Shown piece by piece: positions 1-64,000 of a stretch of 64,000 bases of DNA. The translations under genes were made by a program, and so were the position numbers. This stretch comes from an uncultured Chloroflexia bacterium (GTDB lineage Bacteria; Chloroflexota; Limnocylindria; Limnocylindrales; CSP1-4): positions 1,408,001 through 1,472,000 of the forward strand of contig CAWFXA010000002.1 in assembly GCA_963819655.1 (NCBI GenBank), given 5' to 3'. The notes under the pieces were generated by a model. That model was not told the origin of the DNA. It saw only the letters and a program-made list of their open reading frames with translations, and searched no databases. Numbering within the stretch: position 1 is the stretch's first letter; the number at the start of each line of letters is the position of its first letter.

Positions 1-2
1 GC

Positions 3-380
3 GTCGGCGCGGCCCAGGGCGCCAAGCTCGAAGCCGCCGGGGTTCGCACGACGGACGAGCTGCTGGAGCGCGGCGCGACGCGCAGCGGCCGCGAGGAGCT
101 CGCCGCGGCGACCGGCATCAGCCCGAAGTCGATCCTCGAGTGGGTCAACATCGTCGACCTGTACCGGATCGATGGCGTCGGGTCGGAGTTCTCCGACCTG
201 CTGGAGGCCGCCGCGGTCGACACCATCGCGGAGCTGGCCCAGCGCAACGCGAAGAACCTCGCCGAGACGTTCGCCGAGCTCGACATGGCACGCAACACCG
301 TCCGCCGGATCCCGTCCGAGACCGAGGTCCAGGGCTGGATCGATCAGGCGAAGGCCCTGCCCCGCATCGTCGAGTACTGA
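3..380 (+). CDS. DUF4332 family helix-hairpin-helix protein (5' truncated by window edge)
   Basis: Manual translation of frame 3: VGAAQGAKLEAAGVRTTDELLERGATRSGREELAAATGI...WVNIVDLYRIDGVGSEFSDLLEAAAVDTIAELAQRN...PSETEVQGWIDQAKALPRIVEY*; matches the DUF4332 pattern. Absent from the ORF track because the start lies upstream. Confidence 0.85.
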   Translation, partial: VGAAQGAKLEAAGVRTTDELLERGATRSGREELAAATGISPKSILEWVNIVDLYRIDGVGSEFSDLLEAAAVDTIAELAQRNAKNLAETFAELDMARNTVRRIPSETEVQGWIDQAKALPRIVEY

Positions 381-436
381 GGCCTGGTCCCAGCGCTTCT
401 TTGGTCGAGGGTGAGGGAGGGAAGCATCCCCCGGCA

Positions 437-551
437 CACTCCCTCGACATGCGCCGGGCGCATACGAACAAAGGAGAAGCGGGGCCGCGGGAGGCGGCGC
501 TGCCGCGCGCCACAGCGTGCCCACATTCACCTGGTGAATGACGAGGGAGTG
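437..551. repeat. Intergenic inverted-repeat element, family A copy 1
   Basis: Left arm CACTCCCTCGAC-ATGCGCCGGGCGCAT and right arm CATTCACCTGGTGAATG-ACGAGGGAGTG; the same termini recur at 62935-63103. Confidence 0.75.
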
Positions 552-586
552 CTCTGACGAGCAGCGCGCCCGGTGCGGCAAACCGA

Positions 587-611
587 ACTTTGTCCGGCCT
601 ATTGACAAAGT
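587..611. promoter_or_regulatory. ROK-family operator 1, overlapping the -35 box
   Basis: Perfect palindrome ACTTTGTC-N9-GACAAAGT (25 bp, XylR/ROK-like geometry); contains TTGACA at 602-607. Confidence 0.8.
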
Positions 612-629
612 AGCGGTGACGGGTAGGAT
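602..629 (+). promoter_or_regulatory. Sigma70-type promoter of the sugar operon
   Basis: TTGACA (602-607), 16-nt spacer, TAGGAT (624-629). Confidence 0.7.
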
Positions 630-631
630 GC

Positions 632-656
632 CCTTTGTCCACTCACCGGACGAAGT
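632..656. promoter_or_regulatory. ROK-family operator 2, at the predicted transcription start
   Basis: cCTTTGTC-N9-GACGAAGT, two mismatches to the arms of operator 1. Confidence 0.7.
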
Positions 657-667
657 CCGTGAGGGGC

Positions 668-1849
668 GTGGCAGGAGGGGCCAGAGCACCGCCCGTGGCA
701 CGCACCGAGTTCCCGGCCAAGGCGACCCACGCACAGACGCGCGCACACAATGCGGCGCTCGTCCTGCGGGCGCTGTACGACCTCGGCCCGATCTCGCGCG
801 CGGACGTCGCTCGGCTGACCGGCCTCACTAGGACCAGCGTCGGCGAACTTGTCAGCGACCTGGAGCAGGAAGGCCTGGCCATCGATGTCGGGCGCGGCCC
901 GAGCACCGGCGGCAAGCAGCCGACCCTCGTCGCCCTGAACGCCGGGGCGCGAACGGTCATCACCCTCGACCTCGGCGAGCGGACCTTCACCGCGGCCCTG
1001 GCCAACCTCCGCGGCGAGATCGCCGCGCGCGTGAGCCGGGACCTCGACGGGCGCGATGGGGACGAGGCCGTCCAGGTCGTGCACGAGCTCATCGATGAAG
1101 TCCGTGCCGCGGCGACCAGCCCGATCCTCGGCATCGGCGTGGGCACCCCCGGCATCGTCGACCAGACCGGCACGATCCGCTGGGCCGTCAGCCTCGACTG
1201 GCAGGACCTGCCGCTCGCGCGGATCCTCCAGGAACGACACGACCTCCCGACTGTCGTCGCCAATGACAGCCGCGCCGCGGCCTTTGCGACCTACCTGTTC
1301 AGCGGCGATGAGCGCCCGGCGAACCTGGTCGTGGTCAAGGTCGGGCGCGGCATCGGCGCGGGCCTCGTCCTGAGGGACCAGCTGTTCGGTGGCGACGGGG
1401 AGGCGGCCGGTGAGATCGGCCACGTCGTCGTCGATCCCGACGGCGTCGAGTGCCACTGCGGCCGCTTCGGCTGCCTCGAGACCGTGGCGAGTGCCCCCGC
1501 GATCCTGCGCGCCAGCGGCGCCGCAAGCCTGGACGAGTTGGCTGACAAGGCCGCCGCTGGCGACCCCGATGCGCTGAGCGTCGTCCGGACCGCCGGCCGA
1601 GCAGTCGGTGGGGCGATCGCCCACCTGGTCGGAGCGCTCGACGTCCGCCGCATCACGCTGGTCGGCACGGTCACCGCCCTCGGCGAGCCATGGCTGGCCG
1701 CCGTCCGCGAGGAAGCCACGCGACGGAGCCTGGCCGCGACCGGCCGCCCCACCACCATCCTCGATGGCGGGACCGGCGAGGACGTGACGCTCCTCGGGGC
1801 CTGCGCGCTGCTGCTGACGCGCGAGCTCGGGCTGACGGTGCATCGATGA
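668..1849 (+). CDS. ROK family transcriptional repressor (NagC/XylR-like)
   Basis: N-terminal wHTH (ISRADVARLTGLTRTSVGELV), GEIGH and CHCGRFGCLE ROK motifs. Start GTG 668 or 695; the TTG at 635 lies within operator 2. Confidence 0.9.
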   Translation: MAGGARAPPVARTEFPAKATHAQTRAHNAALVLRALYDLGPISRADVARLTGLTRTSVGELVSDLEQEGLAIDVGRGPSTGGKQPTLVALNAGARTVITLDLGERTFTAALANLRGEIAARVSRDLDGRDGDEAVQVVHELIDEVRAAATSPILGIGVGTPGIVDQTGTIRWAVSLDWQDLPLARILQERHDLPTVVANDSRAAAFATYLFSGDERPANLVVVKVGRGIGAGLVLRDQLFGGDGEAAGEIGHVVVDPDGVECHCGRFGCLETVASAPAILRASGAASLDELADKAAAGDPDALSVVRTAGRAVGGAIAHLVGALDVRRITLVGTVTALGEPWLAAVREEATRRSLAATGRPTTILDGGTGEDVTLLGACALLLTRELGLTVHR

Positions 1850-2826
1850 TCGAGCCGCTCGATCGCCACGATCCGCTCGATGGCCACCGCCCGGGTCCCG
1901 TCGCAGGCATCGATATCGGTGGCACAAAGATCGCAACGCTCATCGTCGACTCCGACGGCGCCGTCCTCGGTCGTGCGACCCACGCCTCCTCCGTGGGTGA
2001 CCAGGGCGGCGCCGTCCTCGCCATCGCCGCCTGCCTGGATGACGCGCTCGGCAGCGCCGGCCTCAGGCGCGTGGACCTTGTGGCGATCGGTGTCGGCGTC
2101 CCGGGCCGCGTCGACCCGAAGCGCGGCCACGTGACCCTCGCGGTGAACCTCGGCTGGACCGACTTCGCGTTGCGGGACGCGCTGGAGCTCGAGCTCGGGC
2201 TTCCGGTCGTCATCGAGAACGACGTCCGTGCCGCCGCAATCGGCCTGCACGAACGTGGCGTCGTCGGTGACACCAACGACCTCGCCTATCTCGCGGTCGG
2301 TACCGGTATCGCGGCCGGTGTCGTGCTCGACGGTCGACTCCATCGCGGTGCCCGCGGCCTTGCCGGCGAGATCGGCCACGCCATCGTCGATACCGACGGC
2401 CCGCGCTGCGTCTGCGGCCAGCAGGGTTGCCTCGAGGCGTTCGCCTCCGGACCCTCGATCGCCCGGCGCGCGGGCGCGCCCTCCGCCAAGGCGGTCTACG
2501 ACGCGGCCGTGTCCGGCGATCCGGCCGCCACCGAACTCATCGACGACGTCGGGCGACGCCTCGCCTGGGCGATCCACACGCTGGTCATGACCTACGACGT
2601 CCAGCGCGTCGTGGTCGGCGGCGGCGTGTCCCATGCCGGTACGCCGTTCGAGGCCCCGCTGCGTCGGGAGCTCGCGCGCTTGCGTGCCGCGTCGGATCTG
2701 GCCGGGGAGCTCTTGCCGGCCGACATCGTCGATGTCCTGCCACCGGAAGCCGAAGCCGGCGCATGGGGCGCCGTCGCCGTGGCGAGGACCACCTACCAGG
2801 GATCGGAGGTGGTGAGCCACGCCTGA
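1846..2826 (+). CDS. ROK family sugar kinase (glucokinase/GlcNAc kinase-like)
   Basis: GIDIGGTK ATP-binding motif, ENDVRAAA, GEIGH, CVCGQQGCLE; ATGA overlap with the upstream stop. Confidence 0.9.
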   Translation: MIEPLDRHDPLDGHRPGPVAGIDIGGTKIATLIVDSDGAVLGRATHASSVGDQGGAVLAIAACLDDALGSAGLRRVDLVAIGVGVPGRVDPKRGHVTLAVNLGWTDFALRDALELELGLPVVIENDVRAAAIGLHERGVVGDTNDLAYLAVGTGIAAGVVLDGRLHRGARGLAGEIGHAIVDTDGPRCVCGQQGCLEAFASGPSIARRAGAPSAKAVYDAAVSGDPAATELIDDVGRRLAWAIHTLVMTYDVQRVVVGGGVSHAGTPFEAPLRRELARLRAASDLAGELLPADIVDVLPPEAEAGAWGAVAVARTTYQGSEVVSHA

Positions 2827-2893
2827 CCCGATCCAGCGAATCCGTTGGCAACGCCACACAACGACCGGACGGAAGAAGCTTCAAGGAGGAGCG

Positions 2894-4288
2894 ATGGACA
2901 CGAAGACGAAGAAGTACCTCGGGTTGCTGCTGGGGGCGATGTTCGCCATCTCGGCATGCACCGGGACCACCCAATCTGCCGCGCCCGCGTCGCAGGCAGC
3001 CCCGAGTGCCGAGGCCAGCGTGGCCCCGAGCACCCCCGCCGAATCGGCCTCGCCGAGCCCGCTGGCAGTCGACCCGGCCGAAGCGGTCATCCAGAACGTC
3101 GAACCGAACGCCGAGATCGGCCTCTGGACGTTCTGGCTGTCGCCGACGTTCGACGGCTGGATCAAGGACGCGATCACCCGGTTCGAAGGGACGTACCCGG
3201 GCGTCAAGGTCAACTGGGAAGATCATCAGGCGACCTTCCAGGACGACCTCAAGAACTCGTTCGCGGCCGGCAACGCCCCGGACGTTATCAACCTGTCGGT
3301 CGGCGAGGGCTGGGTGTCCGACTACGCCACCCGCGACCTGCTGCTCGAGCTCGACAGCCGCGTCCCGGCCGAGGTCAAGGACATCTACTTCGACGGTCTG
3401 TGGAAGGCCCAGAACGTCGACGGCAAGAACTTCCAGTTCCCGTTCTATCAGGGCGTCAGCGTGGAGCTGATCAACACGCGCCACTTCGAGACCGCCGGTC
3501 TCGACCCCGCGGCGTTCCCGAAGACCGTCGCGGAGCTGCCGGCCTTGTGCGCCACGCTCAAGGAAAAGGCCAGCGTCGTGTGCGACCTGCGCCTGACCGT
3601 CAACGACCTCCTCGCGCAGATGGTGTACGAGGGCGACGTCGACGTGCTGTCGGCCGACGGCAGTGCCTTCACCTTCGATTCGCCCGCTGCGGTCGAATGG
3701 CTCCAGATGTATGTCGATATGGTCGCCGCCGGCACCGTCGACAATGCCGCGTTGACCACCCCTGACGATCGCGTCGGGCTGCTGATCTTCTCGGCCGGGC
3801 AGGCGCCGTTCTACCAGACCGGCCCCAACCTGATCCGCGAGGTCAAGTCGAACAACGCATCTCTGTATGAGGACCTCGCGGTCGTGCCGGCTCCTGTCGG
3901 CAAGTCCGGAGTCCTCGGCAAGGGCCTGATGGGCATGTCCGTCAAGGCCGACACGAAGTTCCCCAACGCGTCCATCGCGCTGGCCCAGTTCTTCACGAAC
4001 CCGCGCACCATGACCGAGCTCGCCAAGCAGTCGGCGGTCTATCCGTCGTCGGCCAAGGCGTTCGAGGACCCGTACTTCAGCACCACCACGGACCTGATCG
4101 AGGACAGCGTCCGACCCATCGCCGGCGAGACCATCGCCAAGTACGCTGACATCGTGCCGACGGTTCCGAACAAGGCCGACGTCAACGCCATCGTTCTCAG
4201 CGCGGTCGAGAAGGCCCTGTTCGGCGGCGTGCCCGCCCAGCAGGCGCTGACGGATGCCGTCGCCGAGGCCAACAAGCTGCTCGACTAG
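2894..4288 (+). CDS. Carbohydrate ABC transporter substrate-binding lipoprotein
   Basis: AAGGAGG RBS, lipobox ISAC, Ala/Pro/Ser linker, SBP_bac_1-like AAGNAPDV motif; followed by two permeases. Confidence 0.9.
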   Translation: MDTKTKKYLGLLLGAMFAISACTGTTQSAAPASQAAPSAEASVAPSTPAESASPSPLAVDPAEAVIQNVEPNAEIGLWTFWLSPTFDGWIKDAITRFEGTYPGVKVNWEDHQATFQDDLKNSFAAGNAPDVINLSVGEGWVSDYATRDLLLELDSRVPAEVKDIYFDGLWKAQNVDGKNFQFPFYQGVSVELINTRHFETAGLDPAAFPKTVAELPALCATLKEKASVVCDLRLTVNDLLAQMVYEGDVDVLSADGSAFTFDSPAAVEWLQMYVDMVAAGTVDNAALTTPDDRVGLLIFSAGQAPFYQTGPNLIREVKSNNASLYEDLAVVPAPVGKSGVLGKGLMGMSVKADTKFPNASIALAQFFTNPRTMTELAKQSAVYPSSAKAFEDPYFSTTTDLIEDSVRPIAGETIAKYADIVPTVPNKADVNAIVLSAVEKALFGGVPAQQALTDAVAEANKLLD

Positions 4289-4304
4289 CGAGCTGCGTCC
4301 CCAA

Positions 4305-4341
4305 TCGGCCCGCCTCCCGTTCCCCCACGGAGGCGGGCCGA
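4305..4341 (+). other. Intercistronic stem-loop after the SBP gene
   Basis: TCGGCCCGCCTCC...GGAGGCGGGCCGA 13-bp stem with no U tract; typical mRNA-stabilising hairpin in sugar ABC operons. Confidence 0.6.
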
Positions 4342-4374
4342 ACCCTTGCCAAGGACCGACAAGGATCTGACCCG

Positions 4375-5256
4375 ATGATCGGCAATCGACGCGCGACGCC
4401 GTACCTGTTCCTTCTCCCAGCCCTCGTCCTGCTCGGCGTGTTCGTGTTCTATCCGATCGTCGCCGTCTTCTGGTTCAGCCTCACCGACTACGACATCGTC
4501 CGGCCGCCGGTCTTCGTCGGCCTCGACAACTTCGCGCGCCTGCTCGACGACGACACGTTCAAGCTCGCGTTGGTGCACTCATTCGTCTACCTGCTCGTGA
4601 CGCCGATCCTCATCGTCCTGTCGATCTGCCTCGCGATCATCGTCAACCGGAAGCTGCGCGGGATGCACATCTACCGCGCGCTCTACTTCGTGCCGGCGAT
4701 CAGCGGCAGCATCGCGATCGGGCTGTCGTGGCGCTGGCTGTTCGACCGGAGCGGGTTCATCAACTCGATCCTCCAGTCGTGGGGTGTCATCGATGAGCCC
4801 GTCCAGTGGCTGGCGACGCCCGCGTTGGTCCTGCCGATCGCGATGATGCTCACGATCTGGGCGGGCATCGGCTACTACTCGGTGATCTTCCTGGCCGGGC
4901 TGCAGAACGTGCCCGAGGAGCTGTACGACGCCGCCCGCATCGACGGCTGCAACGACTTCCAGAAGCATCGCTACGTCAGCATCCCGGCGCTGCGGCCACA
5001 GATCGTGTTCGTGGCAGTCATCTCGAGCCTTGCCGCGCTGAAGGTCTTCGACGAGATCTACGTCCTGACGAACCGGACCGGCGGCATCCTCGACAGCGGC
5101 GTGACGATGGTCTTCTACCTGTGGGAGCAGGCGTTCCAGCGGAGCAATGCCGGATACGCGTCAGCGATCGCCATCGTGCTGCTGGTCATCACGCTCGGGT
5201 TCTCGATCGTCAACGTCCGCTTGCTCGAGCGCGGCGCCGTGGGTGAGGGCCGATGA
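4375..5256 (+). CDS. Carbohydrate ABC transporter permease (MalF/UgpA-like)
   Basis: Multiple TM helices; EAA motif ELYDAARIDG. Confidence 0.93.
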   Translation: MIGNRRATPYLFLLPALVLLGVFVFYPIVAVFWFSLTDYDIVRPPVFVGLDNFARLLDDDTFKLALVHSFVYLLVTPILIVLSICLAIIVNRKLRGMHIYRALYFVPAISGSIAIGLSWRWLFDRSGFINSILQSWGVIDEPVQWLATPALVLPIAMMLTIWAGIGYYSVIFLAGLQNVPEELYDAARIDGCNDFQKHRYVSIPALRPQIVFVAVISSLAALKVFDEIYVLTNRTGGILDSGVTMVFYLWEQAFQRSNAGYASAIAIVLLVITLGFSIVNVRLLERGAVGEGR

Positions 5257-6140
5257 GCGCCACGACCATGGCGGATATCCGGGTCGCCGAGCGGTCCCGC
5301 CGACGCTCTGACCGGCCGGGCCGCTGGCTACGCGGCGGTGCGTGGTACCTCGTGCTGAGCGCGCTGGCGTTCATCACGGTCTTCCCCTTCGCCTGGATGT
5401 TCCTGACGTCGATCAAGGGCCCGACCGACGCGATCACCTCGGTACCGCCGCAGTTCCTGCCGAACGACCCGACGATCGCGAACTACCTCAAGGTCTGGGA
5501 CACACTGCCGATTCCTGCGTACTTCCTGAACTCGACGACCGTGGCGGTGGCGACCGGTCTCTTGAACGTGCTGGTCGCCGCGATGGCGGCCTATCCGCTG
5601 GCCAAGATGCGGTTCGCCGGTCGGGACTTCGTGTTCTACCTGCTGCTCGCGACGCTGATCGTGCCGGCCCAGCTGACCTACATCCCGAGCTTCATCCTCG
5701 CCGTCAACGTCTTCCACTACTACGACTCGCTGCCGGCGCTCATCCTCCCGAACATCGTCAGTGCCTTCAACATCTTCCTGCTGCGCCAGGCCTTCCGGGG
5801 CGTGCCCAATGACCTTGTGGACGCGGCCCGCGTCGACGGCGCCGGGGAGTGGCGGATCTGGTGGTCGATCCTGCTGCCGATCGTGCGCCCGTCGCTTGCC
5901 GCCGTGGCGATCTTCACGTTCGTCACGTCGTGGAACGACTTCCTGTGGCCGTCGCTGATGCTGCACACGCCGGAGGGGATGACGCTGCCGGTCGGGCTCG
6001 CGGCGCTGCAGGGGTTCTTCGCGTCCGATTCCCGCTCGATCGCGGCGGGGGTCACGATCACGGTCGTGCCGATCCTGCTGTTCTTCGTCGTCGTGCAGCG
6101 CTACTTCGTGCGCGGGCTGTCGGGGGCCGTCAAGGGATGA
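5253..6140 (+). CDS. Carbohydrate ABC transporter permease (MalG/UgpE-like)
   Basis: TM helices; DLVDAARVDGAGE EAA motif, WNDFLWP. Confidence 0.93.
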   Translation: MSATTMADIRVAERSRRRSDRPGRWLRGGAWYLVLSALAFITVFPFAWMFLTSIKGPTDAITSVPPQFLPNDPTIANYLKVWDTLPIPAYFLNSTTVAVATGLLNVLVAAMAAYPLAKMRFAGRDFVFYLLLATLIVPAQLTYIPSFILAVNVFHYYDSLPALILPNIVSAFNIFLLRQAFRGVPNDLVDAARVDGAGEWRIWWSILLPIVRPSLAAVAIFTFVTSWNDFLWPSLMLHTPEGMTLPVGLAALQGFFASDSRSIAAGVTITVVPILLFFVVVQRYFVRGLSGAVKG

Positions 6141-6147
6141 TGCCCGG

Positions 6148-7785
6148 GTGACCGAGGCGATCCTCTCGAGGGTGATGCTCGCGTTCGAGGGGGAGGTGCT
6201 GCCGGAGTCGGTGGCGCGTCGGTTGGCTGGTGGACCGGTGGCGGGGGTGACGTTGTTCCGGCACCACAACGTGCGGACGCCGGGACAGGTCCGGGGGCTG
6301 ACCGATGCGGTGCAGGCGGCGGCGCGTGCCGGTTCTCCGGCTGGTGGCGTCGCCGGTTCCACGGCTCGTGGCGTCGCTGGCTCCCCATCGTCGCCGATCC
6401 TCGTCGGCGCCGACCAGGAGGGCGGGCAGTTCATCGCTCTGGGCGACGGCTCGACGCCGTTCGCCGGCAACATGGCCCTCGGCGCGGTCGACGACGAGGT
6501 GCTGACCGAGCGCGTGGGTCGCGCGATCGGCGCCGAGGCGCGGGCGATGGGCGTCAACGTCGTTTACGCGCCGGTGCTCGACATCGCGTCGAACCCTCCG
6601 AACCCGGCGCTCGGGATCAGGGCGTTCGGCGACGATCCGGCACTCGTCGCGCGGCACGGGGCGGCGATGGTGCGCGGTCTCCAGGCGGCCGGTGTGGCGG
6701 CAACTGTCAAGCACGCCCCGGGGGCTGGGGAGGCCGCCGCCGATCCGCACCATCGGCTCGCCACGGTCGGCGCCTCGCGCGCGACCCTTGACACGCGCGA
6801 GTTCGTGCCGTTCCGCGCGGCGTTCGCGGCGGGAGCCCGAATGGCGATGTCGGCGCATGTCGCATTGCCCGCCGTGACGGGTCGCGATGACCTGCCCTCG
6901 ACGTTGTCGCGGGCCGTGATGACCGACCTGCTGCGGCGCGATCTGGGCTTCGAGGGCGTGACGATCTCCGATGCGCTCGACATGGGCGCGCTCGCCCAGG
7001 GTCCCGACCAGGTGGTCGACGTGGTCGCGGCCGTGCGGGCCGGCGTCGACCTGCTGTTGTGCGGCGCGGATCCGGCCGCCATCGAGCGGATCGAGCGGAC
7101 GCTCGTCCAGGCGGCGCACCGCGGGCTGTTCGACGAGGCCGAGGTGGCCGGCACGGAACGTCGTGTTGCAGCTCTCCGGTCGTGGCTCGGCTCGGCCGGT
7201 CCAGCGCCGGATCTCGCCGTCGTCGGTGGCGCGGACCATCGGGCGCTCGCCGCGGAGCTCGGCGCGCGATCGATCACGCTGGTGCGCGATCTGGCCGGGC
7301 TCCTGCCGGTTCGCTGGGGCGCATACCGGCGCGTTCTCGCCGTCATGCCCCGACCGTCGGACCTCACCCCGGCCGACACCTCGTCGACGGTCGCGCCGAC
7401 CCTTGCGGCCGCCCTCCGTCGCTACCATGCGGACGTGGACGAGGTGGTGGTCGAGCCCGAGTCGAACGCGGGGGCTATCGCCGCGATCCGTGACCGCGCA
7501 CAGGCCGCGGATCTCGCGGTCGTCGGCACCATCGACGGGCACCGGCTCCGTTCCCAGATGGCGCTCGTCGACGCCGTCGCGTCGACCGCCACGCCGACGA
7601 TCGCGGTCGCGCTTCGTGGGCCGTGGGACGTGGCGGCCTATCCGGCGGGCGTGACGGCCCTGGCGACCTACTCGATCCTGCCGGGCTCCCTCGAGGCGCT
7701 GGCTGCGGTCCTCGCCGGGGAGGGCGTGGCGAGCGGCCGACTGCCGGTCAGCGTGGGGCAAGCCGCTGTCCTCGCCGATGCCTGA
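6148..7785 (+). CDS. Glycoside hydrolase family 3, beta-N-acetylhexosaminidase-like (two-domain NagZ type)
   Basis: DQEGG, APVLD, KHAPGAG...DPH, ISDALDM nucleophile motif, plus a C-terminal GH3 domain. Confidence 0.88.
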   Translation: MTEAILSRVMLAFEGEVLPESVARRLAGGPVAGVTLFRHHNVRTPGQVRGLTDAVQAAARAGSPAGGVAGSTARGVAGSPSSPILVGADQEGGQFIALGDGSTPFAGNMALGAVDDEVLTERVGRAIGAEARAMGVNVVYAPVLDIASNPPNPALGIRAFGDDPALVARHGAAMVRGLQAAGVAATVKHAPGAGEAAADPHHRLATVGASRATLDTREFVPFRAAFAAGARMAMSAHVALPAVTGRDDLPSTLSRAVMTDLLRRDLGFEGVTISDALDMGALAQGPDQVVDVVAAVRAGVDLLLCGADPAAIERIERTLVQAAHRGLFDEAEVAGTERRVAALRSWLGSAGPAPDLAVVGGADHRALAAELGARSITLVRDLAGLLPVRWGAYRRVLAVMPRPSDLTPADTSSTVAPTLAAALRRYHADVDEVVVEPESNAGAIAAIRDRAQAADLAVVGTIDGHRLRSQMALVDAVASTATPTIAVALRGPWDVAAYPAGVTALATYSILPGSLEALAAVLAGEGVASGRLPVSVGQAAVLADA

Positions 7786-7790
7786 CCGGA

Positions 7791-7966
7791 TACACCGCCA
7801 GATACTCGCCCGGGGAGTCTTGGGCAGGGTCCACGGCTCGTCACGGCCATGGCGGGCAGGTCGCGGAGATGATTCGTGCACGGCGACACGGCGAAACGAT
7901 CCGAATCGCGCTCGATCGGGCTGGATTGCTCGCCTAAGACTCCCACGGCGAGTTTTTGGCGGAGTA
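7791..7966. repeat. Intergenic inverted-repeat element, family C
   Basis: 35-bp arms: TACACCGCCAGATACTCGCCCGGGGAGTCTTGGGC (7791-7825) versus the reverse complement of 7932-7966, TACTCCGCCAAAAACTCGCCGTGGGAGTCTTAGGC. Confidence 0.75.
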
Positions 7967-7989
7967 GAGCGATCTGGCGGGCAACTCGC

Positions 7990-9027
7990 ATGACGCTCCG
8001 CGACGAGATCCTCGAACAGCCCGAGGTCGCGGCCCGCTTTCTGCGCCGCGCCCCCGAGGTCGTCGGACCGCTCGCCGACACGATCCGCGAGCGCGGGGTC
8101 GACCACGTCGTCATCGCCGCCCGCGGCACCAGCGACCATGCCGCGATCTACGCCCAGTACGTCCTCGGCGTCCGACATGCGCTGTCGGTCGGGTTGGGGA
8201 CGCCGTCGGTCATCTCCCTGTACGGAGCCCAGCCGCGGCTCGACCGCTCGCTCGTCATCGGGATCAGCCAGTCGGGCGCGTCGCCCGATGTCGTTGCGGT
8301 CATCGAACTCGGCCGCCGCCAGGGCGCCCCGACACTCGCGATCACGAACGAGCCGTCGTCGCCGCTGGCGCTGGCAGCCGAGACATCGATCGACCTCGGA
8401 GCCGGTCCGGAGCTGGCGGTCGCCGCGACCAAGACCTACACGACCGAGCTCCTGGCGATCGCCGCGTTGTCGGCGGCGATGACCGGCGAACCGGCCGACA
8501 GCGCGGCCCTCGTCGCGATCCCGGACGCGATGGCCGAGGCGCTCGTTCTCGAGCCCGACGTCGAGTCGATGGCGCGCGACCAGGCCGCGGCAGATCGCCT
8601 GCTCGTCATCGCGCGCGGGTACGAATATGCGACCGCGCGTGAGTGGGCGCTCAAGCTCAAGGAGCTGGCACGGGTCTTCGCTGACCCGTATTCCGCCGCC
8701 GACTTCGAGCACGGGCCGCTCGCCCTGCTCGAGCCTGGTGTCCCGGTCCTCGCGACCGTCCGGCCCGGCCCGACGGAGGCACCGCTCGTCGCGTTGCTCG
8801 AGCGATTGCGCGCCGAGCTCGACGCGGAGATCGCGGTCGTCTCCGATCGGCCGGCCGCGCTCGCGGTCGCGCGCTGGCCGTTCGCACTCGCGGAAGGAAC
8901 GCCGGAATGGCTCGGCCCGATCGTGTCGATCGTGATCGGCCAGCTCCACGCGCTCCATCTGACCAAGGCGCGTGGCCTCGATCCCGAGCGGCCGCGCAAT
9001 CTGAACAAGGTGACCCGCACGCGCTGA
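7990..9027 (+). CDS. Double-SIS domain protein (GlmS C-terminal-like; probable glucosamine-6-phosphate deaminase, NagB-II type)
   Basis: EILEQP, ARGTSDHA, SQSGAS, AVAATKTY, ALKLKE, HGP and the C-terminal PRNLNKVTRT motif. Confidence 0.88.
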   Translation: MTLRDEILEQPEVAARFLRRAPEVVGPLADTIRERGVDHVVIAARGTSDHAAIYAQYVLGVRHALSVGLGTPSVISLYGAQPRLDRSLVIGISQSGASPDVVAVIELGRRQGAPTLAITNEPSSPLALAAETSIDLGAGPELAVAATKTYTTELLAIAALSAAMTGEPADSAALVAIPDAMAEALVLEPDVESMARDQAAADRLLVIARGYEYATAREWALKLKELARVFADPYSAADFEHGPLALLEPGVPVLATVRPGPTEAPLVALLERLRAELDAEIAVVSDRPAALAVARWPFALAEGTPEWLGPIVSIVIGQLHALHLTKARGLDPERPRNLNKVTRTR

Positions 9028-9181
9028 ACGCGGGCTCGGAACTGCGGCGTGCGCCGATGCGTCGTGCATCCGATCGTCAGCCCGAGACGAATCCTGCGGT
9101 GACAACGGGCCACGCCGTTCCCCCGTCACGCGGGTTTCGGTCTTACACTGCGCCAACGACATCGAGAGACTCGGAGGGTCG

Positions 9182-9622
9182 ATGCGTCGCCGTCGCATCT
9201 GGTTGAGACGTCTCACGAAGGCCGCCGCCACGGTGGTCGTCGGAGCGATGCTCGGTTTTCTGGTGCCGAGCGTCCTCGCCGACGTGAACGCCAAGCCCGA
9301 GGTCCAGGCGCAGAGCGCCGAATCGCCGGTCGCGCGTCAGTTCATCACCGCGTTCGTCGCGGATGACCAGGTGACCCTCGACCTCCTGCAGATCGGTGCC
9401 GACACGAAGGCCAAGGCCTCGCGCTTCAAGGCCGAGTACGTCAAGGTCGATCCGCCGGTGCACCTCGGGTCGTGGATCATCGGTGGCGGCCTGACCCTCC
9501 ACGCCTACGCAGCTCACGTGGTCGATCAGTCAGGCGTGGAGGATCAACTGGCCTGGCGGGTCGCGACCGGGGCAGGCAGCGTGGGCCTGATCGACCCGCC
9601 CGCATCGACGACGACGCCATGA
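9182..9622 (+). CDS. Hypothetical membrane-anchored or secreted protein
   Basis: GGAGG RBS, basic N-terminus plus hydrophobic helix; overlaps the next start (ATGA). Confidence 0.7.
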   Translation: MRRRRIWLRRLTKAAATVVVGAMLGFLVPSVLADVNAKPEVQAQSAESPVARQFITAFVADDQVTLDLLQIGADTKAKASRFKAEYVKVDPPVHLGSWIIGGGLTLHAYAAHVVDQSGVEDQLAWRVATGAGSVGLIDPPASTTTP

Positions 9623-10413
9623 CAAGCGAACCCGTGCGGGAACCGGACGCCGACGAGCCCGTCCTGGAGCCGCGCACCGAACCCGAAACGCCCGCGCAGG
9701 CCGAATCGGAGGGCGCGGTCGCCGCGACCTCGGCCGGCTCGGATGAGGCGGTCGCCGCGACGTCGGCCGGCGAGGACGCGACGGCAGCTGTCGAAGGGCA
9801 GCCGGCCGCCGATGCCCAGCAGTCCACCGAAGAAGCGACAGCGGCCACGCTGGCTGCGGCAACCGCGCTCGACGTCCCGGCCGGAAGTGGCGATGCCGCC
9901 GCCGTTGCCGACACGACCGTCCCCGCCAACCCCGAGGCGGCGCCGACCGTCGAGCCCACGACGGAAACCGCGAAGCAACGCCGGCGCATAGTGGTCATCG
10001 CCGGCCTGCGGCGCGTGCTCGCCTTCGCCCTGGCGGTCCTCCTGTTCGCCGGCGGGGTGGCCATCGGCCTCAGGGTCTTCGAGATGAACCAGCCGGCTGC
10101 CCCAGTCACGGCGACGATCGACTCCGCCGCGACCCCACCCGCTGTCGCACAGGAATTCATCAGGGCGCTCGCCACGAACGACGCGGATGCCCTGCGTTCG
10201 TCGCTCGATCAGCAGCCGCACAAGGACATCACGGACGAGATGACGCGATTCGGCATCCATCGCGTCCAGAGCATCGAGACGCTGAAGACCGAGATCGATG
10301 GCACCCGGTCGGCCACGGAGATCATGATGATGGCCGAGAACGCCGACGGCCTCGGGTTCGGCATCAACCTAGTCATCCTCGTCGATGGCGGGAAGATCGA
10401 GGGCTTCCGATGA
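9619..10413 (+). CDS. Hypothetical single-pass membrane protein with acidic disordered N-terminus
   Basis: Ala/Glu/Pro-rich N-terminus, TM VLAFALAVLLFAGGVAIGL, C-terminal globular domain; ATGA overlaps at both ends. Confidence 0.7.
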   Translation: MTSEPVREPDADEPVLEPRTEPETPAQAESEGAVAATSAGSDEAVAATSAGEDATAAVEGQPAADAQQSTEEATAATLAAATALDVPAGSGDAAAVADTTVPANPEAAPTVEPTTETAKQRRRIVVIAGLRRVLAFALAVLLFAGGVAIGLRVFEMNQPAAPVTATIDSAATPPAVAQEFIRALATNDADALRSSLDQQPHKDITDEMTRFGIHRVQSIETLKTEIDGTRSATEIMMMAENADGLGFGINLVILVDGGKIEGFR

Positions 10414-12407
10414 AGGTAGGACCGCCGAAGGTCGGATCGCCGATCCCCAAGGTGCGCGACGTCGGCTCCCACATGGCGTTCATGTGGGACAAGAACCTGC
10501 TGCGGCTGGCCGTGCTCATCAGCGTCCTGGCGGTGTTGGTCGCAGTGAACGGGGCGCGTGGCGTCATGGAGGGCGCGATCGCCGCGATCGGCCTCCTGCC
10601 GGTCCTGGCCCTCCAGATGATGTTCGTGGCCTTCCTGATCATCTTCCAGTTCGTGATCATGTTCTGGTTCCTGTCGCGACCGCGGAAGTACACGACCACC
10701 CCCGACGACGCCCAGATCGACCTCTCGTTCGAGAACTACCGGGGTCAGCCCGACCTCCTCGAGCATGCCAAGAGCACGGTCAGGATCCTGCGCGGCCAGA
10801 GCGCGTTCAAGGCTGCGGGCGGCGAGATGCCGAAGGGCATGCTGCTGTCCGGCCTCCCGGGCACCGGCAAGACATTCCTGGCAGGCTGCATCGCCGCCGA
10901 GGGAAAGCTGCCGTTCATCTATATCGACGCGTCGTCGTTGCGCGGCATGTTCTGGGGCATGGACGCGCTGATGGTCATGAAGCTGTTCCGTGACGCCCGC
11001 GGTCTGGCTCGGAAATACGCCGAACCCGGCGAGCGCGGCGTCTGCATCCTGTTCGTCGACGAGCTCGATTCCATCGGTCTTGCGCGCGGGGGGCAGGGGA
11101 CCGGCGTCGGGATGCCCGGCGGCGTCTTCGGCGGTGGGTCGGGCGGTCTCAACACCCTGCTCAATCAGATGGACTCGCTCGGCGATCACGTGGAGGATCG
11201 CTGGTCCCACAAGCTGCTGCGCTGGTTCGGGCTCGTCCGTGGACCGGTCCGCAACAAGCCGCTCGTGTTCGTGATCGGTGCGACCAACCGACCCGAGGTC
11301 CTGGACTCGGCGTTGACGCGACCGGGTCGGCTCGATCGCATCCTCGAGGTGTACGCGCCTGACGGCGACGGTCGGCGCGACATCATCACGCACTACCTCG
11401 CGAAGAAACAGCACGACCCCGACATCGACATCGATTTCATGATCGGCGACTCGATCGGATGGACCCCGGCGATGATCAAGACGATCATCAACGAGGCCCT
11501 CGTCTCCGCCCACGAGGAGGGGCGCGACCGGCTGACCTATCGCGACTGGCTGGCGGCGGCCGACGCCCGGACGTTGGGGCTCAAGCAACCGATCCGACGG
11601 ATGCACGAGGACGACCGTCGGTCGATCGCGTACCACGAGGCGGGCCACGCCGTCGCGGCGTATTACCTCCAGCCCGAGAACCGGATCATCAAGGCGACGA
11701 TCATCCGGCGCGGCGGCGCGCTCGGTGTCGTGCAACCGCAGCCGCGCGAGGAGCGCTACACCCGCCACGCGCGCCAGTTCGAGACACAGATCATGACGTT
11801 CCTCGGGTCTCGCGCGGTCGAGGAGGAGATCCTCGAGACGAAGATGACCGGCGCATCGTCCGACCTGATGGTCGCGTCGTCGATCGCCCTCAGCTACTGC
11901 GGCATCTTCGGGATGGGCTCCGGGCTGCTCGTCATGCCGCCGCAGCAGAACGCGCTGGCGTACCCGATGCCGATCGCCCGGATGGCCGCGTCATTGCTCG
12001 ACACGCTGATGATCGAGACGAAGCGGCTGGTGCGCGAGAAGGAGTACGCCGTCCACGCGGTGGCCGCGGCGCTGCTGGAGAAGGGCGAGCTGATCGGCAC
12101 CGAGCTCGAAGCGGTGTTCGAACAGGCGGATGCGCGGAACGCCGATGCGGCCGCTCCGTTCGAGCGTCAGCTCTTCTCGCTGCCGCGCCTGTTCGACGAG
12201 CCTGGTCAGGGCGCCCCGGGCGCAACCGAATGGCCGGCCGACTCGACCGGGGCCGCGGCGGCGTCCTGGGAGCTTCTCGGCGAGCCCGGCTCGGCGCTCC
12301 CGTCGCGAACGTCGTGGACGCTGTACCTCGAGCCGGGTCAGATCCCGCCGGACGATTTCCACGCTCCGCCGAAGTTCCGGCCGGGGGACCCGCCGCCCCG
12401 CGACTGA
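10410..12407 (+). CDS. FtsH-like membrane AAA+ zinc metalloprotease (divergent paralogue)
   Basis: Two N-terminal TMs, Walker A GLPGTGKT, Walker B ILFVDELD, SRH ATNRPEVLDSALTRPGRLDR, HEAGH and TGASSDL M41 motifs. Confidence 0.9.
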   Translation: MKVGPPKVGSPIPKVRDVGSHMAFMWDKNLLRLAVLISVLAVLVAVNGARGVMEGAIAAIGLLPVLALQMMFVAFLIIFQFVIMFWFLSRPRKYTTTPDDAQIDLSFENYRGQPDLLEHAKSTVRILRGQSAFKAAGGEMPKGMLLSGLPGTGKTFLAGCIAAEGKLPFIYIDASSLRGMFWGMDALMVMKLFRDARGLARKYAEPGERGVCILFVDELDSIGLARGGQGTGVGMPGGVFGGGSGGLNTLLNQMDSLGDHVEDRWSHKLLRWFGLVRGPVRNKPLVFVIGATNRPEVLDSALTRPGRLDRILEVYAPDGDGRRDIITHYLAKKQHDPDIDIDFMIGDSIGWTPAMIKTIINEALVSAHEEGRDRLTYRDWLAAADARTLGLKQPIRRMHEDDRRSIAYHEAGHAVAAYYLQPENRIIKATIIRRGGALGVVQPQPREERYTRHARQFETQIMTFLGSRAVEEEILETKMTGASSDLMVASSIALSYCGIFGMGSGLLVMPPQQNALAYPMPIARMAASLLDTLMIETKRLVREKEYAVHAVAAALLEKGELIGTELEAVFEQADARNADAAAPFERQLFSLPRLFDEPGQGAPGATEWPADSTGAAAASWELLGEPGSALPSRTSWTLYLEPGQIPPDDFHAPPKFRPGDPPPRD

Positions 12408-12519
12408 TCGCGCCTCGACCGGGCACATCAGCCGAAGGCCTTTTTCCGCCAGCTATCGCTGCACCGTTGCGCAGTCGGCGATAAGTCCGGGTTGAGCCTC
12501 GCTCGCCAGAATCGCATCG

Positions 12520-13266
12520 ATGGACTCGATGCAGCGGTGCGGCGCCACATTTCGGGCCGTCCGGATCAAGCGGGGTTGGCGACAGATCGATGTCGCGGCG
12601 CGAGCTGGGGTGAACCGCTCGGTCGTTTCGGCTATCGAGCGCGGCCATCTCGAGAACGTGTCGATCGGCACGCTCCTCGAGATCGCGCGCGCCCTGGACA
12701 TCCAGGTCACGTTCGGTACGCGGTGGCGAGCCGGGGACCTCGACCGACTCGTCAGCGGTCGACATTCTCGGCTTCATGAAGCCGTCGGGAGGTGGTTCGC
12801 CACCGCATTGCCCGACTGGATCCTCGCCCCGGAAGTCTCGTTCTCGTTCTTTGGGGAGCGGGGCGTCATCGACATCCTGGCCTGGCACCCCGGCCGGCGC
12901 GCCCTTCTGGTGATCGAGCTCAAGACCGATCTCGCGGATGTGAACGAGCTGATCGGCACCATGGACCGGCGGCGGCGGCTCGCGTGGGACATCGCCAAGG
13001 AGCGAGGATGGGAGCCGCTCACCGTCTCGAGCTGGGTGCTCGTGGCCGGTGGACGGACGAATCGCGCTCGGATCTCCGCGCACAGAACGCTGCTCCGCAC
13101 GGCGTTTCCGGTCGATGGACGGACCGTCGCCGGTTGGTTACGACGGCCAGATCGGGATATCCACGCGCTCTCGCTCTGGGACAGGGTGCGTGATGACGGC
13201 GGTTCCGGCGACTTTGCGGCCCGGCATCGGGTGCGACGACGGTCCGCGGCGTCTGTCCGACCATGA
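12520..13266 (+). CDS. XRE-type HTH plus PD-(D/E)XK restriction-endonuclease-like domain protein
   Basis: RIKRGWRQIDVAARAGVNRSVVSAIERG HTH; PEV...IDILAWH...LLVIELKT fits the E...D...ExK nuclease motif. Confidence 0.75.
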   Translation: MDSMQRCGATFRAVRIKRGWRQIDVAARAGVNRSVVSAIERGHLENVSIGTLLEIARALDIQVTFGTRWRAGDLDRLVSGRHSRLHEAVGRWFATALPDWILAPEVSFSFFGERGVIDILAWHPGRRALLVIELKTDLADVNELIGTMDRRRRLAWDIAKERGWEPLTVSSWVLVAGGRTNRARISAHRTLLRTAFPVDGRTVAGWLRRPDRDIHALSLWDRVRDDGGSGDFAARHRVRRRSAASVRP

Positions 13267-13446
13267 ACTACGCGGATGGCAGCGACCTTAGGTCTTGCAG
13301 GAGTCGGGTCGACGCCGCTCTGTGCCCCGCCGACCGGCCATAAGGCGGCCATCGATGCGCGATGTGCATGGTCGACGGCGTTGCAACCGTCGCCGCGGGC
13401 CTGGAGCCCGACATTAGGTCGCTGTGATGCGCGTACTTCATGGTCG
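13258..13446. repeat. Three-unit inverted-repeat element, family B copy 1
   Basis: Forward unit 13258-13294; reverse units 13336-13374 and 13410-13446 (ends 72 bp apart). Approximate consensus CGACCATGMAnWWYGCGSATnnnnGCGRCCTTAnG. Confidence 0.75.
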
Positions 13447-13569
13447 CGGGGAGTTGCGCGGGCCGGGGAGGGCCGGGCGGGTCGGGGAGGGCCGGGCGCC
13501 TTGGTCGTCGGGAGGCGGGTCGGGGGTCGTGCGCCGGGCGGGCCTCGGGCCTCCGGGCGGGGCACGCGG

Positions 13570-14430
13570 CTACAGGTCGCGCCGCCGCAGCGAGACGACC
13601 GCCAGGACGAGCACGACCACGATCCATGCCGCGCTCCACGCGAGGAACGTGGCGGGCGGTGGTGCCGATGCGAAGAACGGGTTGGCGTCGGCCGCCGGGC
13701 CGGCGCCGCTGATCGCGCCGGCTACGACCAGCTGCGGTTCGAGGCTGTAGATCGTTCCGCGCCACAGCCCGTCGCTCGGCAGGAGCCAGCGCGACGCTTC
13801 GGCCGCGGCGACCAGCGGCCCCGCGTCGAAGAACCGCCCGATGCCCGCGAAGACGCCGGCCATCCAGCCCAGGCCGAACAGCACGACGCAGATCGCCCCG
13901 CCGGCGATCGCCGGCAGCCGCGTGCTCAACAGCATCGCGAACGTGAGCAGGACGACCGCCTGGGCAGCCAGGAAGACAACGGCCAGCAATGGCTGGGGCG
14001 GCGTGTAGCCGGACACCAACCGGACCGCCGCGATCTCGAGCAGCCCGGAGCCGGCGGCATAGGCAGCGATGACGACCACGAGACCGAGCCACCGGCCGAC
14101 GATCAGATCCGCTCGACGGATCGGCCGCGCGAGCATGGCGTGTGCCACGCCGGACTCGAGGTCCGCCGCGATCGCCGGCGCCCCGAGGAATGCCGCGGTC
14201 ATGGCCAGCACGAAGCTGAACATGAACGCCACCAGGATCTGGACCTGCGAGACCCCGAGCACGATCTCGAGATCGGGCGTCCCGCCGTCGCGCGCGAGCG
14301 TCACGAGTCGCTCGATGCCCCACGTGGTGAGCGCGACGCTGACCACCGTCAGCGCGAACAGGACCGCGAGGATGCGCCGTCGGGCCGTCTCGGCGACGGT
14401 GAGGCGGGCGATGATCAGGATCGCTCTCAT
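13570..14430 (-). CDS. ABC-2 type transporter permease
   Basis: Multiple TMs, DLESGVAHAMLARPIRR motif, C-terminal RRRDL. Confidence 0.88.
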   Translation of the reverse strand: MRAILIIARLTVAETARRRILAVLFALTVVSVALTTWGIERLVTLARDGGTPDLEIVLGVSQVQILVAFMFSFVLAMTAAFLGAPAIAADLESGVAHAMLARPIRRADLIVGRWLGLVVVIAAYAAGSGLLEIAAVRLVSGYTPPQPLLAVVFLAAQAVVLLTFAMLLSTRLPAIAGGAICVVLFGLGWMAGVFAGIGRFFDAGPLVAAAEASRWLLPSDGLWRGTIYSLEPQLVVAGAISGAGPAADANPFFASAPPPATFLAWSAAWIVVVLVLAVVSLRRRDL

Positions 14431-15356
14431 GACCGGTCGGCCGTGTCGCCGACGACGTGCATGAACAGCTCCTCGAGCGTGCCGCGACCCATGTCCACGG
14501 CGTGCACGCGGCCTCCGGCCGTCACGATCGCCGCGACGACATCGGGGATGTCCTCGTCACGGACGCCCGTGATCGTGAGCCAGTCGTCGTCATCGGTCGC
14601 GACCGCGCCGAACCGGGCCAGGCCGGCGAGGCCGGTCGCCGGAAGGTCGGTCACGCGAACGCGCAGCTGGGTATCGCCGAGCAGGTCGTCGATCCGGCCG
14701 TTGGCGAGCACCCGGCCGTGGTCGACGATCGCGACGCGATCGCACACGCGCTCGACCTCGGTCAGGAGGTGGCTGTTGAGGAGCACCGTCGCGCCGGCCT
14801 CGCGGGCCCGTCGGACGATGGCACGGACGTCGGCGCGCCCGACCGGGTCGAGCGCGGAGGTCGGTTCGTCGAGGATCACGAGACGTGGGTTGCCGAGCAA
14901 TGCCACCGCCAGCCCGAGCCGTTGCTGCATGCCCTTCGAGAAGCTGCCGACGGCGTCCCCGGCGCGGTCGGACAGGCCCACGTCGTCGAGCGCACCGTCG
15001 ATCGCGGCCGCGGACGCCGGCGCGCCGCCATCGACCGCCCGGAGCCGCGCGTGAAGCTCCAGCACCTCCCGTGCGCGCAACCACGGTTGGTAGCGGAAGA
15101 GCTCGGGCAGGTAGCCGATCTCGCGCCGCGCCGCACGATCGCCGAGCGGCGCGCCGAGGACCGTCGCGCCGCCGCCCGTCGCGCGCGCCAGCCCGAGGAG
15201 CAGCTTCACCGCTGTCGTCTTGCCTGCGCCGTTGGGGCCGAGGAAGCCGAAGATCTCGCCCGGTTCCACGCGCAGGGTCAGGTCGACCAGGGCATCTGTT
15301 CGGCCGTAGCGCTTCGCCAGGCCACGGGCGTCGATGATCGGGTTGCCCGCGATCAC
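14427..15356 (-). CDS. ABC-2 type transporter ATP-binding protein
   Basis: GPNGAGKTT, FSKGMQQR, ILDEP; start placed at GTG 15356 (VIAGNPIIDARGLAKRY). Confidence 0.9.
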   Translation of the reverse strand: MIAGNPIIDARGLAKRYGRTDALVDLTLRVEPGEIFGFLGPNGAGKTTAVKLLLGLARATGGGATVLGAPLGDRAARREIGYLPELFRYQPWLRAREVLELHARLRAVDGGAPASAAAIDGALDDVGLSDRAGDAVGSFSKGMQQRLGLAVALLGNPRLVILDEPTSALDPVGRADVRAIVRRAREAGATVLLNSHLLTEVERVCDRVAIVDHGRVLANGRIDDLLGDTQLRVRVTDLPATGLAGLARFGAVATDDDDWLTITGVRDEDIPDVVAAIVTAGGRVHAVDMGRGTLEELFMHVVGDTADRS

Positions 15357-15366
15357 CTGCGCGTGC

Positions 15367-15975
15367 TCAGCCTTCCCGCGTCTGCGTCGGTGTCGCCTCG
15401 AACGTGATCTCGGCGTCGAACGCCGGCTGGTCCTTGATGTACGCCGGCTCGAGCGATCCCATGTTGCCGCGCAGAGCGTCGGCCCAGCGCAGGCCCTTGC
15501 AGGTCGCCGTCCCGACAAGGCCCGTGTCGTCGGCCTGGGTGACCGTCACGATGCAGCGGGTCGGATCGGATGTCGTCCAATGCTCGAACCCGACGATCCG
15601 ATCGAGCGTGACGAACGCGGTCTGCCCGAACGGGCTCCCGGAACCCATCGCGCCCATCACCCGGACATACCAGCCGTCCGCGCTGCGGAACGTGGCCTCG
15701 GCACCGAACGTCGGCTCGTATGTCCCGCCGCCGCCGAGCTGGTCGAGCACGATCGGCGGGTCCTCACCGACGGTCACCGTGGCGTGGCCCTCGCGATAGG
15801 TCGCTGCCGGCGACGGCATCGCGAAGTCGGGCGCCTGGGGGTCGTAGCCGAGCAGGTATTGGCAGCCGCCCAGGATCGATGCCGTCGCGAGAAGCGCCAG
15901 CACGAGCGCCGCCTCGGACCGCGACGCCGCCTCGGACCGCGACGCAGCCGCAGACCGGCGGAAGCGCCGACCCAT
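15367..15975 (-). CDS. Hypothetical lipoprotein
   Basis: ATG 15975; signal peptide ending in lipobox LGGC; 18-bp tandem duplication (ASRSEA x2) in the n-region. Confidence 0.7.
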   Translation of the reverse strand: MGRRFRRSAAASRSEAASRSEAALVLALLATASILGGCQYLLGYDPQAPDFAMPSPAATYREGHATVTVGEDPPIVLDQLGGGGTYEPTFGAEATFRSADGWYVRVMGAMGSGSPFGQTAFVTLDRIVGFEHWTTSDPTRCIVTVTQADDTGLVGTATCKGLRWADALRGNMGSLEPAYIKDQPAFDAEITFEATPTQTREG

Positions 15976-15980
15976 GGTCG

Positions 15981-16928
15981 CTACAGGCCGGAGTACGAGT
16001 GCAGCCCGCTGAACCAGAGCGAGCCGGAGTACGTCACGAGGACCATGCCGAACCCGACGACCAGCAGCAACGCGGCCGGCCGTCCTGCCCACGAGCGCTG
16101 GTTGCGGGCATGGAGGTAGACCGCGTAGATCAGCCATGTCACGAGGGCCGCGGTCTCCTTCGGGTCCCAGCCCCAGTAGCGCGACCACGCGATCGACGCC
16201 CACCATGAGCCGAGGATGATCATCGTCGCGAAGATCGGGAAGCCGATGATCACCGCCCGATAGGCGACCTCGTCGAGGACCTTGTGCGACGGCAGCCACG
16301 CGAACCGATCGTCCTGGCCCTGGATCAGATAGCCGACGCCGGCAGCGAACGCGGTCGCGAAGATCCCGTACGACAGCACCGCCATCCCGACATGGATCGT
16401 CAAGAGGGGCGGGTTCTGGAGAGCCGGCACCAATTGCGAGATCTCGCGCGGCAGCGACGAGGCGTACAGCAGCAGCGCCAGGGCAACGCCGAGCGGGAGG
16501 AAGCCGATCGACCGGATGGGATAGCGGTGGGCGAGCAGCGCGTAGCCCGCGACCATCGATGTCGCGAACGCGACCGTGAACTCGAACATGTTGCCCCACG
16601 GTCCACGCCCGACAACGATGCCGCGCAGCAGCAGGGAGCCGCCGAGCGCGGCCGCCGCCACGATCGTCAACCACGTCGCCGCGACGGACAACGGGCTCGG
16701 CGAGGCCGCGACCGACGGCCCGCCGGTGGCGCTGCGCGATGACGACGTCACGAACGCGCCGGTCACGACACCCGCATACGCCGGCTGGTTGGCGGCGCCC
16801 AACGCTGGGAGCCCCACTCGCCGCCCATTCGCCAGCATCACGGCGTGACCGACATGCGCCGCGAACGCGAGCGCGACGAGCACGACCCCGATGGGGAAGA
16901 GCATCGACGAGAGTTCGGCCATGGTCAT
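15981..16928 (-). CDS. ccsA: Cytochrome c biogenesis system II heme ligase (CcsA/ResC; called CcsB in actinobacteria)
   Basis: GRGPWGNMFE, LVPALQ..LTIHV, WWD motif WSRYWGWDPKE, terminal GLHSY. Confidence 0.92.
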   Translation of the reverse strand: MTMAELSSMLFPIGVVLVALAFAAHVGHAVMLANGRRVGLPALGAANQPAYAGVVTGAFVTSSSRSATGGPSVAASPSPLSVAATWLTIVAAAALGGSLLLRGIVVGRGPWGNMFEFTVAFATSMVAGYALLAHRYPIRSIGFLPLGVALALLLYASSLPREISQLVPALQNPPLLTIHVGMAVLSYGIFATAFAAGVGYLIQGQDDRFAWLPSHKVLDEVAYRAVIIGFPIFATMIILGSWWASIAWSRYWGWDPKETAALVTWLIYAVYLHARNQRSWAGRPAALLLVVGFGMVLVTYSGSLWFSGLHSYSGL

Positions 16929-16971
16929 CGCCTCGTTGACGTTCGGCGCGGGCCCGCGGTTGCGGCGGGCC

Positions 16972-17454
16972 TCAGGCCACCGCAGCGCCGCCCGGCTTGG
17001 GGCCGGTCGAGCGAGCGACCGGGACGGGTCGCGCCTTGACGTTGAGCACGAGCCCGCAGTTCGTGCAGGTATCGATCTCGGCGGGCCGGCCGAGTCCGCA
17101 CATCGGGCAGATCACAGCCAGCTCCTCCTCGCCGCGCTCACAGCGCAGCGTGCCGGACGTGTAGATCAGCCCGTGCTGGCGGCAGAACGGCAATCCGGGC
17201 GGGAAGATCGGCTGGCCGTCGCTGCCGATACGGGCGACCTGGGGACCCTCCTCGAGGTTCAGCTTTGCCCGCGGCTTTGTGGCCTGGTAGCCAAGGATGC
17301 CGAGCATCGTGAAGGTCAAGAGCGGGCCGACGACGCCGAGGAAGATCAGCAGGGGAAGCAGCCCGACGACACTGCTCCAATCCGGGATCACGAACATCTC
17401 CGTGATGTCGAGGATCGTGTTCCAGATGCCGTTCAGCGTGTCGACGACGTTCAC
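16972..17454 (-). CDS. Hypothetical membrane protein with C-terminal Cys-rich zinc-ribbon
   Basis: N-terminal hydrophobic segment; CRQH, C, CPMC, CTNC; TAGCAT -10 box 6 nt before the GTG. Confidence 0.7.
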   Translation of the reverse strand: MNVVDTLNGIWNTILDITEMFVIPDWSSVVGLLPLLIFLGVVGPLLTFTMLGILGYQATKPRAKLNLEEGPQVARIGSDGQPIFPPGLPFCRQHGLIYTSGTLRCERGEEELAVICPMCGLGRPAEIDTCTNCGLVLNVKARPVPVARSTGPKPGGAAVA

Positions 17455-18014
17455 GACCGCATGCTACCCGACGGTGGTCGACCTCGACGCGGATTGCCTC
17501 GCTTGACCGTCGCGCCGCGTCCGGGTTTCCAGGGCTCGCGCTCCGGCTCCTCGTGTGCGCTCGGCGGTCGACGGTTCCCGATCGCCGGAGCCGCGAGGTG
17601 CCGTCGATCGAGGCGGCCGAGCAGCCAGGCCGTGCCCGCCGTCCGGGCGCCTTTCGCGTGCAGCGCCGTCCGCAACGCGCGGTCGTCGGTGATGACGAGG
17701 AGGCCCCCGACGCCGGTGGGTCCGGCCGCGGCCCCCGTCTGATCGGCCAGGCCCAGGATCAGGTCGTCCGCGGAGCGCCGCCCCGCATGGCGGACGATCA
17801 GCCCGGCCGCGATCCGCTCCCCGCGGAGGCCCGCGTCGGGCGCACCGTCGAACACGAGCTCGACGCCGATGTGCGCCGGGATGGCGCCACGCAGCCGACC
17901 GATCAGCGCCGCGGGCGGCACCTGATCGCCACCGCGAGCGAGAGCGGGCAGGAAGTTCGAGCCGTCGACGATCAGTCGATCCGTGGCGGCGAGAGGGTCA
18001 CGATGATGTGTCAC
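17451..18014 (-). CDS. NYN domain (YacP/Rae1-like) ribonuclease
   Basis: LIVDGSN, LVFDG, SADDLI, VITDDRAL acidic motifs; leaderless GTG after TACGAT. Confidence 0.8.
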   Translation of the reverse strand: MTHHRDPLAATDRLIVDGSNFLPALARGGDQVPPAALIGRLRGAIPAHIGVELVFDGAPDAGLRGERIAAGLIVRHAGRRSADDLILGLADQTGAAAGPTGVGGLLVITDDRALRTALHAKGARTAGTAWLLGRLDRRHLAAPAIGNRRPPSAHEEPEREPWKPGRGATVKRGNPRRGRPPSGSMRS

Positions 18015-18059
18015 CGGCGAATCGTACGCGCACGGACGCCCACGGCTACGATCGGGTGC

Positions 18060-18917
18060 GTGAGCCTGCTCCTGCTGGTCGACCTCGACGGTGTCGTGTA
18101 CCGGGGCGCCGAGCCCATCCCTGGTGTCGCGGCCGTGCTGGCCGATCGAGCCGCGCGCGGGGACGACGTCGTCTATGTCACGAACAACTCGATGCACTAC
18201 CGCGCCGACTACGTCGCGCGGCTGTCGTCCATGGGCTGTCCTGTCTCCGCCGAGCGCGTCGTGTCCTCGTCGCGCGCGACCGCGCTCCACATCGTCAACC
18301 ACGAACTGGGGATCCGCCGCGTCCTCGCGCTCGGCGCCGGCGGGCTGGAACGCGAGCTGGGCGACGTCGGGCTCGACGTGGTCACGGCCGGGCACGCCGC
18401 CACGCGGATGCACCAGGAGGGGATCGACGGCTGGACGGCAGCCGGCGCGCCCGATGCGGTCGTGACCGGGCTCGACCCGAATCTGACCTACCTCCGCCTG
18501 GCGGCCGCTGCCGACTGCATCCGCGCAGGCGCCCGTTTCATCGCCACGAACCGTGATCCCGTCTACCCCACCGAGCGGGGTTTGCGCCCCGGAGCAGGGG
18601 CGATCGCCGCGGCGCTCGAGGCGACGACAGGCGTCACGCCGCTGTCGATCGGCAAGCCGGAGCCGCACCTGCTCGAGCTGGCCGCGGAGGCCGTCGGCCG
18701 GACGGCGGCTGAGGCCGTCATGATCGGCGATGGGATCGGCACCGACCTGGCGGCGGCGCGCGCGGTCGGGGCTCGGAGTGTGCTGATGCTGACGGGCGTG
18801 ACGACCCGCGCTGATCTCGAAGCGTTGCCGGAGGACGCCCGACCCGATGCGGTCGCGACCGATTCGGCGGAACTGGCCGCGGCGCTCGACGCGTTCGAGC
18901 GATCACCCGGAACCTGA
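18060..18917 (+). CDS. HAD-IIA family hydrolase (NagD-like)
   Basis: DLDGVVY, VTNNS, ATNRD, IGKP, IGDGIGTDL. Confidence 0.9.
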   Translation: MSLLLLVDLDGVVYRGAEPIPGVAAVLADRAARGDDVVYVTNNSMHYRADYVARLSSMGCPVSAERVVSSSRATALHIVNHELGIRRVLALGAGGLERELGDVGLDVVTAGHAATRMHQEGIDGWTAAGAPDAVVTGLDPNLTYLRLAAAADCIRAGARFIATNRDPVYPTERGLRPGAGAIAAALEATTGVTPLSIGKPEPHLLELAAEAVGRTAAEAVMIGDGIGTDLAAARAVGARSVLMLTGVTTRADLEALPEDARPDAVATDSAELAAALDAFERSPGT

Positions 18918-18942
18918 GGTGGGCACGGGACGTCAGCGGCCC

Positions 18943-19368
18943 ATGCGATGCCTGAGCATCCTCGCGTCGGTCGTATTGACGGTCGTCCTGTGTGCCTGCG
19001 ACACGAGCTCACCGGATCCTGGCGGCGCGGGGCCCGTCGACGTGACCGGTGACTGGCAGATGACGTCGGGCACGATCGATGGCGGGCCCTTCCCAGCCGT
19101 CGATGACGCGCCGATCACGCTCTCGGTCACCGGGACCCAGATCAGCGGGCGAGCGGCCTGCAATCAGTACGGTGGCGAGATCGTCGTCGAGGACGGGCGG
19201 CCGCGCTTCAACTTGACGTCGATGACCGAGATGGCGTGCGCCGAGCCGGTGATGGCAGCGGAGGCCGCGTTCAACGCAGCACTGCCACGGGTCGTCGGCG
19301 CGGCACGTCACGGCGAGCACCTGACGCTCACAGGGCCCGGCGTCGAGCTTCTTTTCGAGAGCCGCTAG
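18943..19368 (+). CDS. META domain lipoprotein
   Basis: Lipobox LCAC; SGRAACNQY and TEMAC motifs. Confidence 0.85.
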   Translation: MRCLSILASVVLTVVLCACDTSSPDPGGAGPVDVTGDWQMTSGTIDGGPFPAVDDAPITLSVTGTQISGRAACNQYGGEIVVEDGRPRFNLTSMTEMACAEPVMAAEAAFNAALPRVVGAARHGEHLTLTGPGVELLFESR

Positions 19369-20465
19369 TCGACGGCCAGCTCCGGGATCCCGGCCGCCCA
19401 CGCATCGAACTCGGCGCGGAGCGGCGTGAGTGTCTCCTCGTCCGCGAAGGCGACGTTGAGGGCATGCCGGTCGATCGCCCACAGGTCACGCAGTGACAGC
19501 CCGATCAGCTCGTGGGCGGCGATGTACTCCTCGGACAGCGTGAGGTCCGACACGGTCAGGTCGTCCGTATTGAGCGTTACTGGAACGCCCAGCCGGTAGA
19601 GAGGCCCGAGCGGATGCTCGGCGACCGACGGCACGCTGCCGGCCTGCCAGTTCGAATGCGGCGCCATGTCCAGGGTCACGCCGCGCGAGCGCAGCTCGGC
19701 GCACAGCTCTGGGTCCTCGATCGCTCCTGGACCGTGGGCGATCCGCTCCGGATCGATGACGAGCGCTCGACGGACCTGTGCCGCGCCGCCCCACTCGCCG
19801 GCGTGGATCGTCATCCGCAGGCCGTTCGCGCGAGCGGCCTCGAACGAGCGGGCGTGTGTCAGCGGATCCGGGAACGCCTGCTCGAGGCCGGCCAGGTCCC
19901 AGGCGGTCAGTCCCTGGTCGATGAACCGGGCCGCGGTCTCTGCCAGCTCCACGTTCCGTTCCGGATCGTGCGAGCGCAACGCAGTCGAGATCATCCGCAC
20001 CGTGACGCCGGTCCGTGCCGCCGCGGCGTTCGCGCCGCGACAGACCGCCGCGATCCCGTCCGCGAGCGACAGGCCGCGCGCGACGTGGAGCAACGGGCCC
20101 CAGCGGATCTCGACGTAGCGGACGTTGTCGGCGGCCTTCGCCTCGACGAGCTCCGCGGCGATCCGCTCGAGTGCCTCGGCGTCCTGCATGAGCGCGATCG
20201 GCAGATCGAACGCCTTGAGCAGCTCGGCCTGTGACGTCGACGGCATCGCGCCGACGAGCGCACCCGACATGCCGACCCAATCGCGTGGCGCATCGACCCC
20301 GCGCGTGCGTGCCAGCTCGAGGGCTGTGTCGATGCGCACCGAACCGTCGAGATGGAGGTGGAGCTCCGCCTTCGGCATCGCCTCGATAAGTCGCCGGCGG
20401 GCCGCACGCGCGACGTCGTTCGCGGCCGCGGCGTCGAGCGGCCGCAGGTCATCGAGGGTGGTCAT
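19365..20465 (-). CDS. add: Adenosine deaminase family protein
   Basis: PKAELHLHLDGS, HAGE, RIAHG, LNTDD. Confidence 0.9.
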   Translation of the reverse strand: MTTLDDLRPLDAAAANDVARAARRRLIEAMPKAELHLHLDGSVRIDTALELARTRGVDAPRDWVGMSGALVGAMPSTSQAELLKAFDLPIALMQDAEALERIAAELVEAKAADNVRYVEIRWGPLLHVARGLSLADGIAAVCRGANAAAARTGVTVRMISTALRSHDPERNVELAETAARFIDQGLTAWDLAGLEQAFPDPLTHARSFEAARANGLRMTIHAGEWGGAAQVRRALVIDPERIAHGPGAIEDPELCAELRSRGVTLDMAPHSNWQAGSVPSVAEHPLGPLYRLGVPVTLNTDDLTVSDLTLSEEYIAAHELIGLSLRDLWAIDRHALNVAFADEETLTPLRAEFDAWAAGIPELAVD

Positions 20466-20516
20466 GCGCCGATGCTACGATTCCGCGGCCCTGACCGTCG
20501 AGCCTGGAGGACGCCG

Positions 20517-21485
20517 CTGACCCGCATCCGCGACCTGACGCGCAACACCCTGGCGGTCGTCATCTGGCTGGCCGCAGCCACGGCTATCGCGTTGGGGACC
20601 GCCGGCATCGTCGCGGGGATGGATTCGCCGGCTGCCGACGGCAGCGATCGGACCGGACGAACTGGCCGCGGCGACTCCCAGGTCGACGCGTCGCTCGACA
20701 AGGTCGAGGAGCAGATGCGCGACCTGTCGGGCGCCATCGGGAGCCTCAACGAGCAGGCCCGTGTGGTCCTCGCCTCGCTGGCGAGCAACGAGGTCGAGCC
20801 GGTCGATACCGCGACCGCCATGGGCACGGCGCTCGTCGCGGATATCGAGGCGCGTATCGACCGGATCCAGGAGGCCCTGGACGCGGTGCCGATCGTCGGC
20901 ACCCAGGCCGCGGAGTACGAGCTGACGCCCGCGACCGGTGAGCGGTATGCGTCGTATCTCGGTGGGCTGGCATCGACCAGGGGCGTCACCGAGGCGTGGA
21001 CTCGCCTGACCGTCGCGTCGTTGAGCGCCAACCGGATGTCCACGCTGCTCGCCGCCCACGACGAGGCCGTCGTAGCGGCCGCTGAGGAGGGCCGGAGGGC
21101 GGCGTATGACCGAGCGCTCGGACATCTCGATGACGCCGATGCCGCGATCGCCGACGCACGGACCCTGCGCGACAGCCTGGCCGCCACGGTCGACGTCACC
21201 ACGCTCGACGAATGGCTGGACCGCAGCAGGGCCTATGACGTCGCCCTGCGCGCGTTGTACGTTGCGGTCCAGCGCGCGGATGGCCGCGTCACGACCGCCG
21301 TGCGCGAGGCGATGCGGAAAGAAGAGGCGGCCAAGGCCCGCCTGCCACCGGATACGCGCTCGCTGGTGCTGATCATGTCGGACATCGGTCGGGGCGGGAT
21401 GAACGCATCGGCGATCGCGATCGAACAGGCCCATGCAGACCTCGAGGAGGCGCTCGCGCCGCCGCTCGCCGCACCGTCTCCCTGA
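20517..21485 (+). CDS. Hypothetical membrane-anchored alpha-helical protein
   Basis: Long high-GC3 ORF with an N-terminal TM and helical body. GGAGG lies 6 nt before an in-frame CTG (alternative start ATG 20472). Confidence 0.65.
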   Translation: MTRIRDLTRNTLAVVIWLAAATAIALGTAGIVAGMDSPAADGSDRTGRTGRGDSQVDASLDKVEEQMRDLSGAIGSLNEQARVVLASLASNEVEPVDTATAMGTALVADIEARIDRIQEALDAVPIVGTQAAEYELTPATGERYASYLGGLASTRGVTEAWTRLTVASLSANRMSTLLAAHDEAVVAAAEEGRRAAYDRALGHLDDADAAIADARTLRDSLAATVDVTTLDEWLDRSRAYDVALRALYVAVQRADGRVTTAVREAMRKEEAAKARLPPDTRSLVLIMSDIGRGGMNASAIAIEQAHADLEEALAPPLAAPSP

Positions 21486-21580
21486 CCCTCGCCGGCAGGT
21501 AAACTGCCGGCACAGCATCGCGACCGCCGCGACAGGGGCACCGCCAGCGGCCTGCAATCCCGGGAGGATCCGTACCCACC

Positions 21581-23092
21581 GTGCAGCTTCGTGTCGTCAC
21601 CGACCAGCCATGGGATGTCAAGGCCGACGTCCTGGTCATCCCGATCATCGGTGAGCCGTCGTTCGACGGCCCGCTCGACGAGCTCGATCGCCGCACGGGT
21701 GGCGAACTGCGCGCTCTCGCCGAATTCAGGGAGCTGAAGGCCAAGCGGTACACGTCGGCACTGGCACCGGGCGGCGAGCTGCCGGCGTCCTGGCTCCTCA
21801 CGGTCAGCGCAGGCGACTCGGACAAGGTCGATCGCGAGGTCGCGGTTCGCGTCGGCGCCACCGCCGAGCGACGGCTTGCCGGTCGCGTGGTGCGCAGCAT
21901 GGCCGTGTGGCTGGCGCCGCTGGTCGACGCAGACGGGTTCGATGGGGACGTCGCGACGGCCGCCGAGCTCGTCACTCGCGGCGTGATCGAGGGCTCCTAC
22001 GACCCCAAGGCGATCTACCGTCCGGAGATCGAGTCGGCGCCGCCGAAGCTCGACGAGCTCATCCTGATCGTGCCCGGTGGCGACACTGCCGCCGCGACGG
22101 CCGGAGCCGAGCGCGGGGTGATCATCGGCGAGGGGGCCAACACCGCGCGGACGCTCTCGAATCGGTCGGCCAACGATCTCTCTCCCGAGGTCATGGCCGA
22201 TGAAGCCCGAGCCATCGCCGAGCGCCATGGCCTGTGGATCGACGTCATCGACGACACGCGCGCCACCGAGCTCGGGATGGGCATGTTCATGGCGGTCGGC
22301 CGCGGGTCGGACAACCCGCCGCGCATGATCGTCATGCGCTCGGGCGGTGAAGGCGAGCGGGACAGGCGCGACCGGCACGTGGCCATCGTCGGCAAGGGCG
22401 TGTGCTTCGACTCCGGCGGCATCAGCATCAAGCCGTCCGACCGGATGGAAGAGATGAAGATGGACAAGACCGGCGCATGCACGGTCATCGCCGCGATCGA
22501 GACTGTGGCGCGGCTGGCGCCCGGGACACCGTTGCTCGCCGTCGCGCCGATGGTCGAGAACATGCCCGGCCCGCATTCGACCCGGCCGGGCGACATCGTG
22601 ACCGCGTTGAACGGCAAGAAGGTCGACATCACGAACACCGACGCCGAGGGGCGGCTGATCCTCGGTGACGCGATGACCTACGCAGAGCGGCTTGGGGCGA
22701 CCCACCTCGTCGACGTCGCGACCCTCACGGGCGCGGTCGCCCGGGCGTTGGGGCATCTCGTGACCGGCGCCTTCGGCGAGCCGCAGAGCTGGTATGACGA
22801 CGTCAGCGCCGCCGCCCGCCGGGCCGGTGAGCGCTACTGGCAGCTGCCGTTGATCGACGACTACGTCCCGGACATGGAGAGCTGGTACGCGGACCTCCAG
22901 AACGCCGGGTCGGCCGAGGGCTCGCTGGTCAAGAGCGGCCTCTTCCTGCGCGAGTTCGTGACCGTGCCGTGGGTCCATCTCGACATCGCCGGGACGGGCT
23001 ACTACCGCAAGGCGCAGCCGTTCGGGGCGCGCGGGGCCACCGGCGTCTCGCACGCGACGCTCGTCGAGCTCGCGCTGGCCGGGGCCGCCTGA
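21581..23092 (+). CDS. pepA: Leucyl aminopeptidase (M17)
   Basis: VGKGVCFDSGGISIKP, MKMD, NTDAEGRL, DVATLTGA, WVHLDIAG. Confidence 0.93.
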   Translation: MQLRVVTDQPWDVKADVLVIPIIGEPSFDGPLDELDRRTGGELRALAEFRELKAKRYTSALAPGGELPASWLLTVSAGDSDKVDREVAVRVGATAERRLAGRVVRSMAVWLAPLVDADGFDGDVATAAELVTRGVIEGSYDPKAIYRPEIESAPPKLDELILIVPGGDTAAATAGAERGVIIGEGANTARTLSNRSANDLSPEVMADEARAIAERHGLWIDVIDDTRATELGMGMFMAVGRGSDNPPRMIVMRSGGEGERDRRDRHVAIVGKGVCFDSGGISIKPSDRMEEMKMDKTGACTVIAAIETVARLAPGTPLLAVAPMVENMPGPHSTRPGDIVTALNGKKVDITNTDAEGRLILGDAMTYAERLGATHLVDVATLTGAVARALGHLVTGAFGEPQSWYDDVSAAARRAGERYWQLPLIDDYVPDMESWYADLQNAGSAEGSLVKSGLFLREFVTVPWVHLDIAGTGYYRKAQPFGARGATGVSHATLVELALAGAA

Positions 23093-23123
23093 CGACAGCG
23101 CGGTCCGATCCGGCGAGCGGTCG

Positions 23124-23765
23124 ATGGAGCCGCTGAGCCTGGTCCTCGCCGTCGCCGGCGGGGCGCTCGGGGTCGCGGCCGACCGATTCGCCACCCGTTG
23201 GCCGGAGCACGACGAAGAGCACCCGCCGGGCCGCCGCGTCGACTGGCGCACGATCCTGTGTGGCGCGACCGGGGCGGTCGCGCTCGGTCTGTTGCCGCTC
23301 CGGTTCTCGGCCGACGTCCTCGCGTTCGTCGCGTTCGGTGCCTGGTTCGTGACTCTTGTCATCGGGTTGGCCACGGATCTCGATCAACGGGTGCTGCCCG
23401 ACGAGCTGACGCTGCCGGTGATCCCGCTCGCGCTCCTCTACGCGGCGTCGGGTCTGAACCCGCTGGTCGGTGGCGGGCTGGTCCTCGCGATCGTGGCGGC
23501 CATCGCTATCCCGGCCGTGCTGTACCTGCCGTCGTTGCCGTTCGGGGCGGGCGCCTTCGGGATGGGCGACGTGAAGTTCCTGGCGGGGATGGGGTTGATG
23601 CTCGGTGGCGACCGTGCGCTCAGCGGGACCCTGTTCGGGCTGGTCCTCGCCGGTCTGGTGCTGCTGGTGCTGCTCTTGACGCGGCGGATCGGGCGCAAGA
23701 GCTTCATCCCGTTCGGTCCGTTCCTGATCATCGGGGCGCTCTGGGCGGTGCTGGTGCGGGGGTAG
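23124..23765 (+). CDS. A24 family prepilin peptidase (short form, no Cys-rich N-terminal domain)
   Basis: DLDQRVLPD and GMGDVK catalytic aspartates; IPFGPFL. Confidence 0.85.
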   Translation: MEPLSLVLAVAGGALGVAADRFATRWPEHDEEHPPGRRVDWRTILCGATGAVALGLLPLRFSADVLAFVAFGAWFVTLVIGLATDLDQRVLPDELTLPVIPLALLYAASGLNPLVGGGLVLAIVAAIAIPAVLYLPSLPFGAGAFGMGDVKFLAGMGLMLGGDRALSGTLFGLVLAGLVLLVLLLTRRIGRKSFIPFGPFLIIGALWAVLVRG

Positions 23766-23776
23766 CGTGAGGTAGC

Positions 23777-24671
23777 GTGAGCGCAACGGTCGGGCCGCCA
23801 CCGGATGACATCGATCGCATCGCGCGCGCTCTCGGTTGGCGCCCCACGTCGTTCCGGCCAGCTGCCCCTGAACGCGGTCTGTCGGGAACGGCGGCTCGCT
23901 GGATCGTGGGGGAGGCCCATGCGGGCGGGGGTCGTCGCTCGGCATTCGTGAAGATCGGGGCGACCGGGCTCACCGCCGATTGGACTCGACGGGAGCACCG
24001 CACCTACGGGACGATCCGCGGCTGGTTCCTGCCCGAGGTCCTCGGGTTCGACGATGACGGATCGCGGCCGGTCCTGGCCCTCGAGGACCTGTCCGACGCG
24101 GACTGGCCGCCGCCCTGGTCGAACGTGCGGGTCGCCGCCGTGCTCGACGCCGTCGGGGCCATCCACGAGACGGAGCCGCCCGCCCATCTGGAGTGGGAAG
24201 ACGAGGATGGCGAAGCGGATTGGCGGGCCATCGCCGGCGACCCGGCCGCGTTCCTTGCGCTCGGGCTGTGCGCGGCGGACTGGCTCGCCGAGTTCCTGCC
24301 AAAGCTGCGGGCCGCGGCCGGCGCCGCGCCACTCACGGGTGACGCGCTCGTCCATCTCGACATTCGGAGCGACAACCTGTGCATCCGTGACGGACGCGCA
24401 GTGATGATCGATTGGAACCATGCGCGCCTGGCCAACCCAGACCTGGACATCGCGTTCTGGCTCCCGAGCCTTCATGCGGAAGGCGGGCCAGCGCCCGAGG
24501 CGATCCTCCCCGAGCAGCCCCGAGCTTGCGGCGTGGGTCGCGGGATTCTTCTGTGCACGGGCCGGTCAGCCGCCGATCCCCGACGCGCCCCACGTGCGTG
24601 CCCTGCAGCTCGCCCAGGCGCGCACCGCGTTGCCGTGGGCGGCACGTGCGCTGGGGCTGTCGGCGCCATGA
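23777..24671 (+). CDS. Aminoglycoside phosphotransferase (APH)/kinase-like protein, +1 frameshift near 24520
   Basis: AFVK, HLDIRSDN, IDW motifs; the C-terminus continues in another frame (PELAAWVAGFF...ALPWAARALGL*) after an extra C in CAGCCCCGAG. Confidence 0.8.
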
Positions 24672-24740
24672 CTGGTCGTGCCGGGTCGGGCATTGTGCGG
24701 GCCGCGGCCGCCGCTGCTCATCCTGCGGGCCGCGGCCGCT

Positions 24741-24927
24741 CATCATGAACAACGCGCATGAGGACGGCCTTATGACAGGCGACGGCTCGGTCTGACGCCC
24801 GTTCGGCACCTCGAACGTGCATATCGCGCCTAGCGAGCGACCTTAGGCGGATCGTGACGCCCCGCTCGGGCCTGAAACAGACGAGAACGGGCCACAAGGT
24901 TGCCCTCATCCGCATTCTTCATGGTCG
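24741..24927. repeat. Three-unit inverted-repeat element, family B copy 2
   Basis: Forward units 24741-24776 and 24812-24848 (cores at 24744 and 24816, 72 bp apart); reverse unit 24890-24927; similar to 13258-13446. Confidence 0.75.
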
Positions 24928-25155
24928 GGAGGATCGGGAGGATCGGGAGGGCCGGGAGGGCGAGCCCGGATTCCGAGAGGCCCGCGAGGGCCGGGAGGGG
25001 GATCGCCGGGATGGTCGAGAAGGCCGCGTTGGTGGCGACGGCCGCGAGGGCTCGGGATGTCCCGCACGTGTCCCGCACCACCTCGCAGGTCCCACGACCG
25101 CACCGGGACCATCGACCCATCCGGTGCGGGTCGCGTGCATGGATAGACTGCCAAG

Positions 25156-25260
25156 GACAATCTCTGGACTCGACGGGTATCATCCCGGGGAGCCGGAAAC
25201 GGGGTCGTCCTGCGGCTGTGCCAGTCCGAGGGCGTCGACCCACCGGCGGGTGTGACCGTC
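25156..25260 (+). ncRNA. Candidate structured cis-regulatory leader RNA upstream of the M23 peptidase
   Basis: TAGACT -10 at 25144-25149; nested stems including a CCG-GAAA-CGG GNRA tetraloop. Not matched to a named Rfam family. Confidence 0.4.
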
Positions 25261-25326
25261 GCCCGACGCCGTGCCCCGTCCCATGGTGTCGCCTACGGAG
25301 CCTGCTCGCACGATGACGTCGCCCAC

Positions 25327-26733
25327 GTGATCCGCCGCTCCCGTCGTTCGGACGTTCCCCGCACAGGAAGCCCCGGACCGACTGGCTGGTCGAACCCGGT
25401 CGGGCCGACGCCGGCGCGCCGGATCCGCCGTCACGTTCCCACGCTCGTCCTGCTGATCCCGCTCGTGGTGGGGCTGCTCGGGTCGCCCGCGGCGACCTCG
25501 TCGGTCCGTGGCGACGAACTGTCCGACGCGAAGGCGAAGGCGGCCGCGATCAAGAAGGAAGTCGCCAAGCAGAAGGCCCAGATCGCCGCGATCAACGACC
25601 TCCAAGCGGGTCTGTCCGCGGAGATCGCCGACACGAAGAACCAGCTCCGGAAGATCGGCGCCGACCTCGACGCGGTCCGCAAGAAGATCTCCCAGATGCA
25701 GGCCAAGATCAACGAGGTCAAGGCCGTTTACGAAGACCTTGTCAAGCAACTCGTCGCGATGGACGCCGAGCTCCAGCGGGTCATGGCGCAGGAAGCCGCG
25801 AAGCGGGTCGAGCTCGCGGAGCGGCGTGCCCAGCTCGCCGATCGGGTCCGCAGCGCATACGACACCGACCGGACCTCGCCGCTCGAGACGTTCCTGTCCG
25901 GTGGCTCGTTCACCGACCTGCTCGCGGAGATGTCCTACTACATCGATGTCGGCGAGCAGGACCGCGCCCTCGCCGACCAGATCGCCAAGGCCAAGGAGAC
26001 GCTCGCGGCGATCCACCAGACCGTGGCCGATACGCGCGCACGCACCAACGTCCTGCGCCAGGAGACCGCCGCCCAGAAACGCGATCTCGACAAGGCGATG
26101 CGTGCGCTGCAGGAGACGAAGAAGGAGCTCCGCCGGCTCGAGAAGCAGGTCGCCCGGACGCTGGCCCAGCAGAAGGCACGCTTCGCCGCGCTCGCGCGCA
26201 ACAAGAAGAACGCCGCTGCGATCATCCGCCAGGCCGCGATGGACCAGAAGAAGCTCCAGCGCGAGATCAACGCGATGATCGCCCGGCAGGTCGCGCGCGG
26301 CAACATCCCGAGTTCGTTCAACGGCACGATGCGCTGGCCGATGGACGAGTTCTCGGTCAGCGGCGAGTACGGCTGCAGCTCGTTCGAGTACTACGCGCCC
26401 GGCAACGGCTGCGCGCATTTCCACAACGGCATCGACCTGGTCGCCCCGTACGGCACGCCGGTCAAGGCCGCAGCCGCGGGCGAGGTCGTGTATGTCGGCT
26501 GGAACTGGGCCGACGGGGCCGATCCGGCCTGGATCGTCGTGGTCGCCCATTCCGGGAACCTGAAGACCTGGTACGCGCACATGCAGCCGAAGCGGCCGGT
26601 CGCGGTCGGGGACTCGGTGAAAAAGGGCCAGACCGTCGGCTACGAAGGCAGCACGGGCCACGCGACCGGGCCGCACCTGCACTGGATGACGGAGCTCAAC
26701 GGCAACTTCGTGAACCCGCGTCTGTTCCTGTAA
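25327..26733 (+). CDS. Secreted coiled-coil M23 peptidoglycan endopeptidase (EnvC/CwlO-like architecture)
   Basis: Signal peptide, long coiled coil, intact M23 motifs HNGID, YAHM, GPHLH. Start uncertain (25252 or 25327). Confidence 0.88.
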   Translation: MIRRSRRSDVPRTGSPGPTGWSNPVGPTPARRIRRHVPTLVLLIPLVVGLLGSPAATSSVRGDELSDAKAKAAAIKKEVAKQKAQIAAINDLQAGLSAEIADTKNQLRKIGADLDAVRKKISQMQAKINEVKAVYEDLVKQLVAMDAELQRVMAQEAAKRVELAERRAQLADRVRSAYDTDRTSPLETFLSGGSFTDLLAEMSYYIDVGEQDRALADQIAKAKETLAAIHQTVADTRARTNVLRQETAAQKRDLDKAMRALQETKKELRRLEKQVARTLAQQKARFAALARNKKNAAAIIRQAAMDQKKLQREINAMIARQVARGNIPSSFNGTMRWPMDEFSVSGEYGCSSFEYYAPGNGCAHFHNGIDLVAPYGTPVKAAAAGEVVYVGWNWADGADPAWIVVVAHSGNLKTWYAHMQPKRPVAVGDSVKKGQTVGYEGSTGHATGPHLHWMTELNGNFVNPRLFL

Positions 26734-26844
26734 CGCCGTTCACCAGACGTTGACGCCGGTACGGGCGAGAGGCTTCGGGGCCCCGTGCTAGCATCGCCAA
26801 CAGACCCTCATCGACAGACCCGCATCGACATCGGGAGGCGCGCT

Positions 26845-28197
26845 GTGACTTCGAAGCGCACGATGGCGATCATCCTTGCGGGTGGTGAAGGCGAGCGCCT
26901 GTCGATCCTGTCGCAGGAACGGGCGAAGCCGGCCGTACCGTTTGGTGGGAAGTACCGGATCATCGACTTCACGCTGTCCAATTGCGTCAACTCCGACATC
27001 CACGACGTCGTCGTCCTGACGCAGTACAACCCGCGCTCCCTCAACGACCACATCGGCCTCGGCCGGCCGTGGGACCTCGACCGGAACCAGGGCGGCGTGA
27101 AGCTGCTGCAGCCGTATATCGCGCGCGGCAAGGTCGCCGAGTGGTACCGCGGGACCGCGGACGCGGTCCTGCGCAACATGAACGTCATCGAACACGACCC
27201 ATCCGACACGGTCGTGGTCCTCGCCGGCGACCACGTCTACAAGATGGATTACCAGCCGTTCATCGCGGCCCACCGCCGTCGCCGGGCCGACGTGACGATC
27301 GCCGTCCGGCGCGTGCCGCTCGCCGAGGCGTCGCGCATGGGCGTCCTCGCGCTCGACGAGAACGACCGAGTCATCGAATGGCAGGAGAAGCCCAAGCAGC
27401 CCAAGACCGACCTCGCGTCGATGGGCGTGTACGTCTTTTCGAAGAAGACGCTCCGGCGCTGGCTGTCGGAGGACCGCGTCGACTTCGGGCGCCACGTCAT
27501 CCCGGCCATGCTCGAGGCCGGCGCGCGTGTCTTCGGCTACCGCTACAACGGCTACTGGCAGGACGTCGGCACGATCCAGTCGTTCTGGGAGGCCAACATG
27601 GCGCTCCTCGAGGACGATCCCGAGCTCGACCTGTACGACAAGGAGTGGGTCATCCATACCCGCTCCGAGGAACGCGCGCCCGCCAAGGTCGGCCCCACGG
27701 CGCAGGTCCATCGAAGCCTCATCAGCCACGGCTGCGTGATCAATGGGACGGTCGTCAACTCGGTCCTGTCGCCGGGCGTGCGGGTCGATGTCGGCGCCGT
27801 CGTGCGCGACTCGATCGTGATGTTCGATTCGGTCATCCGCTCGAGCGCCGTCGTCGACCGCTCGATCCTCGACAAGGAGGTCGTGGTCGGGCAGGGCGCG
27901 ATCGTCGGATCGGGGCCGTACGACGACCGCCCGAACAAGGGGGAGCCGACCCGCCTAAACACCGGCATCACGGTCGTCGGCAAGCGCGCGCTCATCCCGC
28001 GCGGCGCCCACATCGGCCGAAATGTGCGCGTGGCTGCCGACATCCGGACCAGCGACTTCGTGAAGAAGGTCATCAAGAGCGGCGAGTCGGTCGACCGACG
28101 CGCCCGCGGCCGCAGCACTCACGACCACGGACAGGGCGTCGATGTCCACGAGGTCGCCACAGGTGTCGCGACAGGAGCCGGGCGAGGCGGTCGCTAG
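26845..28197 (+). CDS. glgC: Glucose-1-phosphate adenylyltransferase
   Basis: [52 protein letters not shown]; GGAGG before GTG 26845. Confidence 0.95.
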
Positions 28198-28239
28198 GGC
28201 CATACGGCGCAAAGTCCTGCCTCGTGGTATGGATAGGCC

Positions 28240-29154
28240 ATGCGCCGGCGATCGCTCAGCACCCGGCCGCTCCGGGCGCTAGTCGCCCTTGGACTGCTGA
28301 CCGTCCTCGTCGGCTGTGACGCGACGGCCGGGTCCTTGTCGACGCCCGGGGGGAGCCAGGGGGCGCTTGAATCCAAGGTGCCGACGCCGACCGTCGCGCC
28401 GACACCGCGACTGACCCTGCCGGCAACGCCGGCGGAACCCACAGCGCCACTCCGGCCGTCGGCGACACCGGTCATGCCTGAACCTACCCCCGCACCGACC
28501 GCCCGCCTCGACCCGGCACCCAAGCCCGGCCCGTTTACGATGAACCTGTATCGGCGGGGCGACTTCGCCAGCCAGGTGACGAAGATGTACTGCGTGCCCG
28601 GCGCGATGCAGACGATGATGAACGTCATGGACCGCGGCGCCACGAAGGCGTCGCGAGCCGTCCAGGACCGGCTCTATCGACTCGCCCGCCGCCTGTCGAC
28701 CGATCGATTGCGTGGTCATGGTGCGGAGCCAGAGGGCTGGGCCCGAGGGCTCGAACGGCTCGGCTACGGTCAGTACGAGGTCAAGGTCTCGAACTCGCGC
28801 AAGGGCGCGATCAGGGCGGCGGCACGTGCACTCCGTGAAACCAACCGCCCGGTCGGCCTGCTCGTGTGGCGCGGTGCGCATGCCTGGGTGATGACCGGGT
28901 TCAAGGCCACGGCCGATCCGGCCATGACCGAGTCCTTCAGCGTGACGCACGTCCGCATCGTCGACGTCTGGTATCCGCGCGTCAGCTCGATCTGGGGTGC
29001 GTCGGTCGAGCCGAACACGCTGGTTCCCTTTGACAAGCTCGATGACGACTACCTGCCCTTTAGGCGGCCGCTGATGCGTTACCCGGACAAGGACCGCCGA
29101 TTCGTGATCGTCGCGCCCGTCGCCGACCTCGGTGCGTCCGACCCAATCGGCTAG
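28240..29154 (+). CDS. Lipoprotein with papain-like (C39-like) cysteine peptidase domain
   Basis: Lipobox LVGC, Pro/Thr linker, Q..MYCVPGA, GAHAWVMTGF and VDVW (Cys-His-Asp order). Confidence 0.65.
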   Translation: MRRRSLSTRPLRALVALGLLTVLVGCDATAGSLSTPGGSQGALESKVPTPTVAPTPRLTLPATPAEPTAPLRPSATPVMPEPTPAPTARLDPAPKPGPFTMNLYRRGDFASQVTKMYCVPGAMQTMMNVMDRGATKASRAVQDRLYRLARRLSTDRLRGHGAEPEGWARGLERLGYGQYEVKVSNSRKGAIRAAARALRETNRPVGLLVWRGAHAWVMTGFKATADPAMTESFSVTHVRIVDVWYPRVSSIWGASVEPNTLVPFDKLDDDYLPFRRPLMRYPDKDRRFVIVAPVADLGASDPIG

Positions 29155-29166
29155 ACTCCGCGGGCC

Positions 29167-29778
29167 ATGCCTTCCGCCGACCCCGGCGCACCCTCACTGC
29201 GCCCGGCCGACGTCGAGCGCTGGCTCAGCGACCTGGGTCTAGAGCCAGTCGACCGGGCCGAGCGCGATGGGATCGCCAGCTGGGATCTCGTGCTCGACGG
29301 GCGCCGCCGCTTCGATCTTCGGGTGACGATCATCCTCGACCCGTCGCTGGCCCTCATCTGCTGGGCCCATTTCGCGCCGCCGATCGGCGACATGTTCCGC
29401 AAGTCGTACCGCAAGCTGCTCCGCTGGAATGACGAGTTCCCGTTCGCCAAGTTCGGGATCGGCGAAGACGAGCGGCCGCTGCTGTCGATCGAGCTTCCGA
29501 TCGCGGATGTCGCGGCGGCAGCCACAGCGGACCGGCTGGGCCTTGCCCTCGCACGGATCGTCGGAATCGCCGACCGGTTGCTGGACGAATCGGCGGTCTG
29601 GCTATGGATCGGCGGTCGGATGCCCGATCAGTCGGGCCGGACGCCGCGCAACGCCGCGTTCCTTGCGCGGTACGACGACCGGCTGATGGAGCTCGGGCCC
29701 CCGGAGCTCACGGCCGCAGAGCTCGCGCCCGCGGAGCTCGCGCACGCGCCGCTTGGCGATGGCGAGGTCGTCTCGTGA
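29167..29778 (+). CDS. YbjN/T3SS-chaperone-like domain protein
   Basis: YRKLLRWNDEFPFAKFGI pattern typical of the YbjN-like fold. Confidence 0.6.
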   Translation: MPSADPGAPSLRPADVERWLSDLGLEPVDRAERDGIASWDLVLDGRRRFDLRVTIILDPSLALICWAHFAPPIGDMFRKSYRKLLRWNDEFPFAKFGIGEDERPLLSIELPIADVAAAATADRLGLALARIVGIADRLLDESAVWLWIGGRMPDQSGRTPRNAAFLARYDDRLMELGPPELTAAELAPAELAHAPLGDGEVVS

Positions 29779-31802
29779 GGGCGTGGCGGTCCGGCCGGCC
29801 TGCGGGAATCGTCCTGCTCGCGGCCGTCGCTGTCGCGGCCACCGGGCTGCTGGGCAGCCCCACCGACGTCCGCGCCGCGACCCCGGACCTCACGATCGTC
29901 GGCGCCGCGCGTTACGACGTCCAGCCGGCGCAGCAGCGGATCCGCGTCACCGTCGATCTCACGCTCACGAATCGGCTGCGCGACACGAAGACCAAGAGGT
30001 ACTTCTTCGATCATGCGTTCCTGGCCGTGCTGCCGGGTGGGAGCGGCTATCGGCTGAGCTGGGCGGGCAGTGGCCAGCCGACGGTGTCCGTCGCGCGCAA
30101 GACCAAGACACACACGCTCCTGCGGCTCAACCTCGCACAGGACCTGAACAGCGGCAGGACCGCCGCGTACCGCCTCACGTTCGATCTCAAGGATCCGGGC
30201 GGCCAGCCGACGCGCGACCTGCGCATCGGCAACACGCTCGTGTCGTTCCCGGTGTGGGCATTTGCGAGCGACGAGACCGCGGGCAGCTCGGTCACCGTGG
30301 TCTTCCCCAAAGGCTATGAGATCGCGGTCGAGGCGGGCCGGATCCCCGCGCCGACGACGGCGAGCGACGGTCGGACGATCTTCCGGAGCGGCGTCCTCTC
30401 CAAGCCCCTCGACTTCTTCGCGTACCTCGTCGGCGACCGTCCGGGTGCCTATACCGATTCGACGGTCGAGACCACCGTGCAGGGCCAGCCGGTCGAGGTC
30501 ATCGTCCGCGCGTGGTCCGACGACAAGCCGTGGGCCCGGAAGGTCGGCCGCCTGCTCGCGACCGCGCTCCCGGCGCTGGGCGCCCGGATCGGCCTGCCGT
30601 GGCCCGACTACGACCAGCCGCTGACCGTGCAGGAGGCCGTCAGCCGGTCGACCGGTGGCTATGCCGGCATCTTCGACCCCTCGGCGGGGACGGTCGCCAT
30701 CGCCTACTACGCGGACGACTTCGTCGTGCTGCACGAGGCGGCGCATGCCTGGTTCAACGGCTCGCTGCTCGCCGACCGCTGGGCGAACGAGGCATTCGCC
30801 TCCTATTACGGCGCGGTCGCCGCCGAGGACGCCAGCATCAAGGTCACGACCGACCGCCTGACGCCCGAGCTCGAAAAGGCGAAGATCCCGCTCAACGACT
30901 GGGCCCCGGTCGGAAGCCTCGAGGTGGCGCAGGAGGACTACGCCTACGCGGCGTCATTCACGCTCGCCAAACAGATCGCCGAGCGCGCCGGACCCGACGG
31001 TCTGCGGGCCGTCTGGGGGGACGTGTCGGATCGGCTCAGCGCCTACCAGCCGGTCGGCGGCGGGGACGAGATCGTGGGCGGCCCGGTCGACTGGCGAGGT
31101 CTGCTCGACCTGCTCGAGGCGCGGAGCGACACGACGTACGACGACCTGTGGAGGACGTGGGTGGCACGGCCCGAGGACCTGCCGCTCCTCGACGCGCGGC
31201 TGGGCGCACGGTCCCGGTACGACGCGTTCCTCGGGGTGGTCGGTGAGTGGGACGTCCCGCTGTCGATCCGCGACGCGATGCGCGCCTGGCGTTTCGAGGA
31301 CGCGACCGCGCTCATCGATGGCGCGGAGGACGTGTTGGCCCTCCGCGGCAGGGTGGAGCGGGCGGCGTCGGCGGCCGGGCTGACCGCGCCGGCCTCCCTG
31401 CGGGAGACGTTCGAGGACGACGACGGCTTTGACGACGCGATCGCCGAGGGCGGCGCCGAGCTCGAGGCGATCGATCGCTACGTGGCCGCGGACGCCGAAC
31501 GTCCGGCGGCGGTGTCGCCGCTCATGACCCTCGGGATGTGGAGCCAGCACCCGGACGCCGACCTGGTCGCGGCGCGGGAGGCATTCGCGCGCGGTGAGCT
31601 GGCCGCATCGGTCGCGGCGTCGGACGCAGCTGCCGCGACGTGGGTGACTGCGGAAACGGTCGGGCAGGGCCGGGCGTTCAGCATCGCGACGATCGTGATC
31701 GCGCTGCTGTTCCTGCTCACGCTGCTGGTCGTGACGGTGAGGCGACGGCGACGGCGACACGTCAGGATGCAGGCGACGCGGCTCCGGACCGGACCAGGAT
31801 GA
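29775..31802 (+). CDS. Secreted, C-terminally anchored gluzincin metallopeptidase (M1/MA-like) 1
   Basis: Signal peptide; HEAAHAWF...WANEAFASY; C-terminal TM followed by poly-Arg. Confidence 0.8.
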   Translation: MRAWRSGRPAGIVLLAAVAVAATGLLGSPTDVRAATPDLTIVGAARYDVQPAQQRIRVTVDLTLTNRLRDTKTKRYFFDHAFLAVLPGGSGYRLSWAGSGQPTVSVARKTKTHTLLRLNLAQDLNSGRTAAYRLTFDLKDPGGQPTRDLRIGNTLVSFPVWAFASDETAGSSVTVVFPKGYEIAVEAGRIPAPTTASDGRTIFRSGVLSKPLDFFAYLVGDRPGAYTDSTVETTVQGQPVEVIVRAWSDDKPWARKVGRLLATALPALGARIGLPWPDYDQPLTVQEAVSRSTGGYAGIFDPSAGTVAIAYYADDFVVLHEAAHAWFNGSLLADRWANEAFASYYGAVAAEDASIKVTTDRLTPELEKAKIPLNDWAPVGSLEVAQEDYAYAASFTLAKQIAERAGPDGLRAVWGDVSDRLSAYQPVGGGDEIVGGPVDWRGLLDLLEARSDTTYDDLWRTWVARPEDLPLLDARLGARSRYDAFLGVVGEWDVPLSIRDAMRAWRFEDATALIDGAEDVLALRGRVERAASAAGLTAPASLRETFEDDDGFDDAIAEGGAELEAIDRYVAADAERPAAVSPLMTLGMWSQHPDADLVAAREAFARGELAASVAASDAAAATWVTAETVGQGRAFSIATIVIALLFLLTLLVVTVRRRRRRHVRMQATRLRTGPG

Positions 31803-33949
31803 GGTCCGCGGCGAAGGGCAGTGTCATGACCACGGAACGGGGACGCCGACTCCGACCGTTGACGATCCTCGCAACGGCGGGCCTGATCGCCGTGGTCGCC
31901 TCGTTCGCGTCGCCTGTCGCCGGGACGGTCAACGCAGCCGACGACTTCCTGCGGCTCGGCGCCGACGCCACCTACCGGGTCGATCCGGGCGATCGACTCG
32001 TCCGGGTGCGGATCGATTTCGACGCCACGAACCTGCGGCCGAACACGGTCAGCCGCACGTCGCTCGGCACGACCACCACCCGCTACTACTTCGACCGCAT
32101 CGTCTTCGCCGTCCCGGCCGAGGCGCGGTCCCTCCAGGCGACGTCGGGCGGTGGCACTCTCACGACGAACGTCCGGGCACGCGACCGCTACCGCGAGGTA
32201 ACGGTCCGCTTCGCGAACCTGTTCTACCGGGCGTCGCGCGCGATCCGCGTCGAATTCACGCTGCCCGGCGGCAAGCCGCGCTCGACCAGCGATATCCGGG
32301 TCGGGTCGGCGTTCACCACGTTCACGGCATGGGCGTGGGGAGACGCCGGTCGATCGACCGTCCGGATCATCCTGCCGAGCGGTTTCGACGACGCCGGCTA
32401 CGGGGAGGACATCGTCGAACGCACCCGACCCGACCACGTCGAGATGTCGACCGGCTCGATCCGCCAGCCGGACGCGTGGTATCGCGTCGTCGTCGCGGAT
32501 CGGCCGACGGCCCTGACCGATCTGCGCATCGAGCCTGGTGGGCGGGGCATCGTGGTGAAGGCCTGGCCCGAGGATACCGTCTGGCGCGACCGGGTCGCCG
32601 ACGTGCTCGAGGAGGGGCTGCCTGCGCTCGAGGAGCTGGTCGGGCTGCCGTGGCCCGTGTCGGGCGACCTGTCGGTGAGCGAGGTCCACGCGCCGTTGCT
32701 CCACGGCTACGCCGGGTTCTACGACGCGCGCACCGACGAGATCGCGATGAGCGAGGACCTCGACGACCACACGATCCTGCACGAGGCGTCGCATGCGTGG
32801 TTCAACGAGGACCTCGTCCGCGATCGCTGGATCGATGAGGGCCTGGCCGAGTACTACGCCGACCGCGTCCGTCAGACGCTCGGCCTGTCGAACGAGTCCG
32901 CGCCGACGGTGATCGAGCCCACCGACGCCGGGGCATTCCCCCTGAACGACTGGCCGGATCCCGCCCGCATCGACTCGGAGGAGGCGGATCAGAAGGAACG
33001 TTTCGGGTACGGCGCCGCCTACACCGTGATCCTCCGGATCGCCGAGGACATCGGCGACGACGGGATGAGGGCTGTCCTCGCGGCTGCGAACTCCGGCGAG
33101 AACCCTTATGCCGGCGACGCGGGCGCGGAGAAGACCGGCGCCGATCCCGACTGGCGACGCTTCCTCGACCTCGTCGAGGAGGTCGGTGACACCGACACCG
33201 CCGACGACCTGTTCGGGCGGTGGGTCGTGACGTCGGCGGAACGAGCAACGCTGCGGACGCGCGAAGACGCACGCGACGCCTACGCGGCCCTCGACACGGC
33301 GGGCGCCGAGTGGGCCGTCCCGCGCGGCATCCGGGCGTCCATGAGCCTCTGGCGGTTCACCGATGCGAGCAAGCTGATCGACGAAGCCGAGCCGGTGCTC
33401 GCGCTGCGGGACGACCTGACGGCCGTGACCGCCGAGCTCCAGCTGGCGGTGCCGTCGGATCTCGAGACCCCGTTCGAGGAGGCGCTCGCAAGCGACGATC
33501 TCGGCGAGGTCAGGGCGATGCTCGAGGATCGGATCGAGACCGCGGGAGCGATCGCACAGGCGCATGATGCCCTCGCCGCCGAGCGGACGCCGCTCGTCTC
33601 GCTCGGGCTGGCGGGCGAGACCCCGGATGCCGGCTACAGCGCGGCCCGCAACGCGTTCGAGGCGGGCGACCTCGCGGCCGCGACCACGGCATCCGCGGCG
33701 ACCATGACACTCCTGACTGGAGCGGAATCCGTCGGCACGACGCGAGCGGTGGTCATCGGCGCGGTCGTGGTCGGCCTGTTGCTCCTGTTGACGGTGCTCT
33801 TCGTCGTCAGGCGTCGCCGCCGACGGGTCGCGGTCAGCGCCGTGACGGGGGCATCGTCTACACTCCCGGCCACGCCGGAGCCGGAGACCGCGCGACCCGC
33901 GGTGCCGTCGACACCGGGCGAGACCGCACGAGGAGCCGAGCCGGACTGA
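31799..33949 (+). CDS. Secreted, C-terminally anchored gluzincin metallopeptidase (M1/MA-like) 2
   Basis: Paralogue of the preceding gene; HEASHAWF...WIDEGLAEY; C-terminal TM plus poly-Arg. Start 31799 or 31826. Confidence 0.8.
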   Translation: MRSAAKGSVMTTERGRRLRPLTILATAGLIAVVASFASPVAGTVNAADDFLRLGADATYRVDPGDRLVRVRIDFDATNLRPNTVSRTSLGTTTTRYYFDRIVFAVPAEARSLQATSGGGTLTTNVRARDRYREVTVRFANLFYRASRAIRVEFTLPGGKPRSTSDIRVGSAFTTFTAWAWGDAGRSTVRIILPSGFDDAGYGEDIVERTRPDHVEMSTGSIRQPDAWYRVVVADRPTALTDLRIEPGGRGIVVKAWPEDTVWRDRVADVLEEGLPALEELVGLPWPVSGDLSVSEVHAPLLHGYAGFYDARTDEIAMSEDLDDHTILHEASHAWFNEDLVRDRWIDEGLAEYYADRVRQTLGLSNESAPTVIEPTDAGAFPLNDWPDPARIDSEEADQKERFGYGAAYTVILRIAEDIGDDGMRAVLAAANSGENPYAGDAGAEKTGADPDWRRFLDLVEEVGDTDTADDLFGRWVVTSAERATLRTREDARDAYAALDTAGAEWAVPRGIRASMSLWRFTDASKLIDEAEPVLALRDDLTAVTAELQLAVPSDLETPFEEALASDDLGEVRAMLEDRIETAGAIAQAHDALAAERTPLVSLGLAGETPDAGYSAARNAFEAGDLAAATTASAATMTLLTGAESVGTTRAVVIGAVVVGLLLLLTVLFVVRRRRRRVAVSAVTGASSTLPATPEPETARPAVPSTPGETARGAEPD

Positions 33950-34987
33950 ATGGGCATCCAGCGGGCCCGACCCTCCCACGAGATCCTGTCGGGCGACTCA
34001 GCCGACGTCTACTTCGCGCGGGCGGAGAGCATCCTCGCCGCCGAGGGCCTCGACCCGGTCGTCACGATGGAAGTGTTCACGCGTCGAGAGGCCATCCTGT
34101 GCGGCATCGACGAGGCCAAGAACCTCATCGGCCACGTGCTCGCGGATTGCGATCCCGCGGAGACCACGATCGAAGCGCTGTCGGACGGCGCCCCGATCGG
34201 CCCACGCGAGGTAGTCCTGCGGATCCGGGCGAGGTATCGCCGATTCGGGCTGTACGAGACGGCCCTTCTGGGGATGCTCGCCCAGTCGACCGGGTGGGCG
34301 ACCGCCGCCCGCGAGATCGTCGACATCGCGGCGCCCGAACCGGTCATCAGCTTCGGCGCGCGGCACGTCCATCCGGACATCACCGACGTCCTCGACTACG
34401 CGGCGATCGTCGGTGGCTGTGTCGGCGCCTCGACCCCGGCTGGCGCGCGGCTGGCCGGTCTGGCCCCGACCGGCACGATGCCGCACTCGCTGGTCCTGAT
34501 CTTCGGCGACACCGTCGAAGCGGCGCTCGCCTTCGACCGCCACCTGGGCGAGGACGTTGCCCGGATCGTGCTCGTCGACACGTTCAAGGACGAGGCCGAG
34601 GAGGCACTGCGCGTCGCGCACGCCCTCGGCGACAGGCTGTACGGCATCCGACTCGATACGCCCTCTGAGCGCGGCCGGGTCACGGCCGACCTCGTTCACG
34701 AGGTCCGCGCCCGCCTCGACATGGAGGGCTACCAGCACGTCAAGATCGTCGTGTCGGGCGGGCTCAACCCGGAGCGGATCCGCTATTTCAAGGAGGCCGG
34801 CGCCCCGATCGACTCGTACGCGGTCGGCTCGTTCATCAGTGGCGCCAGTCCGATCGATTTCACCGGCGATATCAAGGAGATCGACGGGCGCCCGATCGCG
34901 AAGCGCGGCCGGATCCCGGGCATCACCGAGTCAGCGCGGCTCCAGCCGGTCGATCTCGCGCCGTATCGCCTGGTCGCGAGCGGTTAG
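33950..34987 (+). CDS. pncB: Nicotinate phosphoribosyltransferase (short type)
   Basis: DVYF, SFGARH, GTMPHS, LVDTF, IRLDTP, VSGGL, KRGR. Confidence 0.88.
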   Translation: MGIQRARPSHEILSGDSADVYFARAESILAAEGLDPVVTMEVFTRREAILCGIDEAKNLIGHVLADCDPAETTIEALSDGAPIGPREVVLRIRARYRRFGLYETALLGMLAQSTGWATAAREIVDIAAPEPVISFGARHVHPDITDVLDYAAIVGGCVGASTPAGARLAGLAPTGTMPHSLVLIFGDTVEAALAFDRHLGEDVARIVLVDTFKDEAEEALRVAHALGDRLYGIRLDTPSERGRVTADLVHEVRARLDMEGYQHVKIVVSGGLNPERIRYFKEAGAPIDSYAVGSFISGASPIDFTGDIKEIDGRPIAKRGRIPGITESARLQPVDLAPYRLVASG

Positions 34988-35037
34988 AACCCGTCCCGGT
35001 CACGACCCGGTTTCGGGGGTCATGCGACCATTCGCCC

Positions 35038-35454
35038 GTGGACGATCAGATCCGCGACGACGAGCCCGAGCGGGAGTCGGCGTACGAGCTGTTCCAACGC
35101 GGCCAGTCCTTGCTGGCCTCGCGTCATCACGCGCAGGCCGCCATCGTCCTCGAGCGGGCGGATCGCCTGGAGCCCGGCAAGGCGTCGATCCTCGAGGCCC
35201 TCGGGCGGGCCTACTTCAACTCCGGCCAGCACGAGCTCGCGCGGACGACCTTCGAGCGCATCCTCGACCTCGACCCGTCCGCGCCGTACGCGCATTTCGC
35301 GCTGGGCCAGAGCCTGAAGAAGCTCGGGCGCCGAAAGAAGGCAGGGACCCATCTGCGGATGGCCGTCGCGCTCAGCCCGGACTCGTCGCTGTACCGGGAC
35401 GCGTTGGCGCGCCTCGGGGCGGACGGGAAACCCAGCCGCCGCAAGCGGCCCTAG
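35038..35454 (+). CDS. Tetratricopeptide repeat protein
   Basis: TPR-like helices (EALGRAYF, YAHFALGQSL). Confidence 0.8.
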   Translation: MDDQIRDDEPERESAYELFQRGQSLLASRHHAQAAIVLERADRLEPGKASILEALGRAYFNSGQHELARTTFERILDLDPSAPYAHFALGQSLKKLGRRKKAGTHLRMAVALSPDSSLYRDALARLGADGKPSRRKRP

Positions 35455-35470
35455 CCGATCGCAAACGGCC

Positions 35471-36099
35471 CTAACCTCCGGGGCGGACCTCGTCGATCAC
35501 GCGCGCCAGCCAGAACAGCCCGACGATCGACTTCGCGTCGCGGATCTCGCCCTGTTCGGCGGCCTTCACGGCATCCCGCCACGGACGCCACTCGAGGATG
35601 AGTCGCTCGTCCTCGTCCGGCCCGAGACGGCCGTCCGCCGACGCTGCCGCGAGGTCGGTGGCGATGTACAGGTGCATCAGCTCGTCCGTGAAGCCCGGCG
35701 CCGAGTAGAACGCCCCGAGCGTGCGCCACGTCCCGGCGCGCAGCCCGGTCTCCTCCTCGAGCTCGCGGCGGGCCGCATGCTCGGGTTCCTCCTTGGAGCC
35801 GTCCGCCGCGAGGTCGAGCCCGCCGGCCGGGATCTCGAGCAGCGCATCGTCGGCGGCCAGCCGCCACTGGCGGACGAGCGCTACGCGACCCTCGGCGTCC
35901 AGCGCGACGATCGCCACCGCGCCCGGGTGGCCGGCGAAGTCGCGCGTGGCACGCGATCCGTCGTTCCGCTCGACCGTGTCGACGCGGAATTCCAGGAACT
36001 TGCCTCGATGGAGCACGCGCCGATCGACGACGCGCTCGCGAAGATCGGCCCCGGAGAGAACCTCCGGGGCCGTGGGCTGCGGTGTGCGTGGATCGTCGG

Positions 36100-36103
<4 letters not shown>
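35471..36103 (-). CDS. NUDIX hydrolase (ADP-ribose pyrophosphatase NudF-like)
   Basis: HPGAVAIV, EIPAG...AARRELEEETG, SAPGFTDE, DAKS. The reading frame extends upstream of GTG 36016 to a CTG at 36103 that overlaps the upstream TGA. Confidence 0.88.
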
Positions 36104-37203
<1,100 letters not shown>

Positions 37204-37353
37204 GGGCGCACTCCTCCGACCTGGTCGCCATCGCGGGTCCATGCATCCCAGTCGCAGAAGCGATGTCGCGCCCGAAGGCGTGACGCGGACGGACCCCGTA
37301 CGTGGCGGCGCAGGGTCTCGCATCGTACACCGGCGTACCATCACCCTACTTCG

Positions 37354-38166
37354 ATGCAGCTCGGGATCGATATCACCCGCCGCACGTTCCTGGTCCACGC
37401 CGGACGCGGGACGATCGCGCTGGCAGTGCTTGGCGTGGCCGGTTGTGGGCCGTCTGCGACCAGCTCCGCGGCGACGCCCGCGGACGAGGGCGAGCCGTCG
37501 AGCGCTGCCAGCCCCGAGGGGACCGGCGTCCGCGCCACGAACCAGCCCGGGAGCTCCGCACCGTCTGCGGCGACCGGCGGCGTGACATGGCACCGCGCCA
37601 ACCTTGGGTTCGTGTCGGCCTACATCCTGGCCCGCGGCGGGGAGGCCGCGATCGTCGACACGGGCGTCACCGGAAGCGAGGGCGCCATCGCCGACTCGCT
37701 GACGGCCGCCGGCCTTGGCTGGGAGGCGGTGGGGCACGTGATCCTGACGCATCGCCACGGCGATCATGCCGGCAGCATCGAGGCGATCATGGGCGCGGCA
37801 CCCGCCGCCGCCGTATACGCCGGCGCCGAGGACATCCCCGCCATCGCTGCGTCACGACCCGTGACGGCCGTCGGTGACGGCGAGAACGTGTTCGGTCTGC
37901 GGATCGTCACGACGCCGGGTCACACGGCCGGGCACATCGCCGTTCTCGACGAGATCGGGCGGATCCTGGTCGCTGGCGATGCTCTCGGCACGACTAGCGG
38001 ATCGCTGGCAGGGTCGAACCCGAGCTTCACGGAAGACGCTGCGGCGGCCAAGGCGTCGATCAGCAAGATGGGCGCCCTCGACTTCGACATCCTGCTGGTC
38101 GGCCACGGCGAACCCATCCTCGAGGGTGCTGCGGCCGAGGTCGCCGCGCTCGCCGCGGCTGGCTGA
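37354..38166 (+). CDS. Tat-exported lipoprotein, metallo-beta-lactamase fold hydrolase
   Basis: TRRTFL twin-arginine signal, VAGC lipobox, THRHGDH, PGHTAGH, GD, GHG. Confidence 0.85.
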   Translation: MQLGIDITRRTFLVHAGRGTIALAVLGVAGCGPSATSSAATPADEGEPSSAASPEGTGVRATNQPGSSAPSAATGGVTWHRANLGFVSAYILARGGEAAIVDTGVTGSEGAIADSLTAAGLGWEAVGHVILTHRHGDHAGSIEAIMGAAPAAAVYAGAEDIPAIAASRPVTAVGDGENVFGLRIVTTPGHTAGHIAVLDEIGRILVAGDALGTTSGSLAGSNPSFTEDAAAAKASISKMGALDFDILLVGHGEPILEGAAAEVAALAAAG

Positions 38167-38176
38167 GGCGACCCGG

Positions 38177-39109
38177 ATGCAGACGAGCCCGGCAGTCCAC
38201 GTCGCGCGCGATCGCTTCCACTTGGCGTGGGATCCCGCGATCCCGGCGATCGAGACTGTCGACAGTGGCGCGGTCATCGAATTCGACATGCTCGATGCGT
38301 CGGGCGGCCAGCTTAGGGCGAGTTCGACGGTCGAGGACCTGGGTCGCCTCGACTTCGACCGCGTCGACCAGGTCAATGGCCCGATCGCGGTGCGCGGTGC
38401 CGCACCCGGCGACACGCTGCAGATCGATCTCCTCGAGTTCGAGCCGGCCGACTGGGGCTGGACCGCGAGCATCCCGGGCTTCGGGCTGCTGGCCGACGAG
38501 TTCCCCGACCCGTACCTGCGGATCACGACGCTGCCGCGAGCCGGCGAGCGTGCCGAGTTCCTGGCCGGTGTCCACGTGCCGATCGTGCCGTTCTGTGGCG
38601 AGGTCGGCGTTGCGCCCGAGACCGGACCGCGCTCCACGATCCCGCCCGACCTCCATGGCGGCAACATGGACACGCGTCACCTGACGGCGGGATCGACGCT
38701 GTTCCTGCCGGTCTTCCACGACGGGGCGCGCCTGTCGATGGGCGATGGGCACGCGGCACAAGGCGACGGCGAGGTGTGCGGCACGGCGATCGAGACGCCG
38801 ATGCGCGCCGTCGTCCGGGTGACGATCCGCAAGGACCTTCACCTGACCGGCCCCGAATTCCTCACAGCAGATGTCGTGGCGACGCCGGCCGGCCGGCGCT
38901 ACGCGACCGACGGCATCGGCCCCGACCTCAACGGCGCGGCCCGCGACGCCGTGCGGCGCATGATCGACTGGCTCGGCCGGGAGCACGACATCGACCCGAT
39001 CGATGCGTATCTGCTGACGAGCGTCGCGGTCGACCTGCGGATCAGCGAGATCGTCGACATGCCGAACGTCGTCGTCACGGCGCACTGCCCGCTGTCGATC
39101 TTCGATTGA
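38177..39109 (+). CDS. Acetamidase/formamidase family protein
   Basis: NGPIAVRGAAPGD, GGNMD, GDGHAAQGDGEVCGTAIE, EIVD.PN. Confidence 0.9.
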   Translation: MQTSPAVHVARDRFHLAWDPAIPAIETVDSGAVIEFDMLDASGGQLRASSTVEDLGRLDFDRVDQVNGPIAVRGAAPGDTLQIDLLEFEPADWGWTASIPGFGLLADEFPDPYLRITTLPRAGERAEFLAGVHVPIVPFCGEVGVAPETGPRSTIPPDLHGGNMDTRHLTAGSTLFLPVFHDGARLSMGDGHAAQGDGEVCGTAIETPMRAVVRVTIRKDLHLTGPEFLTADVVATPAGRRYATDGIGPDLNGAARDAVRRMIDWLGREHDIDPIDAYLLTSVAVDLRISEIVDMPNVVVTAHCPLSIFD

Positions 39110-39112
39110 GGT

Positions 39113-39134
39113 GGCGGCCGCCGAAGCGGCCGCC
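39113..39134. terminator. GC-rich hairpin between convergent genes
   Basis: GGCGGCCGC-CGAA-GCGGCCGCC; no U tract. Confidence 0.45.
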
Positions 39135-39171
39135 GAGTCTTCCCGTGGTTGGGGCGTTTCGTTATCCGGCG

Positions 39172-40659
39172 CTACGCTTGGCCCGGCGCCTCATCGACCA
39201 TCGCCTCCTTGACCCTCCCGAGCGCCTCCCGTCGCTGGAAGTACAGGTACAGGCCGATGGCCAGGCCGGCGATCATCCAGATCGCGACAAGCGGTGGCAC
39301 CAACGAGTACGGCTCGGCGAGTGCCGCAAGCTCCAGGTCGATGAGCGGGATCGTGACCCCGCCCAGGACGCCGAAGAACGCCGGGATCATCGCGATGACC
39401 CCGAGGATAGGCACGACCACGTGCTTGATCGCGTTGAACTCGGCTCGACCCTCCCCAAGGTAGTAGCCGATGGCGGCCAGGTTGACGGCGATGTACATCC
39501 CGGCGAACAGCAGACCGAGCGCGTATCCGAGCCAGAAGTACGTGTTGAGGGGGCCAGGCGTGTCCGGATACGCCGAGCCGAGCCACAGGCTGAGGCCGAC
39601 CGCGACGACGATGCCCAGGATGGCCTGGAAATGCACCGCATTGACCGGCGTCCGATAGGTCGGGTGAACGGCCGCGAACGCCGCGGGGATAAGACGCGAC
39701 CGACCTAGCGAGAAGATCGCTCGAGTCGATGCGTTGGCGCCGGAGTTGGCGTTGGCGAGACAGCTGTTGAGGATCGCGAAGATGACGAGCAGGCTGCCGA
39801 TCCCGGGGAGGACCTGTTCGGCCATGCCGCCCCACGGGTTGCCATCATTGGCGCCGATGAACTCGGTCATGTTGCCTGGGCCGAAAAACACCGTCGCGGC
39901 GTAGTAGCAGAACACGTAGAACAGCCCGATGAGGATGGCCGACCAGAGCACGGCCTGACGGATCGTCCGCTTCGGGTCACGCGTCTCCTCGGCCAGCGGC
40001 ACGGCGGCCTCGAACCCGACGAACGCGAGGAGACAGAAGACCATCCCCTGGAGCGCCGGCCGAAGGCCCTCGTCGCCAGGGATGAAGACCGACAGCGTGT
40101 TGTTGGCTCCGGCATTGATGATGAGAAGGACGGAGACCAGCAGGAAGATGCCGATTTCGATGAGCCCGAGCACGACACCGGTCCGTGTCGAGATAGAGAT
40201 GCCGCGGTACGTCAGGAACCAGACGATCGCGGCGCACAGGAGCGCCAAGGGCAGCCAGAGCAGATCGTTCGAGATGCCGAAGAGCTGATCCAGCAAAGCC
40301 GCGCCGTAGAACCCGAATGCCGCGAACAGCACGGGCGGCACGATCGTCTCCGCCAGGAGGAATGCCCATGCCATGAGCCAGCCCGCGAACGACCCGAGGC
40401 CACGCCCCACGTACGTGAACATGCCACCGGCCGATGGCAGGTGTCGCGCGAGCTCGGCCATGGAATAGGCCGTGAGCAATACCGCGATGAGCGCGATCAC
40501 CACCGCGAGCGGGGTCAGCCCGCCAGCCAGGCTCGTCGCGAAGCCGATAGATAGTGCGACGGCGACCGCCGGCGCCATGTGCGTGATGGACTGGAACAGG
40601 ACCTCGGTCAGCCCGATCGCGTTGCGCTCAAGGCCAGGACCGGACGTGGTCGACGCCAT
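39172..40659 (-). CDS. APC family amino acid/amine permease
   Basis: About 12 TMs; MAPA, PSAGG, AFVGFE, AEETRDP motifs. Confidence 0.9.
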   Translation of the reverse strand: MASTTSGPGLERNAIGLTEVLFQSITHMAPAVAVALSIGFATSLAGGLTPLAVVIALIAVLLTAYSMAELARHLPSAGGMFTYVGRGLGSFAGWLMAWAFLLAETIVPPVLFAAFGFYGAALLDQLFGISNDLLWLPLALLCAAIVWFLTYRGISISTRTGVVLGLIEIGIFLLVSVLLIINAGANNTLSVFIPGDEGLRPALQGMVFCLLAFVGFEAAVPLAEETRDPKRTIRQAVLWSAILIGLFYVFCYYAATVFFGPGNMTEFIGANDGNPWGGMAEQVLPGIGSLLVIFAILNSCLANANSGANASTRAIFSLGRSRLIPAAFAAVHPTYRTPVNAVHFQAILGIVVAVGLSLWLGSAYPDTPGPLNTYFWLGYALGLLFAGMYIAVNLAAIGYYLGEGRAEFNAIKHVVVPILGVIAMIPAFFGVLGGVTIPLIDLELAALAEPYSLVPPLVAIWMIAGLAIGLYLYFQRREALGRVKEAMVDEAPGQA

Positions 40660-40727
40660 AGAGACCTCCTCTCCCTCGGCCCCCCTGGTGAACCCCCTCC
40701 GGGCGCCCGCTACTATGCCGCCACGCT

Positions 40728-42137
40728 ATGCAGACGGCAATGGCAATTGCACAATCGCGCGACCTGCACGAGATGGCCGCTGCGACCACGGCCCGGCTGA
40801 CGGAACTCGGCGCCGACGCGCTGTGGGTCGTGTACCACGACTACGCCGGCCTCGGCCGCGCGAAGGCAGTCCCGCGCGGCCGTTTCGACGAGGTCGCCCG
40901 GGAGGGCGTCACGTTCGCGATGGCGAACTGGGACCTCGCGATCACCGACGAACAGGTGCCGCATCCCGTCTTCGGCGCCGACTCGGGCGACTTCCGGGCC
41001 GTTCCGGATCCCGACACGCTCGTTGCCGTGCCGCATCGGCCGGGCGTGGCGCAGGCCTTCCCGTGGCTGACTGACGACACCGGCCGGCGATGGGAGGGCG
41101 ATCCGCGGGCGGCGCTGGCGACACAGGTCGAGCGCCTGACGCGGATCGGTATCGCCGTGCGCGTTGCGTTCGAGGCCGAGTTCGTGATCGTGCCCGGGTC
41201 CGACGCGGCGGCCCTGCGCGACGACACGAGCCGCATGTTCACCGTCGAAGGGCTCGATGCCCGGTGGCCGCTGGCGGCGCGGATCCTCGACAACCTCGAT
41301 GCGACCGGCGTCGCGGTCCATCAGTTCGCGAAGGAGTACGGCCCGGGCCAGTTCGAGGCCAGCCTCTTGCCGGCCGCGCCGCTCGTCGCGGTCGACCGCT
41401 TCCTCCTCGCACGGCAGCTCATCCGGGCGGCCGCCCGTGATCTGGGTGCCACGGCCTCGTTCATGCCGAAACCGTTCGACGACCTGCCCGGGAACGGGCT
41501 GCATGTGCATCTCGGCCTGTCGCGCGCCGACGATCCGGCCGTCGACCTCATCGCTGACCCTGACGACCCGGACCGGGTCGCCCCGACCGCCGGTCCGCCG
41601 ATCGCCGGCCTGCTCGCCCACGCAGCCGGTCAGACGGCGCTGGCGTCACCGACCCCGAACTCCTCCAAGCGCCTGCTGCCCGGATCGTGGGCGCCGGCTC
41701 ACGTGTGCTGGGCGATCGGCAACAGGTCGGCGCTCGTCCGCGTGCCGGGGCGAGGCGCGGGGCGGCACCTCGAGGTCCGCAGCGGTGACGCGTCGATGAA
41801 CCCGTACATCCACCTGACCGGCCTGCTCGCATCGATCGCCGACGGTGTCGAGCGAGACTTGCCCTTGCCCGCCGAGGCGCGGGTCGATGTCGGGCACCTC
41901 GCCGACGACGAGGCGGCCGCCGCCGGATTCCCGCGGCTTCCCGCCGACCTCGTCGCCGCAGTCGATGCCTTCGAGGCCGACGAGGTGTTGCGCGACGCGG
42001 TCGGGCCTGTGATCGCGCTGCACTATGTCGATGTGAAACGGTTCGAATGGGATCTCTATCGCGAGCGATCGGGCCTGGCCGCGGGCTCGACCGAGGTGTC
42101 CGACTGGGAGCGTCGGACGTACTTCGAATGTCTGTAG
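40728..42137 (+). CDS. Glutamine synthetase-like gamma-glutamyl ligase (PuuA/GlnA2-4-like)
   Basis: FEAEF, EYGPGQFE, FMPKP, GNGLHVH, NSSKRL..GSWAP, NRSALVRVP, LEVR. Confidence 0.85.
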   Translation: MQTAMAIAQSRDLHEMAAATTARLTELGADALWVVYHDYAGLGRAKAVPRGRFDEVAREGVTFAMANWDLAITDEQVPHPVFGADSGDFRAVPDPDTLVAVPHRPGVAQAFPWLTDDTGRRWEGDPRAALATQVERLTRIGIAVRVAFEAEFVIVPGSDAAALRDDTSRMFTVEGLDARWPLAARILDNLDATGVAVHQFAKEYGPGQFEASLLPAAPLVAVDRFLLARQLIRAAARDLGATASFMPKPFDDLPGNGLHVHLGLSRADDPAVDLIADPDDPDRVAPTAGPPIAGLLAHAAGQTALASPTPNSSKRLLPGSWAPAHVCWAIGNRSALVRVPGRGAGRHLEVRSGDASMNPYIHLTGLLASIADGVERDLPLPAEARVDVGHLADDEAAAAGFPRLPADLVAAVDAFEADEVLRDAVGPVIALHYVDVKRFEWDLYRERSGLAAGSTEVSDWERRTYFECL

Positions 42138-43132
42138 CGCCTCCGTTCGCCGTCGACTCTCGGCGTGAGGTCCCGGGCGGGCAGCCCGCCCATCGGGTCA
42201 TCGAGGCGATCTTCCCCAACACCGACATCGCGTACGTCGAGGAGTGGTCGTCGATCGCCGACGTCTTCGATCGACTCGAGGATCAGCGGCCGGCCACGTG
42301 CGGAGCGTACGCGACTCGCTATCTGCTGGGCCCGCTGGGATATCCGCAGAGCGACGGAATCGACACCACGCGCGAGGACTACCTCGCCTATCTCGCGGGG
42401 ACCGTGATCGAGCGGGAGGAGCTCGACGACGTCCGCCGCACGACGACGGCCGCCACCGAGGCCGGACTGTCCGACGCCGAGGCGATCGAGCAGTTCCCGC
42501 GGACGTGGTACGGCTGGCCACTCCGTTCGTCCGACGACGACGCGATCACCGGCACGAGCCCGACCGGCGTCGCGCGCGCGATCGCCGTCGGCTCGGGCGG
42601 TGCGCTCGTCACCGTGCCGGTGCCGTCTCGTGACCGCGATGGCGCCGTGCTGCTGGACCACGAACGCTTCGATGCGCTCCTCGACATGATCGAGTCGCAC
42701 ATCGGCTCCTGGCGGATCCATCCGATCGCGAACCTCGAGGTCGACCAGCTCCTGGACGCGACGAGCGACGCCTATTCGCCCGACGTCATCGCGGGCCCGG
42801 ATCCGGAGGCGACGATCCCGCGTGAACGCTGGGGCGTCGGCCATTTCGTCGGGATCGGTGCCTTCTGGCGGGGAGGGGACGGCCGCCGCTGGACCCTGCT
42901 GCTCGATACGTTCAAGGCACGTGGGTTCGCCGGCTATGTCCCGATGCCGGCCGAGCCGCTCAGGCGCGCCCTGGTGCGCGAGGATGGCCGTACGGGAGGC
43001 CTGCTGCTGGTCCTGCCGCGAGGGTCGCTTGACGATGCTGCAGCGGCGGTCGCTGCCCTCGGCCTGGAGATCAGGATGTGGGGCAACGGCAGCCTCGAGC
43101 CTGAGGGCTGGACCTGGGAGCTCGGCCGCTAA
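42128..43132 (+). CDS. Hypothetical papain-like fold protein (resembles DUF6885, from memory)
   Basis: Q..ATCG, GTSP, WGVGHFV and LLDTF give a Cys-His-Asp order; overlaps the GS-like stop. Confidence 0.6.
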   Translation: MSVAPPFAVDSRREVPGGQPAHRVIEAIFPNTDIAYVEEWSSIADVFDRLEDQRPATCGAYATRYLLGPLGYPQSDGIDTTREDYLAYLAGTVIEREELDDVRRTTTAATEAGLSDAEAIEQFPRTWYGWPLRSSDDDAITGTSPTGVARAIAVGSGGALVTVPVPSRDRDGAVLLDHERFDALLDMIESHIGSWRIHPIANLEVDQLLDATSDAYSPDVIAGPDPEATIPRERWGVGHFVGIGAFWRGGDGRRWTLLLDTFKARGFAGYVPMPAEPLRRALVREDGRTGGLLLVLPRGSLDDAAAAVAALGLEIRMWGNGSLEPEGWTWELGR

Positions 43133-43199
43133 CGACCGGAGTCGGGCGTTTTGGGCGCGTCGAACCTCGTCGGGCAGCGACTTCGTGTCCAGCCGGGAT

Positions 43200-43655
43200 C
43201 TATGTGCCTGCCAGTATCGGACAGAGCGGCTCCAGGTGGCCACGAAGCTCGCCGGTAACCAGATTCACACGCCCGGAAAAGTCATTCAGGCCAGGTTCGA
43301 ACCCGACCGGTCCTCCGACGCGACCCGAGGCGTATGACTCACCTGTCGCGAGGAACGTGTGGAACGGCCCGGAGATCTTGATCGTGACCGTCACGCCGTT
43401 CGCGGGATTCGTCATCGTGGCGACGAGTCTCCCCGTGATGATCTGCTTGACCGGCTCCCCAGCGCTGTCGAAGAAGGTCGTGATGAACTCTTGCTGCACC
43501 GGGAACGTCACGAGGACGAGGAAGCCGCAGCTCGTGTCCTCGATGAGATCGGGTAAGACGAACGGCTCGCGCACCGGCTCCTTCGCTAGGGCGGGGGTCG
43601 CCATCGTCAGAACCGTCACGAGGCACAACGTCGCAGAGAGCCAGAGGCGTCGCAT
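43200..43655 (-). CDS. Hypothetical secreted protein
   Basis: AAGGAGG RBS, signal peptide ending ALA, paired Cys (SCGF...LCPIL). Confidence 0.7.
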   Translation of the reverse strand: MRRLWLSATLCLVTVLTMATPALAKEPVREPFVLPDLIEDTSCGFLVLVTFPVQQEFITTFFDSAGEPVKQIITGRLVATMTNPANGVTVTIKISGPFHTFLATGESYASGRVGGPVGFEPGLNDFSGRVNLVTGELRGHLEPLCPILAGT

Positions 43656-43829
43656 CGCAAGTCCTCCTTGGTCGGGTCGACCTGTGCGCCCCACAACGGC
43701 CGAGGCAACCCGGACATCGACCGCTGCAGCGAGCCCCCGATGCGATGCCAGCATATGCCGCCCTAGTCAGGGGGCAAGCCCTCCGGTGCCGATCGTCAAC
43801 AGAGGCGCGATGCCGGTCACACAGGAGGC

Positions 43830-43906
43830 TGGGGTGGCCTATGGGGCTCGAACCCATAACCTTCGGAGCCACAATCCGATGCTCTGCCGATTGAGCTAAG
43901 GCCACC
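43830..43906 (-). tRNA. tRNA-His(GTG)
   Basis: GGTGGCCTTAGCTCAATCGGCAGAGCATCGGATTGTGGCTCCGAAGGTTATGGGTTCGAGCCCCATAGGCCACCCCA; cloverleaf with encoded G-1 and CCA. Confidence 0.97.
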
Positions 43907-44018
43907 ACGTTGCCCGGGGCTACGGCGCCGATCTGCGCCATCGGGCCACGGGGCGAACGGGAGTGTATCGGAAACGACGGCGGCCTTGGGAAGACCGCCA
44001 TCGTTGGGGCGGATCCGG

Positions 44019-44918
44019 CTACTCGAACCGGATCGAGTCGATGATCTGTTGGATCTCCTGGTCGAGCTCGGGGCCGGCGCCCTTGAACGTGATGCCGTCG
44101 ATCCAGATGAGTCTTCCATCCACGTCGACGATCCAGACGCGGAACGTCGCGCCGAGCGCCTGAGCCCACCGCCAACCGCCGCTCGCTCCTCCGGTGCTCT
44201 CGTCGTACCAGACGTAGAACTCCTTGGGGTCGCAGTCGATGTCCTCGCGGATCGTGAACACCACGTGCTGCGCGGGTCGCCCGTCAACCATGACGCTCGA
44301 CGGCCCAGCGACAAGGTCGGTCCCGGGGATCGTCGCCACGGCGGCGGCGAGACCCGCCGCTGAGGCAGCCGGCGACGGGTTCAGGGGTGTGTGAGCGCAC
44401 GGATCGGCGTAGACGTTCTCCGGGGCACTCGGCCAGAAGATGATCACGGAGGAGCCGGGCTGCTCGATCTCGCCCTTGACGATCTCGTTGCCGTCGCTCG
44501 TCCATCCCGATGTTGGAACGCTGAACGAAAGCGGAACGCCCTCGCGGACGGCGGTATGCGTGCCAATCGCAACCGGGCCCGGCGGAGGAAAGTCGGCCGT
44601 CGAGGGCTCGGGGGTGGCGGACGGTGATGGCGTCGGTGACGCCGAGGGCGAAGCCGAGGGCGACGACACCCCCACCCCACCGGTCCCTGGCAACAGATTG
44701 ATACCAACGACCGCGACGACCACCACGGCGGCGGCCGCGATCGCGAACTTGGCAAAGGAATTCATGTCGGCGATCCTCCGCGCCGGCCACCAGGCACGGC
44801 GCTGTGGGGTCGCGTCCAGCAGGCCGAGGACGTTCTCGAGGACCCGGTCCGCGCGTTCGTGCTCGTCCGTGCGCAGCCACGACCGGACGATGCGCGTCGT
44901 GTCGAGATCGCTGCTCAT
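44019..44918 (-). CDS. Putative single-pass anti-sigma factor with extracytoplasmic domain
   Basis: Overlaps the ECF stop; short cytoplasmic N-terminus, TM, Ser/Pro linker, C-terminal domain with two Cys. Confidence 0.65.
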   Translation of the reverse strand: MSSDLDTTRIVRSWLRTDEHERADRVLENVLGLLDATPQRRAWWPARRIADMNSFAKFAIAAAAVVVVAVVGINLLPGTGGVGVSSPSASPSASPTPSPSATPEPSTADFPPPGPVAIGTHTAVREGVPLSFSVPTSGWTSDGNEIVKGEIEQPGSSVIIFWPSAPENVYADPCAHTPLNPSPAASAAGLAAAVATIPGTDLVAGPSSVMVDGRPAQHVVFTIREDIDCDPKEFYVWYDESTGGASGGWRWAQALGATFRVWIVDVDGRLIWIDGITFKGAGPELDQEIQQIIDSIRFE

Positions 44919-45463
44919 CGGGCAACTCCCCGCATCGGCGGTCGCGCATCGGCGTCGAGCGCCGCGCGCAACCCGCGCATCGCGTGATGAAGTCGAGAGT
45001 GGGCCGTCCCGACCGGGATGCCGAGGACGTCGGCTACCCGGTCGAGCGGCAGGTCGAGGTAGTGGTGCAGGACCACCACCGCGCGGTGATCGATGGAGAG
45101 CCGGCTGAAACCACGGTCGAGCTGTTCGCGATCCACGACCGAGCTCAGGTCGCGATCCGTCACGGGCTCGTCCGCCGGCAACAGCCGAAGGTTGGGCGCC
45201 CAGCGTCGCTCCTTCCGGCCCTCGGCATAGCAGGCGCGCACGAGGAGCCGGTACGACCAGGCCTCGAAGCGAGCCGGGTCGCGGAGCTGCGGGAGGTCCT
45301 GCCAGATGGCGAGCAGCGCCTGCTGCGTCGCGTCCTCGGCGAGGTCGATGTCGCGCAGGATCCTGCGCGCCACGGCAAGGAACCGATCGGCGATCTCGGT
45401 GGCGAGGACGGCGTATGCCTCCTTATCACCGTGCTGGGATCGGATCACGAGATCGGTATCCAT
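44915..45463 (-). CDS. ECF RNA polymerase sigma-70 factor
   Basis: Region 2 DLAEDATQ...FEAWSYR; region 4 VADVLGIPVGTAHSRLH. Confidence 0.92.
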   Translation of the reverse strand: MDTDLVIRSQHGDKEAYAVLATEIADRFLAVARRILRDIDLAEDATQQALLAIWQDLPQLRDPARFEAWSYRLLVRACYAEGRKERRWAPNLRLLPADEPVTDRDLSSVVDREQLDRGFSRLSIDHRAVVVLHHYLDLPLDRVADVLGIPVGTAHSRLHHAMRGLRAALDADARPPMRGVAR

Positions 45464-45530
45464 GCCCTTCCGCCTGACGACATCGCTCCGGTGCGATGTC
45501 GATCACACGGTATGGGTCCGTCGAGCGGCT

Positions 45531-45545
45531 GGAATTGTCAATTCC
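45531..45545. promoter_or_regulatory. Palindrome between divergent ECF sigma and ppk2
   Basis: GGAATTG-T-CAATTCC, AT-rich; contains TTGACA on the minus strand. Confidence 0.45.
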
Positions 45546-45606
45546 TGCGGTGGGCAGGTGTAGAGTGCGGCTCCCTCGTCCCAACAACACACTGCGAGGT
45601 GGTCCG

Positions 45607-46548
45607 ATGGCAAGGAAGCCGACGTCGAGCGATGTCGCGCGGACGACCGACCGACCGACGAAACGCTCTCAGCGACACGACGACCGGACGAACGGCACGC
45701 ACGCTGGGCGGCGGAGGAAGGTCCCAGCTTTGTCGGCGGCCGCAAGCCCAGATGTCGCAGTCGTCCCGAAGGCGCCGCTCTCCAACAAGGTCTATCTCCA
45801 GGAGCTCGCCAACCTCCAGATCGAGCTCGTGAAGCTCCAGGAATGGATTCGCTCCGCCGGCCTGAAGATCGTGGTGATCTTCGAGGGTCGTGATGCCGCC
45901 GGGAAGGGTGGGGCCATCAAGCGGGTCACCGAAAGCCTGAGTCCGCGGATCGCGCGCGTCGTGGCACTCCCGGCACCGACCGAACGTGAGCGGACGCAGT
46001 GGTATTTCCAGCGCTACATCGCTCACCTGCCCGCGGCCGGCGAGATGGTCATGTTCGACCGTTCCTGGTACAACCGCGCCGGCGTGGAGCGGGTCATGGG
46101 GTTCTGCACGGAACGCGAATACCGCGAGTTCATGCGGTCGACTCCGGAGTTCGAGCGGATGCTGGTCCGCTCGGGGATCAAGTTGATCAAGTACTGGTTC
46201 TCGGTCAGCGACGCTGAGCAGGAGCGGCGTTTCCGACGTCGGATCGAGGACCCCACCAGGCGCTGGAAGCTGAGTCCTATGGACCTCAAGTCGCGCTCGA
46301 AGTGGGTGGAGTACTCGCGCGCGAAGGACGAGATGTTCCGCTACACGGACATCGCACAGGCGCCCTGGTTCGTCGTCGACTCGGACGACAAGAAGCGGGC
46401 GCGCCTCAACGTGATCAGCCACCTGCTGAGCCAGATCCCCTACAAGGACCTCACGCCAGCGCCGATCAAGCTGCCACGGCGCCAGAAGGACGACAGCTAC
46501 GTCCGACCGCCCATGGCCGATCAGAACTTCGTCCCGACGCGGTATTAG
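45607..46548 (+). CDS. ppk2: Polyphosphate kinase 2 (class I)
   Basis: FEGRDAAGKGG, WYFQRY, FDRSWYNR, WKLSPMD. Confidence 0.95.
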   Translation: MARKPTSSDVARTTDRPTKRSQRHDDRTNGTHAGRRRKVPALSAAASPDVAVVPKAPLSNKVYLQELANLQIELVKLQEWIRSAGLKIVVIFEGRDAAGKGGAIKRVTESLSPRIARVVALPAPTERERTQWYFQRYIAHLPAAGEMVMFDRSWYNRAGVERVMGFCTEREYREFMRSTPEFERMLVRSGIKLIKYWFSVSDAEQERRFRRRIEDPTRRWKLSPMDLKSRSKWVEYSRAKDEMFRYTDIAQAPWFVVDSDDKKRARLNVISHLLSQIPYKDLTPAPIKLPRRQKDDSYVRPPMADQNFVPTRY

Positions 46549-46577
46549 CGCGTTCGGTCAGTCGCGCAGCAACGAGA

Positions 46578-46609
46578 AGGCCGCGCCCGGCGGGCGCGGC
46601 CTCCCTTTT
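46578..46609 (+). terminator. Intrinsic terminator after ppk2
   Basis: AGGCCGCGCCC-GGC-GGGCGCGGCCT followed by CCCTTTT. Confidence 0.7.
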
Positions 46610-46640
46610 GTCCTGGTTCGGCGGCGTGTAGCCGCCCGGG

Positions 46641-47750
46641 TCAGTCGGGCTGCTCTCGCTCCGAGCCGGCGTGCGTCGGAGCGGTCCAGGGAGCGACGGA
46701 CCGCAGCAGGCGGACCGCGGCGCTCGTATGGTCCATCGACGCTGCGGCCGCGACCGGCTCGGGCTCCTGCGCGGGCTCGGTTGCCGGCCAGGCCTGGTTG
46801 GCGGCCGCCGCCGGGTCCATCACCGGGACCGGTTCCGCGGTCGGGGACTCGGCAGACTCCTCGGTGGCAGCAGACGACGTCGTTTCGGTGACCGGCGCCT
46901 CGATCTCGGTCATGGCTTCTGACTCGCCTGAGCCGTTCGTGGCGTCGACATCGGTCGTCGGGGCCACGAACTCGGCGACCTCGGGCGACTCGCCGTCGGC
47001 CGCGGCTGCACCGGCGACGATCTCGTCCGCGGGCGTGTCCGCGTCACCTGCGGCGATCGATTCGGCGACCGCGTCGGTTGCGGCGACTGCGTCGGAGCCG
47101 ACGTCGGTGACTGGCTCGGGCTCGGCGAACATCGCGACTGCGCTCGCGCGTGCCTTGGCGCGCACCTGGTCGAGGTCGGGCGGTGCCGGCAGCGCCTCGG
47201 CGCGTGCCACGATCGTCGCAGGATCGCCTGCCTCGGAGAGCTCGGCGAAGAAGGTGTCGAGCGTCTCGCCGTAACCCTTGACGGCCGCGTCGACGCCTTC
47301 GATCTCGGTATCGATGATCGCGTCGTGCTGGCCCAGGTACTCATCGAGGCTTGCCCGCCGATCTTCGATCTTCTGATCGGCTTCAGCGCGGATGCGGTCC
47401 ATCTCGCCGGCAGACCATTCCTCGACGTGCTGGACGTCCTCCTCGGCCAGTCGGCGGAGCTCTTCGGTCTCGATCGCGGCGCGCGACCTGACCTTTTCGA
47501 TGTGGACCGCGGCGTCCTCGGCGACGCGTGCCGCGATGGTCTCCCGCTCGCGCTCGGCGGTCGCGCGCATCGCGCTGGCGAGCTCAGACAGGAAGCCGGG
47601 TCGCAACCCGCCGCTGTCTGACCCCTGCTTTGGCTGGTCGGCGGTCGGCGGATCGGCCCCGGTCACCCCGGGCGATTCCGTCGTCCCGACCACCGACGTG
47701 CCATTGACATGGCCCGCTTCCGGGAAGATGGGATCGTCGTTCTGGTCCAT
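46641..47750 (-). CDS. Hypothetical acidic coiled-coil protein, paralogue 1
   Basis: FLSELASAMRATAERERE coiled coil, acidic linker, C-terminal AVRLLRSVAPWT. Confidence 0.75.
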   Translation of the reverse strand: MDQNDDPIFPEAGHVNGTSVVGTTESPGVTGADPPTADQPKQGSDSGGLRPGFLSELASAMRATAERERETIAARVAEDAAVHIEKVRSRAAIETEELRRLAEEDVQHVEEWSAGEMDRIRAEADQKIEDRRASLDEYLGQHDAIIDTEIEGVDAAVKGYGETLDTFFAELSEAGDPATIVARAEALPAPPDLDQVRAKARASAVAMFAEPEPVTDVGSDAVAATDAVAESIAAGDADTPADEIVAGAAAADGESPEVAEFVAPTTDVDATNGSGESEAMTEIEAPVTETTSSAATEESAESPTAEPVPVMDPAAAANQAWPATEPAQEPEPVAAAASMDHTSAAVRLLRSVAPWTAPTHAGSEREQPD

Positions 47751-47887
47751 TCGTCCTGCCTCGCTGGGCGCACGACCGTACCAAGTCGTCAACGGTTTTG
47801 GCAACACCCTACCGGTCTTGTGGCGTCTGGTGTGGTGCAGCGGGGAACCGCCCACCCCCTCGATCCGGCCCGTGACATCATGCCGAC

Positions 47888-49542
47888 ATGGCCCTGAGCG
47901 AACGGGCGGGTAAGCCCGCCGACCCGTCGATCCTCGTCGATGTCGACGCCCTGCTGGCTGCCTATCACGACCGCCGACCCGACCCGTCCGAACCGGCCCA
48001 ACGGGTGGCGTTCGGGACGTCGGGCCATCGCGGCTCGTCGTTGCGCAACGCGTTCAACGAGGCCCACATCCTGGCGACGACCGAGGCGATCTGCCGCTAC
48101 CGCGTGCAGCGCGGCTATGGCGGGTCGTTGTTCATCGGCCGCGACACCCACGCACTGTCCGAACCGGCGACGGCCACCGCCCTCAGCGTGCTCGTCGCAC
48201 GCGGGGTCGATGCCTGCGTCGACGCGGCCGATGGATTCACCCCGACCCCGGCCGTCTCGCACGCCATCCTCGTTGCCAACCGGCCCACGGACAGCTGGCG
48301 CCACCTGGCCGACGGGATCGTCGTGACGCCGTCGCACAACCCACCGGACGACGGTGGGTTCAAGTACAACCCGCCCAACGGCGGTCCCGCCGACACCGAC
48401 GTCACGGGCTGGATCCAGGACGAGGCCAACCGCATCCTCGAGGGGTCCGGTGCCGATGGCGTCGACGGCGTTCCCCGGGCGACCGCCGCCGAGGTCCGTG
48501 ACGGCGTCACGCGGTACGACTTTCTCGGTCGCTACGTCGACGACCTGGCCAGCGTGATCGACATGGATGCCATCCGCGATTCCGGCCTGCGGATCGGTGT
48601 CGACCCGATGGGCGGCGCCTCGGTCGCGTACTGGGGCGCAATCCGCGACCGCTTCGGACTGGACCTGACGGTGACGAACGAAGCCGTCGATCCGCAGTTC
48701 GGTTTCATGACCGTCGACTGGGACGGCAAGATCCGGATGGACCCATCGTCGCCGTACGCGATGGCCCGACTGGTCGGCCTCCGCGACAGGTTCGACATCG
48801 CCCTCGGCAACGACGCCGACGCCGATCGCCACGGCGTCGTCACCCCCGGACGCGGCCTCCTGAACCCGAACCATGTCCTGTCGGCCGCGATCTCGTACCT
48901 GTTCGGCGGGGCGCGCCAGTGGGGGAGCGATGTCGGTGTCGGGAAGACGCTCGTCTCGTCCTCGATGATCGATCGCGTCGTCGCCGACCTGGGTCGCCGG
49001 CTGTACGAGGTGCCGGTCGGATTCAAGTGGTTCGTCGACGGGCTGGTCGACGGAACGATCGGCTTCGGCGGCGAGGAGAGTGCCGGAGCCTCGTTCCTCC
49101 GCCGCGACGGCACGGTGTGGACGACCGACAAGGACGGGATCATCGCCGACCTGCTGGCTGCGAGCTGACCGCCCGGCTGGGTCACGACGTGGGCGAGGCA
49201 TATGCCGGGTTGACCGAGCGCTTCGGCGCGCCGGTCTATCGACGCATCGACGCGCCGGCGACGCCCGAGCAGAAGGCCGCCCTCGCGAAGCTCTCGCCGG
49301 CCGACGTCGGCGCGACCGACCTCGCCGGTGACCCGATCGTCGCGATCCTGACCAAAGCGCCGGGCAACGGCGCCCCGATCGGTGGTCTCAAGGTCACGAC
49401 CGAGTTCGGCTGGTTCGCGGCGCGGCCGTCGGGCACCGAGAACGTGACCAAGGTGTACGCCGAGAGCTTCCGCGACGAGGACCATCTGGGGCGGCTGATC
49501 GAAGAGGCGCAGGCGCTGGTGGCGGCCGCGTCGGGCTCGTGA
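47888..49542 (+). CDS. pgm: Phosphoglucomutase, -1 frameshift near 49162
   Basis: [28 protein letters not shown]; the C-terminus (RPSGTE...KVYAES) is in another frame after LLAA. Confidence 0.93.
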
Positions 49543-49561
49543 CGCGGGGGGCCGGCCGCCC

Positions 49562-50260
49562 TCAGCGCCCGAACAGCGGGATCCGCGCCCCGGTGATGGC
49601 TGCGGCCCCGTCCGACGCGAGGTAGCGGAACACGTCGGTGATCTCCTGCGGCGTCGTCCAGGACGCCTTCTTCGGGTCGGTCGCCCGCTCGCCGCCCGTA
49701 TCGATGACCTTGACGATCACGAGGTTCACCGTGACGCCCGTATTCGCCGTCTCGCGCGCGAGGGAGCGGAGCAGCGCCTCCTCGGCCGCCTTACCGATGG
49801 CATAGGGCGCCGTCTTCGCGGTCGGCTCCGACGCGGCCGGTGCCGAGACCGCCATGACCCGACCCCAGCCACGCTCGACCATGCCGGGGACGACCGCCTG
49901 GGTCACGTGGAGCGTGGTCCACAGATGCTGGTCGAGCATCCCGGCGACGTCCGCCGGGTCGAGCTCGGCGATCGGCGTGCCTCCGGTGTAGCCGCCCACG
50001 AGGTGGAGGACGATATCGATCCCGCCAAGAGACGCCTCGGCCGCCGCGAGGGCGTCCCGGGTGGCGTCGCGATCGCGGAGGTCGACCACGACCGGCATCC
50101 ATCGGTCCGCAGGGAGCCCCACGTCGGTGGCCGAGCGCTCGGAGCCTGCCTCGTCGGTGCCGGTCAGGGCGAGGCGGGCACCGTCGTCGGCGAAGCTGCG
50201 CGTCACGACGCGCCCGAGACCGCCTGTGGCACCCGTGACGAGCACCACGCGGTCCGTCAT
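49562..50260 (-). CDS. Short-chain dehydrogenase/reductase
   Basis: TGATGGLG Rossmann motif; YAIGK catalytic YxxxK. Confidence 0.9.
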   Translation of the reverse strand: MTDRVVLVTGATGGLGRVVTRSFADDGARLALTGTDEAGSERSATDVGLPADRWMPVVVDLRDRDATRDALAAAEASLGGIDIVLHLVGGYTGGTPIAELDPADVAGMLDQHLWTTLHVTQAVVPGMVERGWGRVMAVSAPAASEPTAKTAPYAIGKAAEEALLRSLARETANTGVTVNLVIVKVIDTGGERATDPKKASWTTPQEITDVFRYLASDGAAAITGARIPLFGR

Positions 50261-50304
50261 GGAAGGACTCACGGATCGAAGTCTGCCACGCTGCCCCGCG
50301 GGGC

Positions 50305-51111
50305 CTAGCTTTGCCGCGCCTCCGCGTCGTCGTCGGTCGGAGAGGCGGACGGTGTCGTCCACGGTGCGATGGCGCGGAACAGGCGGACGGCGCCATTCGC
50401 GATATCGGCCGCCCCAGGCGTCGCAGTCGCCGCGACCACCTCGTCCTCCGGTACCTGTAGCGGATCCACGGCAAGAGCCGGTCGTCCCGCGGCCCCCGGA
50501 TCCATGACCCCGACGCCGGGGTCGGCCGCTGTCGCCGACACCATCTGCGCCGCCGCCACGTCATCGGCGTCCTCGTACGCCGCCACCGCGTTGGCCCGCG
50601 CATCGGCGCGAACCTGGTCGAGTTTCGGCGGCATCGGCACCGACTCGGCGCGGCGCGCGATCTCGGACGGATCGTTCGAGCCGATCAGCTCGTCGATGAA
50701 GCGAGCCAGGCTCGCCGAGTACTCGACCACGGCGGTCTCCACGCCGGCGATCTCGGTCGCGATGATCGCGTGGTGCAGCTCCAGGTATGACGCCAGGTCG
50801 GCGCGGCGCTGCTGCGTTCGGCGCTCGGCCTCTCGGCCGATCCGCTTGATCTCGGTGGCCGACCATGCCTCGATGGCGAGGACGTCCTCGTCGGCCAATC
50901 GGCGCAGCTCGGCGGCCTCGATCACCGCTCGGGCATGTGCTTTCTCGACGTGGTCCTGTGCGTCACCGGCCACCATCTCGGCGATGCGCTCGCGTTCGCG
51001 TGCGGCGGCGCCGTGCATCGCCTGCGCAAGTCCCAAGAGGAAGGATGGGGTCAGTCCCGTGGGCGCATGCCCCTCGTCCGTCCCATCCTCTATAGAAGTC
51101 GTGTGGTCCAT
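50305..51111 (-). CDS. Hypothetical acidic coiled-coil protein, paralogue 2
   Basis: FLLGLAQAMHGAAARERE, PPKLDQVRA, C-terminal AVRLFRAIAPWT. Confidence 0.75.
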   Translation of the reverse strand: MDHTTSIEDGTDEGHAPTGLTPSFLLGLAQAMHGAAARERERIAEMVAGDAQDHVEKAHARAVIEAAELRRLADEDVLAIEAWSATEIKRIGREAERRTQQRRADLASYLELHHAIIATEIAGVETAVVEYSASLARFIDELIGSNDPSEIARRAESVPMPPKLDQVRADARANAVAAYEDADDVAAAQMVSATAADPGVGVMDPGAAGRPALAVDPLQVPEDEVVAATATPGAADIANGAVRLFRAIAPWTTPSASPTDDDAEARQS

Positions 51112-51347
51112 TCGGGCTACCCCCAAGAGGGCCGAACGTACTGCCAGATCTTCCCGATGGCAACACGGCCGAGGACGAATGCGGTGCGCGTCGGAAACGG
51201 CCAGGAAGGGTCAGCGCGGTACCTCGGTGGCCTCGCCGATGGGACCTTCGCGCGACAGACCCGACCGGACCCGCCGCCTACGGTGAGGACCACACCGCAA
51301 CCATCGCCGCCGCCCCAGCGACGGCCGCACGGGACCTCGCCGAGCGC

Positions 51348-52196
51348 ATGTCCGACCGACCTCACCGCTTTCGTCTCCGTCCGCTGGCGCTCGCCCTGGC
51401 AGTGGCGACCGCGTCGCTGGTGGGGCTGGCCAACCCCGGGCCGGCGCTGGGATGGGATTCCGGCTCGTACAGCTCCGCCTCGGAACGTGAGCTCATCGCC
51501 TTGACGAACAGGAGCCGGGCGGCCGCCGGACTGCGCGCCCTGAAGGTCGATAGCGCCCTGACCTCGGTCGCTCGCTGGCGGAGCAAGGACATGATCCAGC
51601 GCGACTATTTCAGCCACGACATCCCTGGCTACGGGAACGTCTTCACGAAGCTCGATTCGAAGGGCTATTGCTATCGAGTCGCGGGCGAGAACATCGGCTG
51701 GAACACCTATCCGGACGGTGACGCCACGGCGGCGATCCACAGCATGTTCATGGACTCCTCGGGCCACCGCAAGAACATCCTCGGACGGTCGTGGGAGGCC
51801 ATCGGCATCGGTGCCTACAAGGGCTCCGACGGGAAGAAGATGTGGACGGTGCTGTTCGCGGACAAGTGTGGATCGACCGCGAAGGCCACCCCCAAGCCGG
51901 CCGCCAGGGCGACACCGAAACCCAAGCCCAAGGCCACTCCGAAGCCCACCCCCAAGCCGACACCGAAACCGACCCCGACGCCGACGCCCACACCGACGCC
52001 GGTCCCGACCCCGCCGCCGGACGGGCTGCATCGGCCGGCCGACGACGGCAACGGCACGGGCCAGGGTGGCGGCACCGGCTCGGCACCGGGACAGGCAACG
52101 ACGGCCACGGGCCTGCGGGTCGTCGCGTCGCCGGGACCCGGCGGCCTGCTCGAAGCGATCGTCGGCGACGTGACCGGCCTCTTCTTCGGCGCCTGA
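51348..52196 (+). CDS. Secreted CAP (SCP) domain protein with Pro-Lys/Pro-Thr repeat tail
   Basis: LTNRSR, DMIQRDYFSH, GENI, SSGHRKNIL; PK/PT repeats. Confidence 0.88.
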   Translation: MSDRPHRFRLRPLALALAVATASLVGLANPGPALGWDSGSYSSASERELIALTNRSRAAAGLRALKVDSALTSVARWRSKDMIQRDYFSHDIPGYGNVFTKLDSKGYCYRVAGENIGWNTYPDGDATAAIHSMFMDSSGHRKNILGRSWEAIGIGAYKGSDGKKMWTVLFADKCGSTAKATPKPAARATPKPKPKATPKPTPKPTPKPTPTPTPTPTPVPTPPPDGLHRPADDGNGTGQGGGTGSAPGQATTATGLRVVASPGPGGLLEAIVGDVTGLFFGA

Positions 52197-52304
52197 TCGA
52201 GGGCGGCTGGTACTAGCGCGATGCGGACCATCGGACGACTGCCCGCGACCACACCGCACCGCTACGGTGCGCTCCGGACCAGGCCACACCCCACCGAGGC
52301 CAGA

Positions 52305-53108
52305 ATGACCGCCCTGCTCACCCGCCTCCTCGATGCGCCCGACAACGGCACACGCGACGGGATCATCCTCGAGGCACGCGACCTGACCAAGGCATACCCG
52401 CTGGGCGAGACCACCGTGCACGCCCTGCGCGGCGTGTCGCTGACCGTGGGTGCGGGCGAGTTCGTCGCGCTCATGGGTCCGTCGGGGAGCGGCAAGAGCA
52501 CGCTCCTCCAGCTGCTGGGCGGTCTCGACCGGCCGTCGAGCGGCGAGGTCGTCCTCGAGGGCGAGATCATCAGCGAGCTGTCCGATGACCGCGCGACCCG
52601 TCTGCGGCGCGACCGGACGGGCTTCGTGTTCCAGTCGTTCAACCTGATCCCGCTGCTGGACGTGACGGAGAACATCGCGTTGCCGTTCACGATCGCCGGG
52701 CTGGATCCGTCACGCGGCGAGATCGCCGGACGGATCCAGGAGGTCATCGCCCTGGTCGACCTGACCGGCAAGGAGCACCACAAGCCCGACCAGCTGTCGG
52801 CTGGCGAGCAGCAGCGCGTGGCCGTCGCCCGGGCCCTCGTGACCCGGCCGGCCTTGCTGTTCGCCGACGAGCCGACGGGCAACCTCGACTACACGACCGG
52901 CACCGAGATCCTCGACGCCCTATGGCGGTCCTGCCAGGAACGCCATCAGACCGTGGTGCTCGTGACGCACGACTCGAAGGCCGCCGCGTACGCCGACCGT
53001 GTGCACGTCGTCGGTGACGGCAAGATCCTCGACACCATCGAGCTCGGCCGGCGTGCCGACCACGACGCGACGGCCCTGATCGCCCGGCTCGCCAGCCTCG
53101 GTCTCTGA
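52305..53108 (+). CDS. ABC transporter ATP-binding protein (LolD/MacB family)
   Basis: [27 protein letters not shown]. Confidence 0.92.
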
Positions 53109-53113
53109 GCCGG

Positions 53114-55633
53114 ATGCGCGGTCTCCACGGGCTGGCCTGGCGCGGCCTGCGCGCCCGGCCCCTGCGCACGGCCCTCACGATGATCGGCGTCGCTCTGGGC
53201 GTCGCCGTCCTGTACGCCGGTCTCGCGACGAACGCTGGTATCGGCGCGGCCGTGGATCGGGCTGTCAGTACGCTCGTCGGGCGGGCCGAGCTGCGGGTCG
53301 CCGCGTTCGGCGAGATCGGGCTGTCCGAGGCGACGTTGGCGACCATCCGTGACACGCCGGGCATCGACGTCGCGGCGCCGTCCTTCGAACGCCGGACGTA
53401 TCTCGGCACGGGCCTGTTCGGTCCGGGACCGCTGCCCGCGCCGGTGACGCTCGTCGGCATCGATCCGGCGCTCGAGCCGCGCATCCACGATCTGACGCTG
53501 GCTGCCGGTTCGCAGCTCGAGCGCGGTGACGACCCGTCTGCGCTCGTGTCTGCCACCCTCGCCCGCCAGGACGGGCTGACCGTGGGGTCGCGTGTCGGGC
53601 TGCAAGGCGTCGACGCCCCCGTCTACCTCCGGGTCGCCGGCATCCTCGCAGGAGACGGCCCGTGGGCCGGCGCGACGGGCCGCGCCGTGGTGACCCACCT
53701 GCCGGTCGCGCAGTCCGTGTTCGGTGCTGACGGGCTCACCCGCATCGACCTCGAGCTGACCCCCGGCGCCGACCCGGCGGCCGTCGTGGACGCGCTCGAG
53801 GCGACGCTCCTCGCCGAGCCGTATGTCGTGTCATCGCCGCGCGACCTGGCGACCGCGATGGAGGCGTCGACCGGCGACTTTGCCGCGACGACCGCGCTGA
53901 TCGCCGCGATCGCCCTGTTCGCCGGGGCGTTCCTGATCTTCAACACGCTGTCGATGACGGTGGTCGAGCGGGTCCGCGAGCTCGGACTTCTGCGCGCCGC
54001 AGGCGCGACGCGCAGCCAGTTGACGTCGTACATCCTGCTGCAGGCGTCGGTCATCGGGGTCGTCGGGGCCGGGCTCGGGATCGTCGCCGGTGGGGTGCTG
54101 GCGACGGGCATCGCCGCCTGGATGGGCTCGGTCGGGTCGGTCCCGATCGCCGGTCCCGTCGTCCGCCTGACCGACGCGCTGGCCGCGCTCGTGATCGGTC
54201 TCGGCGTGACGCTCGCTGCAGCGGTCGAGCCGGCTCGACGGGCCGGGCGCGTGCCGCCGGTCGAAGCATTGAAGTCCCGTCTCGATCTGCCGCCGGCACG
54301 ACGTGCCCGACTTCGCTGGTTGATCGCGGTCTTCGCCGTCGTCGGCGTCCTCGGGCTGGCGATCTGGCCGCGAGCGGCCGGCGACGCCGCGCTCCTGCGC
54401 TCGCTCGTCGTCTACGCGGTCCTCCTCGCGGTGACCCTCCTCGTCCCGTTCGTCCTGCCCGTGCTCGCGCGTCTCGCCGGGGCTCCGTTCAGGCTGCTGT
54501 CCCGTCTCGAGGAGCGGCTCGCCCGCGCCTCCGTCCTGCGCGATCGTGCCCGCGCGGCCCTGACGGTCGGTGCGCTGACGGTCGGCCTGGCGATGATCGT
54601 GGCACTCGGCGGGGTCGGGCAGCACGCCCGCGCCGCGGCTGGTGCCTGGATCGCCGACGTCGTCCCCGGCGACCTCATCGTCACCTCGATCTTCCCCCGC
54701 GGCCTCGACGAGGGGCTGGACGCGACGCTCGGGGCGCTCCCGGGCGTCCGGTCCGTCAGCCCCATCGCCACCTTCGATCTCGCCGTGGACGGTCGCCGGG
54801 TGGATGGCGTCGCGATGGTCGGCGCCGATCTGGACGCGGACGGCCGGCTGCACCTGGTCGACGGCGACCGGGCGACGGCTCTCGCCGAGCTCGATCGCGG
54901 GGGCGCGGTCATCGTCCCGTCGGGCGTCGCCGCCCGCGACGGCCTCGAGATCGGATCGCGGATCATCGTCGCGGCAGCCGATGGGTCGGCGATGAGCCTG
55001 CGCGTCGTCGGCGTGGCGGGGCGGACGCTGCCCGGTCGGTCCGGCGAATCGCTGCTGGTCGGCTGGGCCGATGCCGGGCGACTCGGGATCGACGGCGCGG
55101 ACGCGTTCGCCGTGCGCTTCATCGAGGGCGCATCAGCGGTCGATCAGGCGGCGCTCGCTGACGAGGCGCGCACGCTGGCGCTCGACCCCGTGCCGCTCGA
55201 CCGGATCCAGGGTGCGATCGGCGAAGCGCTCGATCGCGTGTTCGGGCTGTTCGACGTGTTGTCGCTGATCGCCGTCATCGTCGCCGCGCTCGGGATCGTC
55301 AATACGCTGACCATGAACGTCCTGGAGCGGGTCCGCGAGATCGGCGTGCTGCGGGCGGCCGGGATGACCCGACGCCAGGTCTGGCGGTCGGTCGTGGTCG
55401 AGGCCGGCATCACCGGGCTCGTCGGGGCGATCTGCGGCGTCGTCGCCGGGTTCGTCGTCGGCGGCCTGATGATCGCCCTGTCCGGTGGCCGTTGGGATCT
55501 TGCGATGGCCGTCCCGTGGATGGCCGTCGTGGCCGCCTTCGTGCTTGGGGTCGTGCTGGCCATGCTGGCCGCGGCATACCCCGCGCGGCTGGCCAGCGGC
55601 ATCTCGATCGTGCGTGCCGTGGGGTACGAATAG
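53114..55633 (+). CDS. FtsX/MacB-like ABC permease (duplicated domain)
   Basis: Two copies of NTL.M.V.ER.RE.G.LRA.G, each after a large extracytoplasmic domain. Confidence 0.9.
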   Translation: MRGLHGLAWRGLRARPLRTALTMIGVALGVAVLYAGLATNAGIGAAVDRAVSTLVGRAELRVAAFGEIGLSEATLATIRDTPGIDVAAPSFERRTYLGTGLFGPGPLPAPVTLVGIDPALEPRIHDLTLAAGSQLERGDDPSALVSATLARQDGLTVGSRVGLQGVDAPVYLRVAGILAGDGPWAGATGRAVVTHLPVAQSVFGADGLTRIDLELTPGADPAAVVDALEATLLAEPYVVSSPRDLATAMEASTGDFAATTALIAAIALFAGAFLIFNTLSMTVVERVRELGLLRAAGATRSQLTSYILLQASVIGVVGAGLGIVAGGVLATGIAAWMGSVGSVPIAGPVVRLTDALAALVIGLGVTLAAAVEPARRAGRVPPVEALKSRLDLPPARRARLRWLIAVFAVVGVLGLAIWPRAAGDAALLRSLVVYAVLLAVTLLVPFVLPVLARLAGAPFRLLSRLEERLARASVLRDRARAALTVGALTVGLAMIVALGGVGQHARAAAGAWIADVVPGDLIVTSIFPRGLDEGLDATLGALPGVRSVSPIATFDLAVDGRRVDGVAMVGADLDADGRLHLVDGDRATALAELDRGGAVIVPSGVAARDGLEIGSRIIVAAADGSAMSLRVVGVAGRTLPGRSGESLLVGWADAGRLGIDGADAFAVRFIEGASAVDQAALADEARTLALDPVPLDRIQGAIGEALDRVFGLFDVLSLIAVIVAALGIVNTLTMNVLERVREIGVLRAAGMTRRQVWRSVVVEAGITGLVGAICGVVAGFVVGGLMIALSGGRWDLAMAVPWMAVVAAFVLGVVLAMLAAAYPARLASGISIVRAVGYE

Positions 55634-55705
55634 AGGCAGGAATCGTGGTGCTAGACTCGTGCCGTCGGTCGCGCCCCCAGCACGACCCCCGTCACGGAGC
55701 CTGGC

Positions 55706-56347
55706 TTGACGATCGCCATCCCGCGCCTCGACCGGAGCACGGCCGAAGAGCGCGGTCTCACCCTGGCGGACTTCCTCGTCCCGATCCGACTCGGCGAACG
55801 CACCCCGACATGGGTCCGCCACCTCCTGCTCGTGTTCGCGGGCACGCTGATCGTGGCCGTGTGCGCGCAGGTCGTCATCCCGACCCAGCCTGTCCCGTTC
55901 ACGCTCCAGAGCTTCGGCGTCCTCACGGTCGGTGCCGCGCTCGGCTTCCGGCGGGGCGCCCTCGCGCTGCTCCTGTACCTTGCGGTGGGGGCGATCGGCC
56001 TTTCGGTCTTCGCCCCCGGTGGGCCGCAGGGTTTCGCCCGGCTGGTCGGTGCGACCGGTGGCTACCTGGTCGGGTTCGTCGTCGCGGCGGCGATCGTCGG
56101 CCGCCTGGCCGAGCTCGGGTGGGACCGCAGGATCGGTGGTTCCCTGGCCGCGATGGCCATCGGCACCGCGGTCATCTACGCGATCGGCGTGCCGTGGCTG
56201 AAGGTCGTCAGCGGTATCTCGTGGGAGGCGGCCGTCGCCGGCGGGATGACCAAGTTCCTCATCTGGGATGCGGCCAAGCTGGCCGTCGCGGCGGGCATCT
56301 TCCCGGTCGCGTGGTGGATCATCGGCCGCCGCCCCGAGGATCGCTGA
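55706..56347 (+). CDS. bioY: Biotin transporter BioY
   Basis: PVPFTLQ, TGGYLVGF, IYAIGVPWL. Confidence 0.9.
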   Translation: MTIAIPRLDRSTAEERGLTLADFLVPIRLGERTPTWVRHLLLVFAGTLIVAVCAQVVIPTQPVPFTLQSFGVLTVGAALGFRRGALALLLYLAVGAIGLSVFAPGGPQGFARLVGATGGYLVGFVVAAAIVGRLAELGWDRRIGGSLAAMAIGTAVIYAIGVPWLKVVSGISWEAAVAGGMTKFLIWDAAKLAVAAGIFPVAWWIIGRRPEDR

Positions 56348-56459
56348 CCGCTTCTTTGAGCGACCGGTAGGAGTCGCGCAGCAGGCCTTCGACTGGCGTC
56401 GAAATCCGTTCCCCAGCGTCCCAATCGTGTCTCCCTCCTTGTCCGGCTATCGTGCGTCC

Positions 56460-57285
56460 GTGGATACGCGGCGCGGCGACCCGGGGATGTTCGGGCCTGA
56501 TTCGGCCGCCTGGGCGCTCGACCGCGAAGCGATGTTGCTTCTCGGCGCAGGCCCGCGTGCGCTGCTGCTCCAGCTCGCTCACCCGGGGGTCGCGGCCGGC
56601 GTGGCCGAGCATTCCGACTTCCGGGCCGATCCGTGGCGCAGGTTGAACGGGACGCTGCGAAGCTACCTGCGGATCATCTATGGCTCGACGCATGCGGCAC
56701 GCGACGAGATCCGCCGCCTCAACACGCTCCATCGCGGGATCCACGGTCCGGGTTACGACGCGCGCGACCCCGCGCTGTCGATGTGGGTGCACGCGACGCT
56801 GGTCGATTCGACGGTTGTCGTCAATGACCGCTGGTCAGGTCCCGTGGCGCGCGATCAGGCGGCGCGGTTCTACGACGAGACGAAGCCGATCGCCCGTGCG
56901 TTCGGGGTCCCCGACGCGATCCTTCCGCCTGACCTCGACGCGTTCGAGGCGTACCTGGCTCTGCAGCTCGGACCCGACGGTCCGGTCCGAGGTCGGGTCG
57001 ATTGCGCGGGAGCTCGCGGAGGCGATCATGCACCCGCCACTCCCCGGGGTGCTGGCACGGATCGGGGTCGACCCGCGCCTTTACGACTGGACGCTCTGGC
57101 CGTCGATCGGCCTGCTGCCGGACTCGATCCGCGGGCAATACGGGTTCGCGTGGGGCCCGTGGGAGAGGGCTGTTTCGAGCTGGCTCGTCACGGCTTGGCG
57201 CACCTGGAACCCGGTGTTGCCGGCTGGCTTCCGCCAGATGCCCCAAGCCCTCGCCGCCGATCGCCGGGTCAACGGCGGGCCCTAG
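56460..57285 (+). CDS. Oxygenase MpaB/DUF2236 family protein, +1 frameshift near 56987
   Basis: FGPDS..W, ALLLQLAHP.VAAGVAEHS.F..DPWRRL, WVHATL; the C-terminus (IGLLPDSIRGQYG) is in another frame. Confidence 0.85.
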
Positions 57286-58680
57286 TAGAAAGCCGGGAAC
57301 CTCGGCCGGAACAGCGTCGACAGGTCCGCCGGTGTCGCGTCGTCGAGCGTCTTGAGCAGCGACTGGGTGTTCGAGATCCGGTAACGCCGATCGGCGACGT
57401 ACTGCTTGAGGGTCGACCAGAACAACGTCGAACCCATCCTCGAGCGCACCTGGTTGAGCAGGTTCCCGCCCTGGATGTAGACGATCTCGTAGTAGCAGCC
57501 GCTGGTGTAGCTGTAGATCGACCGGTCGAGCCGTCCGGTCGCGCAGCGGCTCGCCCGACGCGTCCCGGTCACGTCGCGGGCGACGAAGTCGGCCAGCGCC
57601 TCGTCCGCGAACGGCTGGCGGGCCTGGTCGTTGCCGACCAGTCCGTAGAACCACTGGTGCGCGGTCTCATGAGCGACGAGATAGCGCAGGTTCGCGCTGC
57701 CCACGCCGTACGGGATCCAGGTCATCCCCGGCGATTCCATGCCGTACCCGCCCGCCGATTGGACGACCTTGTAGATGGGGTAGGGATACGGGCCCAGGCG
57801 CGACTGCATCGCCCGGAAGGCGTCCGCCGCGGCATCCACGACCAACGCGCGGTTGGCCGACGAGCGGTAGTAGTAACGCACCTTGGTCGACCCGACCGAG
57901 GACGGTCGCGGTCCGGAAGTCGGGCGCGGCCGTGATCGTGACGTCGCGCACGTTGCGCGCGACGAACCGCTGGGTCCGACCGTCGGACGACACGGACACC
58001 CGGTCGGCGGTCGACGCGACGACGAGCCGGCGATCCGCCCGGAGCGTGACCGCCACGTCGGGGCTGACCGGGGTCACGAACGGGTCGCCGTGGTTCGGCC
58101 GGGTGAACGGTGTGGCACGGCTCACCCACGGGATCCAGCGGTACGCGTCGACGATCCCGTTCACCTTCGTGAACAGCCAGTTCGAGCCCGACAGCGAGCT
58201 CCGCAGCCGCGCGAGGTAGTGCGTGCGAACCTTCACGGTGTCTCCGGCGGCGAGGATGCCCCCGAGCGGCACGACGATCGTCTGATCGCTCACGCGGCGG
58301 GGCACGTTCCGGCCGTCTACCTGCACGACCCGCAGCGACATCCCGCCGAGCCGCGCGGCGATGGTGTTGAGCTCGATCCGGTCGATCGGGCCGCCCGACG
58401 TGTTGGTGATCGTCGCGACGCTGTTGACCATGAACGACCGGCTCGCGTAGTTGAGCGTCAGCCCGACCGAGTACGTGGCACTCAGGTTCAGACTCGTGCG
58501 GTTGACGCTCCCCGGTGTGATCGCGCTGACCGCGGTCCCGGTGGCAGCGGCGTCGATGTCATCGGCCGCCTGGACTGGCAGGCGCTCGCTGCAGGCGAAC
58601 GCCGGCGCGGCGATCCCGAGGACCAGCAGCACGGCGAGCGCGACCGGGGCGGCGATCCGCGACAACGATTGTCGGGGCAT
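57282..58680 (-). CDS. Secreted M1 family aminopeptidase, +1 frameshift near 57900
   Basis: N-terminal half with signal peptide (ORF 57667-58680) joins the catalytic half: GMESP, HETAHQWF...DEALA, YIQG. Confidence 0.82.
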
Positions 58681-58757
58681 CAGGCCCGAATCCTACCCGC
58701 GGCGGTCGATTCAGCGCTCCCGGACCTTGGTCCCGCCGCGCCCTACACTGCGCGGGC

Positions 58758-60147
58758 ATGGCAAGCGGCACCGTCACCGATGCGTTCCTGGACGCTGTCC
58801 GTGCCCGGCTTCCCGACCTCCGGTTGCTCATCGACGAGGCGGATCGCGAGACGTATCGACGCGACGAGACCGCCTATCTGCCGGCCGGCCTGCCGGGCGC
58901 CGTGGCGCTGCCGACCGAGACTGCCCAGGTCGCCACGCTCGTCCGGATCTGTGGCGAATTCGATGTCCCGATCGTCCCGCGCGGTGCCGGCTCGGGGCTG
59001 AGCGGCGGCGCCGCCGGCATCGATGGCGCCCTGACGGTCGCGTTCACCGCGATGGACCGGATCGTCGAGATCGACCCGCCGAACCTGTGCGTGGTCACCC
59101 AGCCGGGCGTCATCAACGCACGGCTGAAGGCCGCGGTCGCCGAGCACGGCCTGTTCTATGCGCCCGATCCGGCGAGCTTCGAGATGTGCTCGATCGGTGG
59201 CAACCTGGGCACGAATGCCGGCGGCCTGTGCTGTGTGAAGTACGGCCAGACGCGCGAGTCCGTGCTCGGGCTCGAGGTCGTCATGGCCGATGGCAGCGTG
59301 ATCCGGACCGGTGGCAAGAACGTCAAGGACGTCGCGGGCTACTCGCTGACCCACCTCATCGTCGGGTCGCAGGGCACGCTCGCACTGGTCACCGAGGCGA
59401 CGCTGCGTCTGCGGCCGGCGCCGCCGCCGCGCGCCACCCTCCTGGCGTTCTTCCCGACGCTCGAAGGGGCCGGGGAAGCCGTCGCCGGGATCGCGGCCGC
59501 CGGGCTGTCGCCGGTGACGCTCGAGCTGATGGACAGGTTCACGATCCGGGCGGTCGACGACATGCACGGGCTCGGGCTCGACCGCGATGCGGCCGCGATG
59601 CTGATGATCGAGTCGGATCTGCCGACGCTCGCGGCTGACGACGAGCTTGCACGGGCCGAGGCCGTCTGCGTCGGGGTCGGGGCGACGTACGACCGTCCGC
59701 TCGCAGACCGTCGCCGAGGCCGACCTCCTGCGGCAGGCACGGCGGGCCGCGCACTGGGCACTCGAGAAGATCGGCGACGTGAAGATGGAGGACGTCGGCG
59801 TGCCTCGCTCGCGGGTGCCGGACATGCTCCGGGCGATCGAGGCGATCGCGGCCAGGCACGACGTGCGCATCGGGACGTTCGGGCACGCCGGAGACGGCAA
59901 TCTCCACCCGGACCTCGTCCTGGAGCGCGGCGACCCACGGGCCGAGGCCATCACGAAAGCGGTCCAGGCCGACCTCTACCAGGCCGCGCTCGACCTGGGC
60001 GGGACGGTGACCGGCGAGCATGGCATCGGCTCCGCGCGACGCGAGTGGCTGGAGCCGCAGCGCGGCGCGGACGCCGTGCGGGTCATGCGCTCGATCAAGA
60101 CCGCGCTCGATCCCCAGGGGCTGCTCAACCCCGGGCGCGTCCTCTAG
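58758..60147 (+). CDS. FAD-linked oxidase (GlcD/D-lactate dehydrogenase family), frameshift near 59688
   Basis: PRGAGSGLSGGA, PDPAS, KYGQT, KDVAGY; C-terminal GHAGDGNLH, GEHGIG, LLNPGRV in another frame. Confidence 0.9.
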
Positions 60148-60292
60148 CCCTCGAGTCATCCGCCGGGCGGCCGGCTGCGCATGACGAGAAGAGCCCGACG
60201 GACCAGTCGCGACGACGTCGAGGCGACCGATGGACCGGGAGCCGTGGAGGAAACCGGTCCCTACTCCCAGAGAAGGAGGGTCGCAACCCACC

Positions 60293-61465
60293 ATGTCTCC
60301 AAGGAAGCTCGCCGCGTTCGGGACGGCGATGGTCGCATTGACCATCGGCGCCGCCCCGATCCTCACCAGCGCGGCCGACCACCTCGATGCCCCCGCCCTC
60401 GGCGGGGCGACCGCAAACGGCCAGATCGCGCCGCATTCGGAGCACGGCGACCGCGACATCAACGATGTCTACGTCTTCCGGGCACCCGATAGCTCGCGCC
60501 GGACCGTCATCGCCATGACGGTCAACCCGGCCATCAACCTGTTCGGTGGCAACTTCGGGACCAACGTCAGGTACATCTTCAACATCGACAAGAACGGCGA
60601 TGAGAAGGCGGACCTGGCCTACGTCGCGCGGTTCGGCCGCGTCGATCGCAGCGATGGCGACAAGTACCCCGAGCAGGACTACCGGATCACGAAGTACACG
60701 GGCAGCCATGCCCGCGCGCTCGACTCCGGCACCGCCGTCGCTTGGGGCGAGAGCAACGAGGGGAGCGCCTCGACACGGCAGAATCTCCGCGCCTGGGCCG
60801 GCGTTCGGTCCGATCCGTTCTTCTTCGACCTGACCGGGTTCATCGGGACGACGACGCTGCTGACGACCGGTACGGCCGTCGGCGGCGACGCGCTCGGCAA
60901 CAACCCGACCGACTTTTTCGAGAACCTCAACACCAACGCGATCGTCCTGTCGATCCCGACCTCGCAGCTGCCCGACACCATCGGCGTCTGGGCGGTCACG
61001 CAGTATCGGAAGGACGGCAAGTGGCGGGCAGGCGACCAGATGGGTCGACCCGCGATCAACACCGTGTTCAACCCTGCGGCCGACAAGGATCTGTTCAACC
61101 GGACTCCGCCGAGCAAGCAGGCCACGGCCTACGACGGCAAGTTCCGCAAGAACGTGATCAACGGCCTCAAGTTCTTCTCGAGCCTCGATAGCGAAGGCGC
61201 GTACTCGAATGCACAGGCGGGGGCGTTGGCCGACGTCCTGATCCCGGACGTGCTCGTGTACAGCCGCTCGAGCAAGCTGCCCGCGCCGCTCAACGGCCGA
61301 GCGCTCGCCGATGACGTCATCGACGTCGAGCTCAACGTGACCACGGGCGGCGATCCGCTCGGCCTGTTCGCGAACCGCGACGCCAACGGCGCCGTGCCGG
61401 GGGACGGGGTCGGTCCACACACCGACTACCTGTCGCGCTTCCCGTATCTCGGGAGGCCCCACTAG
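60293..61465 (+). CDS. DUF4331 family secreted protein
   Basis: ADHLDAP, DINDVYVF, DPFFFD, DQMGRPAINT, NGRAL.DDVID, FPYL..PH. Confidence 0.88.
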   Translation: MSPRKLAAFGTAMVALTIGAAPILTSAADHLDAPALGGATANGQIAPHSEHGDRDINDVYVFRAPDSSRRTVIAMTVNPAINLFGGNFGTNVRYIFNIDKNGDEKADLAYVARFGRVDRSDGDKYPEQDYRITKYTGSHARALDSGTAVAWGESNEGSASTRQNLRAWAGVRSDPFFFDLTGFIGTTTLLTTGTAVGGDALGNNPTDFFENLNTNAIVLSIPTSQLPDTIGVWAVTQYRKDGKWRAGDQMGRPAINTVFNPAADKDLFNRTPPSKQATAYDGKFRKNVINGLKFFSSLDSEGAYSNAQAGALADVLIPDVLVYSRSSKLPAPLNGRALADDVIDVELNVTTGGDPLGLFANRDANGAVPGDGVGPHTDYLSRFPYLGRPH

Positions 61466-61467
61466 TC

Positions 61468-61513
61468 GGAGCGCGTCGGAGGGCGGTCCAGACGGGCCGC
61501 CCTCCGTCGCTCC
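61468..61513 (+). other. Long intercistronic hairpin after the DUF4331 gene
   Basis: GGAGCG..CGGAGGGCGGTCC-AGAC-GGGCCGCCCTCCG.CGCTCC. Confidence 0.55.
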
Positions 61514-61529
61514 GTCGGGACGCAATGTC

Positions 61530-62893
61530 ATGACGGTATCGCCGACGCACTCCCTCGCCGCCGACCCCGGGCCATCGGCCTCCTGCTGGCGGCCGGGCTC
61601 GTCGTTGCCGGTTCCTACCTCTTGGCCGCGTTCCGTCCGACCGCGCTGCCGACCAGCGCCCCGCCGGCGCAGCCCCTACCGGCCGCGTCCGCCGCGCCCA
61701 TCGATGGCGGTGGAGCACCCGTCGGTTCGATCGCCCAGATCGACGGGTCGATCGAAGCCTGGTCGAAGAACCTCGAGACCAACCCGCGAGACTTCCTCGC
61801 CGCGACCAACCTGGCGGCGCTGTATCACGGTCGTGGACGGCTGACGTACGACCTGACCGACTACGACCGCGCGCTGACGGCAGCCCGGACGGCGCTCAAG
61901 ATCGAACCGTTGCATGGCCCGGCGCGTGCGCTCGAGGGCGCGATCCTCTTCTCACTCCATGACTTCGCCGGCGCGTTCGCGTCCGCCGATGCGCTGGTCC
62001 GCGACGATCCGTCGCAGACGGGCGCGCTCGCTGTCCGGTTCGACGCTGCCCTCGAGCTCGGGCGCATCGATGTCGCGCGTGCGGACCTGGACGGACTTCG
62101 GGGCGTCGGCGGACCCGCCGTCCTGATTCGCGAGGCCCGTCTTACCTCGGTCACCGGCGACGCCGACCTCGCTTTGGAGCAGGCACAGGCTGCCCGCGCA
62201 GCGGCCATCGCCGACGAGGTCGAGGACCTCGGCTTCTACGCGTATGCCGAGGGCGAGTATGCCAGGCTCGTCGGCGATGCGGCAGCGGCCCGAACCGCCT
62301 TCGCCGACGCGCTCGAGGGCCGCGATGACGATGTCGGCGCGCTCATCGGGCTCGCCCGTATCGACGCGTTCGACGGCGAGGTCGAGGCGGCGATAGCAGG
62401 CCTCCGCCGAGCGACGGATATCGCACCACAACCCGAGGCCCTGGCGCTACTCGGCGATCTCCTGGAGCAGCAGGATCCGGGTGCCGGGGCGGCGTCGTTC
62501 GAGACGGTGCGGTTCATCGAGCGACTCGGCGACGTCCAGGCAACGACATACGACCGGCAACTGCTTCGGTTCGAGCTCGATCACGGTGGCGCGAGCGAGG
62601 GGTTGCTTGCGCGCGTACGCGAGTCAGTGGCCGAGCGACCCGACTGGTCCGGACACGACACCTTGGCTTGGGCCCTCTATCGCCTCGGGCATCTCGACGC
62701 TGCGGCTGAGTCGATCATCGCGGCCCGTTCCCTCGGCGCCGACGATGCCCGCCTGCGGTTCCACGACGGCGCGATCCAGCTCGCCCGCGGCGATGCCGTC
62801 GGCGGGCAGGCCCTGTTGCGCTCTGCACTCGAACTCGGCCCGGCACTCGACCCTGTGGAACGCGCTCAGGCGGGGAGGCTCCTCGGAGGATGA
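61530..62893 (+). CDS. Membrane-anchored TPR protein, probable -1 frameshift near 61553
   Basis: TPR helices, DTLAWALY. ATG 61530 joins RRRPRAIGLLLAAGLVVAG if one C is restored. Confidence 0.8.
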
Positions 62894-62934
62894 TGTCGGC
62901 GGTCCGCTACCGGGGGCGCTCCTCGTCCTCCGAC

Positions 62935-63103
62935 CACTCCCTCGACATGCACCCGGGGCATGCGCGCCGCGCGCACCACTAGCCCAGGGACACAGGTCGG
63001 CTGTTCCGGAGCACTCACATGCTCCCAGTGCATATGCTCGGCAACCGACGAGGCGATCGCGTCGCAACGAGGCGACATGCGCCCGGTGCATGACGAGGGA
63101 GTG
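62935..63103. repeat. Intergenic inverted-repeat element, family A copy 2
   Basis: CACTCCCTCGAC-ATGCACCCGGGGCAT ... CATGCGCCCGGTGCATG-ACGAGGGAGTG; degenerate middle unit at 63018, 72 bp after the core at 62946. Confidence 0.75.
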
Positions 63104-63106
63104 CGA

Positions 63107-63176
63107 TTGACACGACTCGGTCGTCACCCGGATGATGCGCGGGCCATGCGCGCACATCTGTTCAGCACATCTGTGC
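63107..63176 (+). promoter_or_regulatory. Promoter and probable SorC-family operator
   Basis: TTGACA 63107-63112, GATGAT 63131-63136; tandem GCACATCTGT at 63152 and 63165, the second forming the palindrome GCACA-TC-TGTGC. Confidence 0.6.
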
Positions 63177-63192
63177 GGCCCGTTTCCGAACG

Positions 63193-64000
63193 GTGACCAC
63201 CGACCGCGACCGGCTCGTCCTGGCGAGCCGTCTCTACTACGAGCTCGGCGAGACGCAGAACGCGATCGCAGATCGGCTCGGAGTGACACGGCCCCAGGTC
63301 AGCCGCCTGCTGAAGCGCGCCCGCGCAGAGGGCATCGTCGAGATCCGGATCGTCGACCGGGACACGGCCGAATCTCCCGCCGCGGACGCTCTCCGACAGC
63401 GCTTCGGGCTTGATGCCGTCCACCTCGCGCCGACCCTCGCCGGTCCAGAAGACCTCACGCGACGCATCGTCGGTCGGCTCGCCGCGCAGGTCCTGCGCGC
63501 CACGATCCGCGACGGGAACATCGTCGGGATCGGTGATGGCGCGTCGATCGGAGCCGTTGCTGACGCGCTCGACGATGCCGCGACCCCGGTCCGCGCAACA
63601 GTCGTGCCGCTGGCCGGCGGGTACTGGTCGACCGGGCCGGAGCGCGAGCCGTTCAGGCGTATCGCCGATGCCTTCGGCGCCCAGCCGCACGGACTCATGG
63701 CACCCGGCCTGCTTGACGACGCGGCCACGAAGCGAGCGCTCGAAAGCCATGCCGGCGTCCGCGCCGTCGTCGATCTATGGGATCGGCTCGACGTCGCGCT
63801 GTTCGGGATCGGCGGCCGCTCGTGGGGCGCGTCATCCGTCGGCCCCGAGGTCGCCCGGGAGCTCGAGACCGACGCCGCGATCGGCGAGATCCTCATCGCA
63901 CCGTTCGATATCGACGGCGCCTTCGTCTGTCCGACGCTGCGAGATCGCGTGCTCGCGTTCGACGCCAGGGCGCTCGGCCGTGTGCCGGTGTCGATCGGGG
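63193..64000 (+). CDS. SorC/DeoR(LsrR)-family sugar-binding transcriptional regulator (3' truncated)
   Basis: Manual translation MTTDRDRLVLASRLYYELGETQNAIADRLGVTRPQVSRLLKRARAEGIVEIRI; later VVPLAGG and ALFGIG; runs off the window. Confidence 0.9.
   Translation, partial: MTTDRDRLVLASRLYYELGETQNAIADRLGVTRPQVSRLLKRARAEGIVEIRIVDRDTAESPAADALRQRFGLDAVHLAPTLAGPEDLTRRIVGRLAAQVLRATIRDGNIVGIGDGASIGAVADALDDAATPVRATVVPLAGGYWSTGPEREPFRRIADAFGAQPHGLMAPGLLDDAATKRALESHAGVRAVVDLWDRLDVALFGIGGRSWGASSVGPEVARELETDAAIGEILIAPFDIDGAFVCPTLRDRVLAFDARALGRVPVSIG

Follow-up and report, generated by a model that had tools for sequence, protein, structure and literature searches.

The locus studied here raises the question of why a gene for a putative DNA-binding nuclease ends inside a repeat unit, and whether the gene and the repeat belong to one system. 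The earlier note had proposed that they form a gene-plus-repeat system analogous to RAYT/REPIN. We analyzed a window of 64,000 nt (the whole stretch of DNA; window position = genome coordinate minus 1408000), the genome from which it comes (G000), and related genomes. The best explanation, to which we give about an even chance, is a cognate nuclease-repeat system that resembles RAYT/REPIN but is built on a restriction-fold enzyme, and in which the protein would bind, cleave, and mobilize the repeats. The proposal is supported by the gene-repeat adjacency, by the separate repeat families of two paralogues (p2 and p3), and by the predicted fold.

The gene, here named p1 (12520..13266, + strand), is an ORF of 248 aa with an XRE-type helix-turn-helix (HTH), a predicted PD-(D/E)XK-fold domain, and a disordered tail. 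A Pfam search matched only HTH_3 (PF01381; residues 12-63, E 1.2e-11, with 44.9 bits where the cut-off is 23), and searches with NCBIfam, PADLOC, and PDB profiles also matched the HTH alone, plus one weak PDC-S02 match (E 0.012). The AF2 model of the protein has a pLDDT of 83.6, with residues 223-248 below 50. The HTH domain (residues 1-66; 12520..12717, + strand) has its best structural match in C.AhdI (1y7y_B; Z 11.5, rmsd 1.9 over 64 residues), and Foldseek matches of the whole protein were C-proteins and HipB. Because the HTH dominated these whole-protein searches, the C-terminal domain was folded alone (pLDDT 91.5). Its Foldseek matches were SduA, R2 RLE, Card1, BstEII, NucS, Can2, McrC, XisH, and PfoI (E 6.5e-4 to 0.1). 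VIA, which had also given the C.AhdI match, matched this domain to Can2 (Z 8.5), VC1899 (Z 8.4), and NucS (Z 8.1) over 105-113 residues. Structural matches of the PD-(D/E)XK type were found with the C-terminal domain only. The scores are modest and the list is consistent, which points to a PD-(D/E)XK core fold in this domain (residues about 80-222; 12757..13185, + strand; placed by alignments A2 and A3 and by fold). Four residues that form an E/D/E-x-K motif (E113, D118, E133, and K135) show no variation across 42 sequences, nor do they in alignment A3. Together with the predicted fold matches, they uphold the assignment of the gene product to the PD-(D/E)XK fold.

The gene family to which p1 belongs is specific to Limnocylindrales. 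Its domain family comprises 1,838 clusters at 50% identity and is at present annotated as "XRE transcriptional regulator" only. Upstream of p1, a GATAAG motif (12480..12485, + strand; about 36-41 nt before the start codon) may be a promoter or operator element shared by the gene family, as 21 of 77 family loci have GATAAG in the 100 nt that precede the start versus a background of 0.0011 per 100 nt. A promoter/terminator scan of 12300-13650 found neither promoter-like nor terminator-like sites.

The 3′ end of p1 abuts a three-unit element (13254..13451) of a repeat family that we call F1, and the stop codon of the gene lies within unit 1. The three units of ~37 bp first seen beside the gene were placed by nhmmer at 13254..13299 (unit 1, + strand, E 1.5e-9), 13333..13377 (unit 2, in the middle, − strand, E 2e-8), and 13405..13451 (unit 3, − strand, E 4.7e-9; 49.8 bits with model R1). 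The TGA at 13264-13266 falls, as had been noticed, within unit 1, in its conserved CATGAA. The outer arms of the element are 37 nt long and 84% complementary. The gene-less copy that had been reported from the same window is real as well; it spans 24737..24932 and has three units (24737-24781, +; 24808-24853, +; 24890-24932, −). A 31-nt degenerate pattern derived from the units has 3 matches in the window versus 0 in each of 100 shuffles. Both elements end at tandem arrays detected by TRF, one abutting the element beside p1 (13458..13498; period 19, 2.2 copies) and the other overlapping the end of the gene-less element (24925..24959; period 9, 3.9 copies). The window also holds a gene-less doublet (7789..7969; units 7789-7833, +, and 7923-7969, −) of a second family, F2, which flanks the paralogue p3. 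One part of the earlier description did not hold: at 12416, where an eroded left unit had been suspected, model R1 with filters off gave no match at E up to 10, and the nearest weak matches lay elsewhere (L028, local 333-350 and 1193-1220).

Across the 3.49-Mb genome, an HMM scan with nhmmer found 17 F1 elements of 180-206 bp (~190 bp), including the two in the window, and further copies were found in relatives. Each element consists of ~40-bp units, either two or three, and the outermost pair is inverted. For the left arm of C3:136094-136284, the nhmmer scan gave only E 2.7, whereas model R1 gave E 1.5e-7. Short tandem arrays lie no more than 60 bp from 12 of the 17 elements versus 11% of controls. 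According to our own rough gene caller, all 30 loci of F1, F2, and a third family, F3, are intergenic, and gaps between convergent genes hold 7/17 F1 elements versus 127/910 of all intergenic regions of at least 150 bp. Every unit in the genome sits in a compact doublet of at most 206 bp, so there is no room for a transposase inside the elements. A search for the Y1/HUH transposase (PF01797) gave 0 matches in G000 (91% complete), while the positive control was found in 6/14 genomes. The earlier concern that the repeat might flank a recognized IS transposase thus found no counterpart in G000, and the HTH-nuclease gene is the only gene bounded by units. No target-site duplication is evident in the F1 flanks, and the junctions of filled and empty sites are too diverged to define one.

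The inverted arms allow a long hairpin, and a structured non-coding RNA gene is a conceivable source of such elements, including the F1 copy at C2:1027047-1027240. The element has a single-stranded DNA fold of −58.1 kcal/mol (z −4.2) and is conserved among relatives. However, we consider this explanation very improbable given the way in which the arms vary. Between the left and the right arm of one element, identity is 0.645, and it is 0.641 when the partners are shuffled (the observed value is reached in 805 of 2000 shuffles), which leaves no sign of compensatory variation. In subfamily A, left arms keep their own variant form and right arms theirs across all four copies. Furthermore, the middle unit occurs in either orientation, the 17 divergent copies lie in any orientation relative to neighbor genes, and the elements have no match in Rfam, where at gathering thresholds a tRNA and malK-III were the sole matches in the whole window. 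The lack of co-variation between the arms of one element makes the units, which in F1 are non-palindromic, look like protein-recognition motifs rather than hairpin RNA. Spacers are 75-83% identical within F1 subfamilies, and this sharing shows that the copies descend by duplication. The F1 copies are old: the closest pair is only ~79% identical over 265 bp, which gives no sign of recent activity in G000.

The association between F1 and p1 extends beyond G000. F1 units were found within about 330 bp of every p1 orthologue from ten other species-level genomes, and one of these orthologues is flanked on both sides. Among 79 loci from GTDB, all 18 F1 matches (E<=0.01) lie no more than ~330 bp from p1 orthologues (63-93% identity; 10/79 loci), and no F1 match was found elsewhere in the ~6-kb flanks of these loci. 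Nine more distant homologues (L031-L039) have no F1 unit at E<0.5. Within the genus, F1 is present in 8/8 genomes with a p1 orthologue (G000, G021, G024, and G041-G045) and in 2 of the 22 other genomes, namely, G014 (79% complete), in which F1 is present and a p1 orthologue was not found, and G011, with one weak match.

The arrangement around p1 varies among close relatives. In G021, the gene lies between two F1 doublets (L030, upstream 1268-1442 and downstream 2232-2409), while only the upstream doublet is present in G024 and only the downstream element in G000. The spacer upstream of p1 in the window (12410..12478) varies among strains and corresponds to the place where the orthologues of G021 and G024 carry a full doublet. 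In a close relative found in runs X1 and X2, these 69 nt are replaced by 122 other letters. This replacement and the G021/G024 doublets mark the upstream spacer as a variable site, with no unit remnant recognizable in G000. In the 20 sequencing runs that matched sampled words (a fifth or less of them in each run, and no RNA run among those listed), the contigs gave no cover of 13232-13453, a gap that carries no information, and none of them spanned the entire stretch. Doublets are also found in G021 and G014 at sites that are empty in G000 (L023, L024, and L019). All p1 orthologues occupy one syntenic locus between an ftsH-like gene and an ABC-permease gene, so their adjacency to F1 represents one inherited and conserved event rather than many independent ones.

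Two paralogues have repeat families of their own. The gene p3 (C2:1395763-1396465), apparently frameshifted in G000, is sandwiched between two F2 doublets, and this doublet-gene-doublet arrangement spans C2:1395554-1396684. Nine F2 doublets are present in G000, all of them between co-directional genes according to the rough gene caller, and four are present in G024, where no p3 orthologue was found. The F2 units are highly conserved (15 invariant columns), and their spacers are unrelated except for one tandem pair at 87%, a pattern that selection for binding sites would explain no less well than continued copying would. The gene p2 (C3:151697-152338) has a doublet of F3 at its 3′ end, and this adjacency is retained in G021 and G024. 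The F3 family has four loci in G000, and its unit is an internal palindrome. For p6, p7, and p8 of G000, no flanking repeat family was seen, while p4 has a local 29-nt inverted pair only. Local repeats also lie beside p5 and p9. As distinct orthogroups go with distinct but related unit sequences, protein and site appear to have diverged together.

These arrangements are also compatible with a mobile cassette of ~1.14 kb, composed of doublet, gene, and doublet, from which solo doublets would be left over by recombination between directly repeated flanking doublets, like solo LTRs. Complete structures of ~1.13-1.14 kb are found around p1 in G021 (L030 1268-2409) and around p3 in G000. The corresponding interval of G007, between the stop codons of the convergent ftsH-like and ABC-permease genes, is only about 32 bp long; this is an empty site for the entire 1.16-kb gene-plus-element cassette of G000. 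Three-unit forms and the cassette inversions seen at L057-L059 show that recombination among units occurs. However, each orthogroup is single-copy, paralogues are at most 51-54% identical, and no recent duplicates of the gene were seen. The p1 orthologues all share one locus, and no gene fragments were found within 1.5 kb of solo doublets, except at L169. We therefore regard a mobile cassette as quite unlikely.

To describe the family as a whole, a general HMM that combines the unit variants was applied to the 79 loci. It gave 60 matches near family genes (within 400 bp) and 10 far from them, with near matches in only 33/79 loci. The near zone makes up 15.6% of non-gene bases, which gives a binomial p of 3e-38, an enrichment that is somewhat inflated because near zones are mostly intergenic and far zones mostly coding. 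After the p1 orthogroup and the loci used for model building were removed, 31 near versus 7 far matches remained (20/59 loci). Controls with reversed sequences, which cover composition only, gave 0 matches with this model. At least six unit variants exist (F1, F2, F3, and those at L074, L077, and L115). The last three were the positives of a BLAST search that looked de novo for inverted repeats next to the 79 homologues (2/75 upstream and 1/74 downstream versus 1/606 control windows); this search was too insensitive and missed even known F1 doublets. These counts, the restriction of F1 to p1 orthologues among the GTDB loci, and the pairing of p3 with F2 and of p2 with F3 show that homologues of the gene are strongly enriched for adjacent repeats, as had been predicted.

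The same counts bear on the idea that the repeats are ordinary MITEs of an unrecognized transposase that accumulated by chance beside family genes. Size, terminal inverted repeats, intergenic location, and the presence of subfamilies are all MITE-like. Nevertheless, three repeat families beside three paralogues in one genome and the family-wide positional enrichment leave this idea only a very small chance, and no transposase lies in any element of G000.

A further alternative is that p1 and its relatives are host DNA-binding proteins, such as autoregulators or nucleoid or regulon factors. The units would then be operators beside the protein's own gene and elsewhere, used for regulation or DNA organization, and the nuclease-like domain would serve oligomerization or another role, with the repeats not mobilized by the protein. 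Several patterns fit this alternative. The units are conserved motifs without arm-to-arm covariation, the palindrome within the F3 unit is typical of operators for dimeric HTH proteins, and the strongly conserved F2 units with their unrelated spacers lie in 9/9 cases between co-directional genes. In addition, upstream doublets in the family stop about 40-60 bp short of the start codon. On the other hand, the most frequent position of units is the 3′ end of the gene, and no promoter is expected between the convergent genes that enclose 7/17 F1 elements. The presence of doublets differs between close relatives, the shared spacers of F1 subfamilies show spread by duplication, and the catalytic E/D/E-x-K residues are invariant. 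Taken together, we consider an operator role without mobilization rather unlikely.

The cognate nuclease-repeat system is the reading that we prefer. It takes together the repeats, their specific adjacency to the gene, the nuclease fold with its catalytic motif, the presence or absence of doublets between relatives, and the empty site for the cassette. In such a system, the XRE HTH most likely recognizes the ~40-bp DNA unit. Units are arranged as inverted doublets or triplets of about 160-200 bp, one or two of which abut the gene, with gene-less copies scattered in intergenic DNA. The protein may bind both inverted units of a doublet, synapse them, and nick or cleave at the ends of the element. 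Host repair or recombination could then duplicate, move, delete, or invert elements and in this way disperse or maintain the repeats, while the gene stays single-copy per orthogroup and is inherited vertically, as RAYT genes are. More tentatively, the HTH-PD-(D/E)XK proteins may represent a new class of repeat-mobilizing enzyme, a restriction-fold "transposase" that recognizes the ~40-bp unit through its HTH, cuts the ends of the doublet, and copies, deletes, or inverts the ~190-bp elements. Under this possible extension, protein and site would have co-diversified into many specificities, and repeated staggered cleavage would have left the tandem junction duplications as scars at the ends of F1 elements.

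Until now, REPIN/RAYT has been the standard example of a domesticated, single-copy enzyme that coexists with a population of dispersed repeat doublets. If the cognate system proposed here is true, enzyme-repeat partnerships would have evolved more than once, in this case with an unrelated fold and in an uncultured order of soil and freshwater Chloroflexota. It would also assign a function to a domain family that comprises about 1,800 clusters and has so far lacked annotation, and account for a class of intergenic repeats. Furthermore, the matched pairs of proteins and ~40-bp sites would offer a natural series for studying the co-evolution of DNA-recognition specificity.

The published account (PMC5581495) describes RAYT genes as single-copy per type, vertically inherited, and flanked by their own REP repeats, which form inverted doublets in extragenic space, with different enzyme clades pairing with different repeat sequences. 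The p1 family is similar in being single-copy per type, vertically inherited, and flanked by cognate repeats that are over-represented in extragenic DNA, and in that different enzyme clades pair with different dispersed inverted-doublet sequences. However, the enzyme here combines an XRE HTH with a predicted PD-(D/E)XK fold and is not of the HUH/Y1 (IS200-like) type. The units are ~40 bp long, and the F1 unit is non-palindromic, in contrast to the short palindromic REP, although the F3 unit is palindromic. The doublets measure 160-200 bp with long spacers, the arms lack the co-variation that would suggest hairpin recognition as single-stranded DNA, and three or more paralogous systems coexist in one genome.

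Compared with pairs of IS elements and MITEs, the repeats are similar in being short, intergenic, and non-coding, in having terminal inverted repeats and subfamilies, and in their presence/absence between relatives. They differ in that their ends occur on no recognized transposase and that the associated gene is not multi-copy and is flanked by complete doublets instead of single terminal repeats. A target-site duplication was not seen in their flanks or at the diverged junctions.

Several PD-(D/E)XK nucleases are tied to mobile or rearranging DNA, including TnsA of Tn7, the restriction-like endonuclease of R2 retrotransposons, XisH, and the Rpn/YhgA "Transposase_31" proteins. The p1 protein shares with them the predicted restriction-endonuclease-like fold and a D...(D/E)xK motif, and both R2 RLE and XisH are among its structural matches. 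Unlike these proteins, p1 gave no match to a nuclease sequence family in searches of the Pfam, NCBIfam, PADLOC, and PDB profiles, which matched the HTH alone, and it does not carry a transposase, reverse transcriptase, or recombinase as a partner domain. In the open literature, as judged by titles and the openings of abstracts, we found no PD-(D/E)XK/HTH gene paired with dispersed repeats.

Finally, the HTH of p1 is closest to those of C.AhdI, C.BclI, and HipB, which relates the protein to the C proteins of restriction-modification systems and to HipB-type XRE regulators. Such regulators typically act on operators that are palindromic or paired. In contrast to them, the HTH of p1 is fused to a domain with a predicted nuclease fold, and its putative sites are dispersed doublets of 160-200 bp that often lie at the 3′ ends of genes and in gaps between convergent genes.

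The open reading frame p1, located at window positions 12520-13266 on the + strand, encodes a protein of 248 aa. Its N-terminal XRE-type HTH was the sole region matched in searches against Pfam, NCBIfam, PADLOC, and PDB profiles, and we found no Pfam, NCBIfam, or PADLOC model for the C-terminal nuclease-fold domain. The AlphaFold2 model is confident, with a pLDDT of 83.6 at full length and 91.5 when residues 68-225 were folded on their own, although the C-terminal 26 residues form a disordered tail. In Foldseek, the model of the C-terminal domain matched exclusively restriction-endonuclease-fold proteins, namely, SduA (E 6.5e-4), the R2 retrotransposon endonuclease (E 7.9e-4), Card1, BstEII, VC1899, Bax1, NucS/EndoMS, Can2, McrC, XisH, and PfoI, and VIA structural comparison gave Z scores of 8.5 for Can2 (over 113 residues), 8.4 for VC1899, and 8.1 for NucS. 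These scores are modest yet consistent, and they agree with an E/D/E-x-K motif of which E113, D118, E133, and K135 are invariant among 42 aligned homologues. The predicted structure and the invariant residues thus bear out the earlier proposal of a PD-(D/E)XK nuclease domain. The domain profile retrieved 1,838 clusters at 50% identity (E ≤ 0.001; 1,359 at 1e-10), and the domain begins near residue 67, behind the HTH, in most proteins among the matches listed.

The gene is abutted by an element of the repeat family F1, with units detected by nhmmer at 13254-13299 (+), 13333-13377 (-), and 13405-13451 (-). Both the gene and the three related units described in the earlier note were recovered, as was the gene-less copy that it placed near 24741-24927, for which the bounds are now 24737-24932 (nhmmer; three units oriented +, +, -). 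A degenerate 31-nt pattern derived from the units has three matches in the window, compared to none in 100 shuffles. In the element adjoining p1, the outer arms (37 nt) show 84% complementarity. The first unit's conserved CATGAA contains the p1 stop codon TGA (13264-13266), and in both window copies the preceding gene ends at this TGA (13264-13266 and 24746-24748), such that these two elements provide the adjoining open reading frame with its stop codon and tail.

An eroded left unit had also been suggested at 12416, but a filter-free scan with R1, the sequence model built from 37 aligned F1 units, gave no match there at E values up to 10. The segment 12410-12478 (69 nt), which corresponds to the position of the upstream doublet (i.e., inverted unit pair) in orthologues, is exchanged for 122 other letters in contigs of a close relative (sequencing runs X1 and X2). 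A GATAAG word lies at 12480-12485. Of 77 family loci, 21 have GATAAG at the equivalent position, approximately 36-41 nt before the start codon and often with a GGTGAG-like word after it. This greatly exceeds the background (0.0011 per 100 nt), and the motif may be a promoter or operator of these genes. Elsewhere in the window, Rfam identified a malK-III RNA motif (37201-37315, - strand; 61.5 bits, gathering threshold 50), along with a tRNA gene (43833-43905, - strand).

The genome under study (G000; 3.49 Mb, 69% G+C, three contigs), in which the window spans C2:1408001-1472000, contains 17 F1 elements of 180-206 bp each according to nhmmer. Judging by how its close homologues are named, it belongs to Candidatus Limnocylindrales (Chloroflexota). 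Each has two outer inverted units, often with a middle unit in either orientation, and the unit consensus (alignment A1) consists of conserved blocks with variable positions in between. The copies are diverged, with the best pair sharing ~79% identity over 265 bp, and the copy at C2:1027047-1027240 has 13 of 107 words in common with the window's element. Spacers within subfamilies are 75-83% identical, which indicates that these subfamilies came from duplication of whole elements. The copies are old, so nothing indicates activity today. According to our rough gene caller, all 17 elements are intergenic (seven in convergent, eight in co-directional, and two in divergent gaps), whereas convergent gaps account for 127 of the 910 intergenic regions of at least 150 bp in G000. 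A short tandem array lies within 60 bp of the element end in 12 of 17 cases, compared to 326 of 2880 (11%) random pseudo-elements placed in large intergenic regions. These arrays have periods of 9-38 and include window 13458-13498 and 24925-24959, C3:1003517-1003659, C3:476010-476159, C2:1615899-1615992, and others. At least eight share 2-17 terminal nt with the element, which implies that the junction itself is the duplicated part; the arrays may be scars from repeated staggered cleavage. No target-site duplication was found in the F1 flanks or between filled and empty sites, the junctions of the latter being too diverged.

The F1 element folds into a long hairpin (z -4.2), as is expected of any inverted repeat. 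This fold would suit a structured ncRNA, but that reading is highly improbable given that no Rfam match was found in the element and that arm identity within elements is 0.645 compared to 0.641 for mixed-element arms (805 of 2000 shuffles at or above the observed value). When only variable columns were considered, the values were 0.469 and 0.467, respectively. Pairing arms by element thus gives no greater similarity than mixing them, so the arm variation is uncompensated. Each unit is instead conserved toward one shared sequence, the pattern that a protein-recognition site would show.

A link between the gene and F1 appeared absent at first sight, as 16 of the 17 elements lie far from all of the approximately nine paralogues in G000. 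Four lines of evidence reversed this impression, namely, adjacency in orthologues, paralogue-specific repeats, a family-wide pattern, and indels of the cassette. The closest p1 orthologues (73-75% identity) were found in G021 and G024, the relatives richest in F1 units (11 and six R1 matches, respectively; two in G014 and one weak match in G011). Full doublets flank the G021 orthologue on both sides, the G024 orthologue has an upstream doublet only, and F1 units are absent beside nine more distant homologues. A scan of 79 loci taken from GTDB species representatives gave 18 F1 matches, each no more than ~330 bp away from a p1 orthologue (10 loci; 63-93% identity), with none elsewhere in the ~6-kb flanks; this agrees with the enrichment of adjacent repeats that the earlier proposal requires. 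Dispersed F1 units were present in all five further genomes with p1 orthologues (28, 8, 4, 6, and 3 matches) and in two of the 22 genus genomes without one, namely, G011 and G014, the latter being 79% complete and having no detected p1 orthologue. Because all p1 orthologues occupy one locus, with an ftsH-like gene on one side and an ABC-permease gene on the other, this adjacency counts once, as one conserved ancestral state rather than ten independent events. Independent support comes from other paralogues and orthogroups.

The p1 gene-plus-element cassette is an indel. In G007, the same two neighbors converge with stop codons ~32 bp apart and with neither gene nor element, and in three species (GTDB loci L057, L058, and L059) the cassette has the opposite orientation with respect to these neighbors. 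In G024 (C4:16712-30972), ~12.7 kb separates the p1 orthologue from the ABC permease. Single doublets are polymorphic as well, with some elements of G021 and G014 at sites that are empty in G000 and others present in common at orthologous sites. Mobility of the whole doublet-gene-doublet cassette, with solo doublets as its remnants, is a distinctly unlikely explanation.

Two paralogues have unit families of their own. p3 (C2:1395763-1396465; 47% identical to p1) stands between two doublets of family F2, which has nine doublets in G000. p3 lies ~12 kb before the window, which itself holds an F2 doublet (7789-7969) that nearly fills a gap between co-directional genes, with 3 and 20 bp left over at its sides according to the rough caller. 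p3 reads in two frames that meet near C2:1395911 (L134/L138), which could reflect a one-base frameshift (pseudogene) or an assembly indel error. G024 has four F2 doublets, yet no p3 orthologue was found there. p2 (C3:151697-152338; 51% identical to p1) has a doublet of family F3 (four loci) at its 3′ end, which is retained in G021 and G024. In three further orthogroups (L074, L077, and L115), inverted pairs of 160-171 bp of their own adjoin the gene. A joint alignment revealed a common layout for all unit variants, which look like diverged forms of one ancestral site. F2 units are highly conserved, and their spacers are unrelated except in one tandem pair (C2:1499452-1499842), where 87% spacer identity points to local duplication of an entire doublet. 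Selection on binding sites accounts for this pattern no less well than continued copying, and the pattern favors a non-mobilizing regulator or organizer with site arrays, a possible but on balance unlikely alternative.

For the family-wide scan, we used a general HMM built from all unit variants (E ≤ 5; "near" defined as within 400 bp of gene ends). Of 70 matches, 60 were near, although the near zone makes up 15.6% of non-gene bases (p = 3e-38), and reversed sequences gave no match. Without the p1 orthogroup and the three model-building loci, 31 matches were near and seven far (20 of 59 loci). The matches form +/- pairs ~150 bp apart; upstream pairs stop ~40-60 bp before the start codon, and downstream pairs start where the folded domain ends. 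Near matches occur in 33 of the 79 loci, the other 46 having no nearby unit by this model, and some G000 paralogues have no flanking repeat.

These results show that orthogroups of an HTH plus PD-(D/E)XK protein are paired, specifically and persistently in evolution, with variant forms of a ~40-bp unit. The units stand in inverted doublets of 160-200 bp, of which gene-less ones were dispersed by duplication and differ in presence among relatives. We give roughly even odds to a cognate nuclease-repeat system with predicted activity, similar to RAYT/REPIN but with a restriction-fold enzyme. In such a system, the HTH would read the unit, the two units of a doublet would be brought into synapsis, and the nuclease domain would cut or nick the element ends; host repair could then yield copies, deletions, and inversions, and perhaps also the tandem junction duplications at F1 ends.

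According to PMC5581495, RAYT genes occur in one copy for each type, are inherited vertically, and have their own repeats at their flanks, and the p1-type gene resembles them in these respects. However, its enzyme is unrelated to that of RAYT, and no HUH/Y1 transposase was found in G000. This is not a RAYT/REPIN member because it lacks the defining enzyme, nor is it an IS/MITE pair because the transposase partner is absent; unrelated MITEs are likewise a very remote explanation. The REPIN-like analogy in the earlier note is supported for its gene-and-repeat logic and non-HUH enzyme but not for the eroded left unit. At the level of titles and the beginnings of abstracts, the literature searched describes no dispersed repeats as partners of a PD-(D/E)XK/HTH gene. 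The system has its genomic logic in common with both RAYT/REPIN and IS/MITE; if the nuclease mobilizes the repeats, it would be of a categorically new kind.
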